Program-made: the position numbers and the translations under genes | Notes under the pieces: generated by a model | Seen by the model: only the letters and a program-made list of their open reading frames with translations | What the model was told of the DNA's origin: nothing | Databases searched by the model: none | In this document: positions 1 through 34,638 of the stretch, one piece after another | Layout: each line of letters starts with the position of its first letter | Position numbering within the stretch: the first letter of the stretch is position 1 | Virus record (IMG/VR): IMGVR_UViG_2778260991_000004 | Span: 1 to 34,638 of that record | Reading direction: 5' to 3' (one strand) | DNA from: a virus | Lineage: Duplodnaviria; Heunggongvirae; Uroviricota; Caudoviricetes | Length of the DNA: 34,638 bases

Positions 1-1176
1 TCCGCCTGTTTTGGTCTGGTAACGAGCATCAAAGTTTCCGTAGTCTGACGGTGTTACCCGTCCTGAAACATTCACTGACCGGTTGCTTTGTAACGCGCCA
101 TTCTGAAAACGGAATACATGCTGTCCATTGGTATAAACATCCAGCAGGCCGTCACCATTCTGTTTAAAGCCAGTATCACTGTCACCAATTGCAATTGAGT
201 TTCCGCCCAGCGCGTTCTGAACGCCGATACCCAGCGCACCATTGACCTGAGAACCACCGCCAACAGACACTTTATGCGACATGGATATTTCACCCGTCCG
301 CAGATTAATAGTGAACGGGCGAAGTGGACCAATATCGCCATTCTCGCCCTGACCTTCACTGGTAGGGATAAGGTGCAGGCACTCTTCCGAACGACGAAAA
401 ATAAGGCCAAAAGCGTCGTTGAAAATCCTCAGCGCATTAACACCACGGATTTTCAGCTCCCCGGTCATCAAATCACCAGATTTTTTTACATATCGCAGAT
501 CAAAATCTGAATAGATATTTCCAGGGTTTATCACGCTGAAATAGCTTTTCTCGCTATCAAGAAGACAAATCAAAGGAATACCCTTAATGATATCATTCGC
601 TACCAACCCGGACTTGTTCCCCTTATAAAGTGGGAACGTGCCAAGGACCTTTCCGCCTAGTGTTAGTTGAAGTGTCGCCGCGTTGGTATTGTTCTGAACG
701 GGGAAAACGATAATCGGGGTTCGTAGCGTCCAGTCTGTACCTCCATTAACAAAAAACGTCGAGGGAAGTTCCAGCGTCAGTGCGTTTGCAGTGCCACCAG
801 CAACACCCGCAATATAATGACCGCTCTGAAGCTGCGCTATCTGTACGAAATAGTTTTCCGAACCACGCGTGGCAAAGTTAGCCACAACGTCATTAAGGGA
901 CCAACCTTTCGCGGTCGTTCCTTCCTGCCCACGAATGACTTTCAACACATCACCGCTTACCGATACCAGGTGACAAATCTCAAATGCAGACTCTTTATTA
1001 TCGGTAAGCGTAATTTTTGCATAGACGCGTTGCCCGTTCGATTTATTTTCAAAATCGGCAGAAAGCAATTTTGCAAATTTAGCTCCCGTGCCCGGCATCA
1101 CCGGAATATCAGTCTGAATCGTCGTGATATCGCCAGCCAGTGCTGAAACAACGTTATTGCCAAATCCAAGAATCAT
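1..1176 (-). CDS. tail fiber protein, N-terminal portion (3' end runs off the window start)
   Basis: Minus-strand frame open from ATG at 1176..1174 to position 1 (392 codons, no stop; checked triplet by triplet). The ATG overlaps the TGA of the upstream gene (ATGA). Lies directly after the baseplate J and gpI-like genes. Absent from the ORF track because no stop lies inside the window. Confidence 0.5.
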   Translation of the reverse strand, partial: MILGFGNNVVSALAGDITTIQTDIPVMPGTGAKFAKLLSADFENKSNGQRVYAKITLTDNKESAFEICHLVSVSGDVLKVIRGQEGTTAKGWSLNDVVANFATRGSENYFVQIAQLQSGHYIAGVAGGTANALTLELPSTFFVNGGTDWTLRTPIIVFPVQNNTNAATLQLTLGGKVLGTFPLYKGNKSGLVANDIIKGIPLICLLDSEKSYFSVINPGNIYSDFDLRYVKKSGDLMTGELKIRGVNALRIFNDAFGLIFRRSEECLHLIPTSEGQGENGDIGPLRPFTINLRTGEISMSHKVSVGGGSQVNGALGIGVQNALGGNSIAIGDSDTGFKQNGDGLLDVYTNGQHVFRFQNGALQSNRSVNVSGRVTPSDYGNFDARYQTKTGG

Positions 1177-1799
1177 TTTTGAATCACCGTTGTTGCATAG
1201 GAATAAATAAAAGGGAGTTTTACATATTTCTGGTCAATGGCATCTTTAAGAAAATAGCCTATGCCATCGCCATACTCTGGTATCTGAATAGAAAAAACAC
1301 TGTCCGATACAGTCACACTCACATCAAAAGTATGCTGCAATGGCGGGTCTATTCCGTTTTTCCCATGAATGAACCGTGCCACACGGCGCTTTAACCAGTC
1401 AATGCAGAAATGCGAACCGTCAGCCTTATAAAAATTCCAAGTTAATATTCGCTTGAAATAATCATCCGGAACATACGATGCCTGCCCCGGAACATAATTC
1501 CGCATTGCCGCATAAGGGATTGTATTGTATTCAATGGTATCGTATGCGCCGCGTGCAATAGCCTCCTCGGAAACCTGTAGTAAAGGCCTTTCAACGCCAT
1601 AAATCCCGAGTGCAATCCAGTCCAGCAACTGCCCGGTTATTGATTCCGATGTCCAGCATGGCAATGCCAGATTGTTGAGTGAGTCGAGGTATTCCTGAGC
1701 AATTTCATTGTATGCATCAAAGAACGCAACAACATTCGGATCATCTCTGTACTGCACAAATGGATAAGCAGGGAGAATTTTCTCAGTCAGATATTGCAT
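1173..1799 (-). CDS. baseplate/tail-fiber-associated protein (P2 gpI-like position)
   Basis: ORF 1173..1907. The track start at 1907 is TTG; in-frame ATGs at 1856 and 1799. 1799 gives a 17-nt overlap with baseplate J. Start uncertain. Function inferred from position only. Confidence 0.45.
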   Translation of the reverse strand: MQYLTEKILPAYPFVQYRDDPNVVAFFDAYNEIAQEYLDSLNNLALPCWTSESITGQLLDWIALGIYGVERPLLQVSEEAIARGAYDTIEYNTIPYAAMRNYVPGQASYVPDDYFKRILTWNFYKADGSHFCIDWLKRRVARFIHGKNGIDPPLQHTFDVSVTVSDSVFSIQIPEYGDGIGYFLKDAIDQKYVKLPFIYSYATTVIQK

Positions 1800-3009
1800 A
1801 CTTGTTGACCTGAACCTGTGATGCCACCGTTGAAAAATAGGAATAGGTATCGCCATAAACCAGGCTTGTGTCTTTCGCCGGAAGAACAATATGGCCGTTA
1901 ATACCAATGCTCACACTGATTGTTGAGATCAACGTCGCATCAACCAGCAACCTGACGGAACTGGTAAAAATATCCTGGATACGCAGAAGATTTATCGGGT
2001 GTCCGACTTCAATTGAATTGATGTAATCAGCAACGTTTTGCTGCACAGCCATAGCAATACCCGCCGGATCAACATAATCATCAGACACCGTGTTCCAGGT
2101 GATTAGCACCATGACGTTTTGTGATGACGGGATAACGAACGGCACCTGATAAACGTCCGGCGAAACGGTTATTGAAACCGTGCGTTTTTCCACTGCCGCA
2201 CCGGATGGATTGCTTACATCGTTGGTCAGTTTCGAAATATCCGGTACAGATTTGTAAATCGCATAAGCCACATCATACGGATCACCGCCACCAACAACCG
2301 CAACCCATTTCCCCAGCGACGACTGCCGAAAAGAAATCAGGTTTTCTCGCACACCGTTTACTGATTTGAGCATCGCTTTAAAGCAATCCGGTGTTCCCTG
2401 CACACCAAACATGCCGGACTCCATGACTTCGGCGCGGTAAGATGCCCACGTTTGCGCCTCCTGACCTGGCATCCCTGCGGTAAGGTTCGTGCATTTTACA
2501 GGCTGGTCTTTTGGTACTGATGTAATGACCTGCGTCACGGTCCCTTCCGGTACAGCCCATGAGCCTGACGTTGTGGCCACACAGTAAACTGGCTCAGTCT
2601 GCCCGCTTTCCGGTATCACAGTATCGCGGGAAACCGCATACTGGTAGTTACCGTCACCAACCACAAATCCTTTAGGGATACCAAACCCCGGCAACGCCTC
2701 AAACACCACGTATACCGCCGTATTTGTACTTAATCCCTTCTGTGCTCCATATATGTTTCCGAGTTGCATCAGTAACGGAATATTCGCGCCGTATGGGCTT
2801 ACAGAGTTAATAAGGTCCACCCGCGCCTGGTCTATTAATGCCAGCGCCCCTACTGCCGTGCTGGCAAGGTCTGTAATAAGTCCTGCCGGAAGGTTGGCTG
2901 TATATCCAGGTACTTTTTCAGCAACTCTGGTGATAAGATTCGCGAGCAAATCATTGGGTGGCGTAGGCTGCGCACCCGCACTGGTCATAGTAATTGGTAT
3001 TTCTGACAT
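1783..3009 (-). CDS. baseplate J-like assembly protein
   Basis: 408-aa ORF; size and position (after spike/baseplate genes, before the gpI-like gene and tail fiber) fit the baseplate J family; composition typical of a structural protein. Confidence 0.6.
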   Translation of the reverse strand: MSEIPITMTSAGAQPTPPNDLLANLITRVAEKVPGYTANLPAGLITDLASTAVGALALIDQARVDLINSVSPYGANIPLLMQLGNIYGAQKGLSTNTAVYVVFEALPGFGIPKGFVVGDGNYQYAVSRDTVIPESGQTEPVYCVATTSGSWAVPEGTVTQVITSVPKDQPVKCTNLTAGMPGQEAQTWASYRAEVMESGMFGVQGTPDCFKAMLKSVNGVRENLISFRQSSLGKWVAVVGGGDPYDVAYAIYKSVPDISKLTNDVSNPSGAAVEKRTVSITVSPDVYQVPFVIPSSQNVMVLITWNTVSDDYVDPAGIAMAVQQNVADYINSIEVGHPINLLRIQDIFTSSVRLLVDATLISTISVSIGINGHIVLPAKDTSLVYGDTYSYFSTVASQVQVNKYAISD

Positions 3010-3051
3010 ATATCCCCTATATAAAAACCGCCGAAGCGGTTTTAAGTTAAC

Positions 3052-3798
3052 TTATTTTGCCTGTTTCATTTTTTCCACCCTCTCAAGCATTCTTTTTACA
3101 TTTGATGGAGGATAGTTAAATTCATCGCCGTCTCCAAAAGAAATTTTTATAGGCTTCATTTTCATAACCAACTCTTTCAGAACTGCTTTACCAATTTCAG
3201 TTTTTGGCACTATAAAACCATTTCCATACAAGCATGATTTATAAGTTTTATAATATTCACCATTAATCAAAATTGGTGGATATTCTAATGGGCCATCAAT
3301 TTGCACTGAATTATCGCAAAATCCATTACCTTTAGATTTTGAAGCAATAAAAATAGCTATTGTTCCATCATCGCCATACATCAGGAATCTATTTTTACTA
3401 ACACCTTCCAATGGAGGTAATATTATCAGCGCACCATCAATATACCATTCAGCGTAATTCTCTGATTCATTGATTATGTTCTCATTAATTTCATTTAAAG
3501 ATGAATATTCCCTGAATGCATTAGAATACCATTGTCGAACACATGATTCTGTTTTGCACTTCTCTCTTTCATTCCACAAGTCTGAAACAATTTTTCTAAA
3601 AGCTTTCTTATCAGTGCTCTCTAACTTTACTTTTTGATATAAAGAATTTAATTTATCATCAAGTTCAGATAATTCACTGTTGTTGCAAATTAACTTTTCA
3701 GAATATGATTTAGCTTTCGAGCAATCAAAAGATACTGCATTCGCAGTTCCTATTTGTAATAAAAAGGTAAACACTACAAATAATTTTAACTTAGACAT
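3052..3798 (-). CDS. secreted LprI-like (DUF1311-type lysozyme-inhibitor domain) protein; moron
   Basis: ATG at 3798 preceded by AAGGAG; N-terminal signal peptide MSKLKLFVVFTFLLQIGTANA; Cys pattern C-x11-C ... C-x4-C resembling the LprI/DUF1311 N-domain; clearly AT-rich relative to flanking tail genes. Confidence 0.55.
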   Translation of the reverse strand: MSKLKLFVVFTFLLQIGTANAVSFDCSKAKSYSEKLICNNSELSELDDKLNSLYQKVKLESTDKKAFRKIVSDLWNEREKCKTESCVRQWYSNAFREYSSLNEINENIINESENYAEWYIDGALIILPPLEGVSKNRFLMYGDDGTIAIFIASKSKGNGFCDNSVQIDGPLEYPPILINGEYYKTYKSCLYGNGFIVPKTEIGKAVLKELVMKMKPIKISFGDGDEFNYPPSNVKRMLERVEKMKQAK

Positions 3799-4135
3799 CC
3801 TTAATCTCCTTATAAAACAGGAGAACAAATTTTACCCATTCTTAATGTCTGTTCAAGTTCATACTTTACAACCGCGCCCAGTTGAGTATGATTGGACGCA
3901 TGAGGCGTCGAAACCTCCCCCAAAAGCTGATTACCCAGCACCCTACAATGTGTTGGTTTTTTTATGCCTTTTTTTTGTGATGGCAATATGTGCGATCACA
4001 ACCCCGATCAATGTCGGGAGGGCGACGAATACAACACCCGAAAGGGGAATAAGTCCGCGGTATCTTTTGGGCCGTTTCGAACCTCCCGGCGCCACTACGT
4101 TAGTGGCAATTCGAAAAAAGCCAAAAGAGGTTACT

Positions 4136-4696
4136 ATGACCACCCAACTCATCACCGTGTTCAACGGAACCATTTCGAACGAAACCATCCTTCTATGCAA
4201 CGCTCGCGATCTGCATGCCTTTCTCGAAGTAGGTAAACGCTTTGCCACTTGGATTACCGAACGAATCAGCGAGTATGAATTCGTAGAAAATCAGGACTTT
4301 TTGATTATTTCCCAAAATCGGGAAAAAATCGGTAGAGGCAGACCAGCCAAAGACTACCATCTCACCCTGGACACCGCCAAAGAGCTGGCTATGGTCGAAC
4401 GCAACGAAAAAGGACGCCAGATCCGCCGATACTTCATCGAGTGCGAGAAGAAGCTGCGCGAAGATACCACCAGCACACAATCCCCTCTGAATGTTGACAT
4501 CATCATGCGCGTCAGAAACGGCTCGGTTACCCACATTGAGCACCACAAATCAGGCTCAGTTATAACCACAGAATGGGCAATTCACTTACTACGCAAAAGT
4601 GGATGGATTGTCATGCCACGCGATGAACTTCTTAACACGCCACTGGCCCAATTGATACCCGAAAACTTGCCTCAAACCGGAACCTGCGTCCGGTAA
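4136..4696 (+). CDS. phage antirepressor-like regulator (Ant/Rha-type)
   Basis: ATG at 4136 preceded by AAAGAGG; 186 aa; the motif DYHLTLDTAKELAMVERNEKGRQIRRYFIECEKKL resembles antirepressor DNA-binding domains; one of only two plus-strand genes, divergent from the LprI-like gene. Confidence 0.55.
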   Translation: MTTQLITVFNGTISNETILLCNARDLHAFLEVGKRFATWITERISEYEFVENQDFLIISQNREKIGRGRPAKDYHLTLDTAKELAMVERNEKGRQIRRYFIECEKKLREDTTSTQSPLNVDIIMRVRNGSVTHIEHHKSGSVITTEWAIHLLRKSGWIVMPRDELLNTPLAQLIPENLPQTGTCVR

Positions 4697-5019
4697 CTGG
4701 TTCCGTTAAAAAACACAACATCGATGTTATAGGTGGGGTTCTCTGCCCCATCTACTTTTGAAATTGCCAGCGATGCAAAATACCCGGCATACTGTTGCTG
4801 AACCATGTTCACATAGTAGTCCGGGTAAATCTGCTGCACGATGCACTGCTGCGCTGGAATGCCGTAATTCGCGTAAAACGGCGACTCCCCCAACCCCAGC
4901 TTTAACGTCTGAATGAGCGTCGTCAGCCAGCCGTAGGAGAAATCACCGTTGGCGTCTGACTCTACCGCCACCCATTTTTTGTTGCCGTTCGCGTCGGTGA
5001 CGCGGCCCCATGTTCTCAT
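4672..5019 (-). CDS. hypothetical protein (115 aa)
   Basis: ORF 4672..5052; preferred start is ATG at 5019 preceded by GAGGG, which overlaps the stop of the upstream small ORF. No recognisable motif. Confidence 0.4.
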   Translation of the reverse strand: MRTWGRVTDANGNKKWVAVESDANGDFSYGWLTTLIQTLKLGLGESPFYANYGIPAQQCIVQQIYPDYYVNMVQQQYAGYFASLAISKVDGAENPTYNIDVVFFNGTSYRTQVPV

Positions 5020-5026
5020 CGTGCCC

Positions 5027-5173
5027 TCACCACCATCGGATCTGGCCAACAAAATACCCAGACGCCAGAATCAGAAAGACCAACCAGATAAGTAAAAACT
5101 TCCAATTGGGAAATTTCTCGCCCATAACTCGAATCTCAACTAGTAATTTATAAACAATGAAAAGAAACTTCAT
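5027..5173 (-). CDS. small hydrophobic peptide (48 aa), paralog of 5292..5390
   Basis: Hand-translated: MKFLFIVYKLLVEIRVMGEKFPNWKFLLIWLVFLILASGYFVGQIRWW; AAGGGA RBS; shares the core MGExxPNWKFLLIWxVF...QIRW with the 5292..5390 product; below the 60-aa track cutoff. Confidence 0.4.
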   Translation of the reverse strand: MKFLFIVYKLLVEIRVMGEKFPNWKFLLIWLVFLILASGYFVGQIRWW

Positions 5174-5291
5174 ACAAATCCCTTTGTAACAATTACTTAT
5201 ACCAAGTCATTCTATGCTTGAGTTCACGTAGCAAATCATCCATGAAGTAATTTGTTGTTTTTTCATTGCTATATGTAAAGTTATGTAAAAA

Positions 5292-5390
5292 TTACCGCCA
5301 CCGGATCGCCTGAATCAAAGCGGATAGTCCAAATAAGAAAAACACACGCCATATCAACAGGAATTTCCAGTTGGGTAATCTTTCGCCCAT
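5292..5390 (-). CDS. small hydrophobic peptide (32 aa)
   Basis: Internal ATG of track ORF 5292..5498 with consensus AAGGAG 9 nt upstream; product MGERLPNWKFLLIWRVFFLFGLSALIQAIRWR; paralog of the 5027..5173 peptide. Confidence 0.4.
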   Translation of the reverse strand: MGERLPNWKFLLIWRVFFLFGLSALIQAIRWR

Positions 5391-5407
5391 TTCTCGTAAC
5401 TCCTTTA

Positions 5408-5572
5408 TCAGTTTTTCAGGTAAATCAATGTACCCGCCACTAATGCAGTACAAATGATCCAGGCAACAGGCGTAAGTACGTGACGAATCCCTCGGCATAC
5501 CGCGATTATCCTCGCAGCCTTATCTGCTCCTTGCGGAGTTGTCTCAGCCTTAAGAATCAGTTCGCTATCCAT
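5408..5572 (-). CDS. small predicted membrane protein (54 aa)
   Basis: Hand-translated: MDSELILKAETTPQGADKAARIIAVCRGIRHVLTPVAWIICTALVAGTLIYLKN; one hydrophobic helix; ATG overlaps the stop of the upstream small ORF; its stop lies just upstream of the AAGGAG of the next gene. Confidence 0.35.
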   Translation of the reverse strand: MDSELILKAETTPQGADKAARIIAVCRGIRHVLTPVAWIICTALVAGTLIYLKN

Positions 5573-5732
5573 TTAGAACCTTTATGATCTCTGCGATTCC
5601 CGGAAGAGATTTAGCAACAGCAAACCCTCCGATAACTATAAGAACTGCATAAAACATTCTTCTCAGAACCGGACTTCTTTCGAGCAATTTTAGAGCTTCC
5701 ACAATCCAGTCTCCTCCGCTAAAATTAATCAC
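5565..5732 (-). CDS. small predicted membrane protein (55 aa, GTG start)
   Basis: GTG at 5732 with GGAGG 7 nt upstream; product ...RRMFYAVLIVIGGFAVAKSLPGIAEIIKVLNG with one hydrophobic helix; the alternative ATG start would give 30 aa. Confidence 0.3.
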   Translation of the reverse strand: MINFSGGDWIVEALKLLERSPVLRRMFYAVLIVIGGFAVAKSLPGIAEIIKVLNG

Positions 5733-5787
5733 GGAAGACCTCCAAACATACGTAATTATCCCTTGCCTTATTCAAGGTCAGAAACAG

Positions 5788-5826
5788 AAAACCCCGACTG
5801 GGCCAACAGTCGGGGTTTTCGTTTTA
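5788..5826. terminator. bidirectional intrinsic terminator
   Basis: Perfect 9-bp GC-rich stem CCCCGACTG / CAGTCGGGG with a 6-nt loop, flanked by an A-run on one side and TTTTCGTTTT on the other; sits 30 nt downstream of the spike gene. Confidence 0.5.
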
Positions 5827-5857
5827 TGGGTAGTATTTAAAGTGAAATGAACCGGTA

Positions 5858-6571
5858 TTAACCCGGATTTGGTTTCTTCGACGTGATCGTACTGCCACCG
5901 CTTTGAACACCAGTCACATCGTGACTGTGGCTGCTGGCGCTCACGCCGTTGATAACTGCATCTTTCTCGACCTTAAGAGGACCAATCAGCGAAGCGGTTG
6001 TATCCTTCATCTGGGCTTTGTCCTGGACGATCGGTCCGTTGAGGTGAATTTGACCGTTCATGAAGATATCTTCGGCCTCGAGGTAAACAGCTTTCGACTT
6101 TAGCCTGATTTCTTCCGGTGCCACCGTTACCGAGCTACTGCCGTCCTCTGTTTTGATGATCGCGCCATCCGGACCGTACAAAACGATTTTTTGCGGATCT
6201 TCGTCGGACCAGTCCTTGTTTGCCAGTGGCACGAAAAACAGGGGAGTGAGCGACATCGAGTAAGAGAGCGTCGCCATACCGGTTCCCAATCCGGACACAC
6301 CGCGCAGGGATACATCAGCGGCAATTGTTACTCCTCGATCACCCGGCTGTATCGGGTAACGGATATACGGGAATGTGGCGACAGGGATTGTTATCTGCGG
6401 AAAGTTGATCCCCTCTGGCAACATATCAAACTGAACGGTCACTATCTGCCCACTGACATCGACAACATGGCAGGGCAATTCACGGCCTTTAAGCTCGGCT
6501 TGCTGGTTGCCAGAACTGGTCATCATCTCCGACAGCGTTCGGAGAAACGGTAATTTTTGAGCGTTTGACAT
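5858..6571 (-). CDS. baseplate central spike protein (gpV-like)
   Basis: 237 aa; Gly/Val-rich C-terminal region with an SSHSHDV HxH motif near the C-terminus, as in metal-binding spike tips; lies inside the baseplate cluster. Confidence 0.5.
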   Translation of the reverse strand: MSNAQKLPFLRTLSEMMTSSGNQQAELKGRELPCHVVDVSGQIVTVQFDMLPEGINFPQITIPVATFPYIRYPIQPGDRGVTIAADVSLRGVSGLGTGMATLSYSMSLTPLFFVPLANKDWSDEDPQKIVLYGPDGAIIKTEDGSSSVTVAPEEIRLKSKAVYLEAEDIFMNGQIHLNGPIVQDKAQMKDTTASLIGPLKVEKDAVINGVSASSHSHDVTGVQSGGSTITSKKPNPG

Positions 6572-7578
6572 TACACCCTCGCCCAGTTCTCAGCATATGC
6601 CTCAAATACCGTCACCCAGGCATCGCCATCAGCTGTCAGATACGAACCAATGTGTCTGACCGATTTCACAAGAAATTTCCCGGTGAACGTGGTCGAATTT
6701 TTTGCGATAACGCTGGGTGCCGTTGTATTAGCCATCACAATCGACGCAGCGCCAGAATATAGCCCCTCCGGCAGTTTAACCACATCACCACATCTGATAT
6801 CGCCTCTCATAGGACATTTGAAACTGACGGTAAACGGCGCTATCCATGTCGGCTGCCCGACCAGTTCATGGGCATGAATTGTTTTTGGCTCCCCCCACTT
6901 TGCTGACGCGTTATCGTAAATTCGTATTCTGTCGGAAAGAATACTGATGGCAATCCCGCTGTATTTCTCATCGCGCATCATTGCAATTGAAGCACTACGG
7001 AGGACCATAGCCAGCGAACCAATATCTTCGTAGGTTCCATTCCACGGTTCCGGCAAAACGAGGCTGTCGCTGACAGTACAATCGATCAACTTATTCGGAA
7101 ATGCCTTTTGCAACGCACGGAAGATTACATCACCAACCTTTTCCCCTTTAAGCCCCTCCCCCTCGATAGAGAACGGTTTACCATCATCTGTTTTGCGTAC
7201 GGTTGGATTTATTACCAGGTTTAAGGTCTGGTTCGTGCCGATCCAGTTGGCATAGGCCAGATAAATTTCGCCATAAATAACCTCACCCTGTTGCTGTGGA
7301 TTTGCCAAAGGCAATCCCTCAACAAAGCCCGCTTTCATACGGACCAGACACCCCTGCAAACTCACGCTTTGCTTCAGCATGTCGATAGGCAAACCGTATA
7401 TTGTGAGCATCGTTCCTGAATTCACTACATCAAGACCCGCTACCTCCACGTCAAATTCAACATGTAGCCCACACCCGGGGGTTTTACTGGTATCAAAAGG
7501 CCCGATAGGTTTACCGTTGCAATCCACTGGCGGCTTGCCTGTTTTAGGATTAATAATTTCCAGTCGGTAATAACGCAT
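6571..7578 (-). CDS. baseplate structural protein (possible hub)
   Basis: 335-aa ORF between the small tail protein and the spike gene; tightly coupled to both neighbours; function from position only. Confidence 0.4.
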   Translation of the reverse strand: MRYYRLEIINPKTGKPPVDCNGKPIGPFDTSKTPGCGLHVEFDVEVAGLDVVNSGTMLTIYGLPIDMLKQSVSLQGCLVRMKAGFVEGLPLANPQQQGEVIYGEIYLAYANWIGTNQTLNLVINPTVRKTDDGKPFSIEGEGLKGEKVGDVIFRALQKAFPNKLIDCTVSDSLVLPEPWNGTYEDIGSLAMVLRSASIAMMRDEKYSGIAISILSDRIRIYDNASAKWGEPKTIHAHELVGQPTWIAPFTVSFKCPMRGDIRCGDVVKLPEGLYSGAASIVMANTTAPSVIAKNSTTFTGKFLVKSVRHIGSYLTADGDAWVTVFEAYAENWARV

Positions 7579-7844
7579 TACGAAACCTCAAACTGATTCG
7601 TACTTTCGCGAAAAACAAGTTTCCCCGGTGAACAAGGCAGCGCCAGATTGATGTCGTAATTGTCAGGTGACGCGATCAACGGCATGTACACAATCACGTC
7701 GCCAGAACTGTCTTTCAGTTCCAGGTAGTAACGATTTGCATACAGATTAAACGGAACGCGGGCGAATGTTTCATATTCTCCAATTCTGGCCGTGAACTGA
7801 AACGGACCTCGCCCGTCCGGTTTGAAAGGAATTAACGTTGTCAT
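7578..7844 (-). CDS. small tail/baseplate protein
   Basis: 88-aa ORF, overlapping coupling with both neighbours in the baseplate cluster. Confidence 0.35.
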   Translation of the reverse strand: MTTLIPFKPDGRGPFQFTARIGEYETFARVPFNLYANRYYLELKDSSGDVIVYMPLIASPDNYDINLALPCSPGKLVFRESTNQFEVS

Positions 7845-8509
7845 AAGCCAATACCAAACTCCTGCACGACCTGGTTCTTAATACCTGACCACGATAGCGG
7901 CCCGTCTGACTGCATCCCTTTATCAAATTTATCCAGAACGCTCGCCAGCGTCTTTACTGTTTGTTCGACAGATGACAATGGTTGCTCAAATTCAATCTGC
8001 CAGGTATGCTGCACTTGCTTGTTCTGCTCAGAGAAACCGGATGTATCGATAAACGACCGCATCAGGCAACGCGTATAGATAAACGACGGAGTCAGAACGG
8101 TGTAACAACCGCCATACTGATTATGCATATCAAGCGCCATTTTCAGCGCCGTGAACGTCATTCCCTTCGTGGTGTAGCCACCGTCCTCCGTTGATGCCGG
8201 ACGGATCATCTGCATGACTACCCGGTTAGGCTTCCTGACGGTCGCATTCGCTGCCGTTACCTGGTTATAGAAATTCAGGTTGCAAATATCCTGCTGGACT
8301 AACGTTGTCCCCGCCATCGGGGTAAATGCCGCCATCAAGCGTGTGCGTATCTCGCCATGCAGCAGACCATTCGCAATGCTTAGGCCTTCGGTCAAAACAG
8401 CAATCGGCATCACCCCGCCGGGAATTTTCGACGCTATGCCATCAACTAAAAGAATGGGCGATACTTCAAACGCCAGTTTGAAAGCTTGTCCAAAGTAATT
8501 AAGTGACAT
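7841..8509 (-). CDS. tail/baseplate protein downstream of tape measure
   Basis: 222-aa ORF starting 4 nt after the tape measure stop; function from position only. Confidence 0.35.
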   Translation of the reverse strand: MSLNYFGQAFKLAFEVSPILLVDGIASKIPGGVMPIAVLTEGLSIANGLLHGEIRTRLMAAFTPMAGTTLVQQDICNLNFYNQVTAANATVRKPNRVVMQMIRPASTEDGGYTTKGMTFTALKMALDMHNQYGGCYTVLTPSFIYTRCLMRSFIDTSGFSEQNKQVQHTWQIEFEQPLSSVEQTVKTLASVLDKFDKGMQSDGPLSWSGIKNQVVQEFGIGL

Positions 8510-8512
8510 GGT

Positions 8513-10591
8513 TTACCCCGGTATTTGTTGCATTCCGGCGAGTTGTGCCAGTATATCTGAACCTGGTTTTTGTTGAACTTCGAGCCTGATTACCTGAGAA
8601 GCATTATTTGGTGAATATACGTTCCCCCGGTTCATTGCCAGCGCCCGCATCACATCATCGCCACTTACAGCACGAGCGGCGGCCCCATTTTCATGGTTAA
8701 TAATGCCCTGAATTAGCTTTCTCATTAGCTCAAAATTAGAACCATCGATTTTCTCCTTAACACCTAATCCAGTGTACTGAGAGAGATAGCTTTTATAGGA
8801 CGATGTGTTATTTCCATCAGATGAAGGGGCATAAATATCAATAATCTGATCAATCGTATTTTTGCCTCGTTTCAGGTATAGCATGACCTGCCGATCTAAG
8901 GCGGCGATACCTTCCAGCATCGTCGGGAAGCTGGCAAAACGGGCATTTGGCCCTGATTCCAGAGTAGCCCCTTTTTGTCCTGCGAAATTAAGGTTTCCGG
9001 GATTGTTATTCCTGATCCCTCTGGATAAATATGTTGATCTGTTTACATTGTTCGAATATTTCTGCAATCCTCCAGGCCAGACCTTGCCAGGATTGTTTTT
9101 TTGCCACTCCTGCACTTCATTAAAATATTCAAAATTAAAACGGCCTTCCAGCCCTTTCATTTCCTCACTGGTGGTAGGTGTGTTATTCGTAGGAATAGCC
9201 AATCCTGCTACTGTTCCAGCTGTAGCCCCTAGAAGGCTTCCGCCTACAACACGGGCGGCAACTCCGGTTGTTGTAGCTGCCACAGCACCAACTCTTGATG
9301 GCCCGGCAAGCACTGCGGCCCCAAAAAGCCAGGGATGTTCAACCGCAAAGCCAACAAATCCGCCAAGAGCTTTGGTGACCTTTGCAACGTTTTCGGCAAA
9401 ATTGTTCAGGTCGTTATTAAAATCCGGGCCATTAACGTACTTACCAAGTTTATCCAGCCCCGTTTCTACATCTGTCAGAATCCTTTTAAAGTTCTCACCG
9501 TTCATGAAATTCAGGGCAGCATTCGTGGTTCCATTAGAAATTCTGATTAAAGCGTCTGCATTCCCGGCCAGCGCTCCCTGAAATCCGCTGGTAAGCCGGT
9601 CCCAGTTATTTTCTAAGTTACTGGTAAGATTCTGATACTGACTTGTATGTCCAGATGTGAGCAACGAATCATTTTGTGCTGCACGCAACGAAAACTCTTT
9701 ATTGAGTTCAGGTATTTTGTCCTGATATTTGACTAACTGGTTAGCAAGACCAAAATTTACCCATCCAAGGCCACGGCCTCTGAGCATGCTCTGAGTAAGT
9801 CCGGATCCTTCATATTCCTTTGCAAGAGCAGCGACTCTTTCTAACAACACAGGGAGATTTTCTGCTGCCCCTTTTTTAGGATTTATCCCTAACCCAATTA
9901 GCCCGTTGTAGGCAGGATGCTGAGTGTCATTCTGCGCGGCTGCCAGTGTATTGAGCAAATTACCAACACCGGAAAAATAAGACGAATATGTGCTTTCTGC
10001 CGCCTTTAACTCTCCTGGCGTTGCAATCAATTCATCTGCATTTTTCTGTTTCTCTACAACATTACGAGCCATCATGCCAAAGCCAAACGGCCCGGCAACG
10101 CCCATAACCGCAAGTTTTGTCCCCCACGATACGGTGGTTTTAAACAGGTTGTTTAATCTCGAAGTGGTCGTCTGTAGCGTAGAATTGATCTGCTTGTAAG
10201 TTTTCAGCGTCTGCTGGGCATTTTTCCCCAGCCCACTGAGATACTTATCAAACATCGTTTCGCCGCGACCTTTATAGTTGCTAACGAACGAATCCGCTGT
10301 TTTCCCGCTGCCAACAAAGCGCCCTTTTTCATCCCTTAAACGCCCATCAGTGGACGCAGTCGGAACTGGCGCAGGTGAAGATGGTTTCCTGGGGGCCTGA
10401 TTGGCTTCTCCGCCTGTGGTTGTCTGCCGGGTACCACCTCCCTGACCTGTATTTGAAGGTATTTTAAGCGGTGTCCCGGCAGGGCCAATCATCAGCCCGT
10501 TGCGATATTTTTCAAATACCGCCTCGAGTCGTTTGAGTTGTTCCTCATTAATGTCCAGCGTAAGAACTGGCATCTGGTTACCAGCCATCAC
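8513..10591 (-). CDS. tail tape measure protein
   Basis: 692-aa ORF directly after the frameshifted chaperone pair; Gly/Ala/Thr-rich hydrophobic central segment; position between tube/chaperone and baseplate genes. Confidence 0.55.
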   Translation of the reverse strand: MMAGNQMPVLTLDINEEQLKRLEAVFEKYRNGLMIGPAGTPLKIPSNTGQGGGTRQTTTGGEANQAPRKPSSPAPVPTASTDGRLRDEKGRFVGSGKTADSFVSNYKGRGETMFDKYLSGLGKNAQQTLKTYKQINSTLQTTTSRLNNLFKTTVSWGTKLAVMGVAGPFGFGMMARNVVEKQKNADELIATPGELKAAESTYSSYFSGVGNLLNTLAAAQNDTQHPAYNGLIGLGINPKKGAAENLPVLLERVAALAKEYEGSGLTQSMLRGRGLGWVNFGLANQLVKYQDKIPELNKEFSLRAAQNDSLLTSGHTSQYQNLTSNLENNWDRLTSGFQGALAGNADALIRISNGTTNAALNFMNGENFKRILTDVETGLDKLGKYVNGPDFNNDLNNFAENVAKVTKALGGFVGFAVEHPWLFGAAVLAGPSRVGAVAATTTGVAARVVGGSLLGATAGTVAGLAIPTNNTPTTSEEMKGLEGRFNFEYFNEVQEWQKNNPGKVWPGGLQKYSNNVNRSTYLSRGIRNNNPGNLNFAGQKGATLESGPNARFASFPTMLEGIAALDRQVMLYLKRGKNTIDQIIDIYAPSSDGNNTSSYKSYLSQYTGLGVKEKIDGSNFELMRKLIQGIINHENGAAARAVSGDDVMRALAMNRGNVYSPNNASQVIRLEVQQKPGSDILAQLAGMQQIPG

Positions 10592-11282
10592 AATACTCCT
10601 GCGGGATTTTTGAATTTGAGCAGCTCACGAAACTGAGCTGCTGTTTTTACATTCAGACCGGAATCTGCACAGATGTCTCTGAATCCGGCTCCGGCTGAGT
10701 AGTCGAGGATGTCGCTGATGACGTGTTCGCCGTCGCGCCAGAACTGGCGGCTGATTTCAATGTCGGCAATGAAGCGATCCATTCCGTAAGATTCAATGAC
10801 GAGCATTGAGTGCTCCATATTCCATTGACCACATCCATAGTCCCCTTCGCCTGCTCCGGTGAATTTATCGACGAGACGCATGTAAAAAAAACGAGTTCAC
10901 CCGCAACATCATCCAGCTCAACGATTTCACGCTCCAGCGCCATATCAAGAGGGATTGTGTCGTAACCTTTGCCCTCCACCGGATAAACAAGGTTTGCCAG
11001 GCGAATTATTTCGTTCACCAGCGTATTACGAACTCCCTTATCATCGTCCCAGATACCGGAATCACGCGAGATCCGCTCCAGCATCAGAAAAGCGATACGC
11101 GGACCCGCAACGACGCCAAGACCTTCAGAAAAAATGGCAGAAAAGGTTTTACTCAGGATGAAGAAATGCTCTTTAAACACCTCTTTGCTGATCGGCGTGG
11201 CATAGACCCAGCCGTTACCCTTTTCTGTCCGGACAGGAATAATCAGATTCAGATTTCGGGAGATTTTCATACCAGATCCCAC
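10588..11282 (-). CDS. tail assembly chaperone, predicted -1 frameshift fusion product
   Basis: Track ORF 10588..10881 is in the -1 frame relative to ORF 10653..11282 and overlaps it. A slip at T TTT TTT (10884..10890) would join about 133 N-terminal codons to the 97-aa extension, which ends 3 nt before the tape measure start. Confidence 0.45.
10653..11282 (-). CDS. tail assembly chaperone (frame-0 product)
   Basis: 209-aa ORF between the tail tube and tape measure genes; contains the slippery run GTT TTT TTT ACA. Confidence 0.5.
   Translation of the reverse strand: MGSGMKISRNLNLIIPVRTEKGNGWVYATPISKEVFKEHFFILSKTFSAIFSEGLGVVAGPRIAFLMLERISRDSGIWDDDKGVRNTLVNEIIRLANLVYPVEGKGYDTIPLDMALEREIVELDDVAGELVFFTCVSSINSPEQAKGTMDVVNGIWSTQCSSLNLTEWIASLPTLKSAASSGATANTSSATSSTTQPEPDSETSVQIPV
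10884..10890 (-). promoter_or_regulatory. candidate -1 programmed ribosomal frameshift slippery heptamer (U UUU UUU)
   Basis: A8 run on the plus strand at 10884..10891 reads T TTT TTT in frame 0 of the chaperone gene; classic X XXY YYZ geometry at the junction of two overlapping frames. Confidence 0.45.
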
Positions 11283-11710
11283 ATTTCAGAGTTGATGTAA
11301 TACGTACCGGTAATGGTGATGGCCACTCCCGGCTCGCCCCCGGCGAAAGTCATATCCTGCACGTTGGTGATCGCCGTGTTATAGATATCGAAGTCACCGA
11401 ACACCGTGCTGTCGCTATACACTTTTGCGTCGCCGATCGTGGCGTTCTTTTCCCATTGCGCCTTGAATTGTTTTCCCAGCGCCTGGCTACGCAGCAGATG
11501 AACACGCGCCTGTAAAATCATGTATGGCTGCGGCGACTGCACGGCTCCCGTCATAGCGGGTAAAAACTCCGTGATATTGCCCTGAAAGGACAATTCGACG
11601 CCTTCTTTTGCCAGAAATGAGGCGGACACATTCAGTTCGGAATGAGAGGTGAATTTAACGCTGGCGCGAACCCGGTTAAGGGTGCCAACGGGGATCATTG
11701 GATTAGGCAC
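11267..11710 (-). CDS. tail tube protein
   Basis: 147-aa ORF immediately downstream of the sheath gene; size and position typical of contractile-tail tube proteins. Confidence 0.55.
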   Translation of the reverse strand: MPNPMIPVGTLNRVRASVKFTSHSELNVSASFLAKEGVELSFQGNITEFLPAMTGAVQSPQPYMILQARVHLLRSQALGKQFKAQWEKNATIGDAKVYSDSTVFGDFDIYNTAITNVQDMTFAGGEPGVAITITGTYYINSEMWDLV

Positions 11711-11721
11711 GGTTCAGTCCC

Positions 11722-13059
11722 TTACGAAAGCTGCATTGTCACATTGATGTTAAAAATGATTTCGACAAATCCGCGCATCGGCGTATAGGAGGCCGAAAGG
11801 CCGGCATAACGCCCGATACCGTAATCATTCGGATTCGTGTTGATATACTGGCGGAAAGGCACTGCATCGACGACAGGCTGGCCGTTGACCAGGCCGTAAG
11901 ATACGCCCGTATTGAACACCGCCTGTGCGACCTGCTGTAGACGGTCGATCCCGTCCTGGTTGTAGTAAAGCGGGTTAATTGGGTTATTGCTGCCGTTGAT
12001 CACCGTGTTGGCGAGCTGCATATCGACATTAATCTGCACCCAGTCCACGGAATACCAGTACGTCATATCGTTACCGTCACTGGTAACGCCTTTCACCAGG
12101 ATCGTGTTGGAGATTCCGCCCTCAGCCCCCGTTTCGACGTAGTTAATATTCTGCTTCGTCATCGTGGCCAGAATGGAATTTTTGCCCTTGTGGGCGTTTA
12201 CCGCCTGCAGATAGCGAAATGCCATCGGCGGCACCTTGTTGATTTCTGAAGGTGATGCGGAAACATAGTTCCACATTACGGCTGCTGCCGCGTTTGTCGC
12301 CGGGTACGTATCATCCGCCGTTGCAATAACCGACTTAATACCGGCATAAGGCGAAACGTAATTCGTGTCGTCCGGCGTTTTCGTCAGCACGAAGAAATAC
12401 TGCATCGCTTCGTTGGCGGTGTGGAGTTTTGCCAGACTGATAAACTCCGCGTCGCCATCCCACGTCTGCGGTACCAGATAAGCGTAAAAACGCTGGAGCG
12501 GATCTTCCATATAAGATTTCAGCGCAGCGATTTCCTTACTGACTCCGCCTTTCTGTACTCCCAGCTCCAGCAGGTAAATCCCCACTGAATTTCCCTGGGC
12601 AAAAAACGTGTTTACTGCCGTCACCAGATTTTCACTGCCAGCAATAGAAAACTGCCCCAGCGTCACTGGAGAACCGGAAAGCTGAGAACCAGTAATAGTC
12701 CAGGTCAGTGTTTTTTCATCCGTGACGGTAGCAGTATATTCGCCATTCCACGCGTCGGGCGAACACCCGGAAACAACAATTTTCACCTCAGAACTGTTTT
12801 CGCGTCGGATGTTGCTCCCTTCCGGAAGCGTCATCGTAACGGTGACGTTTGCCGCAGCTCTTCCTGCGGCAGCCGCCGACAAGGCAGCAATCGGATTTTT
12901 AACCAGTTCGTTAATGTCCTGATTACGGGTGAGTAATACGGGTTTTCCCGGCTCATGAGTCGTGGAACCAAACGAGAGAACCGCAGACATCTGCTGCAAA
13001 TTCGAGGGAATGGCCCCGATGGTCTGGGACACATTCACCGTGACGATATTAAATCCCAT
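11722..13059 (-). CDS. contractile tail sheath protein
   Basis: 445-aa ORF directly upstream of the tube gene; size and order sheath-tube-chaperone-tape measure. Confidence 0.6.
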   Translation of the reverse strand: MGFNIVTVNVSQTIGAIPSNLQQMSAVLSFGSTTHEPGKPVLLTRNQDINELVKNPIAALSAAAAGRAAANVTVTMTLPEGSNIRRENSSEVKIVVSGCSPDAWNGEYTATVTDEKTLTWTITGSQLSGSPVTLGQFSIAGSENLVTAVNTFFAQGNSVGIYLLELGVQKGGVSKEIAALKSYMEDPLQRFYAYLVPQTWDGDAEFISLAKLHTANEAMQYFFVLTKTPDDTNYVSPYAGIKSVIATADDTYPATNAAAAVMWNYVSASPSEINKVPPMAFRYLQAVNAHKGKNSILATMTKQNINYVETGAEGGISNTILVKGVTSDGNDMTYWYSVDWVQINVDMQLANTVINGSNNPINPLYYNQDGIDRLQQVAQAVFNTGVSYGLVNGQPVVDAVPFRQYINTNPNDYGIGRYAGLSASYTPMRGFVEIIFNINVTMQLS

Positions 13060-14003
13060 TATTTAACCTCATATTTACAAATAACTTTTTCAATCAACTG
13101 CCGGGATATTTCCCGGGCAGTGCTCTGGTAGTAATTCACGTCAAAATCGACAATCTTTTTCTTCGCCAGAGCGTTGATTTCAACCTGTCCCGACTTTGCG
13201 TCCTGAACCACCGGAATATTGGTTACACCAAACTTTTCCTCCTCCAGCGCCCTGTTCACCAACGAGTCGACAAGATCCAGCGCCATTTTGTTGCTGAATC
13301 CGTAAAGCGTCAGGCGAACCGAATCCTGGACTAGCTGGAACCGCTCACCGCCGAAAACAACGGGAGCCACCTGCAACGGAATACTGTTGCGAACATCCAC
13401 CGCGATATACGGAGGGCGAAGATTCTGCGGTACCAGGTAAGACGGATACACGGTCGCGGCATCTTTCATTTGCAGCCAGATCGGGATGCTGTTGGAGATG
13501 ATCTGCTCGTCTCTGATATCCTCCTCGCAGTCGATAATCTGGGAACGCATGGTTGGCAAAATCGCCATGCCGCGATAATGAAAAATACCCGACTGCTGAT
13601 AACGGCTCTCCATTCGTGAAAAAGCGAACTGGACGCCTCCGTACTCACCGAGATAGATCGCATCGGGATTTTCCACATTAAAATCATCAACCTGCTGAAC
13701 AGGCGTGAAAATAATGTTGTTCACATCCTTCGAGACAGACTCGTCCTGAATCGCAATAACCTGACGATGCAGGCTGCCTTTGATTTTCAGACGAGTTGGT
13801 GACTCAATATTCAGGCGACACAGTTCATCGCAACTGATGATTTCCGCATTAACCCAATAGACAAAGCCATCCAGCGGCAGAACCTGCCGGACATAGAGCC
13901 TGAACGTGATTTCCTGGTCTGACGAGATGGTTTCAACTGCGGATTTAAGAACTGATGAGAGCTGCGAACTGTGCTGTTCGGCTAATTCCTCAAGACTCGG
14001 CAT
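13059..14003 (-). CDS. virion structural protein (neck / tail-terminator region)
   Basis: 314-aa ORF between head-completion genes and the sheath gene; coupled to both neighbours. Confidence 0.35.
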   Translation of the reverse strand: MPSLEELAEQHSSQLSSVLKSAVETISSDQEITFRLYVRQVLPLDGFVYWVNAEIISCDELCRLNIESPTRLKIKGSLHRQVIAIQDESVSKDVNNIIFTPVQQVDDFNVENPDAIYLGEYGGVQFAFSRMESRYQQSGIFHYRGMAILPTMRSQIIDCEEDIRDEQIISNSIPIWLQMKDAATVYPSYLVPQNLRPPYIAVDVRNSIPLQVAPVVFGGERFQLVQDSVRLTLYGFSNKMALDLVDSLVNRALEEEKFGVTNIPVVQDAKSGQVEINALAKKKIVDFDVNYYQSTAREISRQLIEKVICKYEVK

Positions 14004-14430
14004 TGTTATCTATCCACGCTATAAAGCTGCCCTTAAACAGGCCACCGTCTATGAATGACGGGCGCCGCTCCCCGGTATATTTGTCCTTAAGCCTGGAGTT
14101 AACGCCCAGTAGCGCGGCCTGAGTTGGCACAGGGTTTCCGTTAATCGTCATCCCGGCCATTTCCTCGGCTTCCAGAAAACGGTGAAAAATCCCGCGGGTA
14201 TCGCCCATAACCTGCACAGGTGGCAACGGCACTTTATTTTTGAGATGGCGAATGAGCTGGAACGCAACCATCTCCCCTGCCTCCTGGATAATCTCGTCCT
14301 TATGCATTTCCCAGAAGTGCGTAAAAATTTCGTATCGTTCCTCGAGGTCACAGGCCACGTCAAACGTGGTTTTTCCCGGTTCGTCGCCGTAGTCATACGG
14401 CTGGTCGATAACCCCAAAACAAAGTTTCAT
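13990..14430 (-). CDS. head-tail joining / tail completion protein
   Basis: ATG at 14430 overlaps the upstream stop (ATGA); 146 aa; position only. Confidence 0.35.
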   Translation of the reverse strand: MKLCFGVIDQPYDYGDEPGKTTFDVACDLEERYEIFTHFWEMHKDEIIQEAGEMVAFQLIRHLKNKVPLPPVQVMGDTRGIFHRFLEAEEMAGMTINGNPVPTQAALLGVNSRLKDKYTGERRPSFIDGGLFKGSFIAWIDNNAES

Positions 14431-14867
14431 GGCGTGTAACCCCATACCGTGCCCATCTGCATCAGCACCGCAACAACCTGTCGTCCATACGGATCCTGTA
14501 ACATCTGCAAATCCAGCAAAGACAGATTACTCAGCGCATCGCTGATGGTGATCGAACCCGATGTCCCCTGGTCTGCTGCCGCACTGACAAGCCCGGTAGC
14601 CAGTTTCCCAAGGTTGAGTTTTTTTCTCAGGTCGGCAAACCACGAGCCGGGAGCGAAATTCAGGAGAAATGAGGCGGCAGCGTTATAAACCGTTCGCACA
14701 TAGATGATGGGTAAACGCTCCAGCCCCTGATCATGAGGGATTAGCTCCATCGCAGACTGAAAGCAACATTCCAGCGTCGGATCATCGTCAGCAATAGCAT
14801 GAACCGGTACTTTCATGTCGTCACGAACAAAGCGAATAAATCCCTCCAGTGACGGACGCAAGGTCAT
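14427..14867 (-). CDS. head-tail connector / head completion protein
   Basis: 146-aa ORF in the head-to-tail joining block. Confidence 0.35.
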   Translation of the reverse strand: MTLRPSLEGFIRFVRDDMKVPVHAIADDDPTLECCFQSAMELIPHDQGLERLPIIYVRTVYNAAASFLLNFAPGSWFADLRKKLNLGKLATGLVSAAADQGTSGSITISDALSNLSLLDLQMLQDPYGRQVVAVLMQMGTVWGYTP

Positions 14868-15337
14868 TATTTTTTAACCTTAATATTTCGCTTTGTGCTG
14901 GGCGGATTTTCCTGTTCAGTGTTAATCGCTTCCCCGGTGATTTCCATTTCAATGCCACCCGGTTGAGGTTTTTCGCCACTCTGAATCACTGCCTGATCCA
15001 CTGCGTTATTCAGCGATACGGCGCTGGCTGCGAGAATTTCTTCTGACAGGGATTCCAGATTTTCCGTTTTCTGCTCCGCGCAATCCTCAATGCGACCGAC
15101 GCTCACAGGTTTATCGATGGAATAGCAGATACCGGAAAAATTCTTGTCCACCTTGTCACAACGCTGGAATCCGTAAGGCTCATGCTGTCGGATGATGTGG
15201 TCGATAATATCGGACTGATTTTCGATCATATGCTGACGTCCGGACGGAATTGTCACACCGAACGACTGCGTTTTTTCGGGGAGTTTGTAGTTGAACGTGT
15301 GCGGCTGACGTGAGCAGTTAGCGATGTAGAGCTTCAT
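14867..15337 (-). CDS. hypothetical virion protein
   Basis: ORF 14867..15379; preferred ATG at 15337, just downstream of the capsid terminator hairpin; 156 aa. Confidence 0.35.
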   Translation of the reverse strand: MKLYIANCSRQPHTFNYKLPEKTQSFGVTIPSGRQHMIENQSDIIDHIIRQHEPYGFQRCDKVDKNFSGICYSIDKPVSVGRIEDCAEQKTENLESLSEEILAASAVSLNNAVDQAVIQSGEKPQPGGIEMEITGEAINTEQENPPSTKRNIKVKK

Positions 15338-15350
15338 AAATTTTTCCCAC

Positions 15351-15375
15351 AAAAAAGGGGAGCATTTAGCTCCCC
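15351..15375 (-). terminator. intrinsic terminator after major capsid gene
   Basis: Minus strand: GGGGAGC - TAAAT - GCTCCCC followed by TTTTTT, about 20 nt after the capsid stop codon. Confidence 0.55.
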
Positions 15376-15394
15376 GCATTATCAGATTGAACGT

Positions 15395-16423
15395 TTATGC
15401 GTATTTGGCAGACAACAGGGTGATCCCCTCAGGGCGGAAGTTCCAGCCCGGCGTCGCGCGCATGGTATACAACGTGGTCAGGCCGCCATCCGGCATAGGG
15501 GACGGGATTTCCGTCGGCGCTGCCATATCACAGAACATCACGTTGACGGCCTGCTGGTTAGGTACCAGCGTGGAGAAAATATTGGTGTTAATGGTGTGAC
15601 GCGCTTCCGGAACCTCAATCGTCGGGTTCGTAACGATGATCAGGTCATTACCACCAGCGCCTTTACCGATCAGCGTGTCGTCCTGGCAGAAAATGATGTC
15701 GTCGCCTGTCGCCTTATCGGCGACATCTTTAACCATCGTTCCCACCGTTCCGGTACCACCACCAGGACGCTGATAACTGGTCAGCTCAACAATTCCTGTC
15801 CACTCCAGAGCCTTCATGAATCGCTGTGGGCTCAGAATAACAGTCGTTAATGGCTGCCCCAGCAGCAACATGCGGGTTTTCTGGTCAGCAATCAGGCCAA
15901 GCATAAATTTAGCCATCTCACCGGAATCCCAGGTGGTATATGAATCATTCCCTTTGCTGTCGTTGCCCAGATTCAGCGTCACTGCGTTCGGGGAGTTGGT
16001 GATCCCCTCGTTATTAGCTGCATTCACGCCATACAGCAGCATATTACGCAACATTTGAGCGTGTCCCTGACGGTTAGCCAGGCGCAGGCCTTCAATCAGA
16101 GAATAGCCCCAGCGATCTGCTGCATCAGTATCGAGATAGCTGTATTGCGAGCGGGAAGAAATTCGGTAAGTCATCATTCCGTCATAGCCGCCAGAGATAC
16201 TGGAAGACGGTAACTGACCCGGCAGAGACTGGCTGACCTGCGCCTGCGAGGTCATGCGCAGATATTTCTGATAGACCATCAAATCACTGGAACTGATTTT
16301 TACCGCTGGAGCACCACCAGCCAGGACTTCAAACGCCCCGGAAGCCATGCTCTGTTGCACGATCATTTCCGGCAGCACCATTGACGGCGACACAATAGTA
16401 GTCGCAGGAGTAAATGCGCTCAT
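15395..16423 (-). CDS. major capsid protein
   Basis: 342-aa ORF after the scaffold and a small head protein, followed by a strong terminator; size and position typical of HK97-fold capsid proteins. Confidence 0.55.
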   Translation of the reverse strand: MSAFTPATTIVSPSMVLPEMIVQQSMASGAFEVLAGGAPAVKISSSDLMVYQKYLRMTSQAQVSQSLPGQLPSSSISGGYDGMMTYRISSRSQYSYLDTDAADRWGYSLIEGLRLANRQGHAQMLRNMLLYGVNAANNEGITNSPNAVTLNLGNDSKGNDSYTTWDSGEMAKFMLGLIADQKTRMLLLGQPLTTVILSPQRFMKALEWTGIVELTSYQRPGGGTGTVGTMVKDVADKATGDDIIFCQDDTLIGKGAGGNDLIIVTNPTIEVPEARHTINTNIFSTLVPNQQAVNVMFCDMAAPTEIPSPMPDGGLTTLYTMRATPGWNFRPEGITLLSAKYA

Positions 16424-16437
16424 TAATTAATATCCCC

Positions 16438-17055
16438 TTAAATTAAAAACAGGCCGCACGGTTTGCCGATTTCCCAGACAACGTTACCGCCATCCTCTTT
16501 TTTCACCGTCAGGTTTCCGTCAACTGAAATCATCAGCAGCTTAATATCCACTTTCGGATTAGCGCCGGGTGATCCCGAATAAACATCAACCATGTTTTTC
16601 GTCAGATCCCACACAAAACCACTGGCAGCAACGGTGTTATTTCCATCAGCCAGCGAAACAACTTCTGCACTGACAGGGAGAGGAATGCGGGCACCTGAGC
16701 CAACGCGGTAATAGTGAACAAAGCCACCCGCGAGATATAACGGCACCGGATTATCCGGCGTGGTAATGCCATGAAATGCCTGATTAAAGACAGTAAAGGC
16801 GTTACAGGCGTCCTTCGTGGCTTGTTTAATTACCGCGCCGTTAACGCTGTCTTTCGCGGGAGCAATGCACTCCATAACTCCAACGCCACCCCATACCGGT
16901 TCAGTGATTTTGCTGTCCAGTCGACCGGAGCAAAGTTGCAGACGAATTGCCGGATCATCCTGCGCATCCCCCTGCATCAGCCCACGGGATTCGACGTTAA
17001 AAAGGCCACCAAATGCTCCACGGTTTTTAAACGGATGAAAGTTAATATCAGCCAT
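16438..17055 (-). CDS. head protein (possible decoration or accessory)
   Basis: 205-aa ORF between the scaffold and major capsid genes. Confidence 0.35.
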   Translation of the reverse strand: MADINFHPFKNRGAFGGLFNVESRGLMQGDAQDDPAIRLQLCSGRLDSKITEPVWGGVGVMECIAPAKDSVNGAVIKQATKDACNAFTVFNQAFHGITTPDNPVPLYLAGGFVHYYRVGSGARIPLPVSAEVVSLADGNNTVAASGFVWDLTKNMVDVYSGSPGANPKVDIKLLMISVDGNLTVKKEDGGNVVWEIGKPCGLFLI

Positions 17056-18340
17056 TGTTCAGGCTCCCTTGAGTGTTAATTTTTGCCAGACGACGCCCCG
17101 GAATTTTGAAAGCACTCAGCCAGACGTTCGGATCGCCCTGATATTCAGTAATGCGACGCCCGGCTTCATCGTTGCGGATACGTTTATGCAGTTGCCCCTG
17201 CGTACTCATCATTTCTTTTTCGATGGACTGACGGGCGGCACTGAAAATTGCGTCCTCAAGCACAGCCAGCGTAGCTGAATCCGCAATCGCGCGAATATTG
17301 ACGTCCTTATGTGCCGGAGAGTGTTTCTGCATAGCGATTAGCGCACGCTTGCGGTAGTCCAGCGCATTTTCACCAGAAAACGGTGCTGGCGCGTTTTTAC
17401 CGCAGGCACTGAATGCGGAGTCGGCTTTTGCCTGCGCTTCTGCCAGGGCAGAGTCATTGCGTTCTTTTTCTGCCTCCTCGTCAGCCTTACGCTGTTCTTC
17501 CGCTTCGGAATCAGCCTTTGCTTTCTCCTCAGCGTCTTTGGCTGCCGCCTCGTCAGCTTTGGCTTTTTCTTCCGCCTCCTTTGCCGCAGCTTCATCAGCT
17601 TTGGCCTTTTCTTCGGCCTCTTTTTTCGCCAGCTCTTCAGCATCCGCCCGCGCTTTGTCCCGCTGTTCCAGTGAGTCCATGCGCGTGACGACTCCATCGA
17701 TTTTCTGATTAATGCCGCTCAGGGCATCATTCACCACCCCCTGTAACAGGGCCTGGAGTTCTTCTTTTTCCATCTCAATTTCACCTGTATTTGTCACTTC
17801 AACCCCTGCGGGGATCCGGTCTTTATCCCACACGCCCAACGAGCCGTGGTCTTTCGTCACCAGGGCGATGTGATCAACAAGGAAAGGTACGCCTTCGATT
17901 AAAAAATTGGTGTCACCTTCCTGTACTTCCACATTTCCTGATGTGCTGTTGAACACCACCGACGGGCTTGTCGAAACATCTCCCTCAGCGATTTCTTCAA
18001 CAATGCTCTGGAGGTAAACGCGGCACACCGCCCATACCTCATCACCCCGGATATACGGCAGCATGACGCTACCGACGATCCGCGATTTAAAATCCTCCTC
18101 CGTCAGAACTGCGTCGTCAGGATGGTTTGCGATAACCGGAAGGCCATTGCATCGCCTTAAAAACTCCTCGTTCAGATAGAGCTTTGGATCACGCCAGACG
18201 TGCTCTTTCAGCCCGGCGCGATAGGCAAGCCCGGTTCCGGTTATTCGCAAATTCACCAGCCACATGTTGGAGAATTTCACTGGAGACGGTACGGTTCCGT
18301 CCCTGATGCGTTCTGCCACTTCAAGCTCGGTTAAACTCAC
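17048..18340 (-). CDS. capsid scaffolding protein (possible protease-scaffold fusion)
   Basis: 430 aa; central coiled-coil array with repeated EAEEKAKADEAAAK units, acidic/Lys-rich; position between the head morphogenesis and capsid genes. Confidence 0.5.
   Translation of the reverse strand: MSLTELEVAERIRDGTVPSPVKFSNMWLVNLRITGTGLAYRAGLKEHVWRDPKLYLNEEFLRRCNGLPVIANHPDDAVLTEEDFKSRIVGSVMLPYIRGDEVWAVCRVYLQSIVEEIAEGDVSTSPSVVFNSTSGNVEVQEGDTNFLIEGVPFLVDHIALVTKDHGSLGVWDKDRIPAGVEVTNTGEIEMEKEELQALLQGVVNDALSGINQKIDGVVTRMDSLEQRDKARADAEELAKKEAEEKAKADEAAAKEAEEKAKADEAAAKDAEEKAKADSEAEEQRKADEEAEKERNDSALAEAQAKADSAFSACGKNAPAPFSGENALDYRKRALIAMQKHSPAHKDVNIRAIADSATLAVLEDAIFSAARQSIEKEMMSTQGQLHKRIRNDEAGRRITEYQGDPNVWLSAFKIPGRRLAKINTQGSLNNG
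17470..17650. repeat. imperfect tandem repeats of about 42 bp inside the scaffold gene
   Basis: Repeated ...GCCGCCTCGTCAGCTTTGGC(T/C)TTTTCTTC(C/G)GCCTC... units encoding the EAEEKAKADEAAAK coiled-coil repeats; coordinates approximate. Confidence 0.5.
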
Positions 18341-19154
18341 GTTTGCCCTTCTCCGTTAAAAATTCGTCGGGTAGTTTCTGAGGGACGTAGATCGGCAGTG
18401 CATCGCAACTGCAATAAACCTCCTCCCCGGCAGCAGTGATTTCGTCATAAAAACCATATACGGGCTTAATCAGCCCCTGCTCCAGCGCCCACGAATTGCG
18501 GAGGAGATAAATTTTCTCGTCGCGCTCTTTGTGGTCCTGTCGGTATTTGTAGCCCGGACGCCGCCAGTTAGAATGCCAGCGCAGAGCAATCGCACCACTC
18601 TGAACAGCCAGCAGATACTTAACGTTGCTCGCCAGCTTATGTCCCTGGTCAATTGCCACCCGGCGACTGATAAAATCCATATCCTTCACGGACTTCTGAA
18701 AACCGGACTTCACTTCCCGGCGATCAATTTCGCTCACCCCGTCAGGCGGAATGGACGTAACCCATCCCTGAAAACGCTGTATGGTTTTCTCGATAGCCTG
18801 TTCGCGGTTGAGTTTTATCAGGTTGGCACTGGCGAAAATTCGCCTGTCGAGTTCCTTACGAAACTCAGGTTTCAGTTTTTCAACAGTGATTTTTTTAGGG
18901 CCCTCAGGAGGCTGATCCCGTAATGCCCCGCCGTCGATAACAAGACGGCTGTAGATAGCGGTGAGATGTTTTCTGGCTACGGTATCATCAGGGGTTTCTC
19001 GCTGAGCGGCTACACGGAGTTTCCGGCACCATTCGAGCAATGATTTTTCGCTATCCCACCCGTGATTTACGTAGTAGTTAACGGCATCCGTCAGAACCTC
19101 ATACAGCGTCCTGATCCGTTTCTTCTTCCTCACCGCCCGGCTGGAAATTGCCAT
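18321..19154 (-). CDS. head morphogenesis / minor head protein
   Basis: ORF 18321..19292; preferred ATG at 19154 with GGAG upstream, overlapping the portal 3' end; basic, Arg/Lys-rich; sits after the portal gene. Confidence 0.4.
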   Translation of the reverse strand: MAISSRAVRKKKRIRTLYEVLTDAVNYYVNHGWDSEKSLLEWCRKLRVAAQRETPDDTVARKHLTAIYSRLVIDGGALRDQPPEGPKKITVEKLKPEFRKELDRRIFASANLIKLNREQAIEKTIQRFQGWVTSIPPDGVSEIDRREVKSGFQKSVKDMDFISRRVAIDQGHKLASNVKYLLAVQSGAIALRWHSNWRRPGYKYRQDHKERDEKIYLLRNSWALEQGLIKPVYGFYDEITAAGEEVYCSCDALPIYVPQKLPDEFLTEKGKREFNRA

Positions 19155-20538
19155 CAGGCGTCTCCTGCTTCGGTGGTTCATAATTCGCCAGCGCGTCCAC
19201 ATCAATGATGAGTGGAGCTTCGCCATAGGTTTGCGTGGCATTAACAAGGCTTGCCAGCCATTCAGTGACGGCGGCACGGTTTTCAGGATCAACCTGTGGC
19301 GACACGGCAGAGAAAAGTGCTATCGCCTGTTGAATCACTTTACTGTCGCTTTCCCGGCGTTTGTCCGGCGACTCCTCCACCAGCTCCTGCCACGTCGCGG
19401 TAAACTCGCGCCGCCACTGGTAAAACGTGGTTTTATAGTCCTCGGTTATGATGTCCGGGTAATCATTTTTCAGCGACTGATAAAATTCCTCGTTCCAGGC
19501 GATGTACTGCACCAGGCGTTCGAAATAATCCATCACAGGTTCAATCTGCTGGCGTACACCATCGATATACTGGCTGATGGCTTTCGAGTCCTCCTTACCT
19601 TCACCGAATCCGTTACTGAATGCTTCTTCCTTGATAATAATGGCCGGAACGTCACTCCCGGCGGCAATATCAGCAATGATATTGTCGCGGGCAGTATTCA
19701 GCGCCCCGTCGATGTTTTGCAGGTTCAGTGAACTTACGTCTTCGTCTTTTCCAATACTCAACACGCCTTTATTTTTGGCGGCTTTCACGTTTTCCCTTTT
19801 ACGCCCCGTGGCAGCAGCCATGATCCCGTCCATTTTCGAACCGTTCTGCACAACTTTAGCTACCAGTACGCCCGCTTTCTGACTAACGAGATCATTCGCC
19901 TCCATCGTGTTGATATAGGATTTCAGGGAATAAAGAACGCGCTGAAACACACTTCGTCCGGTGAATCCGAACGATGAACTCTGAAACTCCAGATAAATCG
20001 GTGTGCCGTTGAAGATTTTCAGTGTGCGTGACGGATGCCAGTCTTTTCCGCCAATCTTCAGCCTTTTGTTGGCTTCCTGGAAAAACGGACTGTTTGGGTT
20101 CTGGTCAGTCACCATCGAACCGGAAGCGTTCAACGGATCCCACGCGTTGATATACACATCCTCTTCTGTCAGCCCGAATGTCGGAAGCGGCTCACGACAT
20201 GAAACACTGTCGGTGCCCACGCCGATCGCTGCAGCACCGTAGCAACGAGACAGAAAAAACAGATTTTTTATCTTCTCGTTGACCCTCATACGTTCCCATA
20301 CCTCCTGGAAACGCCGCACAACCCTCTCGTCAGGATCTGTCTCCACGTTATACTGTCGCGGCTTACACATCGCCATCAGTATGGGTTTTTCGACAAGTTT
20401 TCCGCCCAGAGGATGGAATTGCCACAGCAGCTTACACAATTCATAGCCAATATCGGTTCCCGGCTGAATTTCTTCAGCCTCAAGAATACGCATCAGTGCT
20501 GAACCGAGGCCGCCAGTAATCTCGATCTCTGCCATCAA
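19099..20538 (-). CDS. portal protein
   Basis: 479-aa ORF directly downstream of the large terminase gene; acidic C-terminal tail; size and position typical of portal proteins. Confidence 0.6.
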   Translation of the reverse strand: MMAEIEITGGLGSALMRILEAEEIQPGTDIGYELCKLLWQFHPLGGKLVEKPILMAMCKPRQYNVETDPDERVVRRFQEVWERMRVNEKIKNLFFLSRCYGAAAIGVGTDSVSCREPLPTFGLTEEDVYINAWDPLNASGSMVTDQNPNSPFFQEANKRLKIGGKDWHPSRTLKIFNGTPIYLEFQSSSFGFTGRSVFQRVLYSLKSYINTMEANDLVSQKAGVLVAKVVQNGSKMDGIMAAATGRKRENVKAAKNKGVLSIGKDEDVSSLNLQNIDGALNTARDNIIADIAAGSDVPAIIIKEEAFSNGFGEGKEDSKAISQYIDGVRQQIEPVMDYFERLVQYIAWNEEFYQSLKNDYPDIITEDYKTTFYQWRREFTATWQELVEESPDKRRESDSKVIQQAIALFSAVSPQVDPENRAAVTEWLASLVNATQTYGEAPLIIDVDALANYEPPKQETPDGNFQPGGEEEETDQDAV

Positions 20539-20553
20539 AAATATCCTGATTTT

Positions 20554-21882
20554 TTACAACGCCGCGTAATTACCGTGCGCGATGATCAACCCATAGGTGT
20601 AACAATCGAAAAGGTCATCAGCACGTTTATGCGCGTCTTTATCCGCCAGGTGGAATCCGGCGATTTGTTTTATGAGGTGGTTTGCGGTGGTGCGCTTGAA
20701 TGAAACGGTCTTGTCGTAAGCCTCCCGGACGATTTTGCACACCCCCTGATAGTGGTAGCTGGATGCCATCACCGCCCGTTCATCTTTGCCCTTGCTGGTT
20801 AGTGCCGATTTAATCGGCGTCATATCCCAGCCTTCGGTTTCCGCCTTCTGGTTGAGGATTGCCCCCATCGCGGCGTCTTCCATAAAAATTCCCTGGCTGC
20901 CCAGACGCGGACGGCATAATTTCGCGAGGCGCTCAAGGTTGTCATAAACGCCGGGGATATATTCAGGAAGCAATGACGCTTTAATTTGCGTCACATCCCA
21001 GTCAATAATCGTCAGTTTTGGCTCGTCCGAATACGTTGATTCATAAGCGAAATACACCACGCCAGTACCATCATTTTCGGTCCCGCCTTTCAGCGCCGTA
21101 TCCATCACTGCGAAAATCATGTCGCAGTACGGCGGCATCTCAATCGGCTGACCGTCCACCAGCAGCTTATCGACATCGAGTAACGCGTCTTTGGACCAGT
21201 CCACGAACTCTGCAAGATATTCCTGCTGCCAGACGCGCGGATCGGATTTCTTTTCCGTTTCCTCCAGTTCTTCTTTCGGAATAAACGGATTCGATGAAGT
21301 TGGCGCATGGTGCATAACAAATCCCAGGGATTCATCGTGGCATATCGCGTAGAAAAAATTGCTCTCGTCGATACCGTTTGGTGTGGAAAATACCCACGCA
21401 CAGCCACGGTAATCGACAAGCGTCGGGCGTATCGCTCGGGGCCAGATTTCCTCGAGCATTTCCGGCGATTTAGTGAATGCGGCCTCATCAATCAGCACAG
21501 CGTGATATTTACGCCCACGCCCGGCCAGTTTGTTATTGTCCGTTACCCAAAAGTCGATGCGCCCCCCATTGCGGAGAATGATGCGCTTTTCATTTTTTGA
21601 CTGACTGAGGATCAGCGGTTGCAGAACGGCGCTAATTTCATCCCAGATTTCCTGGTACTGCCGGTATTGCGCGGTAAAAATCCCCACCCTACCCGCGATA
21701 AGTTGCCCGGTGGTAGGAACGGCAAATTTCCGCGTAGCGAAACTGGTAGCGATGTTCACCAGCATCACCGTTTTACCCCAGCGACGACCACAGCATACCG
21801 CGTGGAAGCGTTCTTCTATTGCCGCCGTCCATGCAGCTATTTGCCCCTCATGAGGTTTTGGGAGATAGATTTCAATCGACAT
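20554..21882 (-). CDS. terL: terminase large subunit
   Basis: Walker A-like CCGRRWGKT and Walker B-like AVLIDEA motifs in the N-terminal ATPase region, acidic nuclease-like C-terminal half; 442 aa. Confidence 0.8.
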   Translation of the reverse strand: MSIEIYLPKPHEGQIAAWTAAIEERFHAVCCGRRWGKTVMLVNIATSFATRKFAVPTTGQLIAGRVGIFTAQYRQYQEIWDEISAVLQPLILSQSKNEKRIILRNGGRIDFWVTDNNKLAGRGRKYHAVLIDEAAFTKSPEMLEEIWPRAIRPTLVDYRGCAWVFSTPNGIDESNFFYAICHDESLGFVMHHAPTSSNPFIPKEELEETEKKSDPRVWQQEYLAEFVDWSKDALLDVDKLLVDGQPIEMPPYCDMIFAVMDTALKGGTENDGTGVVYFAYESTYSDEPKLTIIDWDVTQIKASLLPEYIPGVYDNLERLAKLCRPRLGSQGIFMEDAAMGAILNQKAETEGWDMTPIKSALTSKGKDERAVMASSYHYQGVCKIVREAYDKTVSFKRTTANHLIKQIAGFHLADKDAHKRADDLFDCYTYGLIIAHGNYAAL

Positions 21883-22963
21883 TATCCACTCCCGGCATCG
21901 GCAGAGAGTTGTGGATAATTATTTCGTTATTCTCACCACCCACGCCTTTTTTGAGGTTTTCAATCTCAGTGCGCAGCTTTTCGTTGCGAAGCCTCAGTCC
22001 TTCAAGCTCCAGATCATTGCGACTGTCAGTTGCACCACCAGCAGAACTTCCTTTCGTCGCCATTATCAGCTTGATAAGTTCGCGCCGGGCGGCAGCCTTA
22101 TCCTCCAGCAGGATCTCAACACCAAATTTCCCGAGCTTTGCCCCTGCATATAATTGCCGCGCCTCCCCATCAAGCAGAGTGGTATCAGCCATATAAAGCT
22201 GCCCCGTTCCCTCACCGCAGCACTTCGGGCAGTCCGGATTGGGTATGGCGTTATCAACAAAGCCGAGGCCTCCATATTCCGGCTCGGGTTTGCCATCTCT
22301 GGAGGCCTGTGCCGCTGCCTTATCGAATTCTGCAATATCACGCCACTGGTAGAGATGATTCTCGCCCCAGCAATAACGGCAGTTAACACGGCGAAATTGT
22401 GCCAACTGATTGGGGTCGGCCTGGACAATAGCCATCAACTGGCTCACCAGTAAATCCAGGTCTGCGGTATAGCGTTTCTGGTACTGATTGCGGAAGTAGC
22501 TAATGGCACGATAAACCCTGGCATTTCTAAGCATACGGCTGGCGTTGCTGTTAGCTGTCGCACCTTGCCCCTCATAACCAGCCAGTCGGTATGCCTCTGT
22601 CGGCTTTTTCCCCTGAGCAACCAGCATCGCAAACTTAGCCTGCTGGTCAGAAATGCCGAATTCATCGGGACAGAATGAAATTTCCTCTGCGTCGCCCTCA
22701 TTCAGGCACGCATCGGATACTGACTTTTTTATCTGAGATTTTCCGTTCCGCTTTTGCGCAGTCTGCGCAGATTTTTTCTGCGCACTTTTTTGCGCAGTTT
22801 TGCGCATTTCTGTCTGCGCATTTTTCGGAGGTTTTTTGATGTAACGACGGGCTGTTGCGTAATTCAGTCCCCTTGCTTCACACCATGCCACCGGAGATAT
22901 ACCGGAGCGGGTGTATTCAGCAATATACTCCTGCTGCAACGCCCCCCAGTCCGGTCTGCTCAT
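21872..22963 (-). CDS. terS: terminase small subunit
   Basis: 363 aa; N-terminal helix-turn-helix-like segment, basic repeat region (TAQKSAQKKSAQTAQK), and a motif AYRLAGYEGQGATANSNASRMLRNARV typical of small terminase subunits; overlaps the terL start. Confidence 0.6.
   Translation of the reverse strand: MSRPDWGALQQEYIAEYTRSGISPVAWCEARGLNYATARRYIKKPPKNAQTEMRKTAQKSAQKKSAQTAQKRNGKSQIKKSVSDACLNEGDAEEISFCPDEFGISDQQAKFAMLVAQGKKPTEAYRLAGYEGQGATANSNASRMLRNARVYRAISYFRNQYQKRYTADLDLLVSQLMAIVQADPNQLAQFRRVNCRYCWGENHLYQWRDIAEFDKAAAQASRDGKPEPEYGGLGFVDNAIPNPDCPKCCGEGTGQLYMADTTLLDGEARQLYAGAKLGKFGVEILLEDKAAARRELIKLIMATKGSSAGGATDSRNDLELEGLRLRNEKLRTEIENLKKGVGGENNEIIIHNSLPMPGVDNVD
22755..22820. repeat. array of six TGCGCA hexamers within terS (candidate pac-like site)
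   Basis: TGCGCA at about 22755, 22764, 22779, 22791, 22801 and 22815 (spacing 9 to 15 bp), each preceded by a T-run; encodes the AQK repeats of terS. Confidence 0.5.
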
Positions 22964-22966
22964 CAG

Positions 22967-23218
22967 TTAGTCCTGATTTTTATCCACCCTGAGTAGTTCG
23001 CGCAGGGCAAAGGCATCCCCTTTTCTGGCAAGCTTAAACAATGCCGCCCGTAGCTCGGCTTCACCTTTCGCTCTGCCCTTACGGATGGACGCATAAAAAT
23101 TTGTCATTGCTTCCCGATTTTCTTTCAGTCGGTTCAGATCAACATCCAGAACGTCAGCTATTTGTTGTGCAGTCATCCGGCACGCTGCCAGAGACTCGAC
23201 TTTCGAATACGGAATCAT
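22967..23218 (-). CDS. small basic protein upstream of terS (possible DNA-binding)
   Basis: 83-aa ORF; ATG at 23218 preceded by GGGGGTGA; basic C-terminal helix. Confidence 0.35.
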   Translation of the reverse strand: MIPYSKVESLAACRMTAQQIADVLDVDLNRLKENREAMTNFYASIRKGRAKGEAELRAALFKLARKGDAFALRELLRVDKNQD

Positions 23219-24086
23219 TTGTCACCCCCATTGATATGCAGGGTGTCTTCTTCCTGTATTTTTCGTGAATGATTTTTACTGCAGCGTTGTTCCAGGTGAC
23301 CTGATGGTGAATGCGTTTATGGCTGGCGCCCATCAGGGATATTTTTACGCACGACGGCGCATACATGACGGAGTAAAAACTTTTAACGTAGGTTCCGGAA
23401 TCCAGATACAGTTCGGTCATTCCGCCGCTGTTTTTCTGCGTCTGTTTCTGCCCTAACTGGACAGCACCAATCGTCATAAACAACTCACCACGGCGACCGA
23501 GATTCGTGTACGTATTCACATCCTCGTTAATGCGCCCCATGAATGAGAACGGTCGATCAACCGAACAGATAAAGCTGTTCATTGCCTTGCGTTTCACCCA
23601 CGAAGCATGGCCGCCATTGTCACCAAGAAAATCCCCGCCCTGCGACATAGCGATGGAAAGAGCAGGTATTGATTCGTAGTACGCCAGCATTTCAGAAAGG
23701 ATCGCATCCAGTTTCCTTATCGGAAAATAGGCCTGGTCATAGTTGCGATCCACCCGAAACTGGAACTCGTGATAATCATCATCGAGCTGAATGAAGTATT
23801 GACACCCGACCAGTTTTGCCAGGTCGAAACAGGCATTACGGGCGTAAAAAATTGAGCGGCGGTCACAGAAATTATCGGCTTCGTCAAAACGACTGGCGAT
23901 ATCGGCTTTGGAAAACACCAGCACCTGTTCACCAAATTCAGCTATGTATTGATGCCATGTCTTATCTTCATCATCAACAACGATAAAAATTTTCCCGGTA
24001 TAGCCAGCACGACGCAACGTCCGGTAAGTCAGAACTTTGTCCGGTCGCCCGTGAGTCAGAATAAAGGCGCAAAAATCATCACGCAT
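23154..24086 (-). CDS. GT-A-fold-like (DxD motif) glycosyltransferase-like protein
   Basis: ORF 23154..24107; preferred ATG at 24086 with GGAGGAGG upstream, overlapping the ParB-like stop; motifs ILTHGRPD, IFIVVDDED and FIQLDDDY resemble GT-A nucleotide-sugar transferases; no methyltransferase motifs seen. Confidence 0.4.
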   Translation of the reverse strand: MRDDFCAFILTHGRPDKVLTYRTLRRAGYTGKIFIVVDDEDKTWHQYIAEFGEQVLVFSKADIASRFDEADNFCDRRSIFYARNACFDLAKLVGCQYFIQLDDDYHEFQFRVDRNYDQAYFPIRKLDAILSEMLAYYESIPALSIAMSQGGDFLGDNGGHASWVKRKAMNSFICSVDRPFSFMGRINEDVNTYTNLGRRGELFMTIGAVQLGQKQTQKNSGGMTELYLDSGTYVKSFYSVMYAPSCVKISLMGASHKRIHHQVTWNNAAVKIIHEKYRKKTPCISMGVTNDSVFESRVSGSVPDDCTTNS

Positions 24087-24870
24087 ATTCCTCCTCCTCC
24101 CCGCCATGCATGATCTCCACCATACGCTGCGTCATCCGGACAAATCCATTTTCGATAGCCTGCTGATAATCAATGATCACCAGCGCCGATTCCTCGAAAA
24201 AGCACTGAATTTCAGCGGGGGCGTGAGCGTAATAGTCCGCAATTCTGCTGAAATTAAACACCGTATGACGTTCTGCCGCACACAGGAGGAATTTCTCAAT
24301 ATCAGGATCAAGGGACGCCGAACGTATCCGGCTGATCAACTCCTGAGTTTTCGTATCGTCGTACAGTTCACTGATATCTGGTTTATCGCCCGACGGCTCA
24401 TAAACAGGCGTATCAATTTTCGTCGTGTACGGCTCCTCCTCATTTCCTGTACCTGGCAAAACATCCGTCAACAATTCATCAATTTCTGTTGAGCTGAATC
24501 CTGTCAAGGAGACATCAAAATCAGCATTGATTAGGTCCGACAGCTCCATCCGCAACAGATCTTCATCCCAGCCAGCATTCATCGGCAGGCGATTATCTGC
24601 CAGGCGGTACGCCTTTTTCTGCTCATCCGTCAGGCCAGACAGAACAATGACCGGAACAGAATCCATTTTGAGCATTTCAGCCGCCATAACACGACCGTGA
24701 CCCGCAATAATTTCGCCCTTTTCGTCAATCAGCACCGGATTAGTCCAGCCGAATTGCTTAATACTTTCTACCAGTTGTACCACCTGCTCAGTACTGTGCG
24801 TCCTGGCGTTGTGTGCATACGGAGACAGTTCTTGTAACGGGCGATAGACGATCTTCAATTTCTCGCTCAT
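24079..24870 (-). CDS. ParB-like nuclease domain protein
   Basis: 263 aa; N-terminal region with the motif IIAGHGRVMAA resembling the ParB/Srx nuclease-domain signature; acidic C-terminus; typical location upstream of terminase genes. Confidence 0.55.
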   Translation of the reverse strand: MSEKLKIVYRPLQELSPYAHNARTHSTEQVVQLVESIKQFGWTNPVLIDEKGEIIAGHGRVMAAEMLKMDSVPVIVLSGLTDEQKKAYRLADNRLPMNAGWDEDLLRMELSDLINADFDVSLTGFSSTEIDELLTDVLPGTGNEEEPYTTKIDTPVYEPSGDKPDISELYDDTKTQELISRIRSASLDPDIEKFLLCAAERHTVFNFSRIADYYAHAPAEIQCFFEESALVIIDYQQAIENGFVRMTQRMVEIMHGGEEEEYA

Positions 24871-24988
24871 ACAGCCTCGCTTTATGAATAAAAAAGCCCG
24901 CTATCGACCAGTGCGCTGGGTGCGCGGCGGGTGCCGATGACGAGCTTTGGCATTATCGCAGCCCCTCACAGAAGAGCTGCTGTAATGC

Positions 24989-25165
24989 CTAACCATCCTG
25001 ATGTTGTTGTGATTTCGCATTAACTAAGTCAATGAAGTCCTGGCACATTTCAAGACGATGACCATGATCATCGACAAAGTTATAACGCCGAAATATATCA
25101 ATAATTTCATTGGGACTTTTCCCCGCAATATGAGGATATTGTTTTGATTCGTAATTATGTTTCAT
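24989..25165 (-). CDS. small hypothetical protein (59 aa)
   Basis: Track ORF 24989..25201 trimmed to ATG ATG at 25165 with GGAG upstream; 5' end overlaps the divergent KTSC-like gene. Confidence 0.3.
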   Translation of the reverse strand: MKHNYESKQYPHIAGKSPNEIIDIFRRYNFVDDHGHRLEMCQDFIDLVNAKSQQHQDG

Positions 25166-25356
25166 CATCAAATCTCCAGTCAGTTGGGTATGATTCAGCA
25201 ACTCTCACACTGGAAATAGCCTTTCACAATGGAGGTATCTATCAATACTCTGGTGTTCCATCCAGGATCTATCAGGGTCTTATGAATGCCAGTTCAAAAG
25301 GCCAGTATTTTCACCAATTCATTAAAAATGTGTATCCATACCGTAAGGTAGGCTAA
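25144..25356 (+). CDS. KTSC-domain-like small protein
   Basis: 70 aa, TTG start with AGGA upstream; pattern VSSSNLQSVGYD...LEIAFHNGGIYQYSGVP..IYQGLMNASSKGQYF resembles the KTSC domain; plus strand. Confidence 0.5.
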   Translation: MIRNYVSSSNLQSVGYDSATLTLEIAFHNGGIYQYSGVPSRIYQGLMNASSKGQYFHQFIKNVYPYRKVG

Positions 25357-25482
25357 CCTTCAGTGGGGGAGAAGAGCATCCCCCACATTCATATATCAAC
25401 CAGATTAGATAACAGAATTTCATGCCTCCTAGACAATGGCGCCCTTTCATTTTTCAGCGAAATATTCTGCTCTTACGGGCGA

Positions 25483-25665
25483 TCAGTTCTGCATACACTG
25501 CCGAACACTGTCGACAATTTTGCAGACCTGAGAAGCTGTATCTAAAAGTTGGCGCGCCTTATCCAGGCTAACGCAGCCCACCAATAAAAAAGGCACCAGT
25601 ATCGCTACCAGTGCCCATTTCGCCGCCGTTCGCGGCATTCTGTGTGTCCAGTGTTTTCTGCTCAT
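25483..25665 (-). CDS. lipoprotein (lysis-associated; spanin-like or exclusion lipoprotein)
   Basis: Track ORF 25483..25737 trimmed to ATG at 25665, 14 nt after the endolysin stop; signal peptide with lipobox LLVGC; 60 aa; no C-terminal transmembrane segment. Confidence 0.45.
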   Translation of the reverse strand: MSRKHWTHRMPRTAAKWALVAILVPFLLVGCVSLDKARQLLDTASQVCKIVDSVRQCMQN

Positions 25666-25679
25666 AACACATCTGGTTA

Positions 25680-26063
25680 TCAGCGTTTCAACTGAAAGTG
25701 AGGTCCGTCTTTCAGTGTTTTCCAGTCCCCGCCCCATTCGATGGCAGTTCCCAGCTCTGCGGCAGCCTGCTTAAATGCCTGCGCTATTTTCTCGTACAGA
25801 GGCCAGTCCCATGACACCTGGCTGCCAACCCAGGCAACAACATCCACCGCATCACCGGTCAGGTGGCGGCTGTTCATGGTCTGGCTTTTCCCTTCCGCGA
25901 CCAGCTGTTTCTGGCGTTCTTTCGTGCGCAGCCCTTCTGTAATACCGAAATCAACCTCCGTCAGCTCCAGCGCACGGCGAACGACAGCAACCAGCTGTGG
26001 TTTGACGCCCTCCAGATTTTTTTCACTGCGACGGCTGAATCTGAATTTACCCGACATATTCAC
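25680..26063 (-). CDS. endolysin, peptidase M15-like (L-alanyl-D-glutamate endopeptidase type)
   Basis: 127 aa; motifs SRHLTGDAVDV ... WGGDW ... GPHFQ match the His/Asp/His metal site pattern of M15 peptidases; start GTG at 26063 or ATG at 26057. Confidence 0.65.
   Translation of the reverse strand: MNMSGKFRFSRRSEKNLEGVKPQLVAVVRRALELTEVDFGITEGLRTKERQKQLVAEGKSQTMNSRHLTGDAVDVVAWVGSQVSWDWPLYEKIAQAFKQAAAELGTAIEWGGDWKTLKDGPHFQLKR

Positions 26064-34638: not shown

Follow-up and report, generated by a model that had tools for sequence, protein, structure and literature searches.

A candidate C4-like antisense RNA of the sRNA-Xcc1 family beside a moron gene in the baseplate cluster of an E. coli prophage

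In a Rac-site E. coli prophage with lambdoid regulation and a myovirus-type baseplate, the baseplate genes are interrupted by two divergent genes, which raises the question of whether these genes and the region between them form one regulated insertion, as an earlier note had proposed, or have separate origins and functions. The window analysed here is the whole 34,638-nucleotide stretch of viral DNA; the repressor region of the prophage lies outside the window. The minus-strand gene encodes a putative secreted protein and the plus-strand gene an AntA-family antirepressor (Ant), and both stand between the baseplate J gene and the phrog_7986, spike and hub genes (Table 1), which agrees with the arrangement first described. 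The two genes are ordinary and had already been named by PGAP, and the value of the locus lies in the intergenic region, which appears from its sequence to encode a small antisense RNA that silences ant like the C4 RNA of phage P1. The locus is best explained as two independent accessory modules lying back to back in a cargo hotspot, an immI-type ant module (module A) and a moron (module B), and this explanation as a whole, with C4-like RNA control of ant and a moron protein that excludes superinfecting phages or neutralises hydrolases, is considered probable.

Two modules in a variable slot

The GC content is 0.30–0.32 over 3000–3900 versus 0.45–0.53 in the flanks, and the secreted-protein gene itself has 31% GC versus about 49%. 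Homology with all relatives stops at 3009/3010 on the left of the slot, and the breakpoints lie at 3010 and, depending on the relative, at 3814, 3863 or 3901; homology with ETEC4067, for instance, begins at 3863. Among 5426 E. coli genomes, the baseplate J gene is found in 89 and the secreted-protein gene in 12 (and 2 partial), that is, in 12–14 of the 89 genomes of the lineage. The host strains come from livestock and human guts. Most lineage members have unrelated genes in its place, among which Pfam recognises YafO in TUM9812 and nothing else; a 227-aa gene of STEC383 at the same position was considered as a relative of the secreted protein and is not homologous. PADLOC matches neither the secreted protein nor Ant, nor any of seven alternative cargo proteins of the slot. 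With its weak promoter-like site, its terminator, its deviant GC content and its presence or absence between collinear relatives with sharp breakpoints, the gene for the secreted protein is a moron of the classic type occupying a variable slot, and its earlier description as AT-rich cargo stands.

Conversely, the ant module is kept in every close relative inspected (Rac-SA53 and 30 of 30 listed E. coli records) and has a mosaic history of its own, with 78% identity to the Stx-phage ant region. The idea that both genes form one inserted island thus fails, because the ant module is present in all the close relatives inspected and the moron in only a minority of the lineage. Across the lineage, ant is conserved.

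Table 1. Features of the locus, with positions counted from the first nucleotide of the window
Feature	Position	Strand	Basis or remark
Baseplate J gene	1783..3009	-	Pfam Baseplate_J (E 4.5e-8) and phrog_6; left, conserved border of the variable slot
Intrinsic terminator of the moron gene	3019..3043	-	AAAACCGC-UUCG-GCGGUUUU, then a U-rich tail; sequence reading; -9.2 kcal/mol, z -3.5
AT-rich moron gene, 248-aa secreted two-domain protein	3052..3798	-	ORF, GC content, homologue searches; PGAP name
Promoter-like site of the moron gene	3829..3856	-	TTGAAC-16-TAAAAT; consensus match only, 9/12; not above shuffle expectation
Promoter-like site of the ant module	3865..3892	+	TTTACA-16-TATGAT; 10/12 consensus; position conserved in alignment A1
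Leader RNA	3899..3965	+	5' hairpin, a1, b1, terminator; covariation of a1/b1 with the sRNA across loci
Conserved hairpin between leader terminator and sRNA	3977..3999	+	Alignment A1
sRNA-Xcc1 family RNA, 86 nt	4013..4098	+	Rfam RF02221
Small hairpin from the sRNA 3' tail	4091..4107	+	GCCACU-ACGUU-AGUGGC; fold; analogous hairpin in many loci
Target sites in the ant 5'UTR	4110..4130	+	Inverted repeat I5; pairing; covariation
AntA-family antirepressor gene, 186 aa	4136..4696	+	Pfam AntA; phrog_14211 and phrog_377 'anti-repressor'
phrog_7986, conserved 115-aa tail-cluster gene	4672..5019	-	Right border; 25-bp overlap with the ant 3' end

The RNA between the genes and its target sites

The product of ant is, by its sequence, an AntA/AntB-type antirepressor, as had been proposed: residues 22–90 match Pfam PF08346 (E 2.2e-28, 99.1 bits versus a gathering threshold of 27), the matches to the PHROG anti-repressor families range from 1e-53 to 1e-68, and inactivation of a repressor is predicted by family. 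The region that separates ant from the moron gene, estimated earlier at roughly 340 bp, measures 337 bp (3799–4135). Nearly all of it, from 3865 to 4135, belongs to the regulatory RNA module of ant, in the order promoter, leader with terminator, sRNA-Xcc1 and ant ribosome-binding site. In the 5' hairpin of the leader, GAGG (3902–3905) is paired with CCUC (3914–3917) and the loop holds a site, a1 (3908–3913); a second site, b1, lies at 3919–3926, and an intrinsic terminator hairpin (3935–3956) is followed by U7. Other candidate elements were rejected: a LexA box (CTGT-N8-ACAG) at the ant promoter is a poor match and is not conserved in TUM9812, an Esr41 match on the leader is not meaningful (16.6 bits versus 102), and a weak 'sar' match at 5786–5840 is just a bidirectional terminator hairpin.

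The RNA downstream of the leader is a full-length member of the sRNA-Xcc1 family, matching model positions 1–87 of 87 with 72.5 bits (gathering threshold 53, E 1e-12 to 1e-13). It consists of a 9-bp closing stem, a GAAA-capped hairpin 1, a hairpin 2, a single-stranded junction and an NCCAC tail. The minimum-energy fold of this single sequence reproduces the closing stem and not the inner hairpins of the consensus, so the structural claim rests on the covariance model and not on that fold. The NCCAC tail, 3' of the closing stem, is a possible trace of RNA processing.

Two elements of the RNA are complementary to sites on both sides of it. The loop of hairpin 2 (b', 4063–4070) can form 8 bp with b2 (CCAAAAGA, 4121–4128), pairing U4063–G4070 with C4121–A4128, and thereby overlaps the Shine-Dalgarno sequence GAGG (4127–4130) of ant, whose ATG is at 4136. 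The junction (a', 4075–4081) can form 7 bp with a2 (UUCGAAA, 4110–4116), pairing U4075–A4081 with U4110–A4116. In the leader, the b' region matches b1 over 8 bp (C4064–G4071 with C3919–G3926), and a' matches a1 over 6 bp (U4075–A4080 with U3908–A3913).

These assignments bear on the two copies of TCGAA(A)CCTCCC that had been taken as a possible regulator site. Both copies exist (TCGAAACCTCCC at 3908–3919 and TCGAACCTCCC at 4078–4088), and promoter-like hexamers occur in both directions (3856–3829 on the minus strand and 3865–3892 on the plus strand), as would be expected if the 337 bp were a divergent promoter region and the copies were operators of a DNA-binding regulator for one inserted island. 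However, copy 2 lies 190 nt 3' of the ant promoter, inside the RNA scored by Rfam, where it makes up the junction and the 3' strand of the closing stem, and copy 1, located past the predicted start of transcription, is the decoy target a1 within a 5' leader hairpin of ant. The repeat does not exceed chance (one exact match, 0.58 expected), and as a family-wide feature it is ruled out, since a direct repeat of at least 8 nt occurs in only 1 of 111 related loci and is unseen in the remaining 110. Since the two genes also differ in evolutionary distribution, operators of this kind are extremely improbable.

The pairing of loop and targets was compared across two sets of loci, a phage set of 111 unique loci with 82 distinct loops and an independent bacterial set of 100 genome loci with 86 distinct loops, using the longest complementary run at the own locus versus other loci and 10,000 permutations. 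In the phage loci, the mean run of the loop is 7.42 nt (own) versus 6.05 nt (other) in the downstream region and 7.14 versus 6.20 in the upstream region, and the junction element gives 6.52 versus 5.75 downstream and 6.64 versus 5.80 upstream; in the bacterial loci, the loop gives 7.13 versus 5.84. Each of these differences was reached in 0 of 10,000 permutations. The median distance from the end of the b2 match to the start codon is 8 nt, and a2 precedes b2 in 63 of 79 loci. Runs are shorter than 7 nt in about a quarter of the phage loci. A crude comparison of own and cross pairs by duplex energy told the two apart only moderately well, as generic pairing of GC-rich segments blurred the difference; the loop-specific run test took its place. 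Loci of the Xanthomonadaceae have the upstream a1/b1 sites only and no match at the ribosome-binding site; members of the family thus do not all occlude the ribosome-binding site, and the primary mechanism could be attenuation at the terminator of the leader.

In Rac-SA53, in three further E. coli prophages and in two Stx phages, each ant gene has the sRNA-Xcc1 RNA about 37 nt 5' of it, the pair occurring twice in each Stx phage; in a relative with a 67%-identical baseplate J, the RNA lies upstream of a Bro-N ant. Antirepressor-type domains predominate among 70 downstream ORFs of phage loci (P22_AR_C 17, Bro-N 15, P22_AR_N 9, Rha 9, KilA-N 8, AntA 6, ORF6N 5) and among 54 of bacterial-genome loci (Bro-N 14, Rha 9, others fewer), the latter including five SymE toxins; the SymE loci that were checked one by one obey the loop-to-RBS rule in 4 of 4 cases. 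The loop reads CUUGUA in Rac-SA53 and CCUCACUGA in TUM9812, and hairpin 2 of the window RNA is identical to that of Stx2a phages.

From this anatomy, a scheme for module A (about 3865–4696, plus strand) can be proposed in which the ant promoter drives a leader with two decoy sites (a1 and b1) and an intrinsic terminator, and read-through transcripts carry the sRNA-Xcc1 RNA followed by a2 and b2. Pairing of b' and a' with b2 and a2 would block the translation of ant, in cis or, following its processing into a stable small RNA, also in trans. The antirepressor of the prophage would thereby be kept silent, as would the antirepressor of any incoming phage whose loop is the same, the loop sequence being the presumed determinant of specificity. 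Sites a1 and b1, which can pair with the same elements of the sRNA, probably serve for attenuation or titration.

Alternatively, the RNA may act here only in cis, as a 5'UTR element (an attenuator or switch responding to a ligand, temperature or ribosomes) with no immunity in trans. The sRNA is co-oriented with ant at a distance of 37 nt and hence probably co-transcribed, the leader has an intrinsic terminator, and alternative intramolecular structures have been shown experimentally for the Gifsy-1 isrK locus (PMC4825925). On the other hand, members of the family accumulate as discrete RNAs of 88–89 nt (PMC2996969; PMC5331693): the Xanthomonas RNA is detected at 88 nt on Northern blots (PMC2996969), and in EDL933 an 89-nt copy is abundant and has low ribosome coverage (PMC5331693), its published coordinate not mapping onto the EDL933 assembly used here. 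Moreover, the recognition elements sit in the loop and the single-stranded junction of a stably closed fold, like those of C4, and more than 80 loop specificities are the outcome expected from selection for heteroimmunity; nor are action in cis and in trans mutually exclusive. The C4 RNA of P1 itself was reportedly found by Citron and Schuster in 1990 to act both in cis and in trans. Control exclusively in cis is thus regarded as unlikely, and silencing of ant by an RNA that can also act in trans is preferred.

In the literature, sRNA-Xcc1 is treated as an integron-borne RNA under the control of HrpG/HrpX, possibly virulence-related and trans-acting, with predicted chromosomal targets (PMC2996969; PMC12189769), and its position upstream of symE has been noted without a mechanism (bioRxiv 2025.06.18.660453). 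Unlike the RNA described from Xanthomonas campestris, the copy in the window is tied to the ribosome-binding site of the adjacent gene and to its own leader.

Relation to known antisense control of antirepressors

The closest likeness in layout is the immI region of phages P1 and P7, where the arrangement a1b1-c4-a2b2-icd-ant is also that of the window. The annotated P1 record gives the order promoter, a1, b1, terminator-like hairpin, c4, a2, b2 at the icd ribosome-binding site, and ant, and the second copy of both targets in the leader of the window has its counterpart in this annotation. The topology of the Rfam C4 family (RF01695) is also alike, with a closing stem, a hairpin 1, a hairpin-2 loop, a 6–7-nt junction and a CCACC-like tail; both models are 87 nt long, and at the corresponding place in each operon stands a three-way-junction RNA of about 80 nt. 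In C4 as in the window, the hairpin-2 loop recognises the site proximal to the ribosome-binding site and the junction the distal one, with the sites in the order a then b. C4 is processed by RNase P and its control involves Rho-dependent polarity.

Nevertheless, the two RNAs differ. Hairpin 1 of the window RNA is longer and is capped by GAAA and not UUCG, and its closing stem has 9 bp versus about 17 bp. In the window region 3850–4160, the Rfam models C4 (RF01695), c4-a1b1 (RF03163; clan CL00128) and isrK have no match at E up to 10, and homology with C4 is thus not established; elsewhere, the C4 model scores 68.8 bits in P1 and 78.8 bits in N15. A link between sRNA-Xcc1 and C4 is found neither in the literature searched nor in the Rfam clan assignments. 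Unlike P1 and P7, the window has no icd-like leader ORF here, so its RNA would target the ribosome-binding site of ant directly.

Phage N15 also has an AntA-family antirepressor 3' of a structured RNA with sites on both sides, a small processed RNA controlling icd-antA-antB, and the order there is an isrK-type leader (by Rfam), then C4, then the ant operon; the RNA of N15 is a genuine member of the C4 family, whereas the window uses sRNA-Xcc1. The CI RNA of P4, with seqA, seqB and seqC, is again a small structured RNA with complementary upstream and downstream sites in the same transcript. The RNAs of N15 and P4 act by premature termination. The logic proposed for the window would thus be functionally that of C4-icd-ant in P1 and P7 and of the C4-type RNA of N15 with antA/antB, reached through a different RNA family.

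A further comparison is offered by the IsrK/orf45/anrP locus of Gifsy-1 in Salmonella, where a terminated leader sRNA lies 5' of an antirepressor-like gene, the short RNA is trans-acting, and pairing of the leader with sequence farther downstream keeps the read-through transcript from being translated (PMC4825925). In contrast to the role proposed here, the short RNA of Gifsy-1 activates rather than represses, and the leader in the window has no isrK match. The Rfam isrK model does match the a1b1 leader of N15 and, below threshold, that of P1.

The secreted protein and the meaning of the locus

Module B (3019–3856, minus strand) comprises a promoter-like site, a strong Shine-Dalgarno sequence, the AT-rich gene and a UUCG-loop terminator. 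The minus-strand ORF extends over 3052–3828, and its likeliest true start is the ATG at 3798, with AAGGAG (3811–3806) upstream. The N-terminus, MSKLKLFVVFTFLLQIGTANA followed by VS, resembles by eye a Sec signal peptide (aa 1–21), in keeping with the signal peptide first proposed. The signal peptide is followed by a four-cysteine helical N-domain (aa 22–105), distantly LprI/DUF1311-like, and by a rare, beta-rich C-domain (aa 112–248). Thus, the product is predicted to be a Sec-exported, disulfide-rich, two-domain periplasmic protein.

The protein is named 'lysozyme inhibitor LprI family protein' by PGAP (WP_001774840.1), and the four cysteines behind the LprI/DUF1311 pattern of the earlier note (C26, C38, C81 and C86) are conserved, being invariant or nearly so among relatives gathered by exhaustive HMMER search. 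The family assignment itself held up less well, as the match to Pfam LprI (PF07007) is below threshold (16 bits versus a gathering value of 22, E 0.016), spans residues 26–66 only (profile positions 1–47 of 106) and recurs in only 5 of 35 relatives, with a best E of 1.3e-3. As a genuine LprI-type inhibitor acting on host (C-type) lysozyme, the protein would shield the bacterium in animals and count as a lysogenic-conversion factor; the PGAP name, the weak match over the first cysteine-containing helix pair, the predicted periplasmic location and disulfide bonds, and the gut origin of the host strains are compatible with this. LprI of M. tuberculosis is a lipoprotein, and the signal peptide here ends in TANA before VSFDC, with no L-x-x-C lipobox. 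Searches of PDB sequences with the protein and with its profile gave no match, and Foldseek of the full model against the PDB gave none under E 0.3. The N-domain is found in 102 phage records, joined to many unrelated C-domains and also in strictly lytic T4-like phages, which speaks for a module of general use and against one dedicated to lysozyme inhibition, and C-domain-only homologues with their own signal peptides fill the same slot in diverged relatives without the N-domain. Inhibition of host lysozyme is thus improbable. Other searches added little: a word-indexed protein search found the cluster of the query and nothing more, and NCBIfam found only 'A1S_1983 colistin', far below threshold (23 bits versus 150). 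The closest known families that can be named are LprI/DUF1311 and the immunity proteins against T6SS peptidoglycan hydrolases, such as TsiV3 (PDB 4NSR).

The protein may instead serve the lytic cycle or the virion, as a periplasmic lysis regulator or an envelope factor in tail assembly or release, and not the fitness of the lysogen. Its gene has the same orientation as the late baseplate operon, and in two different myophage lineages homologues recur within clusters of tail and baseplate genes, a full-length one lying in a Mu-like tail cluster. However, the gene has a promoter-like site and a terminator of its own, is AT-rich and is swapped for unrelated genes in most lineage members, from which it follows that it is dispensable for virion production, and a lytic role is very improbable.

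By location and analogy, the likeliest role of the secreted protein, as a product of the lysogen, would be superinfection exclusion in the periplasm or neutralisation of a peptidoglycan hydrolase. Among the tail proteins of the phage is one with an SLT domain (8513–10591). In P1, the sim genes (simABC) lie divergent from c4-icd-ant and adjoin tail genes, and SimC, annotated 'superimmunity', has a signal-peptide-like N-terminus; the secreted protein would be a positional analogue of sim, although SimC has no sequence similarity to it except for the signal peptide. Gp15 of HK97 is a moron inside the tail genes, and Spackle of T4 acts in the periplasm, where it inhibits the tail lysozyme. All three are envelope proteins that exclude superinfection, and the secreted protein has the placement of SimC; among the hits listed, Spackle is no structural match for it.

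A wider proposal, offered tentatively and as not quite an even bet, is that sRNA-Xcc1 is not a Xanthomonas virulence sRNA but an antisense immunity RNA with two target sites, programmable and widespread, which would form a third class beside C4 and P4 CI. Mobile elements would silence toxic or anti-immunity genes with it, namely antirepressors (AntA, Bro-N, KilA-N, Rha, P22_AR, ORF6N) and SymE toxins, and its 7–10-nt loop would set heteroimmunity groups. The secreted protein would then be the matching exclusion factor at the level of the envelope, forming with the RNA a sim and immI 'immunity corner' by the baseplate genes. On this reading, the window RNA, with its hairpin 2 identical to that of Stx2a phages, would cross-silence the antirepressor of a co-resident or incoming Stx phage and affect the induction of Shiga-toxin phages.

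For sRNA-Xcc1, so far treated as a virulence-linked trans-acting sRNA, the complementarities would provide a concrete mechanism and a cognate target, and the shared architecture ties it to C4, the classic case of antirepressor control by antisense RNA. Should it act in trans, mutual immunity of prophages at the level of the antirepressor is predictable from the loop sequence, also for Stx-converting phages that share the loop of this prophage. By the same logic, the integron cassettes with sRNA-Xcc1 and symE would be toxin-antitoxin-like pairs, and the recognition loop, being short and modular, could also make a re-targetable tool.

An sRNA-Xcc1 module upstream of ant

The antirepressor gene ant is preceded by an RNA of known family. 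A full-length match to sRNA-Xcc1 (RF02221) lies at 4013–4098 on the plus strand (Rfam scan, 72.5 bits against a gathering threshold of 53, E about 1e-12), and in phage Rac-SA53, three other E. coli prophages and two Stx phages every ant start codon has the same RNA about 37 nt before it; the Stx phages carry two ant genes and two RNAs each. In a metagenomic relative (67% identical in baseplate J), sRNA-Xcc1 precedes a Bro-N antirepressor. An alignment of eight regions gives a conserved order of promoter, 5' hairpin, terminator, further hairpin, sRNA, small 3' hairpin, Shine-Dalgarno and ATG. Beyond the closing stem, the NCCA-like tail supplies the 5' arm of a small conserved hairpin that lacks a U-run (4091–4107 here, with equivalents in many loci) and may be a 3'-end processing or stabilising element.

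The earlier note had described a 3052–4696 island of a secreted LprI-like protein gene and a divergent antirepressor, with a repeated TCGAA(A)CCTCCC as a possible regulator site in the roughly 340 bp between them. The intergenic region measures 337 bp and both motif copies exist (TCGAAACCTCCC at 3908–3919 and TCGAACCTCCC at 4078–4088), although a chance-expectation test does not make the pair improbable by itself. The regulator-site reading is not upheld, as the Rfam match and the alignment assign both copies to sRNA and leader structures: copy 1 is part of the leader 5' hairpin, and copy 2 covers the last bases of the single-stranded junction together with the 3' strand of the sRNA closing stem. 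In the Rfam consensus two elements are unpaired, the hairpin-2 loop and the 6-nt junction that joins hairpin 2 to the closing stem, and each has complementary sites in the leader and in the ant 5'UTR (table). The junction core TTCGAA is palindromic, so that junction and target look like a direct repeat, which is what had been noticed. The adjacent CCTCC is lineage-specific, and the direct repeat occurs in 1 of 111 related loci.

Features of the ant module, its neighbours and the tail-gene cluster
Feature	Position	Strand	Details and basis
Ant-module promoter	3865–3892	+	alignment
Leader intrinsic terminator	3935–3956 plus U7	+	alignment, terminator/fold analysis
Loop with ant 5'UTR	U4063–G4070 with C4121–A4128		8 bp; overlaps Shine-Dalgarno GAGG 4127–4130; ATG 4136
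Junction with ant 5'UTR	U4075–A4081 with U4110–A4116		7 bp; distal site
Loop with leader	C4064–G4071 with C3919–G3926		8 bp; second copy
Junction with leader	U4075–A4080 with U3908–A3913		6 bp; second copy
Moron promoter-like site	3856–3829	-	consensus match
Moron UUCG-loop terminator	3043–3019	-	sequence/fold
Baseplate J	1783–3009	-	Pfam/PHROG; further tail genes beyond
phrog_7986 gene (115 aa)	4672–5019	-	PHROG
Spike-like gene	5858–6571	-	Pfam/PHROG
Hub	6571–7578	-	Pfam/PHROG
phrog_7750 and phrog_8737 tail genes	between SLT-domain gene and hub	-	PHROG
SLT-domain tail protein	8513–10591	-	Pfam/PHROG

Covariation of the RNA with its flanks

Loci with the sRNA core were gathered from viral contigs and, independently, from bacterial genomes. 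The longest complementary run of each element with its own flanks was compared by permutation with that in the flanks of other loci, a design that is conservative as to relatedness. Among 111 phage loci (82 distinct loops), the loop gave a mean run of 7.42 nt with its own downstream 100 nt against 6.05 nt with those of others, and 7.14 against 6.20 for the upstream 125 nt; the junction gave 6.52 against 5.75 downstream and 6.64 against 5.80 upstream. The loop of 100 bacterial loci (86 distinct loops) gave 7.13 against 5.84 downstream, and in every comparison 0 of 10,000 permutations did as well. The median distance from the end of the downstream loop target to the start codon is 8 nt, which places the target on the Shine-Dalgarno sequence. 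The junction target is 5' of the loop target in 63 of 79 loci, and 59 of 81 leaders have a T-run 3' of the upstream loop target. For instance, loop and target read CUUGUA/UACAAG in Rac-SA53, CCUCACUGA/UCAGUGAGG in TUM9812, UCUUUUUGC/GCAAAAAGA in STEC383 and CUUCUUAUUUGG/CAAAUAAGGAG in L096, another of the compared loci. This strong covariation in two independent locus sets supports a putative C4-like antisense control module built on sRNA-Xcc1.

The genes downstream are mostly of antirepressor type. Pfam domains in 70 downstream ORFs of phage loci were P22_AR_C (17), Bro-N (15), P22_AR_N (9), Rha (9), KilA-N (8), AntA (6) and ORF6N (5), and those in 54 ORFs of bacterial genomes were Bro-N (14), Rha (9) and SymE toxin (5), with fewer P22_AR, ORF6N, AntA and KilA-N. 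The loop-to-ribosome-binding-site rule holds in all four SymE loci checked individually. The survey agrees with scattered reports of sRNA-Xcc1 upstream of symE in Xanthomonas integron cassettes (bioRxiv 2025.06.18.660453) and of an ORF6N gene in APSE phages. In ten Xanthomonadaceae loci (L141, L150, L154, L166, L167, L185, L198, L206, L212 and L236), loop and junction covary perfectly with two upstream leader sites, followed by a strong terminator, and the ribosome-binding site of the ORF that follows (89–255 aa) has no complementary site. These copies may act through the leader only; the leader interaction may thus be the more universal one and ribosome-binding-site occlusion an addition.

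Towards the integrase end, Stx phages (Stx2a phage F451, L006 1142–3355; L007) have antirepressor genes or pseudogenes in tandem arrays of two or three. Two of these per phage come with an sRNA-Xcc1 copy of their own, and the loops differ, which suggests several independent specificity channels within one Stx phage.

The variable slot and its secreted protein

From 2900 to 4800 the window sequence matches the E. coli STEC711 chromosome at 100% identity, and Rac-SA53 matches 78% of the first 9 kb of the window at about 95%. The STEC711 element, flanked by ompN/uspF and kilR/recE and thus at the Rac site, looks like a complete prophage with lambdoid regulation, and its baseplate module is of the contractile-tail type.

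The gene-level description in the earlier note stands. GC content is 0.30–0.32 across 3000–3900 against 0.45–0.53 in the flanks; the plus-strand gene 4136–4696 encodes an AntA antirepressor (Pfam, 2e-28; PHROG anti-repressor families, 1e-53 to 1e-68); and the minus-strand ORF 3052–3828, most likely starting at ATG 3798 behind a strong AAGGAG, encodes a protein with a typical Sec N-terminus (MSKLKLFVVFTFLLQIGTANA, then VS). As framed there, moron plus antirepressor is ordinary and already annotated. The single island does not survive comparison with relatives, in which BLAST boundaries separate the secreted-protein gene from the ant module. The left edge of the variable DNA is 3010, exactly the baseplate J start codon, and the right edge varies with the relative compared (3814, 3863 or 3901) and coincides with the ant promoter and transcription start or lies shortly before them. 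Unrelated genes fill the slot in Rac-SA53 (rac62 and rac61), STEC383 (163-aa and 227-aa genes) and ETEC4067 (a 179-aa gene); Pfam and PADLOC match none of them. Twelve complete E. coli genomes carry the secreted-protein gene and 2 more a divergent version of it, against 89 genomes with baseplate J at 95% identity or more, whereas ant is kept in Rac-SA53 and all 30 listed E. coli records; pPE4 is the only phage with a 5'-truncated copy. Because of these breakpoints and the patchy presence beside ant retention, the secreted-protein gene is a moron in a hotspot, with deviant composition and its own promoter-like site and terminator (table). From 3902 on, ant and about 235 bp upstream are 78% identical to Stx phage ant regions, and the ant module is a separate unit, mosaic yet lineage-stable. 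In TUM9812 (L003 4331–5321) and at locus L135 (1140–2098), ant is closely followed by an insertion that holds a YafO-family toxin gene and a partner of about 190 aa, making the ant 3' flank a third insertion point.

A second variable slot (5020–5857) separates the phrog_7986 and spike genes; Rac-SA53 lacks 5138–5760. It contains three small ORFs (5027–5173, 5292–5498 and 5565–5732) that are hydrophobic and partly repeated (PNWKFLLIW twice), without Pfam or NCBIfam match, and a strong bidirectional terminator hairpin at 5787–5820. Elsewhere, a strong match to sok antitoxin RNA (30520–30695, minus strand; Rfam, 113 bits against 59) adjoins a Hok/Gef gene (PGAP), forming a hok/sok type I toxin–antitoxin locus in the early region. 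At about 26775–27993 (minus strand; STEC711 2699866–2701084), PGAP annotates a 'scabin-related ADP-ribosyltransferase' and then a 'subtilase family AB5 toxin binding subunit'; the pair has the late-regulator region on one side and the holin genes on the other, where Stx phages carry Stx, and may be AB5-type toxin cargo. PGAP gives the name 'anti-CBASS protein Acb1 family protein' to a 478-aa protein adjoining terminase (about 19099–20535, minus strand; STEC711 2692190–2693626); judged by position, it may simply be a portal or head protein.

The N-domain of the secreted protein (residues 1–105) has 3476 relatives in an exhaustive HMMER search, fused to diverse C-terminal regions that include Mrr-type nuclease, trypsin-like peptidase and DUF4431; only two of the top matches are relatives of the C-domain. 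In the AlphaFold model the N-domain is helical and confidently predicted (pLDDT >90), and it has four conserved cysteines. The main alternative, that the protein is a true LprI-type inhibitor of host lysozyme, is improbable. The LprI inference of the earlier note is not upheld: the Pfam LprI match covers residues 26–66 only and is sub-threshold (16 bits against 22). A periplasmic exclusion or hydrolase-neutralising factor is tentatively favoured, with low confidence, because of the placement of homologues in the slot, the spread of the N-domain and the position of P1 simC. In relatives about 67% identical in baseplate J, homologues that have the C-domain only, behind signal peptides of their own, fill this slot between the 115-aa gene and baseplate J; in one of these relatives the homologue adjoins a divergent sRNA-Xcc1/Bro-N ant module. 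One full-length homologue is part of a Mu-like tail cluster, behind the DNA-circulation gene. The N-domain is present in 102 phage records, among them those of lytic T4-like phages of the RB49 group. simC, a signal-peptide 'superimmunity' gene, holds the equivalent position in P1, divergent from c4-icd-ant and adjoining tail genes, although the secreted protein has no sequence similarity to SimC.

Likeness to immI and a proposed mechanism

In the annotated record of P1 immI, promoters P2c4 and P1c4 are followed by a1 (TTGACAG), b1 (GTTAGTGC), a terminator-like hairpin with a T-run, the 77-nt c4 RNA, a2, b2 on the icd ribosome-binding site, icd and ant1/2. The Rfam C4 consensus runs from closing stem through hairpin 1, hairpin 2 with a 12-nt loop and a 7-nt junction to the closing stem and a CCACC tail. 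C4 and sRNA-Xcc1 share this topology, both models are 87 nt, and in both the loop recognises the site proximal to the ribosome-binding site and the junction the distal one. N15, from which AntA and AntB take their names, carries an Rfam isrK-type leader and then a C4 RNA ahead of its ant operon. isrK matches this leader and its terminator (L137 4415–4490) with 62 bits and the P1 a1b1 leader (L130 18231–18312) with a sub-threshold 35 bits; the Salmonella 'Hfq binding RNA' thus looks like a leader RNA of immI-type operons, although Rfam places it outside the C4 clan. Repression of ant by C4 is documented where PMC8198154 cites Citron and Schuster (1990), and for Gifsy-1 IsrK experiments have shown that the leader pairs with downstream sequence and that the short RNA acts in trans (PMC4825925).

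Because part order, RNA topology and recognition roles match P1/C4, the window module is judged by analogy to work like immI. It fails C4-family membership, since the C4, c4-a1b1 and isrK models give no match in window 3850–4160 at E up to 10; sRNA-Xcc1 is in no Rfam clan. The 24 papers in the searched library that mention sRNA-Xcc1 link it neither with C4 nor with regulation at the ribosome-binding site of a neighbouring gene.

Transcription from the 3865–3892 promoter would stop mostly at the leader terminator, with sRNA and ant carried on read-through transcripts. The sRNA would probably be released as a stable species, as for family members elsewhere (88 nt on Northern blots in Xanthomonas, PMC2996969; an abundant 89-nt RNA with low ribosome coverage in EDL933, PMC5331693). 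It would pair with the 5'UTR sites a2/b2 and block ant translation in cis and in trans, and the leader copies a1/b1 would either promote termination or titrate the sRNA once promoter activity rises. The loop would be the specificity element. Hairpin 2 of the window is identical in the alignment to that of the Stx2a-phage ant copies, so cross-silencing is predicted between the window prophage and Stx phages.

Follow-up and report, generated by a model that had tools for sequence, protein, structure and literature searches.

Four small genes, ORFs A to D, lie side by side in the tail region of the window, as we call the whole 34,638-nucleotide stretch of viral DNA analysed here. The best explanation that we can offer for them, held tentatively and with somewhat less than even confidence, is that they form portable cassettes of Q-dependent late membrane peptides with a likely accessory role in the envelope or in lysis. 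The sequence evidence assembled below favours such a late membrane or lysis accessory role over that of exclusion proteins expressed by the lysogen. The features on which the analysis bears are listed in Table 1.

Table 1. Positions of the cluster, its flanking genes and its predicted regulatory elements in the window
Feature	Position	Strand	Description
115-aa baseplate-operon gene	4672..5018	-	phrog_7986; downstream neighbour, predicted to be coupled to the ORF D stop
ORF D	5027..5173	-	48 aa; ends ...IRWW-TGA; stop 8 nt before the ATG of the next gene
C-D spacer	5174..5291	-	118 nt, A+T-rich, G+C 0.35
ORF C	5292..5390	-	32 aa; ATG start; AAGGAG nine nt upstream
ORF B	5408..5572	-	54 aa; ATG overlaps the ORF A stop (ATGGATAG)
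ORF A	5565..5732	-	55 aa; GTG start; GGAGG six nt upstream
Promoter-like site	5698..5725	+	TCCACA-16-TAAAAT; within the first codons of A, pointing to the hairpin
Shared cassette leader	5733..5786	-	Sequence reading and leader alignment with D-type and other cassettes
Terminator-type hairpin	5787..5820	both	A-run, 14-bp stem, T-run
gpV-like baseplate spike gene (V)	5858..6571	-	237 aa; upstream neighbour of the insertion

The preliminary description of this DNA had reported four minus-strand ORFs, each with a Shine-Dalgarno (SD) sequence and one hydrophobic helix. All four were found again with the lengths given in Table 1, and each has an SD sequence and one hydrophobic helix, which is C-terminal. 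The mean Kyte-Doolittle hydropathy reaches 1.9-2.2 in a 19-residue window near the C-terminus of each product; the part preceding the helix is net-positive (10 residues in ORF C, 23-31 in A, B and D) and the tail following it comprises 3-8 residues. AlphaFold2 models of ORF A (pLDDT 82; helices 8-19 and 21-54) and ORF B (pLDDT 77; helices 3-10 and 13-53) are helical. ORF A has a conserved N-terminal amphipathic segment (NFSGGDWIVEALKLLE.SPVLRRMFY) ahead of its C-terminal hydrophobic helix, the residues EALK..E..VLRRMFY being invariant. Hydropathy profiles and models thus depict the predicted products as tail-anchored inner-membrane peptides with a polar or amphipathic N-terminus and a single C-terminal helix. 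From its start/stop overlap (ATGGATAG), ORF B is predicted to be translationally coupled to ORF A. The C-D spacer has no hairpin and no promoter-like site at the scan threshold, and stands in place of the usual D-type leader. The expectation that standard annotation would miss these genes was borne out by the identical locus of STEC711, where PGAP/RefSeq calls none of the four.

Comparison of alleles identifies A-D as genuine genes under purifying selection, more than chance ORFs, because their homologues keep the reading frames and dN/dS is well below 1 (0.02-0.14 for B, 0.15-0.22 for A and 0.07-0.37 for C/D). ORF B is the most constrained of the four and differs from the L102 allele by 28 synonymous and 5 non-synonymous changes over 49 codons, while one identical 45-aa D-type protein is encoded by seven different DNA alleles. 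Neither a lack of ORF conservation nor a lack of transmembrane helices, which the preliminary description had named as counter-evidence, was encountered.

The four genes represent three families, namely A, B and C/D, the last corresponding to PHROG 6632 (E = 3.5e-21 for ORF D and 2.8e-12 for ORF C). ORFs A and B have no PHROG match, and none of A-D has an NCBIfam or PADLOC match, or a Pfam match at E <= 1. PHROG 6632 includes WP_000459345.1 (Rac-SA53 rac58), a 45-aa “hypothetical protein”; compared with members of this rac58 type, ORF C is truncated and ORF D has a replaced N-terminus. Homologues of ORF A were found at 14 IMG/VR loci and those of ORF B at 38, and relatives of ORF D in 53 phage records; a tblastn search with ORFs A and B gave no match among 50,697 deposited phage genome records. 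Protein-database matches to the cluster are few and all “hypothetical”, with only 22 representative clusters for ORF D and, for ORF B, only E. coli and Salmonella proteins. No mention of members came up in the literature by peptide string or accession, or in the Sakai small-gene Ribo-seq supplement, and keyword searches returned analogies only and no report on the peptides. The grouping of A and D into a single family was rejected: hhalign finds no relation, and the two share only the leader and first codons, in addition to one natural chimera, P0052, in which an A-type N-terminus is fused to a D-type C-terminus. Other small ORFs found at the same junctions belong to PHROGs 4493, 1115, 3246 and 4906, which have no assigned function.

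ORFs C and D had been described as a diverged tandem pair. Their relatedness stands, as both belong to PHROG 6632, but a local tandem duplication does not, since each is nearer to an allele from elsewhere: the Salmonella SEN34 allele resembles ORF C, and the Rac-SA53 allele ORF D, more than C resembles D. Their sequences identify them as two PHROG 6632 alleles brought together by recombination. The likeness of C and D extends in frame 5' of the ATG of ORF C (KLIKELRE versus KLLVEIRV), with no start codon there, and therefore points to an ancestral gene of about 45 aa of which C is a 5'-truncated copy. ORF C starts at the invariant internal Met of PHROG 6632, behind a strong AAGGAG; in the stretch upstream, the frame under selection is that of the overlapping ORF B. 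ORF C, which carries an Arg within its helix and has no long form, may be a decaying copy. Replaced N-termini also occur in ORFs B and D relative to their relatives, ORF D beginning with MKFLFIVY where the others have MFDFS. In D-type genes generally, the internal Met is invariant and preceded by GGAG at 9-10 nt, and a dual-start reading is conceivable.

Gene order and base composition show the A-D cluster to be inserted DNA between two baseplate genes, within the long minus-strand late operon. The first of these, V, is named “phage baseplate protein” in RefSeq and has a weak GpV Apex motif; it abuts or overlaps the 115-aa gene in Erwinia, Pantoea, Pseudescherichia, Serratia and Caballeronia prophages. 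The G+C content is 0.35-0.44 across the cluster versus 0.50-0.54 in the flanks. Among E. coli prophages, the contents of the site vary (D alone, A+B, B alone or B+C+D), and a census of it counted V followed by D 23 times, by A-B 13 times, by B 4 times, by B-C-D 3 times and by A-B-C-D twice. The V/115-aa and endolysin/spanin junctions also gather unrelated cargo, for example ant genes.

The preliminary description had placed the cluster well away from the lysis cassette. This holds within the window, where the lysis genes lie at 25.5-26.7 kb, but not for the relatives, most of which sit at the endolysin/spanin junction. The arrangements counted there are R21-lysozyme, D, Rz (61 loci); lysozyme, a 38-aa ORF, B, a 28-aa ORF, Rz (12 loci); M15 endolysin, B, a 28-aa ORF, lipoprotein (8 loci); and SAR lysozyme, A, a 41-aa ORF, Rz (5 loci). 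PHROG 6632 members occupy the space between endolysin and spanin in H-19B, in many Stx1, Stx2a and Stx2c phages, and in prophages of UTI89, ABU 83972 and O157:H7 strains; the same families also occur in H-19B, CP-1639, SEN34 and Pseudomonas contexts. Matches to the D-type cassette are present in 2,088 of 5,426 complete E. coli genomes, 903 of them at >=80% cover. Sakai Sp10 has a different small transmembrane peptide directly upstream of Rz, an A-like cassette (L114) separates the tail chaperone gene from the tape-measure gene, and in Qin of E. coli K-12, where rrrQ overlaps rzpQ, no such ORF is found.

Comparison of the cassettes shows that they have been swapped by recombination at short conserved joints. 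One joint comprises the hairpin and leader at the cassette 5' end, another the overlap of the A stop with the next start, ATGGATA(G/A), and a third the 3' end, CGN-TGG-TGG-TGA-(n)-ATG, which is kept before five unrelated downstream genes. The conserved RWW end is encoded with varying Arg codons (CGA, CGC, CGT), and the 3' joint would pass ribosomes to whichever gene comes next.

A strong bidirectional terminator had been claimed after the spike gene, and the prediction is sustained by a hairpin of 14 pairs (8 G-C) that scores on both strands and is the strongest terminator-scoring site of the tail operon. Read from its sequence, it has the G+C-rich stem, U-tract and conserved structure of an intrinsic terminator; compensatory changes affect 5 stem pairs among 12 cassettes, and the same element leads cassettes in E. 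coli, Yersinia, Salmonella and Pseudomonas phages. Rfam gave only generic, sub-threshold terminator-like matches on the region (“sar” among them) and no family match across eight cassette loci. The leader contains a small CCTTG...CAAGG stem (5777-5773/5765-5761) and the SD sequence GGAGG (5743-5739), which is paired in predicted folds, and it overlaps a mini-ORF of 6 codons (5729..5749, MFGGLP) that is a remnant of the D-type start. Between 4400 and 6700, and likewise in 17 cassette types, a consensus scan, of a kind that overlooks weak or non-sigma70 promoters, detected no promoter-like site on the sense strand. The ORF A start is preceded, at a distance of 25 nt, by a GATAAT box.

The Q antiterminator gene (28381..28923) heads the late operon, whose holin, endolysin, head and tail genes all have minus-strand orientation; a tR'-like hairpin lies at 28303..28274. 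Given a strong terminator at the head of the array and no sense promoter of its own, the peptides would be made only upon read-through by Q-modified RNA polymerase. Q-antiterminated late transcription thus probably supplies the A-D mRNA, late in lytic growth together with the lysis and tail genes, and the most likely role of the peptides would be an accessory late membrane function that tunes the envelope or the course of lysis, such as when or how efficiently holin, endolysin or spanin acts. The upstream terminator and the SD-occluding folds, possibly with a cis-antisense RNA, would keep them silent in the lysogen. A-D have no Pfam or PHROG match to a holin family, and the holins of the window lie at 26060..26717, but relatives of the peptides do lie in lysis cassettes. 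The peptides do not resemble spanins, as they have no lipobox, extend only 3-8 residues past the helix and have relatives upstream of separate Rz/Rz1 genes. They can be compared with lysis accessory proteins such as antiholins, releasin (Mu gp25; PMC9239132) and the corynephage LysZ, a lysis-cassette accessory membrane protein (bioRxiv 10.1101/2025.06.24.661397). These are likewise small membrane proteins whose genes accompany those of holin, endolysin and spanin and are expressed late along with them, and the genes related to A, B and D lie exactly between endolysin and spanin genes. These proteins have, however, no sequence relation to A-D, the cassettes of the window are 20 kb from the lysis genes, and in releasin (DUF2730) the helix is N-terminal and the cytoplasmic domain larger than in A-D (PMC9239132). 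Since the junctions also collect unrelated cargo, position alone does not prove a role in lysis.

A different timing is implied if the peptides are superinfection-exclusion or defence morons, expressed in the lysogen and stopping phage DNA entry from the inner membrane in the manner of HK97 gp15, which we consider unlikely. The likeness to HK97 gp15 lies in an extra gene between normally adjacent tail-operon genes, here low-G+C cargo, that encodes a small single-helix inner-membrane protein; moreover, the A-like cassette L114 occupies the very site of HK97 gene 15, between chaperone and tape-measure genes, and the neighbours include accessory genes such as ant and an LprI-like gene. HK97 gp15 provides the precedent of a single-helix exclusion protein encoded in a tail operon and expressed from the prophage, with its own promoter and terminator, an N-terminal helix and a relation to YebO (Cumby et al. 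2012; PMC3594210). Morons in the sense of Juhala and Hendrix are defined by their own promoter and terminator and by expression from the repressed prophage (PMC3594210). The A-D cluster has the insertion and the deviant base composition expected of a moron, but neither an own promoter nor a downstream terminator was detected: its terminator lies directly upstream, and weak promoters are possible. Its helices are C-terminal, no match to YebO, to another Pfam family or to PADLOC was found, and most relatives reside within lysis cassettes. The prophage-state roles put forward in the preliminary description (superinfection exclusion, injection blocking) are accordingly not favoured, given the strong terminator upstream and the lack of a detected sense promoter. 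That A-D could instead be structural or assembly factors of the baseplate of this phage is suggested by their site between two baseplate genes and by the predicted translational coupling to the downstream one; it is extremely improbable, as prophages with the same baseplate genes have no A-D, the contents of the site vary and siphovirus-type lambdoid phages carry the same peptides in their lysis cassettes. It is also very improbable that the ORFs are incidental and that function lies only in DNA or RNA elements (terminator, recombination joints, possible sRNA): DNA-level conservation is seen in the hairpin, the leader and the 3' joint, and ORF C has lost its N-terminus, but synonymous changes strongly exceed non-synonymous ones in A, B and D, identical proteins come from different alleles and the Arg codons of the RWW end vary.

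The antisense strand raises further alternatives. As a hypothesis, the plus-strand promoter-like site could yield an RNA of about 100 nt (~5732..5830) antisense to the SD sequence and start codon of A. Of four diverged A alleles, three carry no synonymous change across its -35 to -10 stretch and the fourth keeps TAAAAT, and in L108 the -10 box is lost. An equivalent TGcTAAAAT is present in every D-type cassette, the Pseudomonas one included; GATTTTAGCAA (TTGCTAAAATC on the antisense strand, an extended -10) does not vary between E. coli and Pseudomonas, with other synonymous sites near saturation. Of the 17 cassette types, 12 have a promoter-like site on the antisense strand, 74-101 nt away from the hairpin, and none has one on the sense strand; B-type cassettes have no antisense site. 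Such an arrangement would suit modules akin to type I toxin-antitoxin systems, in which membrane toxins are blocked at translation by a cis-antisense sRNA running from the first codons to the hairpin, and which would serve addiction, abortive infection or a late threshold timer. We regard these modules as quite unlikely. They would account for the position of the terminator upstream of the ORF, and A-D share with hok/sok, ibs/sib and tisB/istR hydrophobic peptides of fewer than 60 aa with one membrane helix, SD-occluding leaders and, as predicted here, an overlapping antisense RNA; the small toxins suggested in the preliminary description are possible, and the folds and the predicted antisense promoter lend them some indirect support. 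However, the mRNA of the “toxin” lacks an own promoter, A-D resemble no known family of toxins or antitoxins, an antisense promoter is missing from B-type cassettes and has weak -35 elements elsewhere, and the invariance of GATTTTAGCAA and of the -35 to -10 stretch may reflect recent exchange of the 5' module or ordinary gene-start constraints. A bona fide hok/sok lies elsewhere in the window (30520..30695). Antisense, terminator-ended sRNAs are known from lambdoid late-operon gaps (PasB, AsxR, AgvB); those of prophages measure ~50-85 nt and their hairpin end abuts the upstream late gene (PMC4104026; PMC8550237). AsxR/AgvB, PasA-D and P22 sar likewise run antisense to the late operon from intergenic insertion sites and end at a hairpin, but they act in trans, have no paired membrane-peptide ORF and show no sequence or Rfam match here. 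PasA and PasB (EPEC) and EcOnc11 and EcOnc33 (Sakai) were rejected as the antisense RNA, having other sites and no sequence similarity, and the inspected EcOnc Hfq-bound sRNAs of Sakai map elsewhere. A broader version, which we hold to be rather unlikely, would make the cassettes self-contained mobile regulatory units of an undescribed kind, with the peptide locked off in the lysogen. Their parts would be the bidirectional terminator, a cis-antisense sRNA of ~75-100 nt beginning within the first codons, the SD-occluding leader, the tail-anchored peptide and the “RWW-stop” recoupling end, and the peptide would be freed once the Q-antiterminated late transcript outruns the antisense RNA, giving a threshold timer for envelope disruption or lysis.

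Small membrane proteins are systematically missed, and the cluster adds four from three families that are strongly constrained and mobile between late-operon junctions. Promoter-less, headed by a terminator and ending in a hand-over to the following gene, the cassettes differ in layout from the textbook moron, and this layout offers a simple rule to find further such genes. Exclusion factors or toxins, should the peptides prove to be such, would add to the prophage repertoire of defence and addiction. Between one sixth and one third of complete E. coli genomes contain D-type cassettes, which also occur between R and Rz in Stx1/Stx2 phages. If the peptides are lysis modulators, they would affect when cells burst and how Shiga toxin is released; if the cassettes are mobile regulatory units, the control of lysis, and with it that of toxin release, would have a common layer that has been overlooked.

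The four small minus-strand ORFs that the preliminary description had reported at 5027-5732, referred to here as A to D, were present as described with their coordinates borne out, and all four are absent from the RefSeq annotation, as had been expected for most of them. Each peptide carries one hydrophobic helix at its C-terminal end (Kyte-Doolittle mean of 1.9-2.2 over a 19-residue window), preceded by an N-terminal part of net positive charge and followed by only 3-8 residues; A and B gave helical models (AlphaFold2 with family alignments). Deposited phages, complete E. coli genomes, GTDB genomes and IMG/VR supplied the homologues, and dN/dS was derived from Nei-Gojobori counts on codon alignments. 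The ratios, which are to be read in the light of short sequences, often saturated synonymous sites, frequent recombination and the many near-duplicates among IMG/VR loci, were 0.02-0.14 for B, 0.15-0.22 for A and 0.07-0.37 for the C/D family. The B alleles of the window and of the homologous locus L102 differ by 28 synonymous and 5 non-synonymous changes across 49 codons, and one identical 45-aa D protein of the Rac type is encoded by seven distinct DNA alleles (four for the H-19B type). Conservation thus extends from the DNA to the ORFs, and A to D, judged by these substitution patterns, are genes rather than chance ORFs. Where B overlaps a long in-frame extension of C, the selected frame is that of B, so that C either begins at its own ATG or is decaying.

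Coordinates of the array, its surroundings and other features of the window
Feature	Position	Strand	Remarks
258-aa protein gene	3052..3828	-	G+C 0.31; accessory island between ant and baseplate J gene
sRNA-Xcc1 match (Rfam)	4013..4098	+	72.5 bits, above gathering score; in 5' leader of ant
Antirepressor gene ant	4136..4696	+	convergent with 115-aa gene, 25-nt overlap with its 3' end
115-aa baseplate-operon gene	4672..5018	-	downstream of array
D	5027..5173	-	48 aa; stop 8 nt ahead of ATG of 115-aa gene
Internal Met of D	5123..5125		Met17
C	5292..5390	-	32 aa; AAGGAG nine nt 5' of start
Corresponding Met of C	5388..5390		start of C
B	5408..5572	-	54 aa; ATG overlapping stop of A
A	5565..5732	-	55 aa; GTG start, GGAGG six nt 5' of it
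Predicted antisense promoter-like site	5698..5725	+	TCCACA-16-TAAAAT; inside first codons of A
Hairpin heading array	5787..5820	both	14-bp stem, 8 G-C pairs; reads as terminator both ways
gpV-like baseplate spike gene V	5858..6571	-	upstream of array
170-aa ORF	14867..15379		
Terminator-like hairpin	15357..15375	-	7-bp stem, T6; at 5' end of 170-aa ORF
Presumed major capsid gene	15395..16423		~20 nt upstream of preceding hairpin
60-aa lipoprotein	25483..25665	-	lipobox LLVGC, three Cys; phrog_7528, function unknown
M15-type endolysin	25680..26063	-	after holins
Holin	26060..26335	-	after Q hairpin
Holin	26325..26717	-	after Q hairpin
12-bp hairpin with T-run	28303..28274	-	after Q-type antiterminator
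Q-type antiterminator	28381..28923	-	first in late gene order
hok/sok type I toxin-antitoxin locus	30520..30695	-	early region; Rfam sok 113 bits against gathering score of 59

In Erwinia, Pantoea, Pseudescherichia, Serratia and Caballeronia prophages the V and 115-aa genes abut or overlap, and G+C content is 0.35-0.44 in the A-D cluster against 0.50-0.54 in its flanks; on this sequence evidence the cluster is an insertion. The site is variable in E. coli and Yersinia, its content being D alone (Rac-SA53, Yersinia similis), A and B, B alone, B with C and D (E. coli W) or, as in the window, all four, a form present in 6 of 5,426 genomes. The window is an E. coli prophage related to phage Rac-SA53, its locus being 100% identical to STEC711 and five other complete genomes. 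C and D belong to PHROG 6632 (function unknown), which appears in some records as a 45-aa hypothetical protein (rac58; WP_000459345.1), while A and B match no family in Pfam, PHROG, NCBIfam or PADLOC and are found in protein databases solely under the label “hypothetical protein”, in E. coli and Salmonella.

The same peptides recur in portable cassettes composed of a hairpin, a leader and a small membrane-peptide ORF. In an architecture census covering all fetched loci, D lies between an R21-type lysozyme and Rz at 61 loci (e.g. H-19B, CP-1639), B between lysozyme and Rz, flanked by a 38-aa and a 28-aa peptide, at 12, B with the 28-aa peptide between M15 endolysin and 60-aa lipoprotein at 8, and A with a 41-aa peptide between SAR lysozyme and Rz/Rz1 at 5. 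The cluster had been described as sitting well away from the lysis cassette, which holds for the window (~20 kb downstream) but not for its relatives, whose usual home is that very cassette; the window's own lysis genes are of the M15 endolysin/lipoprotein type, in a copy devoid of insert. Elsewhere, D is enclosed by baseplate genes in Salmonella phage SEN34 and occupies a gap among tail genes of a Pseudomonas siphovirus, and at L114 an A-like gene with a 36-aa peptide separates the tail chaperone and tape-measure genes. Of the 5,426 complete E. coli genomes, 2,088 contain matches to the H-19B-type cassette (216 nt), 903 of them with a cover of at least 80%, at up to eight places in one genome.

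The endolysin-spanin junction also houses at least four more families of small single-helix peptides (PHROGs 4906, 4493, 1115 and 3246, function unknown; L157 2625..2771, L153 2140..2253, L125, L131, L135), often in tandem and several with an (A/Q)(I/V)RWW end. In Sakai prophage Sp10 the small membrane peptide ECs1966 (L157 2625..2771) lies between an ant gene and Rz, immediately upstream of the latter. The IMG/VR prophage L108, with an A-type cassette in its lysis module, carries STnc100 and two tRNA genes upstream of a holin (1187..1420, 673..824), the arrangement reported around Pas sRNAs.

At its 5' end a cassette displays an A-run, a G+C-rich hairpin, a T-run and a leader of ~30-55 nt with a Shine-Dalgarno sequence. 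The hairpin varies in sequence with its pairing kept (compensatory changes at five pairs in 12 cassettes), and that of the window is the strongest terminator-like site of the tail operon, in line with the strong bidirectional terminator previously noticed. The Shine-Dalgarno sequence is itself paired in predicted folds, by a further small stem (CCUUG...CAAGG, or CUCC...GGAG in H-19B) whose covariation support is weak. In similar cassettes whose hairpin precedes the small ORF by about 65-90 nt, the hairpin loop is found both ways round (ACTG-TTGGCC-CAGT versus ACTG-GGCAAA-CAGT; L026/L029, L102/L103), and it looks as if the palindromic stem permits loop flipping.

At the 3' end, the last peptide terminates in ...CGN-TGG-TGG-TGA and the next ATG follows within 1-15 nt. 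This joint precedes five unrelated genes (two Rz types, the lipoprotein, the 115-aa gene and a SEN34 baseplate gene), and a sixth type, a tape-measure gene, comes after a ...TGG-TGG-TAA variant. Since the Arg codon is variable, the peptide end is selected as protein; the joint also contains GGUGGUGA, whose likeness to a Shine-Dalgarno sequence would spare the downstream gene from polarity upon insertion. Another joint, ATGGATA(G/A), recurs between A and the next ORF, and P0052 is a natural chimera of an A-type N-terminus and a D-type C-terminus. Three of the window's four genes have remodelled 5' ends: B has lost its usual KDKFGDDL extension, C its first 13 codons, and D starts with MKFLFIVY instead of MFDFS. 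C and D, proposed as tandem duplicates, do form one family, but C is closer to the SEN34 allele and D to that of Rac-SA53 than they are mutually. D-type proteins share an invariant internal Met (residue 14 in the 45-aa form, e.g. L005 3001..3138), and every allele except the window's D has GGAG, GAGG or AAGGAG 9-10 nt ahead of it. A pair of in-frame starts is thereby suggested, with putative products of 45 and 32 aa, recalling the dual starts of holin/antiholin genes; C can yield the short form only.

Nearly all long ORFs of the window are on the minus strand, and the late gene order, from Q through holins, endolysin and lipoprotein to packaging and head genes, then sheath, tape-measure-like and baseplate genes, places the array deep within a single late operon. 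No Rz-type i-spanin was recognisable among the two holins, M15 endolysin and lipoprotein of the lysis cassette, and the lipoprotein might serve as a spanin component of an unconventional kind. The hairpin next to the gene that we take to encode the major capsid protein is consistent with a late operon requiring antiterminated polymerase. On the opposite strand, a transcript of ant, which has the sRNA-Xcc1 element ahead of it in Rac-SA53 too (L001 2423..2506), would cross D, C, B and A in antisense orientation as far as the bidirectional hairpin. The nearby 258-aa protein is labelled LprI-like (lysozyme inhibitor family) in RefSeq, with a weak Pfam match (E = 0.016).

No sense-strand sigma70-like site was found from the hairpin to the ORF ends in the window, nor in 17 cassette types under the same criteria plus the extended -10 class. 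Given the strong terminator directly upstream, the array should need the terminator-resistant polymerase established by Q for its transcription, and the peptides would be made late, alongside lysis and tail proteins, which fits the preference of the cassettes for lysis genes.

The hairpin could also serve a possible cis-antisense RNA of ~75-100 nt, predicted to span the Shine-Dalgarno sequence and start codon and to end at the hairpin, at which the promoter-like site within A is aimed. Of the 17 cassette types, 12 carry an antisense promoter-like site at 74-101 nt from the start of the hairpin, and the sense strand has none. TGcTAAAAT, an extended -10, occurs in all D-type cassettes (the Pseudomonas copy passing standard criteria), a site like the window's in A-type cassettes, and TATACT in the O157 37-aa and L131 67-aa cassettes. 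Codons (D/N)-F-S are what the -10 box gives as its reverse complement, and GATTTTAGCAA is unchanged from E. coli to Pseudomonas despite near-saturated synonymous sites otherwise. The -35 to -10 stretch shows no synonymous-site change in three of four diverged A alleles (L113; L148 with one change), the fourth (L114) keeping TAAAAT alone, and L108 has lost the -10 box. Such an RNA would account for the position of the terminator ahead of the ORF, for their joint transfer, and for the restriction of similarity between A and D to leader and first codons. Precedents are known from lambdoid prophages, in whose late-operon gaps lie antisense-oriented sRNAs that end at a terminator, namely PasB (83 nt, between tail genes I and J; PMC8550237), AsxR and AgvB (PMC4104026), none with sequence similarity to the cassettes, which match no Rfam family. 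Against this stand the weakness of the -35 boxes, the absence of the site from B-type cassettes and the mapping of all four known sRNAs located to other places, and the invariance may stem from recent 5'-module exchange or ordinary gene-start constraints.

With respect to function, a role as holins or spanins was unsupported by every test applied. In size and hydrophobicity A to D are similar to type I toxins, but neither a toxin promoter nor a match to any family was found. As for the suggested exclusion role, they share with HK97 gp15 a small size, membrane location and insertion in a tail operon, but the features that define gp15 (own promoter, N-terminal helix, YebO similarity) are all missing. 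A classical moron has its own promoter and terminator and is expressed from the repressed prophage (PMC3594210), a design against which the upstream terminator and the lack of a detected sense promoter argue. The initial observation was confirmed and extended, and its interpretation supported in part only. A to D are real and widespread, yet uncharacterised genes, whose architecture is a variant of the moron theme. Although the same junctions also take up unrelated cargo such as ant genes, the late-expression logic and the preference for lysis cassettes favour, as a guess from context, a late accessory membrane function tied to envelope disruption or lysis timing.

Follow-up and report, generated by a model that had tools for sequence, protein, structure and literature searches.

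A conserved array of TGCGCA hexamers within terS of a Rac-type prophage, a probable P1-like terminase recognition site

Introduction

How the small terminase subunits of pac-type phages select viral DNA has been described as unclear and controversial (PMC9611059), and specific binding in vitro has not been demonstrated for the TerS proteins of P22, Sf6, SF6 and SPP1 (PMC9611059; PMC4737164). The pac site of P22 is a single asymmetric site of 22 bp inside gene 3 (PMC9611059). The pac regions of SPP1 and SF6 (pacL, pacC and pacR) contain sets of short direct repeats and reach into the 5' end of terS; the DNA-binding domain of SF6 shows weak and sequence-unspecific binding to its repeats, and the alternation of A/T with G/C fits DNA wrapped on a ring that presents HTH motifs at intervals of about one helical turn (PMC4737164).

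In P1, the experimentally defined pac hexamers (TGATCA/G) are present in eight copies at nt 194-233 and 324-380 of pacA, and the annotated cut lies between these two clusters at nt 276-285. In phage lambda, the elements R3, R2 and R1 of cosB, some of them inverted, are bound by the winged HTH of gpNu1. In the literature on TGCGCA, on Rac-SA53, on 933W packaging and on Yersinia relatives, we found no packaging site and no mapping of virion DNA ends for the phage group considered here.

Results

The terS gene studied here belongs to a Rac-type prophage and lies in a window (the whole stretch of DNA that was analysed) of 34,638 bp. The following features are relevant.

21872..22963, minus strand: terS, small terminase subunit, 363 aa (open reading frame; Pfam Terminase_2; phrog_51)
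22832..22963, minus strand: N-terminal three-helix HTH domain, codons 1-44, proposed reader of the hexamers (AlphaFold2; alignment; Pfam match of a sister class)
22832..22861, minus strand: predicted recognition helix YATARRYIKK, codons 35-44 (covariation with the repeat motif)
22664..22831, minus strand: linker, codons 45-100, basic, of low complexity and predicted to be disordered (pLDDT about 50; sequence)
22031..22600, minus strand: Terminase_2 core with Cys-rich insertion, codons 122-311 (Pfam match)
20554..21882, minus strand: terL, large terminase subunit, 442 aa, overlapping the end of terS (Terminase_6N; phrog_2)
22755..22820, no strand: array of six palindromic TGCGCA hexamers (presence, clustering, conservation at DNA level, covariation with the HTH helix)

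The terS product matches Pfam PF03592 Terminase_2 over aa 122-311 (E 7e-9, 36.8 bits, gathering cut-off 26.1) and phrog_51 'terminase small subunit' (E 3e-71), and its counterpart in the 98.5% identical STEC005 prophage is annotated 'terminase small subunit', too. Strains STEC005 and STEC711 harbour copies of this prophage with 98.5-99.2% identity. The Terminase_2 match is interrupted by the Cys-rich insertion NCRYCWGE...CPKCCGEG. This core is presumed to serve as oligomerisation and second DNA-binding region. The homologues listed in a search with TerS were all near-identical proteins from E. coli and Salmonella, and a PDB search revealed no solved close homologue and one weak match, the HTH of the Pam5 small terminase (E 0.11). 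More distant homologues (L012-L017) start directly at the Terminase_2 core and have no N-terminal extension.

The AlphaFold2 model of this extension (TerS aa 1-100, monomer, single-sequence input) contains HTH helices at aa 6-20, 24-31 and 35-41, with a pLDDT of 77-87 over aa 1-40, and S23 and G32 are invariant in the alignment across helix classes. No significant Pfam match was found for the N-terminal domain of the window TerS; the N-terminus of the sister class described below matches Pfam HTH_50 (27.4 bits, cut-off 27). A PDB profile search with the domain gave sub-significant matches (E 0.08-1.8), mostly to HTH DNA-binding domains, and Foldseek with the single-sequence model gave nothing significant (E > 1), most matches listed being HTH DNA-binding domains again.

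TerL, presumed to be the nuclease/ATPase recruited by TerS, shows 59.5% identity to its counterparts in Klebsiella phage RothD and Yersinia phage vB_YenM_21.09; a sequence search found no solved homologue. The characterised relatives of TerL (T5-like, 26%) are too distant to indicate a packaging mode. The record starts of the related phages RothD and vB_EcoP_phi315 follow annotation convention and carry no information on DNA ends.

A first-pass annotation of this DNA had described six TGCGCA hexamers 9 to 15 bp apart in terS, and six exact copies are indeed present at 22755-22820, starting at 22755, 22764, 22779, 22791, 22801 and 22815 (start-to-start spacing 9, 15, 12, 10 and 14 bp). The array covers nt 144-209 of terS (aa 48-70), where it encodes KNAQTEMRKTAQKSAQKKSAQTAQK. 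Each hexamer was also said to follow a T-run, corresponding to the A-runs of Lys codons on the coding strand. This applies to the copies at 22755, 22791 and 22801; the run before 22779 has a one-base interruption, that before 22815 is weak, and 22764 (gtcTGCGCA) has none. The assumed coding of an AQK repeat holds for five hexamers, which encode Ala-Gln (xxT GCG CAx). The sixth, at 22801 and second in order on the coding strand, lies in another reading frame, in which it encodes Met-Arg-Lys (ATG CGC AAA), so that the array is not simply an 'AQK' peptide repeat.

TGCGCA occurs 14 times in the whole window, compared to 13.8 copies expected from composition, and 6 of the 14 are in the array, the excess of which is therefore purely local. 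When 14 sites were placed at random in 200,000 runs, an array-sized span never held more than 4 of them, and the Poisson probability of 5 further copies within 61 bp is about 5e-12. Within 450 bp on either side there is no second TGCGCA cluster, even with one mismatch allowed, and the IHF-like consensus WATCAANNNNTTR has no match in the window. Since TGCGCA does not contain GATC, the hexamers carry no Dam site. Some relatives (L260, L264, L275, L329 and L345) carry further TGCGCA copies 30-100 nt downstream, as a second and less compact group. Restriction-site avoidance and a methylation target were rejected as explanations of the array, TGCGCA being present at its expected frequency window-wide.

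Comparison of homologous sequences indicates that the TGCGCA array is kept by selection on the DNA itself. Homologues from Serratia, Superficieibacter, Buttiauxella and metagenomes, with 37-58% identity when the linker is left out, retain 4-8 copies of TGCGCA, while spacers, linker length and peptide all vary. Between lineages keeping the hexamer, four-fold synonymous sites are 22-50% identical (mean 31%) and thereby essentially randomised. Codon reshuffling that preserves the protein yielded on average 0.15-0.9 TGCGCA compared to the 4-8 observed, and in 20 out of 20 lineages none of 3000 trials reached the observed count. Ala is encoded by GCG in 6 of 8 cases in the linker of the window terS and in 6 of 35 elsewhere in the gene. 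Among 31 E. coli-type haplotypes, 19% of the hexamer positions are variable, as against 60% in the spacers within the array and 57% of the third positions in the HTH.

A repeat conserved as protein and not as DNA had been named as the outcome that would speak against a recognition site; the opposite was found. The motif stays constant in the DNA, whereas reading frame and peptide change: in 78 unique arrays of the TGCGCA class (class A), the hexamer is read 343 times as AQ, 88 times as xR and 4 times as CA. In each of the 124 unique homologues that have the N-terminal extension, the commonest hexamer in the 150 nt behind the HTH is present in 3-9 copies, compared to mostly 2 and a maximum of 4 in core-domain controls. 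Common E. coli variants have TGTGCA or TGCACA in places and only 4-5 intact TGCGCA; judged from these natural sequences, individual hexamers are dispensable.

The same 124 homologues were surveyed for covariation between the predicted recognition helix and the repeat motif. All 80 unique sequences with the helix A[RH]R[YH]IKK have 4-8 TGCGCA and at most one TGCGAA, whereas the 19 unique sequences with AKRYI[KR][VI], a sister class, have 4-7 TGCGAA/TTCGCA and no TGCGCA. The pairing of ARRYIKK with TGCGCA and of AKRYIK[VI] with TGCGAA/TTCGCA thus has no exception among 99 unique sequences, and R39 of the window TerS corresponds to Lys in the sister class. Seven further helix classes exhibit motifs of their own (GGGGCA, GGTACGC, CCGACC, CCGTCC, GGTTCGC, TGGAAAC), and similar helices pair with motifs differing by one base. 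Non-palindromic motifs are found in both orientations within one array, e.g. four CCGACC followed by four GGTCGG, and a peptide repeat can therefore not be their source.

The HTH and the TGCGCA array occur together on three TerS cores (phrog_51, phrog_32222 and phrog_370) and alongside different TerL types. As the HTH adjoins the array, the two may have been inherited together as one module, and such linkage could account for part of the covariation; independent switches of specificity are few (about 9). In every class the linker peptide changes along with the DNA motif. With the array situated in the DNA of the linker, this stretch would serve as coding sequence and as DNA site at once, and it appears to be dual-coded, with a peptide sequence dictated largely by the DNA-binding site.

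Profile comparisons connect this N-terminus with P1 PacA. The N-terminal alignment (A2) matched PacA aa 1-93 in hhalign over 27 HTH columns (E 6.6e-5, probability 64%), and the window TerS matches phrog_1711, the PacA family (E 1.4e-4). PacA matches phrog_370 (E 4.8e-5), which shares the N-terminus of the window type, and phrog_1711 and phrog_370 match each other in both directions. On the basis of these alignments the analogy to P1 is probably a homology, with moderate support for a relationship of the N-terminal HTH domains.

Discussion

We consider it rather likely that the array is a P1-like terminase recognition (pac) site, read by the N-terminal HTH encoded by terS itself and marking the DNA for packaging. 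A pac site had been suggested by analogy to P1 from the hexamers of the window, and the suggestion gains support from the selection acting at DNA level, from the covariation with the helix and from the HTH apparently related to PacA. We infer that TerS is the binder and that its binding starts packaging, and likewise the position of the cut and the headful mode.

The six TGCGCA would then be a cis-acting DNA site and not a by-product of a peptide repeat, the hexamers being the cognate sites of the small three-helix HTH, which is probably tethered to the Terminase_2-type core by a basic disordered linker of roughly 55 residues. Terminase_2-type cores form a ring in characterised relatives. With the HTH on a disordered linker extending from such a ring-forming core, a TerS oligomer would therefore present many flexibly tethered HTH domains to the six sites 9-15 bp apart. 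Specificity may be reached by avidity, and the DNA, rich in A-runs, would probably be wrapped or bent. The array would thereby mark concatemeric phage DNA for an initiating cut by TerL near the array, followed by processive and probably headful packaging.

A more far-reaching reading, which we put forward tentatively as a possibility of about equal weight for and slightly more against, is that of a widespread portable cassette for packaging specificity, composed of the 44-residue HTH and its own site array in the linker DNA. This judgement applies jointly to the exchange, the helix-to-base code, the choice of packaging substrate and the passenger linker. The cassette might have been exchanged among at least four TerS cores (phrog_51, phrog_32222, phrog_370 and P1 PacA) and combined with different TerL types; it might comprise at least 10 natural specificities with a readable helix-to-base code, e.g. 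R39K with TGCGCA changed to TGCGAA. It could decide which DNA is packaged among co-resident prophages, satellites and plasmids, and the linker peptide would be largely a passenger of the DNA motif. The family phrog_370 includes Stx phages of the 933W/Sakai type.

Alternatively, it might be that the TerS HTH binds the array for regulation, i.e. autoregulation of terS/terL or the timing of transcription or translation of the late operon, and not for the start of packaging. The site lies in the 5' part of the gene to be regulated, an HTH on repeated or palindromic sites is typical of repressors, and the covariation indicates that protein and site are paired but not for what purpose. We regard this as unlikely, because the sets examined contain the HTH exclusively in fusion with a small-terminase core (four families including P1 PacA) and the equivalent hexamers of P1 are a packaging site. 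Regulatory and packaging roles are not mutually exclusive. Less probable still is an array acting as nucleic-acid structure by pairing of its hexamers, be it as hairpins in terS mRNA tuning translation, as cruciform or in single-stranded DNA. The window array does fold at -39.1 kcal/mol, where shuffled versions reach -23.0 (z -4.8), in every class tested the arrays have z values between -2.3 and -8.5, and every non-palindromic class has at least one inverted copy, but protein sites with dyad symmetry are expected to be self-complementary as a side effect. Complementarity alone would drift by compensatory changes, whereas each array has one motif fixed across lineages. The coding strand of the spacers is rich in A to either side of the dyad, with no case of complementarity, and the TGCGAATTCGCA units leave no room for a loop. 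Moreover, lineages have different numbers of copies (4-8, often odd) and different spacing, so that no common fold is preserved, and a structure would not lead one to expect that the motif matches the recognition helix.

Two products encoded close to terS, as well as host factors, were considered as other readers of the array.

24079..24870: ParB-like protein, candidate binder near terS
22967..23218: HTH-like open reading frame of 83 aa, just upstream of terS

Proteins of the ParB family bind to clusters of short repeats, the 83-aa product matches part of the 'terminase small subunit' phrog_309 (E 2.5e-22), and both genes adjoin terS in many relatives. The HTH of the 83-aa product (TEQQIADVLDIDL), however, is almost unchanged across TGCGCA, GGGGCA, CCGTCC, CCGACC, GGTACGC, GGTTCGC and TGGAAAC loci, and its gene is missing from many TGCGCA loci. 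The ParB-like protein has no homologue in the flanks examined at 44 of 77 class-A loci, and where homologues are present their identity to the window copy is about the same in TGCGCA (65%), GGGGCA (64%) and TGGAAAC loci (63%). Both products were rejected as binders, since neither co-varies with the motif class, and a reader other than TerS is altogether very improbable. The least credible explanation takes the hexamers for slippage leftovers in a basic linker selected only as protein, with no function at DNA level. Close relatives do differ by a 12-nt unit (one fewer in L042, one more in L110), A-runs favour slippage and the encoded dipeptide is the same for five of the six copies. Against this, out-of-frame and inverted copies exist, the exact hexamer persists where synonymous sites are saturated, the codon-reshuffling null fails in every lineage tested (20/20) and polymorphism is lower in the hexamers than in the intervening spacers; slippage alone is already contradicted by the comparative data.

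The module of HTH and array is common in prophages of E. coli, Shigella, Salmonella, Klebsiella and Yersinia. Its carriers include toxin-carrying Rac-type and Stx phages. The TerS family offers a discrete small HTH together with short exact sites in 4-8 copies, as well as naturally matched variants of protein and site, some of them one residue and one base apart. Recognition is therefore directly testable. Arrays of this kind could predict packaging start points and hot spots of lateral transduction as well as the compatibility of phages and satellites, and they could help to design or to block the packaging of engineered DNA.

Comparison with known packaging systems

The G1P proteins of SPP1 and SF6 are the type members of Terminase_2, the same Pfam family as the core of the window TerS. 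As in the window, their pac repeats are short and involve the 5' end of terS, and A/T runs alternate with G/C-rich elements. The sequences themselves are unrelated to those of the window, however, and the window TerS has an additional N-terminal HTH co-varying with the repeat, which SPP1-like TerS proteins lack. P22 resembles the window in having its packaging recognition site within the small-terminase gene, but this is one non-repeated site and the TerS family is unrelated. In lambda, as proposed here, an N-terminal HTH of the small subunit reads repeated elements beside the terminase genes. The lambda elements differ in that they are 16 bp long, located upstream of Nu1, dependent on IHF and associated with the defined ends of cos, whereas the repeats of the window lie inside terS and not upstream as in a lambda-type cosB. 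HTH fold class and sequences are unlike those of the window, too.

P1 pac shares repeated near-palindromes of 6 bp, TGATCA/G and TGCGCA having the outer bases TG..CA in common. In both phages the hexamers are located in the 5' third of the gene for the recognition subunit, just downstream of the HTH codons (HTH at about aa 16-41 in PacA and aa 22-44 in the window TerS), and occur in more than one reading frame. In P1, however, two clusters flank the cut with an IHF site between them, whereas the window has a single cluster and no IHF consensus. Each P1 hexamer contains a Dam GATC controlling cleavage, in contrast to the hexamers of the window, and the annotation of the STEC005 prophage (98.5% identical) lists no methyltransferase. 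The remainder of PacA (phrog_1711) is unrelated to the Terminase_2 core of the window (phrog_51), and the TerL partners are not alike. Relative to P1, the window array is in our best reading a recognition site of new specificity, with one cluster and no Dam site, that would be served by a Terminase_2-type TerS.

A TGCGCA array within the small terminase gene

The window represents a Rac-family lambdoid prophage, of which E. coli STEC005 carries a 98.5%-identical copy flanked by tail genes and recET-intR-ttcA. Its terminase genes are:

21872..22963, minus strand: terS, 363 aa; Pfam Terminase_2 at aa 122-311; PHROG 51, E 3e-71
20554..21882: terL, its start overlapped by the terS ORF

On the plus strand, 22755-22820 reads TGCGCAgtcTGCGCAgattttttcTGCGCActtttTTGCGCAgtttTGCGCAtttctgtcTGCGCA and contains six exact TGCGCA hexamers starting at 22755, 22764, 22779, 22791, 22801 and 22815. 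These starts, together with the ORF, confirm six copies 9-15 bp apart inside terS, as described in the first-pass annotation. Its further statement that a T-run precedes every hexamer holds directly for three of them; the run is interrupted at two and absent at one. The coding strand (AAT GCG CAG ACA GAA ATG CGC AAA ACT GCG CAA AAA AGT GCG CAG AAA AAA TCT GCG CAG ACT GCG CAA AAG) encodes Ala-Gln at five of the six hexamers; its second hexamer, shifted by one base, is read as Met-Arg-Lys.

TGCGCA occurs 14 times in the window (13.8 +/- 3.4 predicted from composition), so the signal is the local cluster. In 200,000 random placements of 14 sites, an array-sized span never held more than four; for five more TGCGCA inside 61 bp, the Poisson probability is about 5e-12.

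N-terminal domain of TerS

Distant homologues from Acinetobacter and Collimonas start with the Terminase_2 core, without an extension. The N-terminal addition of the Rac-type TerS comprises two pieces, a 44-residue domain and a disordered basic linker. For the domain, AlphaFold2 (single sequence) predicted three helices (6-20, 24-31 and 35-41; pLDDT 77-87). All variants align, with Ser23 and the turn Gly32 invariant and the variation concentrated in helix 3, the predicted recognition helix of this helix-turn-helix (HTH) domain. One variant exceeds the Pfam HTH_50 threshold; PDB profile matches were weak, the majority being HTH DNA-binding domains.

The Terminase_2 core (22031-22600, minus strand) has an insertion at about aa 196-255 with at least four cysteines (NCRYCWGE ... 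NPDCPKCCGEG), kept in homologues as distant as those of Acinetobacter and Collimonas. The insertion resembles a zinc-ribbon-type element within a small terminase.

Selection on the repeat

We collected 305 terS loci (133 unique N-termini) from one genome per species, IMG/VR viral contigs and phage records. Since related prophages are numerous among them, unique sequences were counted and cross-genus comparisons relied on.

Close relatives in E. coli and Shigella have 4-6 copies; now and then a hexamer differs by one base (TGTGCA, TGCACA), and 12-nt units have been gained or lost. Exact TGCGCA number 4-8 in Serratia, Superficieibacter, Buttiauxella and uncultured-phage homologues, despite only 37-58% identity outside the linker; these distant homologues have different spacers, peptides and linker lengths. 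In 78 unique arrays the hexamers occupy all three reading frames (AQ 343, xR 88, CA 4). Four-fold synonymous sites between distant TGCGCA lineages are essentially randomised (22-50% identical, mean 31%). When the linker amino acids were kept fixed and codons redrawn from the gene's own usage, the reshuffled linkers averaged 0.15-0.9 copies, and the observed number was reached in 0/3000 trials for each of 20 lineages. In a set of 31 E. coli-type haplotypes, polymorphism affected 19% of the positions in hexamers and 60% of those in the intervening spacers. The first-pass annotation had named a repeat conserved in the protein but not in the DNA as a finding that would refute a pac site; the five comparative results point to the reverse, a repeat selected as DNA.

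The linker DNA (window 22740-22830 and relatives) has A6-A8 runs between the hexamers. Two relative loci, L042 and L110, differ by gains or losses of 12-nt units, and hexamers stand in shifted frames in relatives, which suggests frequent slippage with the frame restored nearby. In Rac-SA53 (KU052037.1, locus L001 3750-4120), the annotation describes terS as fused to gpO through a deletion (gpO-terS). Homology to the window ends within the array, at its second hexamer, and the HTH domain is missing as a result. Of the next four hexamers, three each have a private point change (TTCGCA, TGCGCT, TGCCCA); these changes, too few to test, are consistent with relaxed selection after HTH loss.

Covariation of helix and repeat

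Helix 3, or the sequence around it, and the linker-DNA repeat

A[RH]R[YH]IKK (80 unique sequences): TGCGCA x4-8, at most one TGCGAA
AKRYI[KR][VI] (19 unique sequences): TGCGCA 0; TGCGAA/TTCGCA x4-7, often as TGCGAATTCGCA
...ALRYMAGKKGW: GGGGCA x3-4, then TGCCCC
...AIRKRAKKNGW: GGTACGC x4-5; most arrays also have an inverted copy
...LIDLARKRGW: CCGACC x4, then GGTCGG x4
...LMDMAKKHGW: CCGTCC/GGACGG
...AIRKKAKAEDW: GGTTCGC, then GCGAACC
...INQRAKNEGW: GTTTCC, then GGAAAC

Motifs one base apart accompany similar helices. The motifs of the non-TGCGCA classes were picked after inspection of the data, their sole control being the multiplicity of the commonest hexamer: within 150 nt past the HTH, with no motif preselected, it reached 3-9 copies in all 124 unique genes, compared to mostly 2 and at most 4 in core segments of equal length from those genes. 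Since inverted copies encode another peptide, they cannot be reconciled with a peptide repeat. The A-runs remain on the coding strand regardless of motif orientation, and are thus better explained by Lys codons and bendable spacers than by membership of the site.

A portable HTH-array module

Viral contigs were scanned blindly for places where three TGCGCA lie close together. Of the 120 places sampled, 59 directly follow a strict ARRYIKK-type helix and about 21 further ones close variants (ARRYIKR, ARRYLKS, ARRHIKM); the remainder were GC-rich or simple-repeat noise. Some TGCGCA-bearing proteins have very different cores (phrog_32222; phrog_370, without Pfam match), and a window-type TerL is present at fewer than half of the loci with TGCGCA arrays, indicating that HTH and array travel jointly as a module.

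The 933W/Sakai-type Stx-converting phages have a phrog_370-type TerS core. In VT2-Sakai (AP000422.1, locus L434 1501-2307, terS 30131..30937) the TerS N-terminus is the same HTH module, INYNTARTRIKM, and the linker, GKIDHEIDHKTDHEIDHDIS, is encoded by four (C/T)GATCAT(G/A)A copies at 12-bp spacing, each holding a Dam GATC and resembling the P1 pac hexamer. These repeats are a candidate pac site of a medically important phage group. Klebsiella phage RothD (PP934564.1, locus L435 455-1195) has a TerL 59.5% identical to that of the window and a different TerS core. Its TerS, annotated merely as 'hypothetical protein', has an AKRYIKV-type HTH and a linker peptide, GANSQKKSANKSANSQK, of the kind accompanying TGCGAA repeats, as judged by the peptide.

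Neighbouring genes and cargo

Upstream of terS the window encodes:

24079..24870, minus strand: ParB-like N-terminal-domain protein
23154..24107, minus strand: TET-associated glycosyltransferase (TAGT), E 1e-35
22967..23218, minus strand: 83-aa ORF, immediately upstream of terS

Relatives that span several genera and several motif classes have parts of this cassette at the same position. Around the cassette (22967-24870), neither a TET/JBP oxygenase nor a methyltransferase was seen. Might it serve a DNA modification linked to packaging? The 83-aa ORF, with a conserved HTH-like motif TEQQIADVLDIDL, matches the mid-part of phrog_309, a 'terminase small subunit' family other than that of the window TerS (145-218 of 319; E 2.5e-22). 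It may have an accessory role in packaging, or be what is left of another TerS.

The STEC005 annotation places a scabin-related ADP-ribosyltransferase and the binding subunit of a subtilase-family AB5 toxin in the segment that separates the lysis genes from the late-gene regulator region (locus L004 27276-28494; by correspondence about 26775-27993 of the window). Rac-SA53 has LT-IIa at the matching position; toxins are thus among the cargo of this prophage family. In Actinobacillus phage vB_Apl-pPE4 (PP818812.1; A. pleuropneumoniae), TerL is 99.8% and terS DNA 94.5% identical to the window prophage; either the host attribution looks doubtful, or this looks like very recent transfer or contamination.

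Proposed role of the array

The sequences show the clustering, the DNA-level selection, the covariation and a relatedness to P1 PacA; from them we infer that TerS binds the array and that the array serves packaging. A TerS oligomer would offer the six sites, 9-15 bp apart, numerous HTH domains, each on a flexible basic tether, and gain its specificity through avidity; TerL would be recruited next and cut nearby, presumably starting headful packaging. An intragenic site is easier to reconcile with terminally redundant pac genomes than with cos genomes.

Alternatively, the array might act through secondary structure, as self-complementarity within the arrays is strong (z -2.3 to -8.5). However, every copy within an array is one lineage-stable motif, the spacers are never complementary, and copy number and spacing vary; the fold potential is thus best regarded as a by-product of dyad-symmetric sites. 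Pure slippage could also multiply hexamers, but the reading frames, the saturation of synonymous sites, codon reshuffling and polymorphism speak against it. Reading of the array by other binders is likewise disfavoured, since neither neighbour tracks the motif class: the 83-aa ORF has a near-constant HTH across loci with seven motifs and is missing at many TGCGCA loci, and the ParB-like protein is lacking, in the flanks examined, at 44 of 77 TGCGCA loci and, where present, diverges equally between same-motif and different-motif loci. Autoregulation by the same HTH is possible and compatible with packaging.

Comparison with known pac sites

Our literature search found no description of the TGCGCA array or of the helix-motif series, and we file the array as a putative, previously undescribed variant of the P1-type pac site. 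Reviews treat the specific recognition of DNA by pac-type TerS as an unresolved matter (PMC9611059); the value of our data lies in the comparative helix-motif series, which makes this recognition directly testable.

P1 pac comprises 161 bp within pacA with seven TGATCA/G hexamers bearing Dam sites (PMC10028697). In the P1 record we counted eight TGATCA/G (pacA nt 194-233 and 324-380) in two reading frames, with the annotated cleavage (nt 276-285) between the two groups and an IHF site at nt 256-268. An N-terminal stretch of PacA, the recognition subunit of the P1 pacase, aligns with ...SGISPVAWCEARGLNYATARRYIKK of the window TerS (hhalign of PacA and the TerS N-terminal domain: E 6.6e-5, probability 64%). 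The window TerS matches phrog_1711, the PacA family, at E 1.4e-4, phrog_370 proteins with TGCGCA match it at 2e-5 to 3e-6, and PacA matches phrog_370 at E 4.8e-5. With a short domain as the basis, the two recognition modules appear homologous and the sites equivalently placed, so that the P1 analogy of the first-pass annotation appears to be homology. Unlike P1 pac, the window array is a single cluster without GATC, hence without Dam control, and an IHF consensus was looked for in the window and not found. The TerS core, of the Terminase_2 type with the Cys-rich insertion, and TerL also differ from P1. The A-run/GC-block pattern of the array resembles bendable pac DNA as discussed for SPP1/SF6, where the HTH motifs of the ring are about one helical turn apart (PMC4737164).

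Follow-up and report, generated by a model that had tools for sequence, protein, structure and literature searches.

A TAGT-family glycosyltransferase and its effectively obligate partner protein in an Escherichia coli prophage: a possible module for glycosylation of phage DNA

Most of what is known about the glycosylation of phage DNA comes from lytic T-even-like phages and TET-containing metagenomic clusters, the sugar being attached to a hydroxymethyl pyrimidine or, in arabinosylating T-even relatives, to 5-hydroxycytosine. The family of TET-associated glycosyltransferases (TAGT) was reportedly defined by Iyer et al. in 2013, who are said to have predicted base-J glucosyltransferase (JGT) and GREB1 as eukaryotic GT-A relatives alongside TAGT. 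Phage members of the family with an assigned function act on DNA, namely the T2/T6 beta-glucosyl-HMC-alpha-glucosyltransferase (PMC13216743) and the GT-A enzymes associated with 5mYOX (TET-like) proteins in metagenomic phages (Burke 2021, PMC8256090; Pyle 2023/24, bioRxiv 10.1101/2023.12.21.572611). The acceptor of the T6 enzyme is a glucose already present on 5-hmC, and the enzyme works together with dCMP hydroxymethylase and an alpha-GT. The 5mYOX-associated enzymes act post-replicatively on 5hmC generated by an adjacent C5-methyltransferase and TET; their clusters also encode epimerases, O-methyltransferases and second GTs, often with ParB and terminase genes nearby, and the constructs used in the reported assays carried only C5-methyltransferase and TET beside the GT-cluster genes (PMC8256090; bioRxiv 10.1101/2023.12.21.572611). 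JGT needs 5hmU made by JBP, and GREB1 O-GlcNAcylates a protein, the oestrogen receptor (PMC7968844). In a 2026 survey 'solitary' TAGT homologues were present in 288 of 753 GT-encoding phage genomes, their function being left open (PMC13216743).

Canonical ParB, the CTPase of ParABS systems, carries the NTP motifs Box I R, Box II GxxR and Box III N as well as a central HTH domain for parS binding, and is encoded adjacent to the ParA ATPase. ParB-DNA methyltransferase fusions (phrog_498; PADLOC MTase_II), in which a catalytic SAM-dependent methyltransferase is fused to ParB, are typically prophage-encoded and are often found near terminase genes. An example is B. cereus Bce_0392, as cited in PMC5512222. 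The thymine dioxygenase system 5mYOX176/ParB176 (O'Toole 2026, PMC13229309) consists of an Fe(II)/2OG 5-methylpyrimidine dioxygenase and, beside it, a ParB-like protein that has a nucleotide-binding domain at its N-terminus followed by a C-terminal domain but lacks a DNA-binding domain, and that is required, with cognate specificity, for dioxygenase action on dsDNA.

The window analyzed here is the whole stretch of 34,638 nucleotides of IMG/VR virus record IMGVR_UViG_2778260991_000004, which belongs to an E. coli prophage; all genes of the locus are located on the minus strand (Table 1). Along this strand the order is partner, glycosyltransferase (GT), an 83-aa ORF, TerS, TerL and portal, and the partner-GT pair belongs to the late operon, flanked by the lysis cassette and the terminase genes. 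The 83-aa ORF overlaps the tail of the GT gene and is similar to the central part of a TerS family; it recurs downstream of GT in loci of enterobacteria and a small number of others. The GT ORF can be read as 317 aa (23154-24107) or, from the second ATG, as 310 aa. The shorter version is favored by the MRxDF N-termini of the homologues and by the GGAGGAGGAG Shine-Dalgarno sequence ahead of this start. As the start then overlaps the stop of the ParB gene by 8 nt (ATGCGTGA), translational coupling of partner and GT is credible, in agreement with the original prediction, which had described a ParB/Srx-like protein containing IIAGHGRVMAA coupled to a protein of 310 aa.

Table 1. Position of the features of the partner-GT locus in the window
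Feature	Position	Strand	Basis
Partner gene (263-aa acidic ParB/Srx N-domain + CTD)	24079..24870	-	ORF list, PF02195, phrog_620
ParB/Srx (ParB-CTPase fold) N-terminal domain, residues 1-135	24466..24870	-	PDB profile search, Foldseek, AF2
Partner CTD, residues 143-263	24082..24444	-	residue conservation, stand-alone homologues
CTD motif YTTKIDTPVYEP, residues 148-159	24394-24429	-	alignment
Overlap of partner stop and GT start, 8 nt, ATGCGTGA	24079..24086	-	sequence
GGAGG-rich ribosome-binding run (GGAGGAGGAG Shine-Dalgarno) ahead of GT start	24091-24100	-	sequence
GT gene, 310-aa GT-A glycosyltransferase, TAGT family	23154..24086	-	ORF list, PF20691
DxD metal and nucleotide-sugar binding motif, D102-D103-D104 of LDDDY	23775..23783	-	39-homologue alignment
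83-aa ORF between GT and TerS	22967..23218	-	phrog_309 at 2.5e-22
TerS (small terminase subunit)	21872-22963	-	Terminase_2 at 7e-9, phrog_51 at 3e-71
TerL (large terminase subunit)	20554-21882	-	Terminase_6N at 2.6e-5, phrog_2 at 5.5e-36

GT is matched by Pfam PF20691 (TAGT) over profile positions 4-205 of 205 (E 1.3e-35, 123.6 bits vs a cut-off of 27.5), and its homologues carry PF20691 in precomputed annotation. It also matches phrog_842 at 3e-102, a PHROG that bears the name of the T2/T6 beta-glucosyl-HMC-alpha-glucosyltransferase; PGAP labels it 'GREB1-related protein' or 'hypothetical protein'. GT thus shares the TAGT family, the GT-A fold and the phage origin with the T2/T6 enzyme. The GT-A (nucleotide-diphospho-sugar transferase) fold was found in a confident model, and the structural neighbors include the peptide- or protein-modifying GT-A enzymes glycogenin, SunS/ThuS, ColGalT1 and GalNAc-T, as well as TarP, TarS and AvpGT, the latter crystallised with the nucleoside Ara-A. 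A PDB sequence search with the GT profile gave no match. In an alignment of 39 homologues with 38-81% identity the aspartates D41 (IFIVVDDED) and D102 (LDDDY) are invariant, and so are N187 and D189 (NEDVN), G151-D152, R166-K167, R258, H260 and H261; R14, D103, D104 and Y105 are kept in at least 90% of the sequences. With R14, D102-D104 and N187/D189 GT displays the catalytic signature R...DDD...ED (DxD) as defined for the 5mYOX-associated GT-A enzymes (bioRxiv 10.1101/2023.12.21.572611). Judged by these residues GT is likely a metal-dependent GT-A enzyme that takes its sugar from a nucleotide-sugar donor, and the GT-A-like motifs noticed originally have held up in fold as well as in conservation. 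Residues 281-310 form a disordered, Escherichia-specific tail. The Pfam search detected a methyltransferase domain neither in GT nor in the partner, as had been predicted, and PADLOC assigned GT to no defence system. Long homologues of GT are tandem TAGT, TAGT-SAM-methyltransferase or TAGT-sulfotransferase fusions; ParB-GT fusions were not found among them.

The N-terminal part of the partner belongs to the ParB fold. ParB_N (PF02195) matches at E 2.5e-6 (27.9 bits vs a cut-off of 26.3) and phrog_620 matches the protein at 5e-90. In the PDB profile search Noc and Spo0J were found at 2.5e-13 to 8e-13, their alignment placing GHGR of the partner on GERR, NPR on QPR and DN on EN. The positions contacting the NTP are conserved (N21/R23, G57-x-x-R60 of GHGR, N93), with N21, G57 and N93 invariant and R60 present in at least 90% of the partner alignment, so the three NTP motifs of canonical ParB are shared; the catalytic (hydrolytic) Glu of GERR is a His in the partner. 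The AF2 model of the domain (pLDDT ~80) matched ParB, including ParB-CDP structures, Noc, PadC, KorB, Srx and SerK in Foldseek. The domain is of the methyltransferase-associated ParB subtype: it resembles the N-terminus of DNA methyltransferase models (PADLOC MTase_II at 4e-38, residues 10-144; the ParB-methyltransferase phrog_498 at 8.7e-51, residues 3-141), the homology extending over the N-terminal ~140 residues of the fusions. Unlike in those fusions, ParB is joined here to a C-terminal domain (CTD), and GT is a separate coupled polypeptide. Pfam detected no HTH or parS-binding domain in the partner, which past residue 135 consists of an acidic linker and the CTD and contains no recognisable DNA-binding domain. 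A ParA gene is annotated neither in the prophage nor among the annotated recurrent neighbor clusters of related loci. The partner is strongly acidic, with a net charge of -26 and a pI of 4.45 (family median charge -23). YnaK of E. coli K-12 is a homologue that retains residues 1-89 only, and this strain has neither the CTD nor GT. A literature search found no functional data on ynaK, on TAGT together with ParB, or on HHTV-2.

The CTD, a domain of ~115 aa without a name or a Pfam family, contains the motif YTxKIxxPxYEP (YTTKIDTPVYEP in this prophage), followed by a helical region FLxxAAxRHxVFNYxxIAxYYAHA...SALVIIDxxxAIxNG. Its invariant residues include Y148, P155, Y157, R201, F205 and D234, and T149 is kept in at least 90%. 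The PDB sequence search with the CTD profile found no homologue, and AF2 confidence is low (pLDDT 30-70, shallow alignment), the YTxKIxxPxYEP segment being left unstructured. In some loci a stand-alone CTD protein of ~131 aa is located beside GT, and ~100 of the best 120 matches to the CTD profile are stand-alone CTDs without a ParB domain. The universal companion of the GT clade is the CTD and not the ParB domain. In other phages the ParB-less partner and GT are located in replication modules far from the terminase genes, directly after genes for DNA polymerase A, primase-helicase or N6/N4 DNA methylase.

A scan of viral sequences with the single protein returned near-identical E. coli prophages only. 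For the scan of loci we used a 12-sequence subset, the 39-sequence alignment being too divergent for scanning. Among 76 loci drawn from many phyla, 73 have the partner gene directly upstream of GT in the same orientation; the remaining 3 are cut loci or GT fragments. Starting from the partner side, GT adjoins in 44/44 loci. Stop and start codons of the two genes overlap in 100 of 114 loci, in 87 of these by exactly 8 or 11 nt. Pairing is thus effectively obligate. The original prediction had regarded it as less usual and had proposed to look for the pair in other phages, where it turned out to be the rule: it is present in bacteria of both the diderm and the monoderm type and in a haloarchaeal virus, and ~15% of complete E. 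coli genomes carry it intact, including E. coli W with a pair that is 97% identical. One large clade of the 'solitary' TAGT enzymes is therefore not solitary, as a specific partner is always present. In one locus (L140) two partner-GT pairs stand in tandem, an arrangement that favors cognate specificity. In 9 loci partner and GT are separated by an inserted His-phosphatase plus cytidylyltransferase-like gene; in one case it is fused to the partner, and in L243 a cytidylyltransferase-like gene follows downstream. Some loci add a gene for synthesis of a sugar-nucleotide donor. The pair is dispensable: the ETEC4071 sister prophage has the same TerS, TerL, portal, lysis and toxin genes and lacks it, so that we consider the pair optional cargo.

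Our preferred reading, held at slightly less than even confidence, is that the pair forms a module of two subunits, expressed late, for the glycosylation of phage DNA. It would be an accessory enzyme module expressed late in the lytic cycle of the prophage, with the TAGT-family GT-A enzyme as catalytic subunit and the CTD of the partner as the GT-specific subunit. The ParB/Srx NTP-binding domain would couple the enzyme to duplex DNA, the partner acting as recruiter or activator in the manner of the ParB-like proteins of phage thymine dioxygenases. Newly replicated phage DNA would be glycosylated before packaging and would resist host nucleases after injection. We infer a physical complex of GT and partner, DNA as the acceptor and a protective role. 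A link to DNA is suggested by the DNA-directed function of the phage family members named above, by the activation of phage DNA dioxygenases on dsDNA by ParB-like proteins without a DNA-binding domain (PMC13229309), and by the links of the module itself to DNA, that is, the methyltransferase-type ParB domain and the neighboring polymerase, primase and methylase genes. As in the 5mYOX/ParB-type systems, a ParB-like protein without a DNA-binding domain is encoded next to a putative DNA-modifying enzyme; here, however, the enzyme is a GT, and the CTD can occur without the ParB domain. GT would be the second enzyme class, after the dioxygenases, in the emerging idea of ParB-fold partners of DNA-modifying enzymes.

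Several observations count against DNA as the acceptor. The partner bears a strong negative charge and shows no domain recognisable as DNA-binding, and the family member GREB1 glycosylates a protein (PMC7968844). An hhalign comparison of the clade alignment with the T6 TAGT gave no significant match; the T6 acceptor specificity was therefore not transferred to GT, and functional transfer is made at the level of family membership only. Unlike GT, the T6 enzyme, JGT and GREB1 have no ParB-like partner, and the T6 pathway genes are missing at this locus. The window and the full prophage contain no TET/JBP, C5-methylase or thymidylate-synthase-like hydroxymethylase, and a search of ~125 related loci turned up neither a ThyA/hydroxymethylase nor a T6 alpha-GT homologue. 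In the Pfam-annotated neighborhoods of six proteins, followed over 8-10 kb or to the end of a shorter contig, TET_JBP was absent, and it was also absent from the commonest 25 of 98 Pfam families matched by neighbor representatives. The genomic association of TAGT with TET/JBP or another source of 5-hydroxymethyl-pyrimidine was thus not found, and the GT clade differs in this, as well as in its constant pairing with the CTD protein, from the 5mYOX-associated enzymes. As the usual acceptor of TAGT and JGT, 5-hydroxymethyl-pyrimidine or a sugar on it, has no source, this counts against DNA glycosylation. The originally suggested role in DNA modification or anti-restriction therefore stands as the best inference, but no source of hydroxymethyl-pyrimidine is present.

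A more specific form of DNA glycosylation, which we hold to be possible though doubtful, is that the sugar is put directly on canonical (or Dam/Dcm-methylated) DNA, at a base, the backbone or an end, with no prior hydroxymethylation. We know of no precedent for this among the known DNA glycosyltransferases. If true, glycosylation of canonical DNA would need a dedicated partner domain, the CTD, and would represent a class of phage DNA modification that is both new and very widespread. Members of the clade occur in temperate phages of many phyla and in an archaeal virus, with no known route to the usual acceptor. Two further candidates for the core mechanism, creation of the acceptor by a ParB nuclease and use of the ParB-bound NTP as acceptor, were rejected because many partners have no ParB domain.

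The main rival to DNA glycosylation is glycosylation of a protein, which we consider unlikely. GT would modify its own partner at the invariant Tyr or the Thr of YTxKIxxPxYEP in the disordered linker, comparable to the self-priming of glycogenin, or another phage or host protein, and the product would be a glycosylated acidic protein, e.g. a decoy or DNA mimic directed against host defences. No hydroxylated base is required for this. The acidity of the partner presumably matches that of known DNA-mimic anti-restriction proteins, and the conserved Y148, Y157 and T149 lie in the very segment that AF2 leaves unstructured. Glycogenin, SunS/ThuS, ColGalT1 and GalNAc-T among the structural neighbors, and GREB1 within the family, point in the same direction. 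However, YTxKIxxPxYEP could equally be a docking peptide, the tandem partner-GT pairs of L140 are more easily explained by one cognate subunit for each enzyme than by an acceptor used in common, and the DNA polymerase, primase and DNA methylase neighbors together with the methyltransferase-type ParB domain point to DNA. Since prophages of ordinary E. coli strains such as E. coli W carry the intact pair, the target of GT can be put to a direct test in a model organism. The answer would be informative either way, revealing a new modification chemistry on canonical DNA or phage protein glycosylation coupled to a ParB fold.

It is improbable that GT modifies a small molecule (a nucleotide, a nucleoside or a defence signalling molecule) with the ParB domain binding an NTP and DNA being left untouched. 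The ParB fold binds CTP, ATP or GTP (PMC12704722), the contact residues are conserved in the partner, and AvpGT with its nucleoside is a structural neighbor. Against this, no defence-signalling context was seen, and the frequency of stand-alone CTDs argues against a core role of NTP binding in the module.

We judge it very improbable that the pair serves packaging, a role that the original prediction had also considered, or partition, with the ParB-like protein binding or nicking a pac site or partitioning for the adjacent terminase and GT being incidental. In this prophage and most temperate-phage loci the pair does directly precede TerS/TerL, but the terminase families beside it are unrelated (Terminase_6N, Terminase_3, TerL_ATPase, GpA, T7-like), which speaks for a common place in the transcription unit and not for a specific interaction with a terminase. 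The ETEC4071 prophage manages the same TerS, TerL and portal without the pair, the partner lacks an HTH, no ParA is annotated in the prophage, and the ParB-less partner and GT occupy replication modules away from the terminase. Equally poor is the chance of lysogenic conversion, in which GT would act on an envelope polymer (O-antigen, teichoic acid) like TarP or the Gtr systems. TarP and TarS are structural neighbors and prophage GTs often remodel surfaces; however, the pair is part of the late lytic operon and no moron under a promoter of its own, the prophage annotation lists no membrane partners of the Gtr type, and the hosts, diderm, monoderm and that of the haloarchaeal virus, share no envelope polymer. 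That the pair is an inactive remnant of a former TET/JBP-glycosyltransferase pathway, as the name of the family and the absence of both TET and JBP might suggest, is hardly credible, given that catalytic and many other residues are invariant across phyla, that the gene overlap is conserved, and that most of the locus is held by hundreds of E. coli genomes at ~95-97% nucleotide identity.

The window is a Rac-like lambdoid prophage of E. coli, and the two stretches compared with the STEC711 chromosome, 22900-25000 (2.1 kb) and 21872-24870 (3.0 kb), are 100% identical to it. In the direction of transcription a Q region and an AB5 toxin gene pair are followed by holins and endolysin, the ParB-like ORF, the glycosyltransferase (GT) ORF, an 83-aa ORF and then TerS, TerL and portal. 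Both ORFs of the pair and both GT-A-like motifs named in the original prediction were found again at their positions, and the proposed translational coupling proved correct: the GT start and the ParB-like stop share 8 nt, ATGCGTGA, with GGAGGAGGAG 5' of this overlap. The N-termini of homologues (MRxDF...) favour the shorter GT start.

Features of the window; all genes of the locus lie on the minus strand
Feature	Position	Strand	Remarks
Portal gene	19099-20538	minus	Phage_portal_3 (PF06381) match and portal position
83-aa ORF	22967-23218	minus	matches only the middle of TerS family phrog_309
GT ORF	24086 to 23154	minus	310 aa; in-frame ATG 7 codons upstream gives 317 aa
ParB-like ORF	24870 to 24079	minus	263 aa
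KTSC-domain gene	25144-25356	plus	between lysis cassette and ParB-like gene
AB5 toxin gene pair	26775-27257 and 27268-27993	minus	between Q-antiterminator region and lysis genes
298-aa ORF	30786-31682	minus	island of 37-42% GC

GT matches the Pfam family TET-associated glycosyltransferase (TAGT, PF20691) with an E value of 1.3e-35 and PHROG 842 ('beta-glucosyl-HMC-alpha-glucosyltransferase') with 3e-102, while PGAP calls it 'hypothetical' or 'GREB1-related protein'. Among homologues of 38-81% identity the residues D41, D102, G151-D152, R166-K167, N187 and D189 (NEDVN), T216-Q217, G231-T232 and K235 (GTYxK) as well as R258, H260 and H261 (RxHH) are invariant, and R14, D103, D104, Y105 and Y233 are kept in at least 90%. 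The conserved residues fit the R...DDD...ED signature of phage GT-A DNA glycosyltransferases (bioRxiv 10.1101/2023.12.21.572611); the glycosyltransferase fold and conserved DxD on which the original prediction depended are therefore present, and GT looks like an active GT-A enzyme. Its clade is large, with 1,321 representatives of 50%-identity clusters (E<=1e-3). hhalign detects no match between this clade and the distant T6 enzyme, a phage TAGT member whose biochemical activity has been assigned. Long homologues are fusions of TAGT with a second TAGT in tandem, with a methyltransferase or with a sulfotransferase.

The pairing of GT with its partner is obligate and ancient. Taking one genome per species we obtained 76 loci from Proteobacteria, Bacteroidota, Firmicutes, Planctomycetes, Verrucomicrobia, Saccharibacteria, Acidobacteria and an archaeal MAG. 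Immediately ahead of GT, on its own strand, 73 of these loci carry a partner ORF; the three exceptions are cut at GT or hold a GT fragment only. A search for the pair in other phages, as proposed with the original prediction, found GT downstream of the partner in 44 of 44 non-E. coli viral contigs located by motifs of the partner's C-terminal domain (CTD, residues 143-263). Cultured viruses that carry the clade include the Lactobacillus phages phi jlb1, c5 and LL-Ku, Nocardia phage NTR1, 191-kb Vibrio phages and the haloarchaeal HHTV-2; phi jlb1 has the window order of ParB-like gene, GT, TerS, TerL and portal. Among 114 loci with both genes complete, stop and start overlap in 100 (by exactly 8 or 11 nt in 87 of these), and in 3 the genes are at most 1 nt apart. 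Gaps of more than 30 nt occur in the remaining 11, with an inserted gene identified or implied by the spacing in 10.

Residues 1-135 of the partner adopt the ParB/Srx (ParB-CTPase) fold. The Pfam ParB_N match is marginal, above threshold; a profile of 31 homologues matched Noc and Spo0J/ParB structures at about 1e-13, and in structure comparison the model of this domain resembles ParB-CDP, Noc, PadC, KorB, sulfiredoxin and a serine kinase. NAR, GHGR and DN of the partner align with QPR, GERR and EN of ParB; phosphate-contact residues are retained and the hydrolytic Glu is replaced by His. By subtype the domain corresponds to the N-terminus of phage DNA methyltransferases (PADLOC MTase_II 4e-38; phrog_498 9e-51). 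Neither an HTH in the partner nor a ParA gene in the prophage was found, and the partner is strongly acidic (net charge -26, pI 4.45; family median charge -23). The CTD is conserved more strongly than the ParB domain. It contains the conserved motif Y-T-x-K-[IV]-x-x-P-x-Y-E-P, lying in a linker that is disordered in the AF2 model, followed by a helical region (FLxxAAxRHxVFNYxxIAxYYAHA..Q..ME.SALVIID...AI.NG); profile searches of Pfam and PDB gave no family and no homologue of known structure.

It is this CTD, not ParB, that is the universal companion of GT. Vibrio phage pv27 has, ahead of GT, a gene for a protein of 139 aa that matches the CTD only (HMM positions 121-248, E 1e-50), eight genome loci have a ParB-less partner in intact context, and L140 (6460-8906) carries two CTD-GT pairs in tandem. 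Searching with a CTD profile returned more than 7,200 proteins; of the best 120 about 100 are free-standing, 125-140 aa long and devoid of Pfam domains, and about 20 are ParB_N-CTD. ParB-less pairs are sited in replication modules: right behind a family-A DNA polymerase (L108, L114, L140, L243) or a primase-helicase (L106), next to N6/N4 DNA methylases (L136, L243, L245) or, in pv27, between primase/exonuclease genes and helicase genes. In L243 (8001-10628) DNA polymerase A is followed by CTD, TAGT, a cytidylyltransferase-like gene and an N6/N4 DNA methylase. Pairs with ParB belong to temperate phages and lie between replication/recombination and packaging genes, with terminase genes of five or more unrelated families downstream.

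Accessory genes point to glycan building. Nine viral loci have, between partner and GT, a 318-aa gene whose product joins a histidine phosphatase to a cytidylyltransferase-like domain resembling RfaE domain II and TagD; enzymes of this kind produce nucleotide-activated sugars or polyols. In L209 (4968-6650) this protein is in frame with the partner, which could be a genuine fusion or an assembly frameshift. Some loci have a cytidylyltransferase-like gene 3' of GT, a class-I SAM methyltransferase between partner and GT, or an NAD-dependent sugar epimerase/dehydratase near the pair. A metagenomic phage with a ParB-GT pair (L248, 17837-20316) carries four consecutive GT2-family genes just after the capsid gene; these may be a separate system for virion-protein glycosylation.

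The TAGT family is named for its association with TET/JBP dioxygenases, and the DNA-acting enzymes of this family and the base-J glucosyltransferase use as acceptor a hydroxymethyl pyrimidine or a sugar already on one. Neither the window nor the remaining prophage encodes a TET/JBP, C5-methyltransferase or hydroxymethylase, and no dCMP hydroxymethylase/thymidylate synthase or T6 alpha-GT homologue was found in about 125 related loci. TET_JBP was not found within 8-10 kb (to contig limits) in the independently Pfam-annotated neighbourhoods of six proteins. Representatives of the neighbouring genes matched 98 Pfam families, and TET_JBP is not among the 25 commonest of these, a listing that would miss a rare co-occurrence. 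The main difficulty for a role on DNA is chemical, as no known acceptor is available: GT would have to act on canonical DNA by a novel chemistry, or else on an acceptor other than DNA.

We infer that GT and its partner form a complex acting on phage DNA, because phage TAGT members with assigned functions act on DNA, DNA methyltransferases carry fused ParB domains of the partner's type, the ParB-less version adjoins polymerase and methylase genes, and there are precedents: phage thymine dioxygenases are activated on dsDNA, with cognate specificity, by ParB-like proteins lacking a DNA-binding domain (PMC13229309), and T4 alpha-GT is thought to act via the replisome (PMC13216743). One possibility is that the ParB domain acts as an NTP-gated clamp that loads on DNA and brings GT with it; where the phage has its own replisome, the CTD alone may suffice. 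Glycosylation of a protein, perhaps of the partner itself at its conserved Tyr/Thr motif, is the leading alternative; GREB1, another member of the family, is a protein O-GlcNAc transferase (PMC7968844). A 2013 proposal, as cited by PMC13229309, had ParB-fold proteins directing DNA-modifying enzymes. Solitary TAGT homologues occur in 288 of 753 GT-encoding phage genomes, their function left open by the authors (PMC13216743), and GT-A contigs without the TET-like dioxygenase 5mYOX or ThyS, whose neighbours include ParB and terminase, were set aside as 'less likely' DNA modifiers (bioRxiv 10.1101/2023.12.21.572611). Our literature search found no paper joining TAGT to ParB, or on the CTD; the module would be categorically new only if its chemistry proves new.

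A packaging role, also considered in the original prediction, is disfavoured by the ETEC4071 prophage (L247), which has TerS, TerL, portal, lysis and AB5 toxin genes as in the window but lacks the pair entirely, an Rz-like lysis gene and an antirepressor standing in its place; the pair is therefore optional cargo outside the packaging machine. Its position predicts late expression of this accessory module, which is set in DNA-metabolism contexts. About 1,570 of 5,426 complete E. coli genomes match the locus, and 839-866 of them contain 80% or more of it; in many of the others, K-12 and BL21 among them, only the 5' end is left. K-12 YnaK (87 aa; MG1655 Rac prophage, L246 5378-5981) equals partner residues 1-89 with 95.5% identity; CTD and GT are deleted there, and ydaY has no relation to GT. 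This YnaK stub is also all that BL21 and many other laboratory strains retain. In STEC711 PGAP annotates only the first 86 partner codons (L001 21714-21971, window 24613-24870) as a pseudogene, 'ynaK, missing C-terminus'. The ORF of 263 codons is intact and STEC711 is 100% identical there, and the pseudogene call seems to have been taken over from K-12, where the gene is truncated.

The 30-residue C-terminal tail of GT (23154-23243) is confined to the Escherichia lineage, is predicted to be disordered and overlaps the 83-aa ORF by 65 nt (23 nt with the PGAP start). The partial phrog_309 match suggests that this ORF is a split or auxiliary small-terminase component. PGAP names the portal gene 'anti-CBASS protein Acb1 family protein', which is probably misleading. 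The 298-aa ORF, a possible moron or defence gene, matched neither Pfam nor PADLOC; at this place the STEC711 prophage departs from the window and has two plus-strand hypothetical genes. The AB5 toxin region has a low GC content (36%); the A subunit is a pertussis-like/ArtA-like ADP-ribosyltransferase (PGAP 'scabin-related ADP-ribosyltransferase') and the B subunit a 'subtilase family AB5 toxin binding subunit'. The KTSC-domain gene partly overlaps a 70-aa minus-strand ORF (24989-25201).
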